From the NCBI GenBank assembly GCA_026025075.1, contig JAPEUI010000019.1, positions 62,001 through 126,000 on the forward strand: a DNA stretch of 64,000 bases, given 5' to 3'. This document shows, in pieces, positions 1 to 64,000 of this stretch. The notes beneath the pieces were generated by a model that was given only the letters and a program-made list of their open reading frames with translations, was not told the DNA's origin and ran no database searches. Source of the stretch: Vezdaea acicularis (lineage: Eukaryota). Positions within the stretch are counted from its first letter, which is position 1; each line of letters begins with the position of its first letter. The position numbers and the translations under genes were made by a program.

Positions 1-1681
1 GTATTTCAAAGCCTTCAAGACAAGGCTGTCGAGCAGCTCCGGCTGTCAATTCAGTCTAATTCTAATGCAGCAGACTTTCTAGAGCAAAAGGCTGTGACCG
101 AAGCTGCTCAATTACCCTGGCTTCTTCGAAAGCTTGACATGTTAGGACTACCATTTCAAAAGGACAAGTTTCTCTGCGACACAATTGAATTGGCAGTTCT
201 GACGCAATTACGGGAGCTCAAACATCGATCGAGGATCTATGTGGAGAACGCAGTCACCGTATACGGTATAATGGACGAAACAGGCTACTTAGAAGAAGGA
301 GAGGTCTATTGCTCTGTCCAACGTTCGACAAATCGCATAGAAGTTATCGAAGGTACTATAGTTGTGACTCGTTCACCAGCTTTGCATCCCGGAGATGTCC
401 AGATAGCGCAAGCCGTCAACGTTCCGGCAAGCTCGCCTCTCAAAGAGCTCTACAACTGCGTTATATTCAGCCAGAAAGGTGGTAGAGATCTACCGAGCAA
501 GCTCAGTGGTGGTGACCTTGATGGAGATCTTTACAACATTATCTATGATAGAGGATTGATGCTCAAGTTTCGATCCGAGCCAGCTGATTATCCACGGGTG
601 GAGCCAATTAACATAGGCAGGCCTGTTGAAAGGGACGATATGGCTGAATTCTTCATACAGTTCATGGAGAATGACCAGTTGGGGAGAATAGCCACAATTC
701 ATCAAATCATAGCAGACCAGTCTCCCAATGGAACGCTGGATGAGAAATGCTTAACACTGGCAAACATGCACTCAACGGCAGTAGACTTTTCGAAGACCGG
801 GGTACCAGTAAGCCCCTGGCTCTCCAAACATGGTCACTAATAAGCTTCTGACTATACGGTTTACAGGTCGACATGTCGCAACTTCCGAAATATAGTCCAT
901 GCCGTCCAGATTTTATGGCTACTGGCCCCACTGTCGATATCCTCGAGGGCGTGCACTTCAAAGATTTGCCAGATGACGAAGGTGATGGCCAGCGAAAAGA
1001 GTCTGAGATGGGAGATGAAACCTTCCAGTTTTCTTACTACGAAAGTGAAAAAGTCCTGGGGCAGCTATACCGAGCAATCAAGGAGAAAGAATTTTTTCAA
1101 GAGCTGCAGAACGAATCAAAGCGTGCTCATAGTGCAGACCCGGGAAAGAGCATCATGGATGCCATATGGGAATACGTCCAGAGAAGAACTGCCGGATTTC
1201 AGTGGCGACATTATATTCAAGAGGCCATCGATATCAGGGAAACGTAAGTCTTCCATTCGACCGGATGCGCGAAAGCCTTTTATAAGTCGAGGGTTTGATA
1301 TTGACCATCATACTCTATAGATACGAAAAGAATCTTATCGACCATATGTACAATTACTCAACACATCCTTCCTTCCACCTAACCGAGCTTGAAGTCTTCG
1401 CTGGTAACGTAATCGGCAAGGCTGGCGCTCAGAATAAACGCCAACGTGAAAACTCCATGGACATGAGGGAGAAGTTCAACCGAGACCTTTACTTTATTCG
1501 AGACTACATAAGGTACGGCAGCTCAGAAGAACTGCATGATCCGCTGGAGCGCTCCATAGCTTGTCTGTCTTTAGCGGTGGAGCAAGAGAGACGGAAATGG
1601 CCCAAAGTAGGCTGGCTTAAAAGCTTCGGGTGGGTGGCTGCTGCGGTGTGCTTGAAGGAGGTGGAAAGTGAATTGGGGTAA
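1..1681 (+). CDS. RNA-dependent RNA polymerase (eukaryotic RNAi type), 5'-partial
   Basis: Motifs VTRSPALHPGD, YNCVIFSQKG and catalytic LSGGDLDGD. Introns at 808-866 and 1244-1320 join the ORFs in frame; stop TAA at 1679-1681. The frame is open at the window start. Confidence 0.95.
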
Positions 1682-2180
1682 GTGACAAAGCAATGACCGA
1701 TCTTAGATCATACAACTGGGCTTTGGCTTCGGAAGCATTATTTTGACCTCGACTGCGCGCAAGAGCTGTTAAGGTCGTGCGAAGGTCTCCATAGTATTTT
1801 CAGATTCCAGGGGGGGGAATGGTATTCGTTTGACGCAACGAGCTTTCATGTCAATTAAGAATAGATGATACACAGCTGACGACTTGCTCTGACTTTGAAC
1901 TTTTGCTCGCAATCGCCTGGTCGTGTTGAGAAAAGGTTATAGAAAGTCGATAGATCTACAATGGCACAGTCCATTCCTCATCACGCGCGTATAAACGGAA
2001 AAAAGGCTGTGGTGATACTCACGCCATTTTAAACTCAATTGGTAGTTGCAATCGGATTGCAAAGTACGTTCGGACATCCCCTTTATCTCGTGCCACCTTA
2101 TCCGGGGAATATCATTTGACCAGATCAGGGATGAATGGTGGTCTAGGAGATATATTGCCAATTAAGACACTTAAATTTTC

Positions 2181-2260
2181 AGTCCCGTAGTTTAGTGGTT
2201 ATGACGTCTCGTTCACAGATAGGCCCCGAGAAGATGTGGGTTCGATTCCCACCGGGACTA
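2181..2260 (+). tRNA. tRNA-Val (anticodon CAC) with a short intron at about 2218-2225
   Basis: Acceptor stem AGTCCCG/CGGGACT, discriminator A, D-loop TAGTGGTTA, anticodon stem TCTCG/CGAGA with TT-CAC-A loop, T-arm GTGGG-TTCGATT-CCCAC. Confidence 0.92.
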
Positions 2261-2277
2261 TATCTTATCTACAATTC

Positions 2278-2283
2278 TTTTTT
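2278..2283 (+). terminator. Pol III oligo-T terminator of the tRNA gene
   Basis: T6 run about 17 nt after the tRNA 3' end. Confidence 0.65.
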
Positions 2284-2593
2284 GTTTCTTGGTAGCTGGG
2301 TTGGTCATTGACGTTTATCACCAGGGGATGGTAGAGTGTACTGCAGGTAATACAAGCAGTCACTCTTGCGGGTCGGCTATGGGAGCAACAACTCGCAACG
2401 CTAAACGGCCAATGCATGCGACCCTACGATAATATCGCGTGAGACCTAGAGAGCAATCTGGTCAGCTTGCGCAAGCTTGGCCGCACCTCAGCTATCACCG
2501 ATCGACCCTTCCGTTTTGCCCTCAGACAAAATTATCCACGGCTCCTTAGGCCCAACAACAAAATTAGGACGAGATTACTTTGCATGCGCTCCA

Positions 2594-4884
2594 ATGTCCG
2601 GCCGATTCGTGCGCGCGTCGAAATATCGTGAGCTGCCCCTCAATTGCAGTTGCGCATGCGATCTCAGATGCTAACATTGAGGAACAGGGCATGTCTTTGG
2701 GCGGCCGACCAGAAAGGTGGGCCGAATCGTCCTGTCCGGCTCGATATTTGCTCATCTATCCTTCCTAGGAATCATGCTACGATGGGCTGAGAATATCCAC
2801 CAATGCCTGGGACTCGAACATCGTGAAGGTTGGTACATCGCAAGGTCATTCACTTCCATATCAATAGCTGATGGGCCTGTCAGGCTAATCCAACCTACCT
2901 CTCGGTAAATTGGGAGGCAAGTGGAGGAGGCGCCTTCGCCGTCATCCCTCTAAATGAGAAAGGGAGGCTACCAGAACATATCCCACTTTTCCGAGGGCAT
3001 ACTGCTGTCGTGCTAGACACCGATTGGTGATTCAAGGTCCCATGACAAGTATGAATCGCAGCTCTAACTCAGATGCAGGAGTCCATTTAATGACTCTCTG
3101 ATTGCCTCGGGCTCGGACGATGGAAAGGTAAGACGAAAAGCAAGCTCGAGTGTTAACATCGCTAATCCCACATAGGTCTTTATTTGGAAAGTCCCGGAAG
3201 GCTTCACCCTATACTCCGACGCAGAAGAACCTTCAGACGTATCCCCAGTCAGTAGATTGATAGGCCATACGAGGTACGCGCACACATTGACCTGCAACTG
3301 TCCAGTCTAATGATGGCACAGGAAAGTGGGTCACGTCCTCTTCAATCCAGCAGCCGAAAATGTTCTAGCAACCAGCTCAGGCGACTTTACAGTCAAGCTA
3401 TGGGACGTTGAGAGTGGCGCAGCGAAGCTGAAACTCACTCATGGCGATATCGTACAAAGTCTTTCATGGAGCGCAGACGGCTCACTCCTCGTGACAACAT
3501 CTCGAGACAAGAAGCTAAGAGTATGGGACGTACGTCAGCAGAAGCCAGCGCAAGAGGTTCAAGGTCACAATGGTGCAAAAAGTAGTCGGGCTGTCTGGAT
3601 GGGTGAACATGATCGGATCGCAACAACGGGCTTTTCGAAGATGAGCGACCGACAATTAGGCCTATGGGACGTGCGTGCACCGCGAGAGCCGATGAATGGA
3701 TTCCAAGTTCTAGATTCAATATCAGGCGTCTGTATGCCATTCTGGGATGATGGGACGCAATGCTTGTATCTGGCAGGAAAGGGGCAAGTTGCTTGACTCA
3801 GCCCATGTATCAAAGCGCTAACATGTTTAGTGATGGAAACATTCGATACTTCGAATATGAGAACGACAAATTTGAGTTTCTCTCGGAGTATAAGTCTGGT
3901 GACCCTCAGCGTGGTCTCGCTTTCCTGCCCAAACGAGGCATTAATGTTTGTCAGCTCATATCCATCAGCCGTTCTCCTAGCTAACCGGGGACAATCAAGA
4001 CCCACGAGAACGAAGTAGCTCGAGCATTCAAGACGGTCAATGATGCTTACATCGAACCCATCTCGTTCATCGTTCCACGCCGCGCCGAAGTCTTCCAGAA
4101 TGACATATATCCACCCACGGTAGGTGGCAAGCCCGGCGTCTCAAGCAGCGAATGGTTCAGTGGCAAGACCGCGCTTCCGCCGAAGATCAGCCTTGAGAGC
4201 ATTTACGACGGAGACGCACCTGTAGAGATCCCAGCCGAGGTCAAGCCCAGGGCAGCAGTCGAAACCGCACCGGTAAAGGCGACACCGAAAGCCGCCGAGC
4301 CCGTGCCGAAAGCGGAGCCAAAGAAAGAGGAGCCAAAGGCCCCGACAGTCTCAGCCGTGGCACAGAGAGGACCACCGCCAACTATGAAAGAGCAGCAAAG
4401 CTCTATAAATACTATGGTTGACAAATTCCACGATGAAGAATCAGACGAGGAGGATGATGTCGATGACGACTCCAGCTTCGAGGAAGTTCCCAAACCCACT
4501 GAGCGCATCATGCCTAGCTCCACACTTGCCGCCAAGCCAGCCCAGAAACCAGACCCTGTCCCTGCTGCGACAAAGACGCCGACTTCCCCCATTGCCACGA
4601 AAGCCTCTCCAGTGGAGACCTCGAGAGCCGTACCACAGCCAACGAAGCCTACGGCCGCCACATCGACCGACCCGGTCAACGAACCGATCGCCTCGAGCCT
4701 CTCTGAGATCAAATCACTCCTCGAAGCGCAGAACAGGACGATCACGCTGCAGAGCGACAAGATCGGGGCATTGACCGCCGAGGTGGACACTCTAAAGACG
4801 CGGATGGGCGAGGCGAGGACCGGGAGGGAGAAGGATGAACGGATAAGGCAGCTTGAGTTGGAGCTGGAGATGCGAAAGAGCTAA
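2594..4884 (+). CDS. CRN1: Coronin (WD40 actin-binding protein), multi-exon
   Basis: Spliced N-terminus MSGRFVRASKYRHVFG, WD repeats, DGNIRYFEY, SFIVPRRAEVFQ and a C-terminal coiled coil. Includes a GC-AG intron at 3784-3830. Confidence 0.95.
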
Positions 4885-5144
4885 GCGCTAGGAATTGGAA
4901 GACTATTGTGGCATATTCATTTAGGTGCGCAGGTATGTGCAGTTGCGGGTGGGTCGATACCTGCTGGTCAGCGGCTACAAATAGTGATACTGGGCATTTT
5001 CCCATCGATGATTACTCTATTAGTTTTGCCCATTTCTCTGGCCATCGCGTCCCCATTGATTAGAGTAGTGATACAATGCGTATGTACAGCTTTACCCCTC
5101 TATTCGGTACAGGTATTTTCCATTTGCACAAGGGTATGAACGGT

Positions 5145-7037
5145 CTATATCAGGGCCTGCCCCTTAAACATGCCCTCCCTAACCTCCCTCACAACGTCCC
5201 TCCGGTCGTCCTTCCCTACAAGCACGATTCCTCTTCCTCTCCTCCCCATCCGGCCCGTCCTCCCTAGACGATGTATGAAATCAATAGTTGAATGCGGCAC
5301 ATCATAAAGCACCACATGCCTGACCGCCAACGTATCGATTCCCCTCGACCCCAAATCCGTCGCAACAAGCACCTTTGTAAGCGGCAGGGTCCTCCTTGGC
5401 TGCGCCGGAGCATTCAGGGGCACGAACGTCCTCGCATCGTCCTGCGCAAGCGGGACCGCATTATCGTCGGGCTTCTCGGGCGCCGGGTTTGTGAATGAAG
5501 CGAGGATCTCGGACTGCCGCTGCTCCGGCGTATCTCTGTTCAGCGCTACAGCGTCGACGCCCTTTGAACGCAGATATTCGGCAACTTCGACGGTCTTCTC
5601 GCGCTCGTTTGCGAACACGATGATGCGCTTCACGTCGAGCTTGTCTTTTTCGACTTTGCCGTGCGAGATGGAGTAGTCGGCGGCCGCTTTGCCGATCTGC
5701 CATATAGTGTCGGCGCATGCGAGGTTCTTGTTGCCACGGTAGGGGTCTTTCTCGACGTCGACGACGCCGAGCTGAACGCGTCGCGGGATGGCGTGTAGAT
5801 TGGGCGTTACGAGTCGCTGAATGTCAGGGAAGCGTTGCCGTAGGTAGCCGTCCAGACTGCGGGGGATGGTGGCGGAGCAAAGGATTAGTTGGCGAAGGGA
5901 GGGTGTGGCTTTATCGATAATGGCTGATGTGTTGGGCGCGAAGGAGCGGTCGAGTAGAGAGTCTGCTTCGTCGATGACGAGGTGAGTCACACGGCTTAGG
6001 ATGTTTGGGTCGTTTTCGGCGATGCTGGCAAGGAGATGGGGTGTCGAGACTAAGACGTCTATACCCGTTGGGGCGAAGAGGCGGTTTCGAATTACACGTC
6101 CGGAGTAGGCAGAAGAGATGAGCGCGGAACGATACTTGACCGTGTGAGATAAGAGCTTGGTAACATTTCCAACCTGAGTAACCAGCTCGGAGGTTGGGAG
6201 AAGGATAATTGCTCGAGGACGACCGGTAGTAGGATGCGGTTGATTGGTAGTGTCGCCAGGGTCAAGCTCGAACGAGTTTCGAGACCTCTCCTCCTCTCTT
6301 ATTGTTTCTTCCTGTCCCATCTTACCAGCCTCTAGCATCTCAGCACGCTTGACAGCATCAATTGTCGGAAGAAGATATGCGAGCGTTTTGCCTGACCCTG
6401 TCTCAGCTGCAAGTAGATATTGCTGCATCGCAGGTTTGGACTCATCGGGACTTGATCTCAAGTGTGACTTCCTCCCCCTTTCTTTGCTACCTAGCAGAGC
6501 TGGTATAGCCAACCTTTGAATTGGTGTTGGAGAAATGTCGTGAAGGCCGCTCAAAGCTTGGGTCGATATGGACTCTTGTATGGTCTGGAGAAGGGGGAAT
6601 TGTTGGAAGGAGTCTAATTCTCGAAGACGCTCCTTTGTCGAAGTTCTTTGCTTGTACGTGATCGGGGTCAATGCTCTCTGCATCTTGAGCGCATGAAAGC
6701 CCTCCTTTCTGTGGCCCTTCTCAACTTTCTCGCGACCAGCCAAATGCCGCTCTTTAGGATGGACACGTCGCTCAGGGGTCCCCCGAATCCGAGCCTGGGT
6801 TTGATTTAAAGCACCAAATGGACTGGCACTTGGTCTTCTAACTGGCTTTCCGCCTTGTGCTTTTTGAGGCGGTGGTTGAGAGACTCGTGGAGATAGGGAC
6901 ATGCGTGAGGGAGCTCTCTTGCGGAGCTGCGACAAGGGCCTTGCTGCGCGCCATGTTGGATTATTATAGAGCCTTCGAGGGATGAAGTGTTTAGAGAGAA
7001 GACATATTGGACATATGGAAGAGAAAGGCTGGAACAT
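5145..7037 (-). CDS. MRH4: Mitochondrial DEAD-box RNA helicase
   Basis: Single 630-aa ORF with PTPIQ, AETGSGKT, DEAD, SAT and HRLGRTGR motifs and an Arg-rich presequence-like N-terminus. Confidence 0.88.
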   Translation of the reverse strand: MFQPFSSICPICLLSKHFIPRRLYNNPTWRAARPLSQLRKRAPSRMSLSPRVSQPPPQKAQGGKPVRRPSASPFGALNQTQARIRGTPERRVHPKERHLAGREKVEKGHRKEGFHALKMQRALTPITYKQRTSTKERLRELDSFQQFPLLQTIQESISTQALSGLHDISPTPIQRLAIPALLGSKERGRKSHLRSSPDESKPAMQQYLLAAETGSGKTLAYLLPTIDAVKRAEMLEAGKMGQEETIREEERSRNSFELDPGDTTNQPHPTTGRPRAIILLPTSELVTQVGNVTKLLSHTVKYRSALISSAYSGRVIRNRLFAPTGIDVLVSTPHLLASIAENDPNILSRVTHLVIDEADSLLDRSFAPNTSAIIDKATPSLRQLILCSATIPRSLDGYLRQRFPDIQRLVTPNLHAIPRRVQLGVVDVEKDPYRGNKNLACADTIWQIGKAAADYSISHGKVEKDKLDVKRIIVFANEREKTVEVAEYLRSKGVDAVALNRDTPEQRQSEILASFTNPAPEKPDDNAVPLAQDDARTFVPLNAPAQPRRTLPLTKVLVATDLGSRGIDTLAVRHVVLYDVPHSTIDFIHRLGRTGRMGRRGRGIVLVGKDDRRDVVREVREGMFKGQALI

Positions 7038-7652
7038 AGCCTCATTTATACACGCTCTGCGACCTTTGACGGCAGCGCAAGAATTTAACCGTAGCTACAT
7101 TCCAAACGAAAATCAAAGCCAAGACCCGAGGTCAGTGCCAAGACTCGCTTGCAGGGATTATCTTGAAACCAGGGTTCGTTACAGGGGAGATCGCTTGTCA
7201 TTGGTCCGTGGTGCCTCGCTTCCTAGGCGAATCCTTTATGTTTTGGCCTCTGTTTACACTGGCAACACCCCTCGCTTTGCACCACGCCCGTTAAGTGAAC
7301 TGGTACGAGCAACTTGATCATCCTTTTGCAACACTCAGACCACCTCTTTCGCGATGTTCTCGCTTTTAGTTATTCGCAGAACTAGTTGATGCTTGCGGCT
7401 CCTCCATCTTTGATAGAGACTTATTTGCTTCTAGCCACTGGTTGTCACTACACGTGGAATTTACCAAGTTCAGCCACAGCAAGACTGGGCTTCCACATTC
7501 CTCACACTCCTCCCTTACATCTACACAGCCGAGCGACAAAGCTACCGATTTGCACTGAGTACTACTGTGTAAGAAATCAGGTGTGGGTGTCAGAGTCATT
7601 CAGACCATCTGAAGGTTCCAACGACATCTTGGAATCCTTTGGGTAGGTCAAA

Positions 7653-10600
7653 ATGCCTGCTCAAGCGGTACGACGCCACGAATCTTTCTGCCTTAAGAGG
7701 CAGCGCTCTACTTTCATAGCCCGGGCCAAGAAACGCTCTTCTAGTTTACTGACATTTGGCAATATTGTGCAGGTCCAGCCGCTACGCATTCAGAAAAGCA
7801 CGCCTACGTCTTCTCCTACCAAGATGAATGGCGCATCGGCGCAGCGTCCCCTGTCGGAGATTAATCCGATGGAGCGGCGACGCAACTCTCCAAGCTTTAA
7901 TCAGATCTCAAAGGTAAGTCGTCAGAAACCCAGTTGAGATGACTCTGGAGAGATGAAGCTCACATTTCCAATTTCAGAAGCCACTGTTTAGCGGCGAGTC
8001 CTCACCGTTTGACTCTTCACCGTTCAACCCATCTGCGCAGAACTCTCCACGGCTGTTTTGGCAGGGTCGGGACCCATCACCCAAGCGCGAGAACGAACAA
8101 ACGGGTGGTCGAGACAGTTCTCCATCTCCAACTCGGCGTTCATCAATTGAGAACCTCAAGCGCGCATCCCGTGTAAAGAATAGCAATATGTTCGCTCGAG
8201 AACAGCAACTGGAATACGATCCCGCCTCTGTACCATTTCTAGAGAGACCACTAGCTAGTGGTCGTCCCCTAAGCACGCAAGTTCAAGGCAATGCCTACAG
8301 TGGACGTGGGATTGATGGATTACGTGAAGAGACTAGCTCGCCGTTCAGAGCCCATCGGAGAACTGACACTGAGACTAAAGTGCCAATACTCACTCCCACC
8401 AAAGTTCAAACCGGCGGAGCTCACAAGACCCCATCTTTGACCTCCCCACGGAAAGACCAAGTATCCCCAACCAAATCATCCCTCTCGAAGAACGGAAGGT
8501 TTACCGCCAACCCACCAAAATACGACCCCGAGAGTGGGACTTGGTCAGAAGAAGAATCCTCAGCTGAGAGGCAATTACCACCTGGTCGTGTGCTTCATCG
8601 GCACGCCAAGAGCGTAACATTTGATGCTGCGCCTCCGCAGATAAATGAGTACGAGATGACCACACCAGACCCCTCTTCAGTTGCTTCTGGCTCTCGTGAC
8701 GGAAGCTACGACTCAGGTGAAGAGGATTTGAGCTTTGAGCATGATGTGAGTCACGATGATAGCTTTGATGCCTCCTTAGAGGATACGGAAAAGACTCCAG
8801 TAGTAGGACCAGAAGAATGGCGTCGTCTTAGCCTTGGGATGTCCCATGCTACTTTCTCTGGAGAGCTCGAAGACCCCTTCGTTGGTGAACGCAATAGTCC
8901 TATGCCCGGCGCTGAGCCCAAAGTCGCCGAAAATGGTCGGGTAACACCAAGAAATGACTCCGGGGGCTCGAGCGGAGAGCGAAGACCATTGCCACCCCTG
9001 CCAGGGCTAATGGGATCTCTCACCCAGCCTGCAGGCGGCTCCCCAAACGGGTCCACCATCACTATGGAAAAACATAATACTCCTGAGCGGAAACTTCCTT
9101 CTCCACGGCCAGTGTCTATAACAGAAACCGATCTTAAGGGCATAGAAAGCGACAGAATGTCCCTGGAGGACAGGATGCGGCTTATGATGATTCAAGATGG
9201 GGGAAGCTCACCTGAGTCACAACGCGAGAGGCGAATGCGCAGAGCTGGGGCAAGAGAGAAAAGTCAAGAACGTGACCTTGATGGTACTCAAGGTATCAAG
9301 ATCCACGAAGACGAGGAGGACAAGGATCAACTTCCTGATATGGACGAGCATATGCTCCCCCCTCGTATATCAAGAGAATCAATCCTACGAAAAGTCAAGG
9401 ATCAACGTCAGTATCATGATGATGTAGATGAGTATTACACGTCTCCTACCCCAAGTTCTAGCCCAGATAGGAAGAGCACGTTCGACCTCGATCCAGACAC
9501 GCCACTTCCGTCTCGCGAGCTTGACATCGCTGTCGAAGACATGGATACCAGCGTTATAATCAAGAGAGAGCAAGATACCGAAGAGAGTCGGCTTGATCTA
9601 TACTCTGTTCCAGCACTTTATCCATCGGAGCAGGAGTCAGGGGTGCCACAATATGACGAAGAAGATTCCGTCATTCATCATGATTTGTCCAAAGATGACG
9701 ATGATGAAAGCCATTACTCTCAACCCTCCGCCGCAGAAGAGACTTATGAGGTTCAGGCTAAGGCCGATTCCAACGATGATGGTATCATGACACCACGACA
9801 AGCGAGCCCGATTTCACGACAACCTGAAGAAGTAGCGGATGAAGGCAAGGATTTGTCGCTCCCTCAATTCGCCTCAATCCTAGGAGAGGATGACTTCGGC
9901 CTCAGTCTAAGTTCTTACATGTCTCCACCTCCTGAATCAACTCAGGAGACAAAAATGGCCGGATTGGCTCCTAATATGGCATCCATGCGCGACTATCTTC
10001 AGCGACCACACACTCCAGAGGAGCCCCTAGATGAGTTCAAAGATCTAGAGGAGAAATTGAATAGAGAACAAGAATCTAGCACGCCCGATTCAGTGCTTCG
10101 GCATGATGCTAGGTTTGAACCACCACCACCAGAAGATTCACCAAGCGTTCCAGAGCCTGTTGCAACCATCAAAGCACCCGGCGGGAGACTAAAGACACGT
10201 CCATCGGTAACGCCCGCAGATATGACCGCAATGGCTGCTGCTAGACGTCAAGTCAGTGGCGAGGTACCTGACGTACCGCCTATTCCGGCCCGTCACAAAG
10301 ACCGCCCTCCTCTGACCGTTTCAGAAGAAACAGATAGCATGCTCATAGCTGATTCTACCGTAAACGAACTCACGGAAGCCGAGAATGGCGTGGCTTTAAC
10401 TAAGATTGAAATGAAGCGGCGGCAGAGTCTTGTCAAGCTTGATATGCCTGTAGATGATCATGTTGGAGACTTGAGCATTGGGCTCGACCAGGAATTTGAT
10501 CGTTTGATCGAAGCCCAAAAGGTGGCGTTTGAACTTTCATTGTCTCAAGCCGGATATTACGGACATTCTTTTGATGCCAAAGACCCCCTCGCTAACAGAT

Positions 10601-12435
10601 ATATGCAACGACAGAGAGGTTATCTCATGCGCCAGAACACCAAGGTTATTGTCGCTAGTAGCAACAATGAAGAGGGCGCTCCTAGCACGGTTGATACTCA
10701 TGACAAGTCTGTTCGTGATACTCGCTCTGCAGGCAACTCCCCCCGGAAAGCTAGTCACGATAGGACCAAGTCTTGGACTACCGAGCCTTGGAACGGTAAG
10801 ATGCGACGTAAGAGTATCAAAGATGCAGGAAGCCCAAGAAAAAAGCCAGTAACGGGTCCTGTTCCTCCACTTCCGGGAAAGGAAAGCAATGTTCACATTG
10901 GCCTCGATTCTGTAGCTGAGAACGAGGTTACTACTGACACTGCAGACGACAGCGAGGGTCGCGGAAGACTGTTTGTAAAGGTCGTTGGTATCAAAGATAT
11001 GGACCTCCCACTTCCTAAAGGCAAGTTCTGATCGTATTCTGAAAGCTTGAATACTAACAATTCAACAGGAGAACGAACATGGTTCTGCCTTACACTCGAT
11101 AACGGGCTTCATTGCGTCACTACGTCGTGGCTGGAACTCGGCAGGAATGCACCAATCGGTCAAGAGTTCGAACTAATCGTTCAGGATGACCTTGAGTTCA
11201 TGTTAACCCTTAATACAAAACTCGAGAAACCTGCGCCGAGGCCGGTAGAGTCCCCAACTAAGAGTGTGAAACCTCAAACCCGGTCCGCATTCAGCCGCGT
11301 CTTTGCGTCTCCCAGGAAGCGTAAAGAACTGGAAAAGCAGCAAGAGGATGATCGACGCACTTCCCGTCAGCAGCAAGATGCTCAAGCTCGAAGACTAAAT
11401 GCTGAGCCAACTGCTTGGGACCTTATGCATACGCTCGTTGCTACCGATGGTAAAGAAAAGGGAAGCTTTGCTCGATCATACGTCTGCTTGAAGGATCATG
11501 AGAACCGGTGTTTTGGACGGCCATATACTGTCGATATTACCTGCTTCAACGAGTGGGCAACTGAAGAAGTCTCCAGCGTTGGGGGCAACAGCAAGAACAA
11601 GCGTGGCGGTAGCATTGTTCAACGGCGAGCTCCGTACAGAATCGGCAAGCTCGAATTGCAACTTCTCTTCGTTCCGAGACCAAAAGGTGCGACCGACACG
11701 GATATGCCAAAAAGTATGAACTCATCCATTCGTGAGATGCGGGAGGCTGAAGCCAGTGCGACTCGCACGTGGGAGGGGTGCCTCAGCCAGCAAGGTGGCG
11801 ATTGTCCTGTAAGTAGTCCAGCATGCCCTGTGTTCTATCACACTGACACCCTTTAGTTCTGGCGTAGACGCTTCTTCAAGCTCGACGGAAGTAAATTGAC
11901 GGCTTATCATGAAGCTACACGCCAGCCACGAGCCACCATCAACCTCGCTAAAGCATCTAAGCTCATCGACGACCGTTCCTCGCTAGTCAATCAGAGCGGC
12001 ACCTCTCCCACAAAGTCCAAAGGACGTCGTAAGAGTGCATTCGCCGAAGAAGAAGAAGGCTACATGTTTGTCGAAGAAGGCTTTCGCATCCGCTTTGCCA
12101 ACGGCGAGGTAATCGACTTCTATGCTGACTCCGCCGCCGACAAAGATGGTTGGATGAAGGTCCTTAGCGAGTGCGTTGGCAAGGAGAGTACCGGGCGAGG
12201 ATGGACGGAAATGGTGTTGAAGCGTGAGGCGATGCAGGGGGGTAATGCCATCACGCAGGGCGACCGGAAGGATCTCAGCCCAAAGAAGAAGCGCAGAGAG
12301 CAGAGTTTCCCTTCGCAGCCTGTCACGCAGCCGCTGCCACCCCTCGCAAAGGATCCTGCTGGGAGCATGGGCAGTCCGATCAAAGAAAGAAGGGGGCGGA
12401 TGGGAGGGGTCCAGCCAAAGAGTATGATCTTCTAG
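7653..12435 (+). CDS. BUD4: Anillin-related septation and bud-site protein (anillin homology region plus C-terminal PH domain)
   Basis: HAKSVTFDAAPPQ, GRLFVKVVG, LTLDNGLHCV, WEGCLSQQGGDC/FWRRRFFKL and FANGEVIDFYAD motifs. Introns at 7668-7772, about 7914-7977, probable 10522-10614, 11021-11068 (GC-AG) and about 11808-11856. Confidence 0.88.
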
Positions 12436-12880
12436 ATGCTGCTGTAGATCAAGATCCAGGTTTGTCACAGCTCTCTTTGGTTCGAAGGCGATCGGCTCCG
12501 GGGTTTGGCTGGCGATATCTGTCTGTCTGTCTTCATTCCCTGCTCTGCATTGTTGGATGCATGTGGTAGTTTGTGAGTGAGTTTCACAGCGTGATGATAG
12601 CCACATTTGTCGGCCTGTTTTTATTAATGAGAAAATTGATACTGAAAATGGAAATTATACCTCCATGACAATGAATGGTGACGTGAAGATCTATATGTCA
12701 AGTGAGCCACTTTGATCTATAGTTGCTGGCTTTGAAATCCAAGCTACAGTGCAAGAAAGAAGAGCGAATCGTGTTCGCGTCAATTCACTTTTTTCATTCT
12801 TGTTGATGCTATCCATCCTACCAAATGCCCGATCCCCATAGGCTTATGAAACCCGTGTATTTGTTCCCATATAAAGTAGC

Positions 12881-13600
12881 TCATGCCAATCTCTCGATAA
12901 GATGGAGGCCACTGGCTGTTTCGACCACATCACTAGTTTCGCCCGGCTTCAATGCGAACGATGCCTCCTCGAATTCCTTTTGCATGTCTCCTGGTCCAAA
13001 CCAACCTCTATGACAAGAATGCAGACGTTAGCTACTATCGAATGATAGGCATTGGATCAACTTACAGATCTCCCCTCTTACGCGCGCTACTGCAGTCTGA
13101 TTCAGAGACGGCCAAGTCTCCAAGTGATGTCTCCCCGGACTTTATCTGCTTTTGGTAGCCTTTGATGATCTCCATTGCATCGTCTTTGGAGCGGGTGATC
13201 TCAGCCTATCGATTCACTTAGACTCAATCGACGTTAACCAGCTTTAACTGGTAAAGCTCTCATACCTCCCGCCAGCTGCTTGGCCGCCTACTTTCTCTGT
13301 GCTTGACAAGCAGATGCGCTGCCCTTATCTTGCCATCATGCTGGCCCGCTGCAGCTGTACTGATAGGTCCACTGTGATGCGCAGCCATATATATCTTGAG
13401 CTTTTCGGGATTGGTGTCGGCGGGAGGCTCCCATCGCGAGTCTTTAGTGTCCGGGTTGAAGTAGTAAGGCAGGTTCTTGGAGTTGGAATGGCGCACCTCC
13501 CAGCCGAAAGGTAGTCCACTTTCAGTCTGTAGTTACGTTCGTGAGTCAGTTGAAGCTCGTCATCAAAAGCCGTAGCCGGGGTTGGGGGTTCCGGTACCAT
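12881..13600 (-). CDS. ESS1: Parvulin-type peptidyl-prolyl isomerase with WW domain (Pin1/Ess1)
   Basis: ATG-only first exon (intron 13527-13597), WW domain GLPFGWEVRHSNSKNLPYYFN, HLLVKHRESRRPSSW, SDCSSARKRGDL, C-terminus GLHLIERLA. Confidence 0.93.
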
Positions 13601-14105
13601 TATGAATAGTGGGTGGTTTGACAGATCTGAAAGGTCTGGGCTACGATTGCTAAGCTGTGTTGTTCACTCCACATCTAATGGAAGATGAGGTTCCTGCTAT
13701 CGTTTTAGTCCGCTAGACTGAGCTAAATAGAAGTCTCTGAAGGGCACAGAAATTAGGTGGCCCTCAATGGCTTTTGTTTTATGAAAGGCAAATCCTCCGG
13801 TCCCAGCATTCAGTCGGCGGGGTCGGGCAGCTGCCGGTAGAGGGGCAATCGCGCTAAGGCGCTAGACCAGGGGCCTTCATTAGTCACAGCTGCGCTCGCC
13901 ACACACACAGCTTCATTGGAAGCGGACAATGTGTTCAAGATCATCGGGTATTTATGAGCCACCCGAACCTTTAAAGTTCTTTCCACTCAAAAAAACACAG
14001 AAAGCACACATCTTTCAGCGCAAGACATATCCCTACGTCAAACATACAGCAACTCGCCACCTTTCAGCACCAACTCACAGGTTGTACAAAGCGAAGACAA
14101 TCGAG

Positions 14106-14883
14106 ATGTCTTTATCACCACCAGCAGGAACCCCGTCAGTGAGCCAAGGCTCTGAAACAGACGAAAAAGACAAGAAGAAGGATGGTAAAAAGCCTATCGG
14201 CTCACTTTCCTTCCGCTTCTGTAGAAATTGGTAGGCTCGACGCCCTCATCCCCCTCTCTAGCGCCTCAATGCACTAACCAGTCCTTTCTTAGCTCAAACA
14301 TGCTATACCCTCAGGAAGATTCAACCAACAATACACTACGTTACGCATGTCGAACATGCCATTCCACTGAGCTGGCCGATTCACCTTGCGTGTACCGCGA
14401 CAACCTAGTCAACACGACTAGCGAGACGGCAGGTGTCACTCAGGATGTAGCGTCAGATCCAACAGTTAGTCTACCTGATTTCTGTACTCTCTGTGGTGAT
14501 TGTATTACCTGCTCGGAATGCGGGCTTTCAATATCCAAGGATGGAGTAGCTGTAACGGATGGGGAGGATTGGGAGAAGTATCAATATGGGTTTGAGGACG
14601 GAAGTGGAGAGAGTGAAGATTCGACAAGCAGCACTTGCTCTTCTTGATGCATAGTCAGTCTTTTGGATCTTCGCTAACATTGTGATGAATTTTCTAGCTG
14701 CCACGGTCGAACAGGAAATGCCCAAGGTGTGGGAAGCTCGATTCAGTTTTCTTCCAATCTCAGCAACGGTCTGCAGAAACGGGAATGGTATGCACCTTCG
14801 AATGGAGGTTCTACTTGCGCCTTTACTAACACTTCCAGAAACTTTTCTATGTGTGCTGCGAGTGTGGTAACATTTTCCAGTAA
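14106..14883 (+). CDS. RPB9: RNA polymerase II subunit Rpb9
   Basis: Spliced protein FRFCRNCSNMLYP...YACRTC...DPTLPRSNRKCPRCG...FFQSQQRSAETGMKLFYVCCECG. Introns at 14231-14292, 14465-14697 and 14788-14838. Confidence 0.95.
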
Positions 14884-15074
14884 AGAGGGAAAATGGTTTG
14901 GGCTCCTTGGTAGCGATAGCATTGATTCATGCATGGTTGGAGTAGGCAGCATTCAACGAAAGCATATTGTGGGAGGCGTTTTTTATCCTCGGCAGCTCAG
15001 GAGGGTCCTAGATGAGCACAACGGCTTTTGTACCGTAACATAGCAATCCAGTATTCTCTCCAAATGACAGGACA

Positions 15075-15650
15075 CTATAAATGCATCGGTGCCAGTGACA
15101 AGATCTTAGACCACTTCTTATCCCTCAACTCAGCCCCAACGATCCCTAAAAGGTCACGAAGTCAGCCGCGGGTCCGCTGTGTCTGAGAAGGGTCCTTGCT
15201 CACCGTTTAATCTAGTCCCGATCGGTTCTCCAGCCTTGTTGATCAATACGCACGCATTGTCATCGAATTTCACTACGCTTCCGTCTTTCCGTTGGAGTTT
15301 TTTTGCTGTCCGTACTACGACGGCATGTCGAATGTCTCCTCTTCGAACCTTATTGGCAGCCGAAGTAGACACGCTGCCTCCTGGCCCACTCTCAGGCCCA
15401 AAGGAACGCTGCTTCTGTACCACAACAACTATTCGATCACCTAGATGGCGCAGATATGAGCTTGCTGCTCCCATGTATCGAAGCCGATATCACAGACCTA
15501 TCCGCGCATGGCGCTTCATTTTGAGAACTTTTGCGCATTCTACCACGGCCGCTCCGGAGTTGTCGATGCAGTTAAGCATCGTCTAGAATAGATGATCAGT
15601 GTGTATAGGTCTGAGGTATGGATTGACGGACGTACCTTTAATTGTATCAT
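15075..15650 (-). CDS. MRPL38: Mitochondrial ribosomal protein uL14m
   Basis: [46 protein letters not shown]; three introns. Confidence 0.92.
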
Positions 15651-16096
15651 CGTGAATGCATTTCAATAACAAGCGTGTCGCGGTCGTTGCACTGTTATCG
15701 ACAGGAAAAGGCTTACAAGATCTTTGGGATGGCGGTTGCCGCCTTGGGTCTAGCGTCTCCGTGTCCCGTTCCTGAATGCGCATCTATTAGCGAGAACTCC
15801 AAGCCTCCGACTTTCCCTTCCGGCTCCGTGGCAAAGCCCCCATTCCGCCAGCAAGGAATGCCTACCAACACTACAAAAAGAACAGCGCAGCATAATACTT
15901 AACCCTTACAGTCATGATCGCCCCATGATGATCATGCAGCCTTTTTCCTTCTCCTTTCTCTCACTTTCCTTTTCCTCCTTTCAAGGCCTACAAAACGCGG
16001 AGTACTCGTCGCATCCTCGCTCGATACCCTCCGAACGGCCTTCAGCTCGCACACCATAGATCGTAGCATTCCCCAGCACTGTCAGCCGGTCTGACA

Positions 16097-18278
16097 ATGG
16101 GCGAAACACGGTCTAGTGCGACGACTACCTCCAATCATCGACTTACACTTGCACAATTGACTAGTTACGACGATATACTCACTGACGCTCTAGTAGATCA
16201 GGTAGGAGCAGTTGTCTCAGCTCGTCTAGTCCATGACTCCGTTCCCGTTACAAGCCGCTGACTCCATACTTCTCTCGCAGGTGTATTTTTGGACCACTAT
16301 ACGAAAGAACCGTAATAAATATGCCGCCTCCCGCGGTCTTCGGGAAGAAGATGTTGCAAAGATCATCCAAACAGATGTCATCGAAGATAAGAACCTTGTG
16401 CAAGCAGAGAAAAAGCTCCTTCAGCTACCCGGCCTCAAGAAGTTTGTCGATAGGCTTCGAACTGAGAGGGAGAAGGAGCGGTTTCGACGGCATCTTAGAA
16501 AATATATCAGCATCTACCTTCCAGATTGCGCATTTGAGGTTAACACGACCAACCGATACACGATTCTTACGCATGAAGCAGCTGTGACTGCGCGCAAAGT
16601 AATCGAGAAGGGAGAGGTAATCAAGCATCTTAGCGGCGTGCAGGTACAGATGACACCAGAGGAAGAAGCAGATCTAGATCTCAATAGGAGAGATTTTAGT
16701 ATTGTAATGTCTAGTCGGAAAAAGGCAGCCTCAATATTCTTAGGCCCTGCGCGCTTCGCCAACCACGACTGCAATTCTAATGCGAAACTAATGACGGCCG
16801 GCAATGATGGGATGGAAGTGAGAGCGGTTCGAGATATCGCCCTTGGCGAGGAGATCACTGTGAAGTACGGAGATGGCTACTTTGGAGAGGATAACTGCGA
16901 GTGCCTCTGTCATACTTGTGAGATGCTCATGCGTAATGGGTGGGCTCCTCCCAGCGAGAGCGGGGTCTCTACTCCTGTCCCTACCCCACTACCAGTGGAG
17001 CCATCAGATCCGGACAGCCCCTACTCCTTCCGGCGGAAGAGGAAATATGGTTCCGACCACGGCTCTCAGACACCCTCCATGACGCCCGACGCACAGACGC
17101 CAGTAAAGCGAAGACGTCTAGATCATATGAGCGCTTCACCTAGATCTAGAAAATATCCGAATGGCATCGATTCACCTGTCAAGATGGAAAGAGTGAATTC
17201 GAGGCTCAGGCATGAAATTCCAGGCTTTGACTCCGACCAGGCAAGCAATGCGAACGCTTCCTCGAAACGAGTCCCGGAGGATGTGATACGCGTCGATTTA
17301 GATGGGATATCGTCAATGGAAACAGAGAGGGTTGTCGTTGAAAAACAGGTATCGGCTCCTTCAGTATCTTTATCAAGTGGTCAACGGCAATCAACGCACC
17401 CAGAAAGGCTCTATCTAGACCCTCATCCTTCCATTGAAGTCACTGACGCAGAGGAGTTCGACCTGAAAGTTTTGCAAGACAAGCCGCTCGTCCTCAAAGA
17501 GAACTCCTCTGATGATCAAGGGTCGCCTTCCTCGTCTGGACAGGCTGACTCTCTCCTCTCAGTGTCCGCCTCCACAACAGATGCGACATCTGTCTCCGAA
17601 GATACCGTCGCCATCAAGCAGGAGATATGTCAGAAGGCAACAGAAGAGTCTCGCTTCCACTCAGACAAGGCCAAAAGTACCGAGGACACATATAACGAAA
17701 CTTTCGAGGTCACCCCAGACGTCGAAACAGCCGCAAAAACTCGCAAACGCTGGACCAGAAAGAAGCCTATAATCGAAGAGCCGCAGACGCCAAAGGAACG
17801 GGTCCCTGGTGATTACCATTTGACCAAAGCTCTGCTATATGACAGTTGTGCTGCTTGGGTAGCTTGTACCATTTGCGATACCTTCTTCGTTCAGCCAGAT
17901 GCGTACTTCACCCGTGCTGCTTGCCCTCGATGTGAGCGTCATTCAAAGCTTTACGGATACGGGTGGCCCAAGACTGAGAAGGCTGGGAAGCACGACACTG
18001 AAGAACGAGTCAGAGACCACAGAACCATCCACCGCTTTCTCGACCGCGAGGCGGAGAGGGATCTCGGAAAGGGGAAGATCAGGGGACTGGGTACACGTAG
18101 TATGAGCAGAGCAGTGACTGAGGAGAGTGTGAAAGCACCGGTTGTGGAGAAGCGGAAGAGGGTCGTAAAGAAGCCAGCTACGAAAGCTACTATAAAGACT
18201 ACCGCGAAGCTCGCAATGATGCCCACAAGGAAGAGCAAACGTAAAGGCAGGGGAACTCTAAAGAGGTTCACTCTATGA
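16097..18278 (+). CDS. SET9: Histone H4K20 methyltransferase (SET domain)
   Basis: LTLAQLTSYDDILTDALVD/VYFWT (intron 16202-16280), LGPARFANHDC, GEEITVKYG and post-SET CLCHTC. Confidence 0.92.
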
Positions 18279-19232
18279 AGCAGGGACATACTCTTCTATC
18301 TGTATTATCAGTGATAATAAAGCATGGTTGGCGTTATGTTGGTATTCATTTCTCCTCGTAGCTCCTGGCGTTGGTCTTCACCTCAGAGTATGTATCTTTT
18401 GGGCAGGTCTGCCCCACCTGGATGTGGGATATGCGAGTTATCTGTGTAAGATAGTGCCAAGTGGATATAGCTCATCAAAGTAATGTTGCCCCATAAAGCT
18501 GAAATTGAGGTGACTCTTCTAGGGTCGTTTATAGTCGATGTGCCATCGGGCATCTGCGTCGCGCATCCCAGCGTTAGAGTCCACACCCTCTTTGGAGCCC
18601 GCTCTGTTGCCTCAAGTAGACTTCAGATAGTTTGACCTATTTAAGGATTCACATGAGCTAACATTTTTGTATTGTGCTTGCCATTTCCCGTTTTCCTCCC
18701 GTTTCTAACAAGTTAAACTGAGGTTTGCAAAGTTAGCCAAACAAACTCTTATATTTGATGCTTGTCTTAGAACATGGGGCAGTTCACAGCTTTGCCACAG
18801 CGTTTAAAAATCCCAGTAAGTCTCCAATATTTCTGTTCAACTCTCTAGATACCAATTTACTCAAGGCGCGATTTTATCTTACAATATTCGGTATGGTGAA
18901 GCTATACACGTGATTTTTACGGATTGGGAAGCAAACGTTCGAAACGCCGACCTCGGAAAAATCGCAGTGGCTGGCCGCCAAATTGCTGGGAGCTTGCAGC
19001 TTTCTATTACGGCTTGTCCGCGTCCTTTCTCCGCCCTCAAGCTATCTTTTCCGTTCATTTCTCAAAATTTGGTTCAGGTATTCCCTTCTAAAGCTTGTAA
19101 TAATTTGAATTCTCAATTATCTCTTTTGGGGGTCTCTCAATTGCAGCTTTCCATCTTCTTCAGAGCCGCTCAGTGATTTGAACTTTGACCTGAGTTATAC
19201 CCCGGTGATACATACCTTTCGACTCCCGCGCC

Positions 19233-20166
19233 ATGGCCGAACAAGAAGAGCAGATCGCCGAGATTCCAGCTGAAGAAGCGCTTGGTTTCGATGTAGAGAT
19301 GGGTGGTGCCGACGCTACAGAAGGCGTAGGACTTGAGGGCAATGGCGCGGAAGCAGATGGTGAGAATGGAGCTGTCAGCCGCAAGGTAGAGGATGCAGAA
19401 AGTTCCCGTATGACCTTCATCGAGTAAGCTGGACCCAAAAACATACCTTCAGCCCCTGCTGAACGGTGATAGCCACCTCAAGTCCCCCATCGTCGAGCTC
19501 GTAGTCGGCACAGGCACAGAATCAACACATCTGACCGCTCACCAAGCCCTCCTGGTCCAATCTCCCTACTTCAAGACCGAATGCGAGAAATTCAACGCCA
19601 CCACCAAAAAGCGACATATCAACCTCCAAGACGACGACCTCTCAGCTGTAGGCTGCTTCCTACAATACCTATACACGAGCGAATACTTCCCCCGGGTCCT
19701 CAGCGGCACGCGCACGCTCGAAGCCCTCTCCCCAGCCGGTAGCGAAGCCACCGAAGACACAGGCGGTGAGCAGCTACTGTACCACGCACGGATCTACACA
19801 CTCGCCCAGAAGCTGTCGATGCCGGGCCTTGCTTCGCTCGCGCGCTCCAAAATCCATCTTATCAACTCGACCGCCCGCGGCGAAATCGCATATGCGCGGT
19901 ACGTCTACCAGAACACGTCGCCGGACGACGACGAGATACGCAGGCCCGTGGCGGCGTTCTGGGCGCACAGGAGTCACGTGCTGAGGCATGAGGCCGAGGA
20001 GGAGTTTAGGAGGATGTGTCTCGAGTTTCCGCAGTTTGGCTTCGATGTCCTCACGCTGCTACTGGATGGGAAGGAGAAGGGCAAGGGTGAGAAAGAGAAG
20101 GATAAAGACGGGCATACGAGTACGCCGGGAACGTCGAGAAAGCGGCTGAGGGCTTCTCAGATTTAG
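19233..20166 (+). CDS. BTB/POZ domain protein
   Basis: After intron 19424-19472 the frame reads HLKSPIVELVVG...AHQALLVQSPYF...FLQYLYTSEYFP, continuous with ORF 19819-20166. Confidence 0.85.
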
Positions 20167-20941
20167 GGCGCAGGTGATGGGGACTCGCTGGGCATTTGGA
20201 ACATCGTAAAAGCGATTCAAACTTTGAAATATTGTATTATAGCCAAGGCGCACATAATCGGGGGGCTGCTAGGTGTGTTGCATGGTTTCGGAATGTTCTT
20301 CCTCATGCTATGCTGTTCAACTGGGTCCAATGCTGTGCGCGTTTCCACTGGTTCGTATTCGAACAAACCAACTTACTCAATTCCCAAAACCCGAACTACC
20401 TATGCTACATACGAATAAAGGCGGTGGGGCGGACTCAGGCATTGCTGGAGCCTTACAGATCCAACAACTCCAAAAACCAGCTAAAATTCTCGTGACATCT
20501 TCTAAACCCAAGTTCTATAACGGCGGATGAAATATAGACAAGAAACCTTCGCCGTGCTTATCACCATGGGTTAGTGGTTCCATCATCCAAGTACCTGTCA
20601 CCAATACTCATGCTTTTCCCATCACCCTCCACTGCACCTGCCGCTTCAGCCTCCACCTCCATCTGGCCCTGCAATCATACCCTCCCTACCCCTGTATCTG
20701 TATTTGCAGCTTGAGCCTTCGCTGTTCCAGTTCCTTTATCTACCTCTACTCTGCCTAGCTCTTCGTTGGGACCAGTACTTTCGACCAATTCTCTGGCTCT
20801 CCGTCTGTCGAACACCCATCTGTCATATCTGATATCATGCGCAATCAAGGCTTCTTGCTCCATCCCCTTGCTCCATCTCAATCATGCCGGACTTTTCCTC
20901 AGTACAAGAACTCTTGTCTACCTTCTCCAGATGTCAAACAC

Positions 20942-22105
20942 TCAAGGGCCATATTTGAGTTCGCGCTCGTTCAAGAATTCTTGCGACTCCTCCGGGAGAA
21001 ATGAATAACTGGATGGCGTTCCATACACATTCATCCCATAGTCCTCGCATATTAATCTCCTTACGCTTGGGGCTCTCGTTGGATCTTTTGCCTCGGGATC
21101 GAAAATCGCGTTGCAAAACATGAGTTCGATACCGTTGTCCATGTGCAGGTGCCAGTCTTCAGGGAGCGACATTTCACGTTCCCAGAGAGGTAGAGAACAG
21201 CCGGCCTTCAGAGAATCCTGCCCGATATCACAATCGGGGCCACAATCTCCAGGTGCGTTGAAGTTGCCCCAGCCCTGTTTGAATCTCATCAGATACGCTC
21301 TCATTGGACGACTTGGCCCAAGTTGGTCGTGAATTCGAGCGGCGATCTCTGCTAGCTGGGGTGGAACCACATGTTCGTGTGCGGTTTTGTCGTAGCATGA
21401 GAACTTCTTGAGAGATACCTTGGAGAGCTCCCTGAACTCCATCGTAGAAAGCTCCTCATCAACCTCCTCAAAGATAATACGGAACACCCATTGTTCCCGC
21501 CATTGCTCGGCGCATGCACAGCCAAAACAAATATCTTGCTTGCCAGATCTAATACTTTGGTTGCTAAATCTGGTTCTTGCGAAGTCTTGCATGACCAACT
21601 CAAGCTCAAAGTATTGAGGTCTGAAATCCGGGAACTCTTTGAACAATGACTGGGAAATGCACTCTTCAATGGTTGTTCCGTTCCTAGCCTTGGGAAAGAT
21701 TGTTTCGGTGAATGAGAGGCGTTGTATGAGAGACAGATTGAACGATCCGAGTTGTCGCAGTGCAGGGAATGTTTGATGTTCCCAAGTGTCCCTTCCACCC
21801 GTACCAAGATGAATGAAGAAGCTCTTCATTGTATAAAAGAGCTCTCTTGCAGCTCTGGAAATGTTCTTGTTCAGGAAGAATAGTGGCATTGGGACTATCT
21901 TCCGTTCCCAAGGCATTGGCGCCGGACAACACTCCGTGAGATCAATTTCTGGGTCTCCGCCCCATAGGGTAGTTCTCATCTCTCTGCGCCATATACCTCT
22001 AAAGCATATAGCGTATATCAACTGCAATACTTGCGGGGGTAAATCTTGTAACAAGCATCTGTTGCCAGTGGGTAGTGGGCCCCAAATCGGAACAGAAGAC
22101 GTCAT
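20942..22105 (-). CDS. Hypothetical protein with an F-box-like N-terminal motif
   Basis: Uninterrupted 387-aa ATG ORF. LLQDLPPQVLQLIY resembles an F-box start, followed by LNKNISRAARELFY. Confidence 0.7.
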   Translation of the reverse strand: MTSSVPIWGPLPTGNRCLLQDLPPQVLQLIYAICFRGIWRREMRTTLWGGDPEIDLTECCPAPMPWERKIVPMPLFFLNKNISRAARELFYTMKSFFIHLGTGGRDTWEHQTFPALRQLGSFNLSLIQRLSFTETIFPKARNGTTIEECISQSLFKEFPDFRPQYFELELVMQDFARTRFSNQSIRSGKQDICFGCACAEQWREQWVFRIIFEEVDEELSTMEFRELSKVSLKKFSCYDKTAHEHVVPPQLAEIAARIHDQLGPSRPMRAYLMRFKQGWGNFNAPGDCGPDCDIGQDSLKAGCSLPLWEREMSLPEDWHLHMDNGIELMFCNAIFDPEAKDPTRAPSVRRLICEDYGMNVYGTPSSYSFLPEESQEFLNERELKYGP

Positions 22106-22551
22106 TCTGCAGTCGTGAGTTCGATGGATTTGGCGTGTTTGAGGTAGACGGTAGTTCTAGAAGTGTGTAAAAGTTGTAGAGAGATTCGAAAGAGTTAATG
22201 AAGAAAGAAAAGAAATGGAGGGAGTGCAGAACATCCTTTATACACTGTCTTCAACACTGTACTGGCATCTAGAGCACCGTGTCGAGCAGAATTACGTCGT
22301 TGACAACACACCTTGGCAGAGAACAGAAACACACTAGGCCGAGAAAGAACTGTGTTAGAAGTGTTGTAGGTTGTGCATGAAGAGTAGACATGACCAAACG
22401 TTGATCCACTAAGGCTAAGGCCATAGTGGACTGTCAGTAGGGATAGAGCAGTTTGTGCACCCTTCAATATTGAGCCCCAGGGTGATTTCACAACAGAAAT
22501 GAGCGCAATGGAGCAACGTGTTGAATACACGAACCCCTTTTAACGTGAAGC

Positions 22552-23892
22552 TCATAGATTAATTTGGTTAAGGACCTCCCTTGCGCTACCAATCGAGTTT
22601 TGATACCTAGTCAAGTCAGCTCTATTGGGGTTAGACCTTCAATTGATTATACATACCCACCTCCAGCATGCCCGTAAGCGTGCACTACGACAACTTCCTC
22701 GCCAGTGGGTAGGTTTATTTTCTCTTTTTCGAGCCTAACACCTCCCTTTCTTGCGGGCCTCCTGCCACACTGGATGCTCACAATATCAAATACCTTGTCC
22801 TTAGTCATAAGCTCAGGGGCCAATGCTTTTGCCCCCTCAAGGATACGCTCGGTCAAATCATCGTCGACACGTGGATCCCTGGTGGAGGGTTAGTCCCAAG
22901 GTTCGGTTGTACGACGTCTAAGCTTGACTGGGCGGCTCCACTCACCAATTACCCTTCTCCATACTCCCTCCCAGAATGGAGGTGCCGCTGCCAGACCTTG
23001 GTATAACATAGCCGGGATTGCCCTTGGTTTTGACAAGCATTCTTGGTCCAGCAACTTCTCCGTTGACAAGAATGGTCTGACCCTTGATAGGGTACATGTC
23101 CATGTCGGGTACTAGCTCTCGAGCGGCAAGCCCAGTAGCATTAACGAACGCCTCGACGTTGTTCATACCCGCCTCCTCATTGGCAATAGCCTTCGCGGCC
23201 GCTAAGGCTTGAGGAAGCGATTCTGCTGGCAATGTCCTCCGGACCAAGCGACCGCCGTGGGCCACTACGAGGTCCCGAATGTGGGAAAGATACACAGGAA
23301 CATTAATGGCAATCGTCGTAAAGGACACACCCGCCTGTATGCCCTCAGGCAGCTCCGACCTGGGGACGGGACTAAAGTTCTCTACCATGTCCTTCCACCA
23401 TACTTTCTCTATCCCCTCGTCAATCTCCGGGACAGGACCCTGCCAATGGATGATTCCAGTCCGAATCTAGAGATGAGTAAATCCAGGGAAGTGGAATATC
23501 TCAAAGAAGGAATGTAGTCTTACTCCCAAGCCCTCATCTTCGCCTTTCTTTCCTTGGGTTTCAAGAGCTCTTACTCGCAGGATCCAGGCCTTGTACGTCT
23601 CAGCATCCCACTCGCGCTGTCTAGCGTCCTCTGGGCCAGCTGTTGCGTGAGTTCTCCAGTGAGCACCTGCCCATGGCGATGTATAGTGTATGGAGTTGTC
23701 ACCCGGAAGGTACTGGGCAACCACGGTGACATTATATTGACCTGTCTGAAGAAGAGTCAAAGCAGTTTGCAGACCGGTGATACCTCCGCTATGAGGTTTA
23801 GTCGAATTTGTACAAGTGGATTTAGTGGTGCCTTAGCGGAGCAAAGCTTACCCAACAATGACAATATCTTTTTTGGGGGCGACAGAAGCCAT
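22552..23892 (-). CDS. D-amino-acid oxidase family FAD oxidoreductase
   Basis: DIVIVG/AGITGL Rossmann motif, YTSPWAGAHW, VNATGLAA, YPIKGQ, GRRPARKGG and HAYGHAGGG/YQ; four introns. Confidence 0.92.
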
Positions 23893-26199
23893 GGGAACGC
23901 CTAAAGAATGAAATAGACAGAAAAAATCGAAGTCAGAGTGCAGAAGAGGGTCTAGGAGTGCCTCATAGCCTCGAGGTGGAGTTCTGTGACTGGCGATAGC
24001 GCCGGATGCCAGGCTTAGTAAGAATCAGCATGAGATTGAGCAGTATCTTTGAGCGTTCTAAAGACTGAACTCTAAAATCTAGCAGTAAATGGATGAAGAA
24101 AGTTCCGCAAGTCAGTTGGGGTCCTGGTGCTGCGTAGGTATTACGTGTCTATTAGACTTAAGGCTTCAGAGTTTGTCGGCAAGAAAAGAAAAACAACAAT
24201 CAGAACAGATGATTATGACATGTGCAATTCGTTTGCCCGACCAACACTACCATTTCTAAAATCTACCGCAAGAACAGTGTGGACCAGAACAAACATTGCA
24301 ATAGGGTAATGGCAATGTTGTCTGTGCTTTGACGGAAAGAGCAACCATAGTTTCCCCCTTTTCCTCCTTCTGGGCACCGGGTCTCCCATTTGTTGCGCCT
24401 TATGCAAGGCTTTCTGTTTCTTTCTCACCCTCATAGTTCACCATAAGATACGCAACAGTTTCATTTATCCTTTTCTCTATTAGTACGCAACTTCACTAGG
24501 CTCTACTCTTGTGAACGAGGGAATGGTGAGAGCGGTCTCACTATTTACGGTCACTTTGGCTACACTTTTCTTTTGGGCAAAGTTTTGTCTAAGCTTTTGA
24601 TTCAGGCCAATCGCTCTGCCCCTTGCTATTCTTGTTGTATGACTTTTCTGCAAACTGGGCATGAATTGCGGCTCTCAAGCCACGCCCTCACGCAACACCC
24701 ATAAGATAGTTCTCGCATGGCAAGACCGTTACCATTTCCCCAGCCACAGAATCTTCCTATGATTTCACACTAACTCTTGACCCTCCTACTATTGTGTCCA
24801 CTATGGTGGTATGTGTGATAGACATTTCTTCTGAGGATTCGATAATTTATTAAGGGACGGGCACTTATCTGGCTTTGGCGTACAATCGACTGTCTCTTGT
24901 CTTTGTGTATGATTTGGTTCTGTTGGGTAAGCTCGATCAACTGCACCTCTTTGCGCCGATGCCGGCGCACGAAGTCAGAGACAGGCACCATCCTTGCAAG
25001 GCTCATCCGGAGCGTTCGAGTCCCAAGCTTTTTAAAGGTATGCGGGTTCAGGAGGCGTATGAAACAGCTAGGCTGGTTGGGAGTTGACTGAGAAAGGGTT
25101 AACAAGCGTCAACGGTGTAGCATGTCTCATATAAACCCTCCGAGTCGACCATCTCTTAGGCTGTGGCTATAGCCCAAGGTGAGAGACTTGATGAAAAGTC
25201 TCTTAGTATTGATTTTCGAAGGCAATCTGCGTAGGCGGGAAGAGTAGGATTTAGCGCTCTCCTTATATCGATGCAACTTTGTCGAAGTGACTTTGCTCCG
25301 AGCTGAATCAATACTGTTGGCACGAGGTTGTAATGCCGTGATGGTGTCGATTAGGGGAATTTATTTTCAGGCATTTGGGCTGTTTGATATGACAACGTTG
25401 TTCGAAGAAAGAGAGCATCTGGAAAGTCTTGTAATGGTAATAAGCACACAGGGTGTAGCCAACGCTGAGCTGTGTAAGTGTGATGATGCCGCAGCACTTA
25501 AGCCAGCAAGATGATTTATAAGACGGTGTTCTCCCAGACATAATTAGGGTTCTGTGACGTCAAGTGGGCAGAATGATAATTGGTGGGCAGCTCCAAAAGC
25601 CCTAAAGATGCGACACAGCCGTAAGCCAGCAATAGAGTCAAGGCGATCTGGACAGTGACTCCAGATGTCAAAGGAAAACTTTATCAATGGTCTAGATAGA
25701 TCTAGAACCATACTGAGTTACCGCAACGCGATTGGACTCCCTCTAATCTATCAGTGCAATAGATTGAATCTCAAACAGAGGAAGTCAATCAACATATTGC
25801 TTGCAAGTTCTGTAAATACCAACATTCGCAAGCGTCTGCATGGGCAACTGGTATTAGACATCAACTTACGCTTTTGTCCCATGGCCCTATATTGACTCAA
25901 TCCCATCCGCGAATCGTCTGCCTAATATCAATGACCAGAATTCCAGGAAGCCGCTGCTTTTCCCAGCAGCAGAAGCTGACGAGGAGAGATGGAATGATAT
26001 GGACAAACTATGGATTGGGTAATGAAGAGACATCATGCCGACATTGTCCTCTCCACTGAGTCATATTTACCTGCGCCAACCCATTATAAAGCCCAACACT
26101 CTTCCACAACCTTTAAACAAAGCCTCTACATCCAAAACTTCATCCCCCCACCCACCACTCCCGCATCCAGAAAAAAAAAGGTTCCTTCCACACCCCAAA

Positions 26200-26442
26200 A
26201 TGTGCTGGACGCATACCTACCGACGGCACTGCTGCTACCACGGCCTTCTGTTCATTGGATACTGCCAAAATGCACGGAACGAAGATTTGCGGGGTTTGCT
26301 GGTATCAAACCTCTATACCGACGAAAATCTTCCCGAGAATTGGGAAGTAGGTTTTTGCGACGTGGTGGATAGGCGTGAAGTCGCGTTGCGGGATGGGAGG
26401 TGCTTCAGGTGCGATAAGCGTGAAGGGCCTCAGGGTGACTGA
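26200..26442 (+). CDS. Small Cys-rich hypothetical protein (80 aa)
   Basis: ATG in caaaATG context; MCWTHTYRRHCCYH...C...C...CFRC pattern; TATA-like TATAAA about 110 nt upstream. Confidence 0.5.
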   Translation: MCWTHTYRRHCCYHGLLFIGYCQNARNEDLRGLLVSNLYTDENLPENWEVGFCDVVDRREVALRDGRCFRCDKREGPQGD

Positions 26443-26746
26443 GGAGTATTCAGGAGAAAACGTACTAGTAATGGAGCATTACTGATGAAGGCACTGGACA
26501 CTGTGGTGTAGCGAATATAATGAACTTGGCCAGCAGAGTTGTGGAAGTCATAGGACTTTGACTATAACGATTGTAGCCTTCGCGAGGCGTTAAGGGGCTT
26601 CTGATAATCGATAGCTTTGAGAAAGGCTTACGATTAGGAGCTATGTAGGTGGATTTGAACACCACATGAAGATTGCTGAGGCTACTTCTAGAGCCCCAGA
26701 GTGTGATAAATTGATATGAAAGCCATGGTACGCCTAAAGTGACAGC

Positions 26747-27653
26747 TCAAGGTATGAACGGTATTCCAATCCGAGTCCGCTCCCGGTAAGCCTTATACTC
26801 CGGGTACCACTCAAGTAAGTACCTCTCCTCTCCTATTCACATGGTTAACGGGGGTCTATATCAGGGCAAAGCCACACCTACCACGAATCCTCCTGCTGAA
26901 AAACTTCCAAAGAAGGAACCCAAATGCCAGAAAGCTGAATGGGTTGCCCAGAACCAGCTGCGTTCCTAACGCCCAATAGAAGTATCCAAAGTAGCTCGGG
27001 TGTCGCAAATAATTGTATATTCCGTCCGTGACCAGCACATGCTCCTCTGCGCGCTTCATCTGTACGGTATGGTTGAAGCTCCTGCCCGCTGTTGCCATTG
27101 CTTCCGATCGTGCCCACTGCCCAGTGACAACCAAGCTCAGACCGAGCGCCAATAGGTAGGGCTGAAGTGTTTGCGTTGCCCAATGCCTGTTTGGGTAAAA
27201 GTAATTGGTGATGATACATTCGAGTAGGGCCGTTGAATGGGCTATGTTGTATGCCCTCCCATTCTGAGAAAGGAGAAATGCGGCGATGTTGGCTTGCTTC
27301 GTGTTGTAATGGGCAGTCGTCCAGTATTCAAGAAAATGAAAGAGCGAAAGCGCACTGATGAAGAACGGAGCCCGCCATAACGGGTTGCCCTTCCATATCA
27401 GGAGCACTGTGAGCAGGGCTGTGAACCCGAGAGAGTTGCCTAAGCAGAACGAGCGAAATGAGACGCCTGAGAGGGATTTCGGATGATGCGGTAAAAGTTC
27501 GACATTAACAGGCGCCCTATATTTAGGCTGACCATGCCCGTTCGTGCGCTCATTCGTATGCTCATGCTGGAAATTCGGCCCCCCTTGAGGCTGCGTAGGT
27601 ATCTGTGACGCCATAAGGTTGAGCTGTTGTGCAGTCAGAGGGGAGGCCGGCAT
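26747..27653 (-). CDS. STE14: Protein-S-isoprenylcysteine O-methyltransferase
   Basis: FHFLEYW, AGRSFNH, LVTDGIYNYLRHPSYFG. Intron 26833-26881 then EERYL...GIPFIP. Confidence 0.93.
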
Positions 27654-27967
27654 GTTCTGACGCTGGTTCAAGAGACGCGAAGCTCAAGGTGCAAGACCGG
27701 ACGGAAGTTCGAAGCATGAAAGACAAGAAAGCACAAGGCTAAGAGTTCCATCGCGACAGACATCGTAGATGCATCATGAGCATCGGGGCACCTGAGGCTT
27801 GCAAGCGGCCACGCGAGCTCAGGAGCGTCATCGGGCATGACCGCAAGGAGACACCGCCTTGGCATTTTTCGGCAGAACAATGGTAAACCTTATTTGTCAT
27901 CTCGTCTCCGCACCTCCGTCTAACTATTGTTCACGATCCTCGACAAAGGCCGGAAAGCACTTGGATC

Positions 27968-28895
27968 ATGGATCTCTCAAAGCTTGATGGTGCGGCCGAA
28001 AAGGCTAAGTCGCTCCGTGGAGAACTCTACCATGCCTTCGCCCCCCAGTTGATCAAAGAGCGGGCACGGTGCTCGCGAGCGTGCAATCGCTTCAACAAAG
28101 CGGACAATCTCTCGAGACGGCAGCAGGTGGAGATGTGGAGAGAGTAAGATCGCATTCAGTAGCATCTACATGGGATCATAATTACCATACCCGGTCTAAT
28201 GCATTATATCTGTACCATAGCATTGTGCAGGACTCCAGGCCGCTGCCGCCAGTCGCGGCTACGCCAGAGGAGGACGACGAATTGTTCGTTCTGGATCCGT
28301 GGGTCGAGCCACCTTTGAGGATAGACTATGGGACAAACGTCACATTAGGGGACAACGTCTTTCTGAACTTCAACTGTGTGATTCTAGATACCTGTCAAGT
28401 CACTATTGGCGCCCGAACACTCGTCGGACCGGATGTGAAGTTCTATTCAGGAACTCATCCGCTCGATCCCGTTATTAGGAATGGGACAAATGGGCCAGAG
28501 CTTGGCAAGGAGATCCATGTCGGTGAAGACGTCTGGATCGGCGGCACTGTGACTATCTTGTAGGTGAATCTGTGGGATTATCTCTACTTCCAGAACTCAA
28601 GAAAGCTCAGGCCTGGGGTCAACATCGGTAAGGGCGCAACAATTGGCGCCGGCTCCGTCGTTACCAAGGTACGAATTTTCAGAACAAAGAAAAAGCCCCA
28701 AAGATTACTGAAACTCGACATCAATCTTAGGACGTGCCTCCATTCACCGTTGTGGCCGGCAATCCGGCTCGAATTATCAGAAAGATCCAGACCTCGATGG
28801 ATCCCGATCAGAAGCAGAATACAAAGGCAGAGACAGCAGGCGCAGAAACTCCTATGGCCGAGCTTGCAGAAAAATTAGACAAACTAGAGAACTAA
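27968..28895 (+). CDS. Maltose/galactoside O-acetyltransferase (left-handed beta-helix)
   Basis: GELYHAF, WVEPPLRIDYG, FNCVILD, DVWIGG, IGAGSVVTK/DVP and GNPARIIR; three introns. Confidence 0.92.
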
Positions 28896-28968
28896 TGAGC
28901 ACTGTTAGAATTTTAGAAGTAGTGGTAACACCGTAGACCTATCAATCTGGTCACATCAGGCCAGCACC

Positions 28969-29543
28969 CTAAAGCCCCTTCAAACCTGCCGGCAGAACCA
29001 TCTTGAGGCCAGTCCATCCTGTCAAGGTTAGGAGACCGAGCATGAAAAGCCAATGCGGCGCTCCTCCCTTTAGCCTGCCCCTTCCGTTCGGTCCCCATGC
29101 CTTGTTCGTATACCCCACCGCATAAATCCATCTGCCAGCAATCCAACCCAATCCCAAAGCGCTCGCCGTTAGTGGATACTCAAACCCCGAGATGAGCAGA
29201 GAAGAGAGTACGATCGGATAGTTCTCGAGCATGTGAGCGTGACCTCGCTGGGCGCAATTGAAGAGATATTCGGCTTCGGTTAGGCCTTTGTGTTCTTTTC
29301 TCTCTTCTGGCAAAGAGGGATCGTCGCCTGACGTGGTGGGATAGGCGTAGGGTATTGGATAGGGCACGCGAGCTCTCCTGCGGTAGCCACCGACGCGGAA
29401 GGTATGCCATAGCGTGAGGAAGTAGGTGGAAGTAGCAGTAAGGATGACATATCTGCTCCGAGAGTGAGATGTGAGGCTAAGCAAGGCTATTGATGTGGTG
29501 CAACATACCCGTATTCCCTCGGGATCTCTATCGTAAGAGACAT
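28969..29543 (-). CDS. MAPEG family protein (microsomal glutathione S-transferase 3-like)
   Basis: IPREYG/YVI, ARVPYP, FNCAQRGHAHMLE and GRWIYAVGY; one intron. Confidence 0.9.
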
Positions 29544-30970
29544 GTTCGCCCCGTGTTCGTGCGCTGCAACGCCTTGGCAGTAAGTCTTAGAAGTGAGCTG
29601 TAGGGTATGTAGAGTTGGAGAAGATCTTCGGTGTGGGCATGCAAGTCTTATAGTAAATGTGGCTTGCGAGGCTGGTTTCACCTGCACGATGAAGTTGAAA
29701 ACACGTTTCCTAAAGCAACCGCGCATCTCGGGTCGGCGCAATGCAATTGCCCGACGCGGAAATTTGATTTCAGACCGCTCTCCCCCATTGCGCCGACTTC
29801 ACGAGATAAGGAAGGCAGCGTGCGACGCGACACACGAGAGGAGAGCTTGTAAAGGTTCCGACAGCGCTTTGGAAGTTCTGACACGTAAGAGCTGGGTTGG
29901 ACCTGATCACTCTGTGGCAAGAAGGAAGGTGGAATTGTCGGGTAAAATCATTTCGAGAAACAAAGACTGCTGCCGGAAGCAGAAGTGTACTTGATACACC
30001 AAGAGCTAGGAGCTAGGGGTCTGACAATCGGTTTTGTATGGCTACATATCAAAATTTTCATCCGTCAGCAACATTGAATTATCCCGAACGGGTGCTGCCT
30101 AAGTTGCAACACCATCATCGGGTCCGAATTCCTTTATAGTTCTGGCGGCGAGACCTCCAATCAACATCTTTGCGGACTTCCTAAGCCCGGAGCGAAAGTA
30201 CACGTGTACTTCTGTGGCATGTGCTGTATGTGATACACCGAACACCTTCTAGTTCTGTCAGCCATTTTCATTATATTATAGTCCCTCTACAACGGCTGCT
30301 TTGGCCTTGCTTCAACTATACTACTTCTTTCCCTTCTCCGCGGGCGTACTTTATCCTTAATATGAGGCACGGACTATATGAGTAAGCCGTTCTTCTACAA
30401 TCTCTCTCTCTTTACATTGCTGGCCGCGCTGGCTTTCCAATGGTATCCTCCCCTTCAGAACCTGGGTTGTACCCAAAGAGAAATCCTAAGAAGGCCCGCA
30501 AGGCCAGATGGGAAAGTGATAGAGCTTTACTTTCTCGAAACAGCGCCTTGGCCCAATTGACATAGACCGAATCGTCATTATCACGATTGTCTGTCACGCC
30601 TTCCCCATTTTCTTCCACACGCTCTAAATTTTCTACTACGGCGCCTTGGCATAGTGAGGTCATGTCAGCCCCCTCCAGTATTCTCCCTACGAACAGGGGA
30701 GGGCTCCTAGATTTCAACAATATTTTCCTAGAGTTCGCCATAGCCCCTTCTTTTTTTGGGGAAATTTCGTATCATACACGCTTGATGGGTGTGATCCCAT
30801 GGCACGGGCGACATTACAATACACGGGTGGTCTCCCATAATCCGAGAAACCTCCCATCATATGGACCCACCTATCGCCGGCAATCGGACTTGTCGTGTTC
30901 CCTCCTATACAATCTAGAAGTAACACCTGCCAAAAACTCTAACCCTAACGCCACCTGATCCCCACACCCT

Positions 30971-32537
30971 TCATTTATTTGGAACGCTTCCATATTTCGC
31001 ATGCCATGCAAAAAAATACAATAATGCCGCCAGAGGTTGTCCAACCAAGCAAAAACTGACCCAGAAAATGACGTTGCCAATAATCTTTCCATTAACGCCT
31101 TGCATCCTCTCTAGTGGAACTGTGGCCCAAATCATAGGCAGCTGAATGACCATTCCGAAAAACGCGACCCCAATGATGTTGTGAGTCGGCACTCCCACCA
31201 AGAGCTCATGAAGAATCCCTGAAAAGACGAAGACGGCTGCACTCGCAACATGAGAACTCCAGCCTCGGCTGACCATAGGTAGGAAGATGTGGCGTTTCAT
31301 GAACTGGTAGACGGGCTTGTTCCAGGTTCGCCAGTATACGCCTACGCTCGGACTGTTCCACCAGTCAGTATAGAACTCTCGGTCACCGAATTTCATGACT
31401 TCGGCAAGAGCGTTCAAGAAGGATTGGAAGAGCGCGAAGAATCCAGCAAGCCAAATGACGAGGGATATCGTTGAGAGCTTCATGAGTCTCTCAATTATGG
31501 ACGGCATGTTCATTTTCTGCATTTGGGTGAGAGAATTTCGCAGTACAGGCGCCGCATACTGAGCTGTCGCGATCCAGATAAATGTGCTGAGGGCCGCAAC
31601 TTCTGTGACCCGTTTCAAGACGAAAAGCCACCGTATGTGTGATGACCGAGGGTAGACAGGCTGGTATACCAGTGTTGGAGCCCACCAAAAGTATGTCAGA
31701 TTGCTGAGTGTGATGTTTCTTGGGTACGGTAAGTCGTTGTATATCTCAGGAAGGGGTTTCAGGCTGGACCGAGAAAGAAGAGTGTATCGAAGGTCGCGAT
31801 TGGTGAAGGCATAGGAGCAAACTTTCAGCCACACGATGACTGCATGAAACATGCACAGTGTTCCGATCAGGGGATGGTGAATATAGAAATAGACTGTAAA
31901 TGTCGTGATCAACAGACAGAGGGTGATGTTGATCCCGTGAGAAAAGGCAAGAAGTCGCCACGTCGATTGAAATGTTTGACGCTCTTTCTGCTTCTGCTCT
32001 GGCGATGCTTCTATCCAATCTGCTTTTTTCCGTCTTCCAACAATGCCTAGCGCTTGTTTCGCAGCCGCCAGTTCTATTATATAGGCCGCGAGAAGGTGAC
32101 AGGGGACTAGGAGGTAGAGGAAAATGCCTAGGTAGACGTCTTGACGTCGGTAGTCGTGACATCGGACGCAAATCAATACACCATACTATTTCTTCCGTTA
32201 GCTTAAGCTCACAGTCCTTCGCAATGGGTTGACGGACCTTTATGAAGTTCTCGACCATCAAGCGCAGATTAGACACTACAAGGACGATGATCATGAGGTT
32301 CCGGAACCCCAAGAAGCTCGGCGCAACATCGGAATCATGACTCAAGACAGACGTCTTAGGCCTCGTATGAATCGCGGTGGTATGTCTGTACTTTTTGTCC
32401 ACATGAGGCATCGGCGCTTGATGTGGCGAGCTGTGAAGTTGGGACTGTTCTGTTGACGTATGGTGTCCGTTCGGCTTTGATAGCTTGAACTCTCGTCCAT
32501 TCTGCCTCGAAGTCTGAGGGGAGCCATTCTGTGACAT
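30971..32537 (-). CDS. MBOAT acyltransferase, DGAT1/sterol O-acyltransferase-like
   Basis: SFLGFRNL, APTLVYQ, FGDREFYTDWWNS and catalytic HELL; one intron at about 32187-32237. Confidence 0.92.
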
Positions 32538-33135
32538 GGCGCAAGGCAAGAGGCCCAATTGTAGAAAGATCAATTGAAGGGGTGATGGGCATTGAGAGCC
32601 ATCGCGGCCCTGAAGGGGGTGATTGCCCGCAAAGCTGGGGCTTGCCGCATTTGGTGGGGCAGAGGAAAATCCGGGAAAATGCAAGAGCGTTGGGCTGCCT
32701 GACGCACAGGAAAGACGTCAGGGATGCTGCATTAGCCCCTCCCATGGACCTCTTGCCCACGACCTCGACAATGCGACCACATCAAGCTTAACACCTTTGA
32801 ACAAGACCTAGCTCTGACCAAGGAGTACATATGGCCGGGCTCAGGTTTAGAGAGATATATTCCTCTTGATAAGAAATCTGGTGACTCACAGGTATTGTCA
32901 TATCATAGTTCTGAGAGTCTTCCTATTAGTCCGTGATTTCGGCTCAAGCGGAAAAAGGATTACCCGCGCGTACCTCCGACGCGAACTTGAAGAAAGTCTG
33001 ATTTGAGCTTTCCCTGACAAGCTAGAACCGCGTGCATCTCTTATTCCATGATGCGCCCATAGCCTTTTCGCGGCGCTGTTGCTCTTTACAAGACATAGAG
33101 GGTATTGCGGTGCAGCGCGCCTGACTATTAAAGGC

Positions 33136-35353
33136 ATGGCGTACGAACGCGAGTCTGGCGGTGGAGGATTCGATGGAAGGTTTGGACGGGGTAAACGTAG
33201 GTTACTGTTTCTTATTTTCTGTTCTAACCTTCCCCTGCAACCTGTAAACGAGATCAGGGACCCCGCATGGCAATTGAAAATTGTCCGCGGGCTATAACGC
33301 CTGATGCAATGAAGTTGGGAAGCTGATCCGGGGTGATTCTGCCGCTTAGGTCCTGTGACAGACTATGGCTCTTCGATGGTACTATGGATGCGCAATCGGA
33401 GGGACAAACATCTGGGGCTTCCGAATGTGGAACGAGAGAGGCCAAGCCCTAGTTATATTGTTGATGTGGGTGCCTACTATTGTACCTTGTGTGTGGACTT
33501 GAGGAAGGAGAATTGACATACCTTTTGCTAGATGCTTCCTCCAGCAGCATCTCGTCCGTCTGACTGTATTCCTGCAAAATTCTTGCATTCTTCGCTGAAC
33601 AAGGTCAAACACCCAATCAATGTTGTCAAATGGACGCCCGAAGGTCGGAGACTTCTTACTGCTTCGAGCAGCGGGGAATTCACTTTGTGGAATGGAATGG
33701 GATTCAATTTCGAGACAATCATGCAGGTAGGTGGCCACTTCGATCCAGGCGATACCAGGACTCGACTCAAGATATCATATACTGAACTTTGATATATTAT
33801 AGGCCCATGATTCTGCTATTCGAGCGGTGTCATATTCCCATGATGACAATTGGTTGATTTCGGGTGACCATGACGGTTATGTCAAGTTCTGGCAGCCTAA
33901 TTTCAATAACGTGCAAGTCATCGAAGCGCATAAAGATCCTATTCGAGACCTAGCATTTGCTCCCACAGACGTCAAGTTTGCAACTGCCTCTGACGATGCT
34001 ACTATAAAGATATGGGACTTCAACACAGGAAAAGAGGAGCTAACTATTACGGGGCATAATTGGGAGGTCAAATCAGTCGACTGGAATCCAGTGAAAGGCC
34101 TAATAGCTTCAGGGTCCAAAGACCATCTTATCAAGCTTTGGGATCCCCGCAACGGCCGATGTCTGACTACATTCCACAACCATAAAAATACTATCTCTAA
34201 AGTACTTTTTGACCCCAAAAGGGGCGACATCCTTGCGACATGTGCACGAGATCAGACGGCTCGGATATTCGATCTCCGCATGATGCGCGATGTCGTGCTT
34301 CTACGAGGGCATGATAAAGATGTCCAAACCCTAACTTTCCACCCCAATTACGCCAATCTTGTCTCAACTGGCGGCTCAGACGGTACTCTTTTCCATTACT
34401 TGCTTGACGAACAACATGCCCCTCAAGGCGTTGCGCATACCATATCTCCCTATGACAGCGCTGACCCCAAAACACATCCCACACATTCCATCTGGCCACG
34501 ACACAAGGTCCCATTTGCTCACGACTGGGCAATTTGGAGTCTCGACTGGCACCCATTAGGCCACATCCTCGCATCCGGATCCAACGACCGGATAACACGC
34601 TTCTGGACGCGCAACAGACCAGGCGACACCGCATACATAAATGACCGCTATCACATTGGTGAAGCTGCCGCGGAAGCGCAAGGCACATGGGACCGACGAG
34701 GCGGTAAGAAGCAGCTGCAGGAGCAGGAAGAACGCGAGTACGAGGACGAAGCTGAAGGGCTAGTCGACCAGAAGATGCCCCCCAAGCAGGCCCAATTCCC
34801 AGGTATACCAGGTCTACCAGGCCTTCCGTCAACAGCGAACGACGGGACAAGCCAAGGAGGCGCGCAGCCTCAATTCCCAGGGATGGGCGCAGTCCCGCCA
34901 CCACCTCCGCCAGGCGGCCTTCCAGGCCTCGGCATACCCAATCTAGATCCCTCGAACCCACCAAATCTCAAGCAGCTAGCATCTCTACTCGGCAATCTCC
35001 CACCAGGCTCGCTGCCACCAATGCCTCCACCTATTCCTGGCATGGCAGGTGTTTCGGGCTTCCCCCCACCGCCGCCACTGCCCGCCAACTTCCCTGGCGG
35101 CGTGATCCCGCCAGGCCTCCTACCGCCTGGCTTTAAGCTGCCTCCTGGCTTTCCGCAAGGCGTACCACCACCGCCGCCGCCTCTCGCAGGCGGGGGCCTG
35201 CCCGGGTTGGGTCCAAGTCCGATGTGGCACGATGGTGCGCAGGAAAGCAAAGGAGGGGCTGTGAGTAGCATTAGAAAGAGAGCGCCACTGCCCAGTCAGG
35301 AAGAGAGTCTTGCCGAAGAGAAAAGGAGAGGGAAGTATAGGACTGCGAGATAG
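33136..35353 (+). CDS. PFS2: Polyadenylation factor subunit 2 (WDR33 orthologue)
   Basis: [51 protein letters not shown] and RFWTR; Pro/Gly-rich tail; three introns. Confidence 0.94.
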
Positions 35354-35572
35354 GGGATTTGCGATTCTGGTTCTTGGTGCTGGATACGTCCATGGAGTCT
35401 CTACGGTGTAGGATAGTGATCGGGGCATCCAGTTTCTGTGCACGGCATACGGGTGGGGTTTGAACATCTTGCATCCTGCATGGCGTGGGTAATCCCAATC
35501 TGTATTATAGTAATACCACAACCGCAAGCCGTCGCGAAGCAGTATCGAATCGCCTTGTAGGCCATCCCACCA

Positions 35573-36797
35573 TCATAGAACGGACTTTCCTCCAAACACG
35601 ACCCCCTGCAACCAGTCACCTACAATCCTGTTCACGTCTTCCGGTACCTCCCACAGCGCCCAATGACTCGCATTGAGCTCTCTCCTCGTCAATTGCGTAC
35701 ATACCTTCTCCATCCCCGCGCTCATCTCAGGCTTCAGCGCAATATCCCTCTTCGCCGCAACGAACAGGACCGGAATCCTAAGCACAGGGTCCTCAATGCT
35801 TTGTTCGTCCAAAAAGTTCAGATGCCGCGTCCGGTACCAGTTCTGCGGGCCACGCATGCCATTCCTCGCGAACTGCTCTGCATAAAAGTCGATAACTTTC
35901 TCCGACACGAGTGGCGAGGGCTCCAGACTGTCGAAGAGCGAGAAGTCAAAGCCCTTTTCGACGGTGAAGACGTGTTTTCCGTTCGTGCTGCGAGCGCCGT
36001 AGGTGGCGTGCAGCAGCTTCTTGAACATCTCGTGCCCGACTACTCTGCGCTCCACTTCGGGGCCACGGAGTTGGAGTTGATAACCGAAGTTTGGGAGGGC
36101 GGTACGGACAAGCTCGTCGAGCTCGGTGTACTCTTTTGAAGGAGGGAAGTATGGCGTACAGATGCTGAAGATGTGGGAGACGAGGGTGGGGTGGTGGAGG
36201 GCGACGCGGTGGACGACGGCACCGCCCCTGGGAGGGAAGGATTAGCTGGATGAGCGGATTGAGGGGTTGAGGACGCCTTGCCAGTCGTGTCCCCCAATAA
36301 TGATTTTGGGCGCGTCGAGTTGACGGGCGAGTTCGTTGATGTCGTCTGCGGCCCGCTTGAAGGTGTAGAAGGAGAGCGGTTCAGGCGCGTCCTGGAAAGC
36401 TCAATGAGTTGTGCTGATTTGAGGGCTGAGGAGCGCGGGGTAAGCTTACTGTGCCTCCGTAACCCATCATGTCTGGGACTACGACCCGCAGGCCCATGTC
36501 AACGAGGGGCCGGACTTGATAGCGCCAGCCATATGAAAGGTCGGGCCATCCGTGAAGCTTAAAGTAAGTCAGGTTGTACGAGTGTCACAGAGTTTGTGCA
36601 GGGCGTACAAGGAAAATTGTGGCCTTGTAAGCAGTTTTAGGTTGACCTAACAGGTAATCTGAAGAGCCTTAGTTTGATACATCACCTCATGGAGGCTGTA
36701 ATTTGGGGACAGTACGATATGTGCAGCCATTGAGAACAGCTTCACGGCTGGAGATATGCGGATCAAGAATAGGGGAGTAATCCCCTGATTTCGACAT
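35573..36797 (-). CDS. Soluble epoxide hydrolase-like alpha/beta hydrolase
   Basis: [15 protein letters not shown], nucleophile elbow GHDW/GG, NWYR and SHWALWE; four introns, one with a GC donor. Confidence 0.9.
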
Positions 36798-37196
36798 GCT
36801 TCACTAACACTCAAACGGCTATGGTTTGAAGTGGGGTAGATAAATAGCAAACGAGGCTAAATCCACAGAGAAGGTGTCAGCTCAAAAGACAGATTGAACA
36901 AAATTCTTTGAAGAACTGAGAGGCGTCAGTGAAGGTTCGATGGAGGCAGGAGTCACGTTGCATGATGGAGTAGACATACTTTGCCTTCTTCGCAATATCA
37001 TCACTTCGGCATAAAGGCCTGTCTAATACTGCGGATCTACCCGTCGCTAGTAATTAGCGTCAAATGACATAATCTAGACCGACCCCTAGGAAGTTGTCCC
37101 AAGTGCCCTCTCAACTGTTTTTGCCCTCCTGTGCTAGGCAACATAGCTATTTCTCGTAATGAGCAACTTTAGAATGTTCCCTATTGCATTGAAATA

Positions 37197-39041
37197 TCAA
37201 ATTATGTCTAGGTCGCACACTTCTTCCAGTGTCCCAAATACCCTTAGTTTATTGCCATAAATGTCCCAGAACTCGCTTTTAAACGGCGGGATGAAAGTCA
37301 TCGACTTATCCCTCTTGATATCGCCAGGCATTCGGTGCGCACCTCCATCTTCGCTAGCACGCCTCATCAGGATGTCGAATCGCCCCGCTTTGAGATTGAG
37401 AGGGACACCTCCATCTTCAGAATCTTCGTCCTCATCATCCGATTGGCTCGTTTTGTTAACTTCAGTTGCTGAGTCAAGTTCGAGGTCCAGCTTTGCGGAG
37501 AGGCGTACCATCACACGTGCTGTAACGAAGCTATCATAGCCAGCTTCATGAGCCGCGACTTGCGCGACGTATTTGGGGTGATCAGGATGTGACAGAAGCC
37601 GAGGAGTGAGCTGCTTGCGGAGTAGATGGTCGATTTCCTCGAGGGAGGAGCTGATATTGATACTCTTGATAGGGTGCGTAGCAAGATACTTTGTATCCAC
37701 GACCATTGGGAAGAGACCGTGAATAGCTCGTTGAAAATCCTCTACTAGTTCCGGCAGCTGCCCAAAGAATGTCTGGTATATGTTGACAAGGTCCGTGAAG
37801 ACGTTGTGTCCGACAAGAACAGTACGGCGTTTCTTGATTTTTGTTTTCAATTCATTGAATTCCGAAGTTAGTTTTCTCAGGTCAACAAAGACTGGCTCTC
37901 CTACTGGACCTATCGCGAATGTCATGGGATCAATGCCAGAGAGATCACCACCAGCCATTGCTTCAAAAAGCCATCTTAGGCCCGTTTGTCGTGCAATTCT
38001 TTCATCAGCTTCTCGGATTCTCGAGTTGCGAATGCCAGCCTCACGCTTTTCTTCGTAGGGAATGATTTCTATGCTGTGAGACCTAGAGATTGTGACATAA
38101 CCGGGATATTCGCTCCGAACCAACTGATGAACAAGTCGTTTTTGGAGATTGGTCAAGCCTTGAGGCTGCTCAGTTTTGTTAACTGCTTCAATAGCCAGTT
38201 TCTCTCGCTCTTTCTAATTTGAGTAATTTAGTAACCTTATGATACGACTTGGTAGAGAAAGCAGATTTCAGTATAGCGTTTGAGCTTTGCAGACAGTTGA
38301 ACCGAGATATGCTAAAAGAGGCTTCTGTGCGCGAAGTAATTTGGGAAGCCTCAAAGTGTTGCGGAAAAGAATAGGATATAGCACTCACTTCAGCTAGTTT
38401 TAGCCATGCCTCTATACTCTTCCGGACCGCGTCAACAAACTCGATAACCCCGGCACCTTCTTTCGCAAAATCTATATCGGCCCTGTCGACTCTGTTTGCC
38501 CGCTCTAGAGCTCTTTGCCTTGCGCCTACTTCTTCTACTCTGGATAGATATGGGACTCCTAGCCAAAACGGTGCATCGATTTCAAATCCGGTACGGAGGA
38601 GAAAGTCAATAGCTAGAGAACTGAGCCCAGCTTATGAACGTGGGAAGAAATTACTCACCACTACTCTGCATGGAGAAGTCTCTGTCGACCTTCAAATATC
38701 GCTCTTCTACAACGGGGTTCAGGTGGAAATTGTAAGGCTTGGCCACATATTCCCCTACAGAAGTCAGTTAGGGCCAATTGAAATCGGACGAGGCCAGCAC
38801 TCTTCGATCTATCTTCCATGACGCAGGTCAGGCCTACTTGTAAGATCTGATACCTTTCCGCTGCCGATTTAGTCTCTGCATAGCGTTCTTGGAGCGTCTG
38901 TTTGACATCTTTCGCTTTATTGTAATTTTGCTGCCTGGCAATGCCCGTGAATTCAAGGTCTATCGCGACAAAATGAGCCCTGGAGATGTCTTCTAGCATA
39001 GATCGCAGGTGAAGGTGAAAAGTATGGCGAGTGATGTCCAT
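37197..39041 (-). CDS. CAF1/PARN family poly(A)-specific ribonuclease
   Basis: AIDLEFTG, ILQVGL, LVGHN...DL, VDTKYLA and HEAGYDS (DEDD motifs). An in-frame upstream ATG also exists at 39140. Confidence 0.9.
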
Positions 39042-39566
39042 AGCTATTTCTCGTCTAAAGGGGAAAGGCAAAGGGTGAGAAAGAGATGAAAGAACTTTAG
39101 AATATGCTGCACTTTGGATGCATGCATGCGGAACGGGCATTCATGAGGTTGGCAGCAAAACAAGAGACTGTTTTGGTGAAAATTTAGACGTTTCTTTGGC
39201 ACGGCCTACGTAAGGCTGCGTTGCGCTGCGCAACGTAGAGACAGCCTGCGCATCCACCCGGACAAGGGAAGGAGTAATCATGAAGGTTGACGTTAGGCCA
39301 AAAAGCTACATAACGTTCAAAGTCATGATCGACATTGTAACACTCGCTGTTCATTTGAAGTTTCAATGACCTCGAAGGCTTATATACAGACGACAAGGTA
39401 AATGGATCGCGGAATCGCTCCGCCCGCAAATACACCTCGGTTCAAATTTCGAGCCACCTTGCCGACATCATTCTCCCGCCTCTAGAGTCTAGACATTGCA
39501 TGATCCCCTTAACTATCTTTCACTCATTCCTATACATGTGGCTCCGTAACTGGGCTTAAAGGCTCT

Positions 39567-40978
39567 ATGGCGACCACAGAGGTACTTCAGCAACGCAATA
39601 ATGTCCTCTCGTCCTCAATTTCGTCGTCGTCTTCCAGCAGGCAAGGATCCGGGACTTCGCATATGTCAAGGATATACAAGCAAGCTTCATCACTTTTCTT
39701 GACCCGGCGATTAGAAGAGGCTCTCACAACTCTTGAAACATTGATCAGTCCTACTAACCTTGAAACGGAGGACGCCGACGAAAGGTCGGATTCTGCGCTT
39801 GTGACGTCTTCGTCTAGGGGTACTAGGATTAAAGTCTGGAGCCTCTACCTAACCCTCCTGGATGCAATCATAGATCTGGGACCTGATGAAGGGAAGGCTA
39901 CTTTTGGATCTACCCGGTGGAAGGCTATGGTGGCAAGCGCACAAAATGGGACTGTTTGGGATATGATCATCCGTCAAGGATATCGAGGGTTAGAAGGAGA
40001 AGTAGATGCTGATGTCGTGATCAACTTGTGAACCCCCCTATAGTTACCATTCACAGATGGGTTCTAAATGCATCATGTAGGGCTACGCTATTACTTTCGC
40101 ACGCCTCGTCCCAAAGAAACAACCAAGAACGCCTCGAAAGATACCTCTCAGCTTCTTCGACACCAAATTTGGACGTTGCTAATAGACTCCGAGATCATAA
40201 TGAAGAATCTTCCCCATGGAAACGTACTCGTCGCAACGACAATACAGGAACAAACACTCCCCATGATCTCAACTCCCAACTCAAGCTCCTTGAACTTTAT
40301 ACGCTACACATTCTTCCTCGTAACGATGAATGGGAGTATTCCCGTGAATTTATTAATCTGAGCGAGTACCTAGATGAGGAGCGTCGCGAAGCATTCCTGA
40401 ATGCTCTGCAGTCCTTACAAGAGGAGAAGAGTCGAGCAGAGGAGCTGGCGGCCCGGGCCAACATGGAAAAGGAGCGTCAGTCAGAACAGAAGCGCGCAGA
40501 GGCCCGACGGCAGGCGGAAGTAATTGTATTTGAGAAGGCCCAGAATATAGCGCAGAGTGAGTCAGTATCCCAAAAAAGATCGAGTAGCGAGAAGGGTTAT
40601 GGTATAGAGTCATTGTCTCCAAACCGCACAACGACTAGAACATCGAGCAAAAGCGCAATGAGAAAGCCTGTGAAGGCTAACGGGGGCGGCAAAAATCCCA
40701 CGCCACAGTATTCGCGTGGAGAGCACGCCACCGGGTCAATGACCATGGCTGAAAGAATACATTTGTTTTTCGCTGTGGCCCGTAAGACAATTATGAGGAC
40801 GGGGCAGTTGCTTTCCACTGATCCGATGGCACTTATTAGGACTATACTTCTGTTAATCGCTATTATAACCACTTTAAGCAGACGAGATATCCGAGAGCGG
40901 GTTCGTAGGGTAGCAGGAGTCGGATGGGATAAAGTACGGAGTACGGTCGGAATGGGTGTTAAAGTGAGCTATATATAA
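39567..40978 (+). CDS. PEX26: Peroxin 26-like tail-anchored protein
   Basis: YKQASSLFLTRRL, RIKVWSLY, LELYTLHILP, a C-terminal hydrophobic segment and the VGMGVKVSYI end; intron 40028-40080. Confidence 0.75.
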
Positions 40979-41169
40979 TGAGTAGTGTATCAATATCGCC
41001 TCAAAGGTCTCATACTTGCACGATCTGTGACACTTGGCTTTAATGCTTTTGCTGTTCAGTCCTGAAGATCATGCCCTGCTTCTGCATGGCTTCCCATCCT
41101 CAAGGCCCAAAACAACATGTCGTTTGATCCTTAAGGCGAATTGCTAATGCCACACCACTTGTGCCGTGC

Positions 41170-41550
41170 TCAGTGATTCCTGAAATTTTTCTTTTGGTAG
41201 AACAAGTCGGTTCGCGAGCTTCCCAGATTGATGATTTTTGGACAGCCGTCTCTATCCTTCTCCAATCTTGTGCATTCGAAGCAGTAAAACGCATCTGAGA
41301 TTCCCTCCCCACCGCACACCACGCACTTGTTTTGGTAGTTGCCAAATGAGCATTCATCGCAAATGCGGACTAGAGTCGTCGGCCGGACGTAACTATCACA
41401 GACTGGGCACTTCCCATCGCACTTGTCGCAGAGGCGTCCGATGGCTATGCCTGGCTGCTTCCTGCACATGACAAGATCGCTGTGTTTTGGGATTAGCAAA
41501 GTTAGGACTTGGAGGTGGCGGAAGGAAACTCACGGGTGATGTCGAGACAT
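41170..41550 (-). CDS. RDS3: SF3b splicing factor PHF5A/Rds3/Ini1
   Basis: [39 protein letters not shown]...[12 protein letters not shown]. Confidence 0.97.
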
Positions 41551-41842
41551 GTTGCTATATGAACGAGACCTCCCAGCAGTCTAGATATGGCTTTTAGAGG
41601 ATTTGATTGAATATTGGATTGACGCACAACGACTAAGAGCAGAATTATTTGTGGCAAAGGTGAGCTTTTAACGTCAGCATAAAGTTTGCGGAAAGCTCTC
41701 GAAGGGTTCGGTAAGCTGGCTGAAAATCGATTAGCGTCACGTATTCCTATTCGTCAAAATGGTTTCCTGCCGACCAGTATTGAAACTTTCTCGACAGCCC
41801 TATTTCGGGGGAGCTCGTAGCTTCATCTTCTGCGCCCACTAG

Positions 41843-42866
41843 ATGGCTGAAAGGCAGATGTGAGTAAACGTAATGAAATATATGTAATATTCTAATGTCC
41901 CGCAGTGCAGTCGCCTCCGCGGTCGTTGTTCCGGAAGCTGCAGCTTCAAGGTCTCCTACAAACAGCTCCGCAAAGCGGCGCGGGTCCTCTGCAACCCCAG
42001 ATCCTTACACAAAGCGTGTACGATTGACCACCACTAGTGAGAATGAACAGAATAAGTCTACGACAGATCGGCGTCTAGGACGGCGAACGAGTGGACAGGG
42101 AGAAGTGGAAGAGCGCAAGCGGGGCCAGAGGTTATTCGGAAACCTTCTTGGCACACTTTCACAGAGCTCATCTTCGACAGCGCAGAAGCGGCGGGCCGAT
42201 ATCGAAAAGAAGCAACAGGTCAAGCTAAAGCAGCAGACCGAGGAATATGACGAAAAGAAGAAGGCACAGCTCGAGGAGCTTAGGAAGATTAGGTTGAAGG
42301 AGCAGGTGAAATACGATGAGCAGTCGGTATGTGAGCTTGGGCTGGTAAGCTCTGCAGGTCAGACATTGACATGATCAGATGCGAACTCGGCACTCGAACC
42401 TTCTAGCAATGTCTCACTTCATGCAAACGAGGACGGAACCACAGTTGGTATGTCATTATTTCCATGAATACCCCATTTGTTGTTAATTTAGTACTAGTAT
42501 TATAAACCTTGGGAGGTGACACCCGAAGATGAAACAAGGATTGAACTCCAAAAGAAAGAGGCAGAGTCTATAATAGAGAGAGAGACCGAGGAGTTTGAAC
42601 AGCGACGTAAAGGACAGAAAAAGCAAACCTCAGAGAATACCTCCGACGATCCAGATATAGTTCCTGAGAAAGCTAATGGGACCGATCAAGAGAAGAAAGA
42701 ATCCAACCAAGAGAGTTCAAAGGCTGTTTTAGTTGAAGCTCTCCCTCTAAGTATAGCAAAGAAAGACTCGCAGCCGCCCATTGGCCCCACGCAAGATGTT
42801 GTAACAGATAACGATGATGGTGGAGACGTCATGCTGGAAGCGGATGAGGACACCGTAATTTACTAG
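41843..42866 (+). CDS. Pinin/SDK/MemA domain protein
   Basis: EERKRGQRLFGNLLGTL, T.TEPQL/YYKPW and the EDTVIY end; three introns. Confidence 0.85.
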
Positions 42867-43669
42867 AAATTTCGATGCGGCTAAGGTGAAGGTGTGAGTA
42901 GTGTTTTTGCCAACAAAGCGACTCAAATAAGAACACCAGTCTTGCTCTAGCATGGTCTGGTGTGCCTAGGCTGGTAACTGCATTAACGTAGACTCCATGC
43001 AGTAACACTGAGGATATATTGTCTACACACTTGCTCCAATACAAATTCTAATGCAATGAAACATGGCCTACCAAGGACGTGAATGCTAGGATTCTTAATA
43101 ATCCCTCAATTTCGCAGTCAGATTGACACATCAACCAACTCATCCAAAGTTTTCATCACATTGATGAATGAGGACGCACACCCAAATATGTGGGAATTGA
43201 ATCATACTCCATCACTGGGTTAAGATATGGTTGAAGATATTGCTTATCAATGCAGTTCAAGAATGATCAGCAGGCGCAGCTTTTGTAGCTTGATTCTTTG
43301 ACACAACCCCGCTTAATCAAGGGGGGGCCACTTCGCCATCTTAAGAGGCTTTCTCTACTTTATGCAGGATCAAACGGTAGCATATCACAAGGTGACGCAA
43401 TACTCCCATGAATTTTGAATTGGTTCAAATGTGCATCTTCTGACAAGGTTTCGTGCATTTCAAGCTTCTGAAAAAATCGAATGCCTTTGTTTCGATTCTC
43501 TTTTTGAACTAACTTGTACCCAGTGAAAAGTCAGCTTAAGTAAAATCCCAATACATTCCCGGCGCAGAGCAAAACCCAAATGAAATTACAAACCCTTATT
43601 CCTTCCAATCCTGGAAGACAAAGCCCATTCTCTAAATTATGACCATTCGTACATAGTAAAATGCTAAGT

Positions 43670-44665
43670 CTATTTTTTCGCATTCAAGACATCACCCTCG
43701 ATCTTCTGGCTCTTCGATGGCCGCCGTTGCTCTTGGTTATCCTTATCACTATCGTCAAATGCATGCTTACTCGCTGCGAGAAGCTGATCTTCTAGAGATG
43801 CTGTTTCGCGAGCGCGGCTTGTTCGTCCTCGATCCTGAGCACCCGCACTCCCACTAAAACGTCCTGGATCACGCCGCAAAGAAGGCCCAGAAGGCGCCGA
43901 CAGAGGCTTAGTTCTTGAATTAATATTCAGCCCACTAGACAATAATTGCCGCTTATCAACAACCTGCCCCTCATCGTTAAGCGCCACATTAGCCCCTTTA
44001 GCATTCAATTCCTTCGCGATTTCCGCTTCAGTCTTTCCCTTTGGAACCTCTTCTTCCGCAGCCGGGCCTTTCTCCTTCGCCTCCTCGGCCGCCTTGACAG
44101 CCTCTTCGTGTCTTTTCTCGTCTCTCTCCAAGACATTTTTGTAGAAGCCTTGCATACCGCCCCTTTTTTTCCTGCGCGCTTCTTCTTCCTCCCTTAACCG
44201 CTCCTCCTCTTCCGCCTTCGCCATCTCAGCCTGTTGCCTTTTGTACGCGGCCGTGACAAATTTCTCTTTATCGGCATATAGATCACCCTCAGCCTCACGC
44301 TCGCGCGCAAGCATCTTCTCCTTTGCGCGTAGTTGGTCCCGCTTGCGGACTTCGGCGGCGGCAAGTAGGTTGGTCATATACTTTGGTCTGCGATCTTTGG
44401 TGGGAGGAGAGCGTGATCGAGCAGCATTCTGAGAAACATGGAAGGCATCGTAGTCATAAATGCTGGGGTCGAGGGCTGTGGCTTCGTTGTCGTGCTTTTT
44501 GGTGGATAGAGAGGTCGAGAGGGAGCCGTACATGACCGACGTAGACTTTTCTTCGTCCGGCTCGGAGTCATCGTCTTCGCCGAAGATTGGTTTCCGTCTT
44601 GCTGGGGACGGTTTGCTATTGGCGGCTTTCTTGGTAATGTTGAGGCCGTAAGTGAGGCCGGACAT
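43670..44665 (-). CDS. Nuclear speckle splicing regulator NSRP1/CCDC55-like (DUF2040) coiled-coil protein
   Basis: GLTYGLN, DPSIYDYD, PKYMTNLL and KEKFVTAAYK motifs. Confidence 0.82.
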   Translation of the reverse strand: MSGLTYGLNITKKAANSKPSPARRKPIFGEDDDSEPDEEKSTSVMYGSLSTSLSTKKHDNEATALDPSIYDYDAFHVSQNAARSRSPPTKDRRPKYMTNLLAAAEVRKRDQLRAKEKMLAREREAEGDLYADKEKFVTAAYKRQQAEMAKAEEEERLREEEEARRKKRGGMQGFYKNVLERDEKRHEEAVKAAEEAKEKGPAAEEEVPKGKTEAEIAKELNAKGANVALNDEGQVVDKRQLLSSGLNINSRTKPLSAPSGPSLRRDPGRFSGSAGAQDRGRTSRARETASLEDQLLAASKHAFDDSDKDNQEQRRPSKSQKIEGDVLNAKK

Positions 44666-45025
44666 TTTGACCTAGTATTTGGACAGTTCGGCCTTACGTT
44701 ATTTCGTTGGGCTCTGATACCAAGACCAAGGTGACCTTTAGAGACTACACGGGATACGGCAGCGACATTTGGCTGAGCAATATTGACATTTTTTGGGTTT
44801 AAAATGTGAACTAGCTCGGTCTGAAACACTTCACAAGTGCATTACCGTTTAAGACTTGTCGATTTGAGGTAAGGTTGAACATCTCAAGCAACAAAGCAAC
44901 AAGCAAGCGAAACCACACGAGCACCCCAGTCTAAGCCATAACGTCGATCACCAATCACCGCCTGCCATAAGGCGTCCACAATCTTTAACTCTTGAACGTA
45001 TCAGATACTCATCACTATTTGGATA

Positions 45026-45934
45026 ATGTCTTCTGCTTCGACGTCAAAATTCCGCTTAAAGCGAAAAAGACGGAAAGAGGAAGGCGAAAGCTCAACCAGA
45101 CGACACCGAAGTAAGAGGCGTGACACTTCACGACCTGTAGATGAACCAAGTTCTTATGACGATACATACCTACCAAACTCAAGATCTTCGAACTACATAG
45201 ACCCCGATGCTGCATTTCGTGAGTCACTATTCGATGCTCTAGCAGATGACGAGGGAGCAGCCTATTGGGAGGGTGTTTACGGCCAACCTATTCACACTTA
45301 TCCATTTGAGAGAACGGGACCAGACGGCGAACTCGAGAGAATGACGGACGAGGAGTATGCAGCCTTTGTACGAGCGCGTATGTACGAAAAAACACACCAG
45401 CACGCCATTGAAGAACGAGCACGACGAGAAGACGCACGACAACGAGAGAAACTGCTCCGAGAAGAGGGTAGGAAAGCAGAGAAGGAGGGGAGGATGTTTG
45501 AGAGGATAATTGATGAGCGCTTGAGGAGCGGACAGGATAGGATGAGGAAAAAGGAGCTTGCATCGGCATGGGAAGATTACAACCGGAAATGGGAGAGGTT
45601 GAATTCTGGAAAGTTTAAGAGCGAGGGAACTTCGGAGAGTATGCCAGGGATATCTGTAAAGGATCAAATACCATGGCCAGTTCAAGGTGGAATGTTCTCA
45701 GATGTTCGACGCAAAGCAATCGAGGATTTCTTCAAAACATCGCCATTTGCGACCGGCAAGACTGACCCTACAACTACTCTACAAATTATTTTAAAAGCCG
45801 AACGAGTTCGATGGCACCCCGACAAGATGCAGCAGAAGCTCGGCATTCAAGGCATCGATGATCCTACCATGAAAGCTGTCACAGCAGTCTTTCAAGTGAT
45901 AGACTGCATGTGGACAGACTCCAAAGCGGGCTGA
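45026..45934 (+). CDS. Conserved fungal protein with an NFKBIL1-like C-terminal J-like motif
   Basis: AAFRESLFDALADDEGA, MTDEEY, IPWP and LKAERVRWHPDK; single 302-aa ORF. Confidence 0.75.
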   Translation: MSSASTSKFRLKRKRRKEEGESSTRRHRSKRRDTSRPVDEPSSYDDTYLPNSRSSNYIDPDAAFRESLFDALADDEGAAYWEGVYGQPIHTYPFERTGPDGELERMTDEEYAAFVRARMYEKTHQHAIEERARREDARQREKLLREEGRKAEKEGRMFERIIDERLRSGQDRMRKKELASAWEDYNRKWERLNSGKFKSEGTSESMPGISVKDQIPWPVQGGMFSDVRRKAIEDFFKTSPFATGKTDPTTTLQIILKAERVRWHPDKMQQKLGIQGIDDPTMKAVTAVFQVIDCMWTDSKAG

Positions 45935-46219
45935 AGACTTCACAAAGTCACCTTTTTGGCGACAATTGAGGGTTCTTTGTTCAGGCGAATACATACTTCG
46001 TCCGTGATTGAGATACTGGCGCTCCTCATCGAGTGCTTTCCACAAGCGGGCACAGGATTTTTTGTGGGTGATCGTGCTTGCCTCATGGGGCTATCATCTG
46101 CACCTTGAAGCACGCGCGAAGAATGTGGGTCCCTTGCGTTGAGCCCACGTCAACAACAGAACTTAAGGGAAACCAACTCGTTTGACGTGCATCTAAACCC
46201 ATTTTCTTAACCACACTCA

Positions 46220-47515
46220 ATGGCAATGGCTTCTAATCACCGTTGCCAGCGAGTCGGGCTATTTCTTGTGGTCCTGACTCTCGTTTCCATGCTCTTCTGG
46301 AGGTTCAAAGAGGAGAGTCCAATATCATTCCTACATCGAGGCGCTTACCAGCATATAAGACTCAATACAAAGCACCCTGAAGATGTGGTTCTGATCATTA
46401 AGACTGGAGCCACAGAGGCTTTTAGGACCATGCCAATCCATTTTATCACGACGATTACACACACTCCGAACTTCCTTCTGTTTAGTGATGCTGAGCAGTA
46501 TATCGGCAAATACCTCCTTCGTGACTCTCTCATCCGGTACTCTAGAGAAGATAAGGAGGAGAGCAAGGATTTCCGGCTTTACCGAGAAGTCCAAGAGTTC
46601 CTCGAGTTGGGTCAGGACCCAAGCCATCTTGAGGGTGGCTGGGAGCTAGACAAATTCAAGAATCTCCAAATGTTAAAAATGTCGTGGGAACTGCGCCCTG
46701 ATGCCAAATGGTATGTCTTTATTGACGCCGATAGCTACATCTTTTGGGCAAATCTCCTCCGCTGGCTAGGAGAGCTCGATCACGAAAAGCCGATGTATAT
46801 TGGTTCTCCGGCTTATCTCAGCGACCAAGAATTTGCTCATGGGGGAACTGGATATATCATATCTCAAGGTGCAGTGCAACAGACTCTAGGGAGAGATCCA
46901 GACATTCCGTCCAAGTATACGGAAGACATACGCGGCAGCTGCTGTGGGGACCACATTCTAGGTAGGGCCATGGCAGATCACGGCGTCAAGCTCACGAAAT
47001 CATGGCCTCGGATGAACGGAGAGCCCCCATACAGCATTGAATTTAGGGAAGATCAATGGTGTTCTCCCATCATGACCTGTCACCACATGTCTGCGGTAGA
47101 AATCCAGGAGATGTGGAACTTCGAGAGGGTGAACGCTACCAAAGATGTCCGGCTTGTCTAGCTCCCTACTTTGCGATTCAATGCTAATATTCCTCCACAG
47201 AAATACATTCGCTATGAGGACCTTTACCAACATTTCGTTCACCCACATCTGCGCCCTTCCCGTGAAAACTGGGATAACCTGTCTGGTGATCCGCTGGGTC
47301 ATGACGTAGATTCATTTGATGCCTGCCGCGAAGCATGTGCCGACAAAGATGATTGCATGCAATACAAATTTGAGAGGAATAAATGCTGGCTGGATTCTTC
47401 TATCAGTCTCGGCCAAAAGGCAATCTTAGACGGTGACCAGAGGAGTGGGTGGAACCTCGAGCGAATTCAGACCTTCAGAGAAAGAATGAGTCCTTGTCGC
47501 CAAATTACTGGGTAA
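46220..47515 (+). CDS. Glycosyltransferase family 31 (type II membrane protein, Cys-rich C-terminal module)
   Basis: N-terminal TM segment, IKTGATE, WELDKFK, KWYVFIDADSY (DxD), FAHGG and CCGD; intron 47147-47200. Confidence 0.9.
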
Positions 47516-48741
47516 GATATATGGCTGATCTAAGGGACCTTTCGTAGATGGGCTTATAACTGATGTGGTGGGTACGCCTCGTCCTACGGCTTCTACAGGA
47601 ACATCCGTTCAAGACCGTATCATTATTTTTTGGGGCATATCCTCATCAATATTGATTTTTACCCTCTTTTCGTTCAACAGGAGGCAATTCCATCATCATT
47701 GTAATATATATTGGTGCAATGGACTCAAGGCCTGCGTGAATTTATGTGTCAAGTACTCAAGAATATCCCAAAATTCTTCATTTGGCGAACAAAGACGTAT
47801 AGCAGAGCTCATAATTTCTCACCAAAAACTTTGCTTCAAACTGACGGTACCATCATTCAAGTGCTCTACAGCTGATTGGTGAAGCTCGAGTTAAGACTCA
47901 AATTTTAAGAGTTCTCATCTCTAAGTTTCACTGAAGAGATCCTATGTCTGCCCAAGGCTGGTGAAGGAAAGAAGCATCTCATAGCTTTGTGTGACCGTGC
48001 AGTAAGAGTCGTACTCTACAGTAATACGGCATGAGCTAGGCTGTGGGGTTTGCACAGTCGCTGGAAGCCAGACGGTGGCGACTTGGAGAGAAAATGTCCC
48101 GGTACCCTGCCCACCAATTCTGCAGAGCAGCTTTCTGACCTGCGTCTTTGATACTTTTTGGGGATATGCGGTTCCCTAGGAAAGATGAAGTGCATTATCG
48201 TAGCTCAGGCGGCCATATGAATCTGGCTGTCTGTGCTGCATTTGTTTGAATCCCGGATTCTACCCACATTCATGGAGCTTGCACTAATTAACGTATTTTA
48301 GATTTTTTCCTTTAGGATGATGGAGAGCTGTCAAAGTCCACCAACTGTCGTCTTGATTTTGGGTCTCTTGTAGGGCCGAGGTCTCCTCCTCTGCTCATAT
48401 ACTTGAACGGGTCGCGTGAGATCAAAATCGCGCAACTGGTTCCGACGACCCGCTTCTTGAGGGCCTCCCAACATTTGAGGCATTTCGAGCGTATGCTAGA
48501 GGAAAGCATGCTGGTTTTACACTCGCGCCATTTTCTGATCTGATTGCACTCACAGCTTCCGTAGTCATGTTGTTAGATTCGACTTTACCTGGCCTGTGCT
48601 TAGAGAAATCTTCTCAAGAGGGGACCAGTTCAACTCTTATCTCTGTTAGAGACTCAATGCCTCTGATTTCTTAAGTTATCAACTCTTAAATTTCCATCTT
48701 TCATACTTGACCCTCCTGGATCGTTACCACCATATCTTAGA

Positions 48742-49443
48742 ATGCTGTCTTTCTACCTCTCACTCTCCATCCTCGCCCTTCCCCTTCTGATCTCCGCCCA
48801 ATCGGAAGTGCCAGTTTGTCCAGAACCATGGCTCCCGCAAAAAGGCTTCGAGATGAAAAACATTACGGCAGTAATACCTTCTTGGTCCGCGCAAAAAGAT
48901 GACCCGAAAAACATCACCGGCTACATAGCCTTCACTATCCATGATCTTGACGCATATGAAGTTAAGAACGCGTCGTGCAACGTCTCACTCACCGCAGAGC
49001 ATTTCGTCTGGTGGCCTGATGACCGGTCTCGTATACTTGTCCGGCTAGACTGGCTCGGCGCTTCTAGTTATACACCTTGTGACCCGCCGACATTCGGGTT
49101 CAAACTGCGGCAACCGCCATTCAGGGACCCCTATTCTCAGGCCTTTTATCTGTCTCATACGTAAGAAGCGCCACCTGTTCCTTTCTCAGTATTTGGAGCG
49201 GGAAGCTAACAAACTCCCCAAAGTGTCACGAATGAAACGATGACTGTCAACCGGACCTGCAATATGATCTTCAGCAACTGGCCTGGACGGTTGATGGTTG
49301 ACTATAGTCCAAGGCAAGCGTATAAGTATAACTATGCGCGTACGACACTTCCTGGCCAGGGTTATATGCGGTATATACATGAGCTTGACGTGCAGTCTGG
49401 GGTTACAATTAAGGGCGATGAGAATTATTGTCGGAAGCCATAG
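48742..49443 (+). CDS. Secreted hypothetical protein
   Basis: Signal peptide MLSFYLSLSILALPLLISA and several N-x-S/T sequons. Intron 49161-49223 (GTAAGA, GCTAAC, AAG) joins two ORFs in frame. Confidence 0.75.
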
Positions 49444-50050
49444 AGTGGCCAATCGTCTTTTGTTCACGGTGTGATCGTTGCGTCAGCATACTGGGAGAAT
49501 ATGTTACCGCGATAGGTACTGATGCTGTATGTCGCTGTAGCCCTAGTCTCTCCCGTGTAGAAATAAGAGAAAGAGGTTTAGATAGGAAGTGTGTTCAGAA
49601 AAACTTGATTCCGATATCTAGCTTCTGTCCTCGCTGGATACACTTTTCGTGGGGCCCTTGCTTAGGAATCTGGTTGGATAAGAGATGAAACGCGAAAGGG
49701 TAGGTTGCTTGTAGTATGAGAGATCGCTCTTTTCACGAAAAGGAAAGTTGCTTCCGGAATATGGATCAGTCTCGAGTCTAGTGTGAGGTCGGTCGAAGAC
49801 TTGAAAGCTAAGGCTGTATGATCTGAAAGTGTTAGGGGAAGTCACTGCGTTCTCTACGCTCTATCGCTCTAAAAATTTGTTGCTACTCACCTCTGCAATT
49901 CCAACGACAATTTATTTTGGCTAATCATCACATTGATTGAATTATGTCCAAACATCCTATCTTGTTTCTCATGAGATCATGCATACCTTTGAATGAGACA
50001 CGCCGCCCATAATGCATGCTTATGAAGAGTCCGACCAAGATGCCAGCAGC

Positions 50051-51780
50051 CTATTCGGCCGTCAAAGCAAAACTAACGCCTAGAATGCCCATACCAAGAA
50101 AAGCAAAAGTGGTGCATGTTCTATGGTTGTGGTTCAAACTCATACTTTCCGTGAAAAGCTGTAACGCAACCGAGGCCATAATGCCCGCTACCGAGACTGT
50201 CAGCGTACGTTGCTTGAGGTCAGGAGAACCTTATTGAACTCACAGGTAACTGCAAACATTACCCCGTATATCCGTTCTCCAGGCGCCATATCTCCTTTCC
50301 CAGCCAATCTGAACCAGATCGCAGCGACCCCTGCCCCAAGCGGCTGGCTAATGCCACCTAGTAATGAACTCCAAAGCATAGCCTTCCACCTACTCCCAAG
50401 CGCTAGGAAAAGAGGTAGCGCCATGGCAAAACCTTCAGTGATATTGTGGATGAACAAGGCCATGAAGACAGCAAATCCTAATTGTGAGTTTGCATGGTTC
50501 GTTGCATAGGTGATAAAACCTTCCGGGAGCTTGTGAAGGGCTATAGCAATGCTGGTTTGGAGACCGATGCTGAGAAAGGCATTTTCGGGTACGTGGTGAT
50601 GGTGCGCTGGATCAGTGTGGGCATGTGCGATGCCTTCCTCAATATTTAACTCACTGGGCATGGAGCCGTGAGATGAGTGTCGGATATGATTAGGTCTCGT
50701 TTTCTGTATCTCAAGGCTTCGTGATCTGCCAACTGAAAGACGACTGTTTGTCGTTGGTTCCTCCTCATCCAAATCCCCTAGCAAAGGTGGGTAGGCGCCC
50801 TGGGAGCGTGGAGTAGAAGTCCTGCGTCTAAAGTAAATAGGCCGAAATCGTGCTGACATGACTGAGCTTCTCCTATCAATGGCGGAATTTGAGTGAATAT
50901 GTTTAAAACATTCCTGCCCACAAGGGTCCGAAAACCCGTAGCATGGACCATTGAAATCCTCGCAGCTTGACTCTGGAACTACAAGGTGGACTACTCCCGA
51001 AGTAATCCGACTGTGAAGAGGTGGCCGCCGAGCACCGAGGGCATTAGAGAACGGCAAATTCTCAGATGTCGTCCCTCGGGGTGAGTGTGGCATATTCGCA
51101 TTATCTTGGTTGCGTAATATCAAGGGAGACGTTTCTGTGGATATCATCGCCGATTCCGATCTATCAGAAGGATATGAAGGAGACGAGAACTGAGGCGCTG
51201 AATGATGGTCACGATGGCTGTAAAGATCAGCGGCCTCATGGAAATCGTCGGAATGGTCTTCTTTGCACTCTTCTTCGTGTGTATGGTCGCAGTCGACAAC
51301 ATGAGATGGAATGAACTTATGCAAGAAGCCGGATACAAACTGGATACCAACCACCCCAGCAAGGAAACACCCAATAAGGACGAAGCCAGCAGAACGCGGT
51401 GCCAGACCGCCTTTCTGTAAGTAGTTCTTTGCGGAAGGGAGCATGCCATACAGCGCGGAAAATAGCTTTAGAGGTTATGCTGTCAGCTCACTCATTTGGC
51501 GTAAGGGTTTCCAGTTTGGCCTCAGTGGGGCACCGCTAAACGTACCATTACACCGAAACTCAAACTGAGCGAGGCTGACAGGAATCCATTGCTATTTTGT
51601 ATCGCGAAGTTGCGCTTGTGGGGAAACAATCGGACGAGGTAGTCGACGAATATTATACTAGAACCGACAATACACGCTTTTCATGCGTCAGCCTCATTTA
51701 TCCTAGGAGGGTACATTGAACGTACCCGCGCCGCTAACCCCTGTCATGATCCATCCTCTCGCATCATTTTCAAGCACCAT
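50051..51780 (-). CDS. ZIP family zinc transporter (Zrt3-like)
   Basis: LSLSFGVM/LFSALY, His-rich loop ending HHHHVP, AIALHKLPEG and HNITEG; three introns. Confidence 0.9.
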
Positions 51781-52279
51781 CGTCACGGGTGGACGTTTGC
51801 GGCTTGCATACAAGCAGATTCCGAGGCTCAGGGAAAGAAGGGTGTAGCTGAAGTTGAGAATTTGGATTGGTATCGTGGTTTGGGGTCCGTTGAATGAAAG
51901 GCACAAATGCTGAGTAAGGGAACTCCAGTTCAGGCACGATCATACGTGGGAGACTTTTATGAATCTGGAAGATACAGGTGAACCTTGAACTCCTCTAGAG
52001 ACTTCCTAGCACTTCCTGTTAGAAATATAGAAGCGAGGCTCTGGAAGTGCATTTACCACTCCGAATTGCCCGTATTCGGCTCGTAAATTACCCACCAAGG
52101 TTCTTGAGATTAGTCAGCGAAGCAAAGCTACGCGACAGAATTGTTCACGCGGTTGATTTACGCGCCCATCCTGAAATTGATAGGCTTCAAGTTGGCTTCG
52201 GCGATGCGGGCTCAACATCTTGACTCGAAACAGTCCTAGCATTATCCCACCATCAATACGTTTTTCGAAGAATGACAGG

Positions 52280-53263
52280 ATGTCTAAGGCAACATTTGCA
52301 ATTATTGCTGCTGCCAGCGCAGCTGCCGGCGCAGCGGCAACGGCGTCTTTCTATTCGTTCCGTACTGCTGAGAGGAAAACGAAGTCGACTGCAGTAGAGC
52401 TGTCATTTCCTGTCCCGGGTTCTCGCCCCCTTACACGCAAGGACCTTGAGGCGCCAGTAGACCCATCTGGGCTGTTCCAGTATGGGTTTCCCGGCCCGGT
52501 CAACGACCTCGCAGCTCGGCATGCGCTTGTCTCTTCGTTCGACAGACGACTGCGAAACCCATCTTGGGTCGCCGAACATATCACCCCCAGTTCACTCCTC
52601 TTAAAAGATGCCGACCGCAAGTATTCATACTTTGTAGAAGACCCAGCTATCCCTGAGAAGTTTCAAGCAAAGCTCAAAGACTATATGGGCTCGGGTTACG
52701 ATAGGGGGCATCAAGTGCCAGCCGCTGACGCGCAATGGGATCAGGCTGCTATGGATGAAACCTTCTACCTCACCAACATGTGTCCGCAAGTGGGTAATGG
52801 CTTCAATAGGGATTACTGGTATCATTTCGAAGATTTCTGTCGGCGCTTGACGACTTCGTACCCGTCGGTTCGGATCGTCACTGGACCCCTCTATCTTCCA
52901 CGGCGATCTGGAAAAGATGGGAAATGGCGGGTCACCTATGAAGTCATTGGGAGTCCTCCGAATATAGCAGTTCCAACGCATTTCTACAAAGTTATCTTCG
53001 CCGAAGATGGTCGCACGGGAGGGAATGTAGCGCTAGGGGCGTTTGTATTGCCAAACACGGAGATAGCGAACGACAAGCCGCTCGAGGATTTTGAAGTTCC
53101 TATCGAAGCGGTTGAAAGAGCGAGCGGGCTTGAGTTCGCTAGTAAATTACCGGCTCCTCGGAGGAAGCGACTTTGTGCGGAGGTCAAATGCAGTATAATT
53201 GTGAAAGATTTTGCAAATAGGAAGAAAGCGTTTGCAAAGCAGAATCCAAGAATTGGTGCTTAA
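52280..53263 (+). CDS. NUC1: Mitochondrial nuclease (endonuclease G family)
   Basis: RNPSWVAEH, YDRGHQVPAAD, TFYLTNMCPQ, VPTHFYK and VERASGL. Confidence 0.94.
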   Translation: MSKATFAIIAAASAAAGAAATASFYSFRTAERKTKSTAVELSFPVPGSRPLTRKDLEAPVDPSGLFQYGFPGPVNDLAARHALVSSFDRRLRNPSWVAEHITPSSLLLKDADRKYSYFVEDPAIPEKFQAKLKDYMGSGYDRGHQVPAADAQWDQAAMDETFYLTNMCPQVGNGFNRDYWYHFEDFCRRLTTSYPSVRIVTGPLYLPRRSGKDGKWRVTYEVIGSPPNIAVPTHFYKVIFAEDGRTGGNVALGAFVLPNTEIANDKPLEDFEVPIEAVERASGLEFASKLPAPRRKRLCAEVKCSIIVKDFANRKKAFAKQNPRIGA

Positions 53264-53512
53264 CGGTGAGGCGTTGATCCAACACAACCTTGAGTGCATT
53301 TTGTGTGAGCATAGCGGGGGTTACATGGAGTGGCATCTATTTTTCCTGTAGCGCGATAGTTTACATGATATAGTACAGTCTATACTTTCGTCCAAATAGT
53401 CCATACACTTGTAATCCAAACCCCTAGCATCTATCAATGCTCACCGAAGCTTCAAGCCTTCTCTTTCCCCCTATTTTGCGTCCAGAATGCCGTGAGTTTC
53501 TGTTACTATAAC

Positions 53513-53908
53513 TCATCGTAGGAGGTCTTGCGCGCCTTGTCCACCTTGTTTTCGCGTTTCTTCTTGTACTTTCAAAATATATCTCCTGCTAACAGCATTC
53601 CACGATAACATATACTTTTCCATGCAATTGTTCAAGCAAGAGCTCTCCTTGTTGCTCAGCGACGATCCGGGCAAAGGGATGCAAGAAGCAAAACAAATCT
53701 CATTTATCTTCTAGAGCAGGATTGAAGAGTTAGCACAAGCTCAAATGGAGAAAGGGCCTCAAACGCCCTCGGGTCGAGATGAATAGGAGACCGAGCATAC
53801 CCCCATTAATTGCTGGGCGTTGCTAATGGCTGCTTCTTCTTGTATTGCCCGCATGATTGTATTCTTTGATGGTGGCCCGTCAGGCTTATTGGACGATAGT
53901 GAGCTCAT
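53513..53908 (-). CDS. TIM13: Small Tim chaperone Tim13 (absent from the ORF track)
   Basis: Manual splice gives EAAISNAQQLMG/KINEICFASCIPLPGSSLSNKESSCLNNCMEKYMLSWN, a twin CX3C motif. Confidence 0.88.
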
Positions 53909-53997
53909 GGTAGCCTGCAAAAGGGTTTCGCGCAAGGAACGTGAATAGAGAAGTGGCTTTCACGGTACGAGCTGTAGTATAATTGGTATGTGCGTCA

Positions 53998-54103
53998 TGA
54001 AAAATATCACAAGGTTTCGGCTCCCAGGTCATTATAAGCTCCCCCAGAAGAGCGCCACAAAGCATAAACACTTAAGTTAGCGCGTTCGCTTGCGAGGCTC
54101 ATC
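53998..54103. promoter_or_regulatory. RRPE-like (TGAAAAAT) and PAC-like (GATGAG on the minus strand) motifs in the TIM13/MDN1 divergent promoter
   Basis: TGAAAAATATC at 53998 and GCTCATC at 54097-54103, upstream of a ribosome-biogenesis gene. Both are short and imperfect matches. Confidence 0.3.
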
Positions 54104-54163
54104 AATGCCCTTGACAAAAAAAGTTTCCGTACATACCTGAAGGCATAGATTTTCACGTCGAAA

Positions 54164-57100
54164 ATGGATCTCGCAGCCCTCCCAGCAGAGCTCATTGATC
54201 TTATTTATGATGGAAAGTATACCCAGAAGGCTTTGCAATTACGAACTCTCTCCGCCCTGGCCCGCTATATTCCCCTGCTCCCTCATGTTGACGTCTATAT
54301 CGACAAAATTGTGAGCTCTACGCCACTATCGTCGGAATCGGACCAGTTTCCTCTAGATCTTCCAGTCAATGAACTGCAAGAGCTTCTACTTGCGTTTTTT
54401 CGACTACTGTATTACGATAATGCCTCATATGCGCCCTTGGTATCCCCATCGAGAGTGCAGGGGCTTTTTAGTCATGCCTCAAAACCTATACGATACCTGT
54501 CCGTGCGAATCATGTGCATGTATCTTCATGCCGCAGATGCCGCGACCGAACGTATACTGCATAGATTTGTCGGAGACGGGCCAATTGACGGCAAGTGGGA
54601 GGGTCAAGATATAGACTATACATTTCTGTCGCTTTGGGAAGAGCAGAGACTGCAGAGCCTTAACAGCGATCTGGTGCAACGAAAGCCTGTCAAATGGCCG
54701 AGGATAGATGCTGAAAAGGAAGACGCCCTCACTACAGAGATTGCTGGAGTACTCTTACCTCTGCTGCGTTCTGACAACAAATCGGCGTCTACTATGGTCT
54801 ACACGCCTACAATGACTCGAAATATGCGGATGCTCGCCCAGGCACTCCTCATCCGACAACCAATATTGCTTGTTGGAAAACCAGGATCTGGGAAGACGCA
54901 TATAGCTTTGGAAGCGGCGAGAAAGATGGGCGCTGATTGTGATATGGTTAGGCTTCATCTAAATGAGCAGTCTGATGCGAAACTCCTCTTAGGAATGTAC
55001 ACCACCGACATTCCTGGAAGCTTTACATGGAAGGCTGGCGTACTCACCACTGCAGTAAAGGAAGGGAGATGGGTGTTGATTGAAGATCTGGACCGTGCAC
55101 CTACTGAGGTCCTCAGCGTCATCTTACCACTCGTAGAAAGAGGAGAACTTGCAATACCAAGTCGAGGGGAGACTCTCCGAGCAGCCAAAGGATTTCAGCT
55201 GATAGCTACAATACGCACGTCTCTTGGCTTGAATGGAGTAGAGATCTTGCCTACTAAAAACATGTTAGGGGACCGTCTCTGGAGCAAAGTGCATGTGGAT
55301 GCTCAAACACTGGATGAACATGTCGACATAATAAGAGCACACTTTCCAGTTCTTAAACCATACTTATCAGAAATAATGAGTGTTTTTGATAGAGTACAAA
55401 CTTTAGCGCAAAACCAGTCCTTTCAACGTTCTCCTTTATCAAATTCAATGGCCCCACCAACAATTCGAGAACTACTCAAGTGGTGCCGGAGGCTTCAGTC
55501 CGTGCTTATGAGGGCTGGCGCGAGTACTGGTGTTGAGCCTGTTCCAGACCAAGTTCGCGATGCTATGTTCCAAGAGGCTGTAGACTGTTTTGCTGGGGCT
55601 GCCGAGACAGAGGACCTAACTTTCAAGCTTGCCTCTATGATCGCGCAAGAGATGAATATTGCACCGCAACGTGTCAAGTATCTACATTTCTCCCACACAC
55701 CGTCGCTTCTGGATTCGGAGAAGCTATTGTATATTGGAAGAGCAAAGCTTCCCAAACTTAAGTCTAGGGTTCAACGAGCTGCCCAATTTTCTGATATGGA
55801 AAAGCCTTTTGCTGCAACCCCCCATACTCTTCGAGTTTTGGAACAGGTCGCAGCTGCTATTAATATGACAGAACCTGTCCTGCTCGTTGGAGAGACTGGC
55901 ACTGGGAAGACTACCGTTGTGCAGCATCTTGCTCGAAAGCTTGGCCACAAGCTTACGGTGATTAACTTATCACAGCAAAGCGAGGCGGGAGATCTTTTGG
56001 GTGGCTTCAAACCTACCAACATCAGATCTCTGATAACGCCAATGAATGATAAGTTTGATGATTTGTTTCAAGATACCTTCTCTTTCAAAAAGAACGAGCG
56101 ATACCTAAACGTTCTCGCAAGGTCTATCACGAAACAGCAATGGCCCAGAGTGGTGAAATTATGGAACGAGGCCTTTCAAATGGCCGAGAAGGCCCTGACG
56201 CCAGATTTGATCGAGAATCAGTCCGACCTAAGGGATGAAGAGAGGCAACCAAAAAAGAGACGGAGGCTTGAATCAGATAAACGCCAGAAGCTTAAAGAAA
56301 GATGGAGTAGGTTTGCAATTGAAGTAAGAAACTTGGAGTCTCAAATGACAGCAGGGCCGAAAAGCTTCGCATTCTCGTTTGCTGAGGGAAGGCTTGTGAA
56401 AGCTGCGCGAAATGGAGACTGGGTTCTCCTGGACGAGATTAATCTTGCTTCGCCAGACACTTTGGAAAGCATCGCAGATCTGTTTTATCATGGATCGGAG
56501 CAAGCTCCCTCGATTCTGTTATCAGAAACAGGTAAGATAGAGCGCGTGAAGGCTCATGCAGATTTTCGAATATTTGGCGCCATGAACCCCGCGACAGATG
56601 TCGGTAAGCGGGACCTGCCTGTTGGACTGAGGTCCAGATTCACAGAGTTTTATGTTCACAGCCCTGATCGAGACTTTGAAAGCCTTCTCAATATCATACG
56701 GACACGTCTTGGTAGTTATAGCAGATCAGATCTAAGGGCGTCCCATGATATTGCACAACTGTACCTGGACACGAAAAGCCTAGCTGAAGAGAACAGAATC
56801 GTAGACGGAGCGAACCAGAAGCCTCATTTCAGTCTTCGTACCCTGACACGAACTCTCGACTATGTAGTAAAGATGGGCCCCATATATGGACTTCGCAGGG
56901 CAATGTTTGAGGGCTTTTCAATGAGTTTTCTGACACTGCTGGATCAAGCATCTGAGAGGGTCCTTACTCCACGAGTCGACAAGGCTCTACTTGGTGCTCA
57001 TTCCAATGCGCGGTCTCTCCTCAATCAGACACCCCGAGCCCCAGACACTGGTGACGAGTACGTTCAATTCAAACAGTATTTGCTACCGAAAGGGAATCTC

Positions 57101-60100
57101 CCAACTGAAGCACAGCCTCACTACATTCTCACCCCCTTTGTTGAGCGTAATCTGCTCAATCTTATCCGGGCGTCTTCCACTAAACACTTTCCAATATTGA
57201 TTCAAGGTCCTACATCGTCAGGAAAAACCAGCATGATTGAATATCTTGCCAAAATCTCAGGTAATAAATTCGTCAGGATTAACAACCATGAGCATACCGA
57301 CCTGCAAGAGTATCTTGGCACTTATGCATCAGACCTAAATGGCCAGCTACAGTTCCGCGACGGCGTGCTTGTTCAAGGACTTAGAGAAGGCCATTGGGTT
57401 GTCCTCGATGAGTTAAATTTGGCTCCGACAGACGTGCTGGAGGCGTTGAACCGGCTATTGGATGACAACCGGGAGCTTCTGATACCTGAGACTCAAGAGA
57501 TCGTACGTCCTCATGCCAATTTCATGCTGTTTGCAACTCAGAACCCGCCAGGGCTGTATGGTGGACGGAAAATTCTTTCACGTGCATTTCGTAACAGGTT
57601 TATTGAACTTCATTTCGACGATATCCCTGAAGATGAGCTCGAAACGATTTTACGAGAGCGGACTCAGATTGCACCCTCGTTTTGCACGAAGATTGTGGCT
57701 GTTTATAAAGAGTTATCATTACTTCGACAGTCAGACCGATTCTTCGAGCAGAAAAATAGCTTTGCAACTTTGAGGGACCTCTTCCGCTGGGCTTTGAGAG
57801 ACGCAGATACACATGAGCAGCTTGCTATCAACGGCTTTATGCTCTTAGCGGAGCGAGTACGCAAATCCGAAGAACGTCAAACCGTTAAAGCAATCATTGA
57901 AAGGGTGATGAAAGTCAAAGTTGATGAGGACAAGCTGTACCCAGTTGAAAGCCTGCCGGAGTTTCGTTTCTACAAGGAACAGACACAAGAAGATTACATT
58001 GTATGGACTGTTGCTATACGGCGGATTTATACACTAGTATCTCATGCCCTCAGACATAGCGAGCCAGTTCTGCTAGTTGGAGAGACTGGTTGCGGGAAGA
58101 CCACGGTTTGCCAAATGCTTGCTAAAGCGTGCAATAAGCAACTCTATACCCTTAACGCGCACCAAAATTCTGAAACTGGGGACTTGATCGGCGCACAAAG
58201 GCCTACGCGTAATCGTTCTAAACTCGAGAAACAGCTACTTCTCGACCTTCAGGCCCTCTTCGCGACTAGTTTGGGTTCTGATCACGGTCCTGATGAAGAC
58301 TTGTCGAGCTTGTTGAAACAGTACGAGGCTCTCACAGAAGATAACCGCCATCAGTACCCTTCTGAGTTGTGCCGAAGAATTGATGCTGCGAAAAAGCAAT
58401 ACAAAATTATCTTTGAATGGGTTGACGGGAGCCTTGTTCAAGCTATGAAGGAGGGCTCTTTTTTTCTTCTCGATGAGATATCTCTTGCAGATGACTCTGT
58501 TCTTGAGCGTCTAAACAGCGTTTTAGAGCCTCGGCGCACTCTTTTACTTGCAGAAAAGGGCAATGATGACTCTGAGGTCATCGCAGCCCAAGGCTTTCAA
58601 TTTTTAGCTACCATGAACCCTGGCGGTGACTACGGGAAGCGAGAACTATCTCCTGCACTGCGGAACCGTTTCACCGAGATCTGGGTTCCGCCTCTCTCAT
58701 CCTCCGAGGATATACTCCCGATGATTATGTCTAAGCTGAAGCCCAAATCTGTCCACTTCTCTCAACCGATGGTGCAGTTTGCGTACTGGTTTGGCAAGGA
58801 ATTTGAACAGTCCAAAACTTCAGTCATCTCCGTTCGAGACGTTCTCACATGGGTCCAGCTTATCAATAAGCTCGACTCAGGGGATCCTTATCTCGCATTC
58901 GTACACGGAGCCGCCATGGTCTATATAGATACTCTTGGAGCGAACCCGTCCGCAATGCTCACGTTGCCGCATGATCAGATCGGAAAAGAGAGAAGGCGAT
59001 GTCTGGATGCTCTTGCTGATCTATTGATGCACGATGTTGGCTCCTTGTACTATGAGGACATGCAATTTGAGATAAGTAAAAACTTGTTACAGGTGGGTCC
59101 ATTCGCTGTTAATAGGTCTGAAGAACTGTCTTCGAATTCAACCTTTAACCTAATGGCACCTACCACAAAGCGCAACGCTCTGAGAATAATTCGTGCTTTA
59201 CAACTTCCTAAGCCAATACTGTTGGAAGGAAGCCCTGGAGTCGGTAAAACCACTCTAATTACAGCAATCTCGCAGCTTGTGGGAAGACCCTTGACACGTA
59301 TAAATCTTTCCGAGCAGACCGATCTTATGGACCTTTTCGGATCTGACGTTCCTGAGGAAGGCGCAGAAGCTGGCCGCTTCATATGGCGAGACGCACCTTT
59401 TTTGCAGGCTATGCAAAATGGAGATTGGGTTTTACTTGATGAGATGAATCTTGCTTCGCAGTCAGTCCTCGAGGGTCTGAACGCGTGTCTAGATCATCGA
59501 GGTGAAGTTTATATCTCAGAACTTGACCAAAATTTTTCACGCCATCCAGACTTCGTTGTATTTGCAGCCCAAAATCCACATCATCAAGGAGGTGGCCGAA
59601 AAGGGCTCCCGAACTCTTTTATCAATCGTTTCACAGTTGTGTATGCCGACTCTCTCAATCCTGAGGACATATCTACCATTTGCGAATCCTCCTTCCCTGA
59701 TCAATCGGGAGACATCATTTCTAAGATGACCCGCTTTGTGATAGCCCTCGAGACTTCTTTGATCAACCAGCCGACATTGGGGTCCGTAGGTGGGCCGTGG
59801 GAGTTTAATTTACGGGATATCTTTCGATGGCTGCAGCTACTGAGTAAAAGTGGAAGCCTCTACAGAGGACGTGGGCCGGCAGATTACGTGGATTTAGTTT
59901 TCAAGCAACGCTTCCGAATGTTTCAAGATCAGGAGAATGTTGATATACTGTTCTCACGCATTTTTGATCTGATACCCAAACCCCGGCAACTTTACCATAA
60001 TTTAAGTGCAACTACGTTCCAAGTTGGTCATGCGCTGCTTGAAAGGCAAGAAATCGTGCAATCCACGTCAAATTCTCCAATAACGCTTCTCAACTATCAC

Positions 60101-63100
60101 CTTCCCTTGCTCGAATCCTTAATGGTGTGTGTCAATGAAAATTGGCCGTGCTTACTCGTGGGGCCTTCAGGGTCTGGTAAAACGACAGTTCTGAAGTACC
60201 TAGCATCTGTCACTGGTGCTACGCTAACCGAGTTTCCTCTCAATTCTGATATTGACACAATGGATCTCATAGGTGGATACGAGCAAACAGACCCTCAGCG
60301 TCAGTGTGTCTCCTTACTGACCAAGCTTGATAGCTTTTTGAGACTCCAGCTAATTACTTCTTCAATATCTGGAGCAATACCGCCAGAGATTTTTAACATA
60401 CTGACACTTTGCAAGTCTGCTTTGATTGAACAACGAACATTATATTCTGTCTTTGATCTGCTAGTATCTCTTAAACAGAAGTCAAGCCTGAGTGGCTTGG
60501 AAGAGTTTACCCAGAAGGCCAAGGCTATATTAGATAGATTTAAGAGAGCAGAAGAGGCGAGATTTGAATGGGTTGATGGAGTACTTCTGAAAGCACTAGA
60601 GGAAGGAGCGTGGCTTGTTCTTGATCACGCTAATCTTTGCAGTCCTGCAGTGCTGGACCGCCTCAACTCATTGCTAGAGCCAGATGGCTTCCTCAGCATT
60701 AACGAACACCGTGTCGCAGACGGAATGCCTCGTGTCGTTAAAGCTCACTCAAGCTTCAGAATCTTTCTTACAATGGATCCAAGGTACGGAGAGTTATCAA
60801 GGGCGATGCGCAATCGAACGGTAGAGTTATTCATGTCCTTGCCACCTGATAACACGACATATCCACACGATTTCCTTTCGCCACAGGAATCATCTATGCA
60901 GCGGTTTCAGCTAATTCGTAGCCGGCCTCTATCTGAAGTGGGACTGGGTCATCTCTCGTTTGATGATGTGAAGAAAGCCATCCAGCTCAGCAAGCAGGTT
61001 TCTCACGGACTTTTCAACCTCACTGAACGCCAGCGCTTAGATTTTGAATTCTTAATAAACAAGTCTACGTCTTTGGCTAGTGTGCTCAATACGAAGATGG
61101 CCTATGAATATGTTGAACAGCATCAGGGGCTTGGCGCAGTCTGGGCAAGCGGTCAGCCAATTCACGCTTTGGTCAATGGACCGCTTGTTCCCCTCTGTGA
61201 ATATTACAAGCTTGATCCATATGGTCTTGGTGCTATGCAAAACCTTTGGCTCGAGAACCTCAAAATGACTTATCGGCTGCAACTGATAAAAGATAACCTT
61301 GCTTTTGCTGCACCTTCTCACTTGACTTGGCTACAAAGATCGATGGCCTCTCGCAATGTTTCGCGCTTCGCAGAAGATTCCACTCAACCTGTCAATCAGT
61401 TCCTTTGCGATGTCGTCGAGATTTCCTGTTCCTATATACGACAAAGTATGAGTAGTAAAAAAGTTCAAAATGTAAGTCTTCTCGTACTAGCTTAGTACCA
61501 TGTGGATAAACTGATTCTGTTTGAATAGCGAGACGTTCGATTTTTAAGAGACGTCCAGACCTTCTGGAAGTCTCTTTTTCGGGCATCTCATTCTCCAGCC
61601 ATAAATCTTGATGTTGCTAAATTCCAAACACGTCTTGATTTAGGCCGCAGCCTAGTTGCTCAAGACACCCGCGACCATTCTTCACTAATCGATGTGAAAG
61701 CCCAGATATCCGACTATCTTAAGTGCTTTGACAGATCTTGGCAACTAACAACAGGCCTTAGTATGGGGAGGTTATGGGAAAGGTTCCGACCACCGACACC
61801 TGCAACTTCCGTTGGTGTAGCACTATGGCAACGAATCAATACTTTAGCTCATCGGTTCGATCACATCATCTGGAAGCTGAATAGTCCACTGACAAAAATA
61901 ATCTCCATACGGGATGCTCTCAGAAGTGCAAGTAATGATGAGATAAGCATCGCCTCTAAGACCCACGAACTTCTAAGAGTAGGCTTCGTCCACTTCTTCA
62001 TGTGACGGTTTCTAATGCAGATGCAGGAACTTGAACTGGCGATTGACGACTTAGAATTTGAGTCGCAGGTGGTCGGGCAGAGTTTGACACCATATTTCGG
62101 CACCGAATTTGAAGGATTGTGCCAATACTTTGACCTCCACCCGTCAGGATCTGCTTTTGCTGTTTTGGCAGACGGGAAAGAGCTAGACATTCGGGTACAA
62201 TTATTTGCAAACCGTCCAACCCGGAACTTGTCTGCAAATAAAAACCCCGAGCAAGGAGCGTCAATTCTACTCGACAAACTCTCATCATACATAGGGACGA
62301 CCCTAGATCAATCGAAGATCATGCTAGCAGTCGAAGGAAGTTTTTTCCTTGGTCTCGCTAAGAAATGGTATCTCTTATCCTTCCTTTATTTACTTATAGC
62401 TAACTGCTGCACAGTTCAAACATTGTTTCCATACCTCTGAGAATTCTGGACTCAATGCAAACAGAGCTTGCTTTGCTAAGCCACACTATTGCTAACAGCA
62501 CTCATACACTGATCTTCGATCAGTCCCGTCTGCTTGAGGCATCAATATTGCAATTAGTTCATCAGGTGGGTGTTTCAAGCGAGCCTAGTTCCTTCCTTGT
62601 ACTTTATGATAACCGGTGGAGTAGCTACTGCTCGCTCATCGAGAAGGGCTGTCTGAAGTTGCTGAGAAATGTCGCAAACACTTAGCGGAGAAGACCGAGC
62701 ATCTCCTTAAATGTCACCAAGTGGAGACTGAAAAAAGTTTCGTACCTAAGGCATCTAATTGGCAGGTGGCCGAATTTGGTCCGCTAGCAAACAAGTCTTT
62801 CATGGATGCCTGCCGGCTTTACCTCTCACCGTGCATTTCTGAGGTTTCTAACCCTGACATGAGTAAAGGCGCGGATCCTTCAAGTATGGATGTGATGAGG
62901 CTTGGCCGTGCTTGGGTATACTTCGCAGTTGCCTTTCTGAAGCTCTACGTGCCTGACAGGCCCTATGACCCGGCTCTACTACCTTTGGTCCAAAGGGAGC
63001 TTATTGTTGATCAAAGAGAAGAATATCAACACAAAATTCAAGAGCTGAAAGAATTCGAGCTCGAGTTTACGGGCCAGGACTCAAATACCAGGATAGACGT

Positions 63101-64000
63101 TCTCCAAGAAGATATACGCAATCTTCCTGCCGAACCATCCATAGTGGGGCCTCGGCCCCAGCAATCCACCCTTGCCGATCTCCATCTTTTATTTTCAAAG
63201 ATCTTTGGCCTAGACACCATTGCCGCCCATGATAGAATCCGATATGAAGGCTCTTATATTTCGTCTGATTCTGAGAAAATATTACGCATCCTCCATAGGC
63301 TAGAAAAGGGCTGGGAACATTACAATGATCTGAAAACACCAATAGACAGAACACTAAAGCTACTGTGGATGGGACTTCGGCTCATTCAACCTAAGCAGCC
63401 TGATCACCTGCCAGTAGTGCCTTTGCTTGGAGGCACACCTGATTCCATCTTCACGCCTGGGCAGTCACCATGGCATTACCTTCGAATGATTAATTTTGGC
63501 TTCGGTCATCCCCGGCAAGCGCTTGAGATATTCCATACTCTATATGAAGAGTGGAAAGCCCAATTATCGAAGGAGCAAGTGGAAAGCATTGCCGCTACTG
63601 GGTTATATCGGTACCGCGGCGCAGAATCAGATGAGCTACTCGACCAGGAAACAGAACTTAGAGAGATATTTCCGATAGGCGAGAGTACTACCCCCCCCCA
63701 AACTTCCCACTCCCCAAGCTATTCGCCGAGGGACCTAGCGATAAAGGTAGCCAAACATCACGCTCAAATATTTGGGTCACCGAAACGTATGGGAATAAAA
63801 GATGTCATCTTGGATACAGTAGATGAATTGATCAAGAAGTCTGTGCAAAATGAAGTACAAGCCGCTGGCGAAAGACTGATCCCTGCGTTGCTCTTTTCGC
63901 TCGAGCGGAGTAACGACTACTTTAACTTTTTTCAAAAGGATCCGAAAACGTACAACTTCTATCTTGACACCAACCTAGGGGAGTCTCGTAAAGTTGTTAG
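54164..64000 (+). CDS. MDN1: Midasin (Rea1) AAA+ ATPase for 60S biogenesis, 3'-partial
   Basis: Six Walker A motifs (GKPGSGKT, GETGTGKT, GPTSSGKT, GETGCGKT, GSPGVGKT, GPSGSGKT) in a 2443-aa ORF. Further exons follow introns from about 61472, and the gene runs off the window end. Confidence 0.97.

Follow-up and report, generated by a model that had tools for sequence, protein, structure and literature searches.

An open reading frame in intron 2 of RPB9 is conserved across four classes of Pezizomycotina and may encode an alternative C-terminus of the RNA polymerase II subunit Rpb9

Intron 2 of the RPB9 gene in Pezizomycotina is probably a dual-use sequence: its removal leads to canonical Rpb9, while the unspliced form would give an alternative C-terminus that has been kept by selection. 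We assign this reading a probability of about 0.75. Core subunits of RNA polymerase II (Pol II) are generally regarded as coming in a single form for each gene. RPB9 would be a case of intron-retention coding, a known phenomenon, in such a subunit, and the small module it would encode matches no family. A literature search found no description of an RPB9 retention isoform; the supplementary tables of fungal splicing surveys could list the event. Nor did that search find another case in which a core Pol II subunit has retained-intron coding sequence shared by four fungal classes. On rpb9 introns, a 2026 fission-yeast paper goes no further than remarking that they might matter for expression (PMC13300194).

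Layout of RPB9 in the window

The window is the whole stretch of DNA analyzed, 64,000 nt of Vezdaea acicularis contig JAPEUI010000019.1 (positions 62,001 to 126,000 of the forward strand), and all coordinates below are counted from its first letter. The gene and the features of intron 2 are as follows.

14106..14883, plus strand: RPB9, four exons, read from the sequence, with the ATG at 14106
14106..14230, plus strand: exon 1, from the initiator Met to FRFCRN plus TG (split Cys codon)
14231..14292, plus strand: intron 1, 62 nt (GTAGGC ... CTAAC ... TAG)
14293..14464, plus strand: exon 2, the remaining part of the N-terminal ribbon (Zn1) and the linker, ending ...ETAGVTQDVASDPT (from translation and Pfam PF02150)
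14465..14697, plus strand: intron 2, 233 nt, phase 0, donor GTTAGT, acceptor TAG at 14695-14697
14465..14647, plus strand: in-frame read-through ORF, 60 codons plus TGA at 14645-14647 (from translation and homologous ORFs)
14483..14524, plus strand: Cys module CTLCGDCITCSECG, with conserved C7, C10, G11, C16, C19 and G20 of the intron peptide
14525..14644, plus strand: acidic tail, 40 residues, 10 D/E and 2 K/R, predicted to be disordered
14698..14787, plus strand: exon 3, LPRSNRKCPRCGKLDSVFFQSQQRSAETGM, first part of the TFIIS-type C-terminal ribbon (PF01096)
14788..14838, plus strand: intron 3, 51 nt (GTATGC ... CTAAC ... CAG)
14839..14883, plus strand: exon 4, KLFYVCCECGNIFQ plus TAA, end of the canonical 143-aa protein (from sequence)

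The N-terminal ribbon has its first CxxC in exon 1, which aligns with relatives over their N-termini, and exon 2 ends in ...SDPT. Because that first CxxC (FRFCRNC) is encoded in exon 1, the exon-2 part taken alone scores just under the PF02150 cut-off (24.9 against 25.2 bits); full-length read-through relatives reach 40-48 bits. The initial annotation had taken the downstream exons to encode the C-terminal, TFIIS-like zinc ribbon of Rpb9, and this assignment stands: exon 3 alone matches Pfam Zn_ribbon_TFIIS (PF01096) at 33.2 bits (cut-off 21). Exon 3 is also 77% identical to the canonical relative P0005, and exon 4 matches that protein's C-terminus at every residue. The PF01096 ribbon (Zn2) is thus present in the canonical splice form and absent from the read-through form. 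A branch-like CTAAC lies in intron 2 at 14674-14678.

RPB9 stands tail to tail with a gene for a mitochondrial-type ribosomal protein uL14 on the minus strand (15157-15582), where Pfam Ribosomal_L14 scores 86.4 bits on 15157-15489 and 15490-15582 is a likely upstream exon. The sole Rfam match at E<=10 over 13900-15100 is RAGATH-12 at 14824-14898, across intron 3 and exon 4; with 16 bits against a gathering score of 75 and an E-value of 3.1, it is taken as chance.

The reading frame of intron 2

The initial annotation had traced the exon-2 frame for 60 codons into intron 2, with a stop ending at 14647. Translation of 14294-14647 returns the same peptide, VSLPDFCTLCGDCITCSECGLSISKDG...STCSS, with the stop at 14645-14647; its intron-encoded part is FCTLCGDCITCSECG, followed by the acidic tail. 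The CxxC-x5-CxxC array and the acidic tail that had been described directly after DPT are both seen in this translation (10 D/E and 2 K/R among the 40 tail residues). The window's peptide carries five Cys spaced by three, and the four that are conserved elsewhere make up the CxxC-x5-CxxC pattern. The first 12 residues of the tail are similar to the ...G-x-x-L-E-V-x-D extension of relatives. Intron 2, which had been singled out as unusually long, is so when set against the other introns of this gene (233 nt versus 62 and 51 nt), being 3.8 to 4.6 times their length. Across relatives its median is 223 nt (159-627, n=57), compared with medians of 55 nt (n=52) and 58 nt (n=45) for introns 1 and 3.

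In intron-retention and exitron isoforms, an annotated intron is translated when it is left unspliced. What we propose for RPB9 resembles exitron-type isoforms in that intron-annotated sequence would be translated; it differs from exitrons in that the 233 nt of intron 2 are not a multiple of three and include a TGA (14645-14647). The introns of relatives do likewise, a stop of their own and a length that is not a multiple of three being general among them. The read-through stop lies 50 nt upstream of the acceptor and 141 nt upstream of intron 3. Since it stands ahead of a further intron, an mRNA that keeps intron 2 may be a target of nonsense-mediated decay.

Many Lecanoromycete-like alternative C-termini end in ...[KR][ST][SC] or ...SS directly ahead of the stop (L001, L003, L018, L072, P0037, P0040, P0088, P0127 and the window at 14630-14644). 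These ends stand a few bases 5' of the branch site, and an origin in the protein or in the splice signal is possible.

Conservation at related loci

Metagenome contigs were scanned with exon-2 patterns, which yielded 155 relatives, and the best 80 were kept. At all 80 loci, the best of 155 in a tblastn ranking whose query included the intron peptide and which favors carriers, the intron sits at the same phase-0 site after DPT and is open in frame. The ORFs span 21-152 codons when five that are cut by a contig end are included, and the 75 complete ones span 23-152 codons with a median of 60. They begin with V[GS], followed after a few residues by a hydrophobic position and CxxC(G). Forty-nine loci carry four Cys, 24 carry three, six have CxxCG only and one (L048) is decayed; the three-Cys form reads VGLPLCLLCG.VVMCEGR, and the first two Cys of the module are invariant in the alignments of relatives. 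Conservation of the Cys motif, on which the initial annotation had made its proposal depend, is therefore found, with four Cys at 49 of these 80 best loci of 155 and in 111 of the 120 best database proteins. An intact exon 3 lies downstream of the open intron wherever the contig extends that far, in 57 of 69 distinct sequences (none was found in the fetched stretch of the other 12), and both products are therefore encoded.

These comparisons also bear on whether a long intron could be open in this way by chance. The window's ORF, considered singly, could be so explained, as at least 60 open codons occurred in 466 of 20,000 mononucleotide shuffles of intron 2 (2.3%) in which the donor hexamer and the last 30 nt were kept fixed; by itself it is only suggestive evidence against chance. 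Viewed together with the related loci, the frame is far more than chance would give, judging from the 80 of 80 loci (best of 155) that share it and from the selection signatures described below. The comparative data refute the chance explanation, to which we give next to no weight.

Several loci differ in intron content or in the state of the frame. Exons 1 and 2 are joined in 15 of the 80 loci, and the presence of several of the 15 on long contigs suggests lineages without intron 1. None of the 80 fetched loci has exons 2 and 3 joined or exons 3 and 4 joined. L041, a whole contig of 1409 nt, stands alone among 19 group-D loci in lacking intron 1, with introns 2 and 3 present; it could be either an intron loss or a partly processed transcript. 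In the Leotiomycete-like L048 (612-791), a 2-nt insertion lies in the Cys motif and the frame reads on to the acceptor TAG, while the donor is the consensus GTGAGT. By its sequence, this locus looks like a lineage with a decayed alternative frame and a strengthened donor.

Selection on the encoded peptide

Selection was assessed in 15 disjoint closest pairs drawn from the 69 distinct sequences of this carrier-biased locus set, with near-identical sequences and pairs more than 30% divergent dropped and the two donor codons skipped. In the exon-2 frame, the pairs carry 146 differences at 529 synonymous sites and 142 at 2027 non-synonymous sites, which corresponds to a pN/pS of 0.25 in the read-through frame (binomial p 2e-29), and the differences at codon positions 1, 2 and 3 number 67, 62 and 159. 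For comparison, pN/pS is 1.28 in the two shifted sense frames and 1.25 and 1.50 in two of the antisense frames. The third antisense frame, in which the wobble position is shared, has a value of 0.39; stops fall in 28 of its codon pairs and in none of those of the sense frame. By region, pN/pS is 0.33 in the stretch before the motif, 0.13 in the Cys motif and 0.31 in the tail, compared with 0.03 in exon 2. Both TGT and TGC encode the conserved Cys, in mixed proportions, and all four Gly codons occur at the conserved Gly.

Insertions and deletions follow the same frame. Internal gaps in alignments of the open stretch are multiples of three in 22 of 22 cases inside the ORF versus 8 of 30 after the stop, a comparison that is partly conditioned on openness. 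Whole-intron alignments are free of that conditioning and agree in three of five groups (A, B and E), where all gaps ahead of the stop are multiples of three and most of those beyond it are not. Groups C and D retain the motif, with tails that differ in length and frame. Frame preservation and a dN/dS below 1, both of which had been put forward as expectations for a coding intron, are thus seen, and at the level of sequence comparison they establish purifying selection on the intron-encoded amino-acid sequence.

This pattern weighs on an explanation in which intron 2 is an RNA element, either a switch in splicing or decay by which RPB9 dosage is adjusted or the host of a small RNA, with the open frame as a by-product. 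The weak donor, odd length and premature stop do resemble a regulated unproductive-splicing switch, and dosage control and a functional peptide would be compatible with each other. Nevertheless, changes are concentrated at third codon positions, the conserved Cys and Gly codons vary synonymously, only this stop-free frame has a pN/pS of 0.25, indels in the ORF are multiples of three, and the Rfam scan of 13900-15100 placed no family in intron 2. We consider an RNA element with an incidental frame to be unlikely.

The regional values are also relevant to a peptide that is translated but acts only in cis, as a nascent chain or a decay-triggering ‘poison’ extension, and yields no stable subunit. 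Such a peptide would suit the position of the stop upstream of a further intron and the short ORFs of some lineages (group D, with 23-45 codons). An arrest peptide would not be expected to have two CxxCG knuckles or a long acidic tail that is itself under selection (0.31); such features would better suit a folded module with a tail for interaction, and a purely cis-acting role seems to us very unlikely.

Database proteins and taxonomic spread

A word-based protein search with exon 2 alone retrieved 33 relatives in addition to the window's own cluster. Both ribbons are present in 11, and the other 22 have the N-terminal ribbon only and read from DPT-V... onward; CxxCG followed by acidic sequence is found in 16 of these read-through models and the motif is missing in six. 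A profile of exon 2 plus the ORF matched 1486 proteins at E<=1e-3. The best 120 of the 1486 are all read-through models (111 with four Cys, eight with three and one with two), with named sources in Lecanoromycetes, Sordariomycetes and Leotiomycetes, in a setting where database gene models favor long open frames. Database proteins from short contigs, among those inspected, mostly read out of intron 1 and are therefore genomic calls.

Read-through models are present in many Lecanoromycetes, Sordariomycetes (Colletotrichum, Claviceps, Ophiocordyceps, Diaporthe, Trichoderma and Cephalotrichum), Leotiomycetes (Lachnellula and Tricladium) and Dothideomycetes (Elasticomyces, Acrodontium and Macrophomina), with the taxonomic lineage looked up for five species. 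No Eurotiomycete names occur among the matches listed. When a profile of the intron peptide was run against 1.84 billion representatives, it returned 64 matches, 62 of which are RPB9 read-throughs or fragments of them as judged by reading the sequences. The tails average 28% D+E and 7% K+R, and D+E exceeds K+R in 127 of 134. Dothideomycete-like tails share the motif CG.P[TS]D.G..LE[VA].D and Hypocreales-like tails share [ED]DP[FY].EYDEE[LVM]M.

Two matched proteins were noted in their own right. P0204 (532 aa) carries about eight tandem copies of a 46-residue unit, ...HGRAYCVLCGSEFGCVSLDRSASEEVFEWGSLEDPEE, and matches the intron-peptide profile in seven stretches (E 6.5e-5); it may be an amplified form related to the CxxCG-plus-acidic unit, or the resemblance may be due to chance. 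P0214 (186 aa), which is not an Rpb9, has two copies of SCxxCGK.IYCxxCG with the knuckle spacing of the module (E 5.8e-4) and no Pfam family.

An atypical splice donor

The donor of intron 2 is atypical, being GTTAGT in the window and GTKGGT in most relatives. Among 69 intron 2 donors, GTGGGT occurs 26 times, GTTGGT 24 times, GTTAGT ten times and GTAGGT four times, with five others. Compared over intron positions only with 108 donors of introns 1 and 3 from the same loci, intron 2 has T at +3 in 35 of 69 donors versus 5 of 108 and G at +4 in 54 of 69 versus 9 of 108; 67 of the 69 have scores under the median of those 108 (Mann-Whitney p 4e-11). Donor and peptide share these bases, and selection may act on either. 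Under either reading, the odd donor points to a function of the unspliced form, as far as sequence can indicate.

Alternatively, the ORF could be spliced in frame to exon 3 from a second donor close to its 3' end, which would insert the intron-encoded residues between linker and Zn2 instead of replacing Zn2. Among the 120 best proteins, four are modeled in this way and carry both the Cys module and Zn2: P0135, P0145 and P0155 from Colletotrichum (236-239 aa) and P0154 from Lachnellula suecica (170 aa). The Colletotrichum models agree in the last residues of the ORF, ...VSWPTFQLA|V[NS]Q, as far as the putative second donor. These four models may, however, be gene-finder artifacts. The window's ORF has phase-0 GT sites only at codons V28 and V30, and both are poor, the better being GTAGCT, 81 nt in, with a score of -9.6. 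None of 57 loci has an internal phase-0 GT that reaches the 10th percentile of real donors under a 9-mer donor matrix, which is biased by its exon positions. A stop codon and an intron length that is not a multiple of three are, moreover, general among the relatives. An in-frame insertion is, in our assessment, very improbable, and we return to the alternative C-terminus.

Nature of the intron-encoded module

The CxxCG-x4-CxxCG module, of about 14-30 residues, is probably a minimal zinc knuckle or ribbon. That description derives from the Cys pattern, and the lineages with two or three Cys weaken it. Paired CxxCG knuckles are common to the intron module and to small zinc ribbons of the DZR, TRASH and rubredoxin-like kinds, yet the likeness is sub-threshold where it was scored, at 17.6 bits for DZR against P0034 (cut-off 27.3) and 13.2 bits for TRASH_HVO_1752_C against the window (cut-off 27). 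The module is unlike those ribbons in its 5-residue spacer, in reaching no family cut-off and in having no structural match at E<=0.001.

For the 60-aa intron peptide, Pfam returned no families at cut-off. The best ESM Atlas score was 0.82, under the level that counts, and a Foldseek search of the PDB with the 60-aa model gave 12 rows, all with E>1 and none at E<=0.001. AlphaFold was run on the full-length relative P0064 (132-row alignment) and on the window peptide (70 rows). Mean pLDDT over 10-residue blocks of the module was moderate, at 64-74 and 70-77, and pLDDT in the tail was about 50; the acidic tail is accordingly predicted to be disordered.

A proposed alternative Rpb9 C-terminus

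We propose that the fate of intron 2 would determine which Rpb9 is made. When the intron is spliced out, the product would be the canonical 143-aa Rpb9, in which Zn1 and the linker are followed by the TFIIS-like Zn2 ribbon. If the atypical donor goes unused, either through retention or because the transcript ends inside the intron, translation would continue from ...DPT into the intron and give a protein of 159 aa with Zn1 and the linker intact. In this form, Zn2 would be swapped for the CxxCG-x4-CxxCG module and a disordered acidic tail. The alternative Rpb9 would be seated in Pol II through Zn1 and the linker, and would change what Zn2 normally does.

The two forms can be compared with known versions of the subunit. 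The gene, the N-terminal ribbon and the linker up to DPT are common to the read-through form and to canonical Rpb9/POLR2I (PF02150 plus PF01096), and the position of the next knuckle is similar, with the first CxxCG seven residues past DPT in the window and the canonical CPxCG at eight. Beyond this point, canonical Rpb9 has the CxxC-x24-CxxC ribbon of exons 3 and 4, whereas the read-through form has CxxCG-x4-CxxCG and the acidic tail. An engineered yeast Rpb9 of residues 1-52 contains Zn1 and the linker without Zn2, as in the read-through form, and it is reported to restore autophagy and ATG1 transcription and to be enough for this set of Rpb9 functions (PMC9638876). Forms that lack Zn2 can therefore be active. 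The same paper cites Cramer et al. 2000 for a contact of Zn1 with Rpb1 (PMC9638876). The yeast 1-52 form is a laboratory truncation; in the fungi considered here a natural, conserved extension would add a module and a tail.

Beyond the proposed C-terminus itself, one can picture leotiomyceta fungi making two kinds of Pol II from one RPB9, with a weak donor, an anchor formed by Zn1 and the linker, and a knuckle with an acidic tail that replaces the TFIIS-like ribbon at the jaw. Leotiomyceta comprise most of Pezizomycotina, and the jaw is where downstream DNA enters Pol II. This broader picture is tentative, and we hold it to be possible rather than probable. If it is true, a deliberately weak donor would cause a share of transcripts to keep intron 2, the tail could act as a nucleic-acid mimic or bring in a basic partner, and fidelity, the response to TFIIS or the choice of start site would be altered. 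Since splicing at weak sites depends on elongation, the ratio of isoforms could report the state of the polymerase.

For annotation, many deposited RPB9 models are read-through forms without Zn2 (all of the best 120 of 1486 profile matches and 22 of the 33 exon-2 matches); other deposited models are canonical, and the databases are silent on two products of one gene. If true, an alternative Rpb9 C-terminus kept by selection in four fungal classes would imply that the core enzyme has a regulated variant, and many crop pathogens, industrial species and lichen fungi belong to the group concerned.
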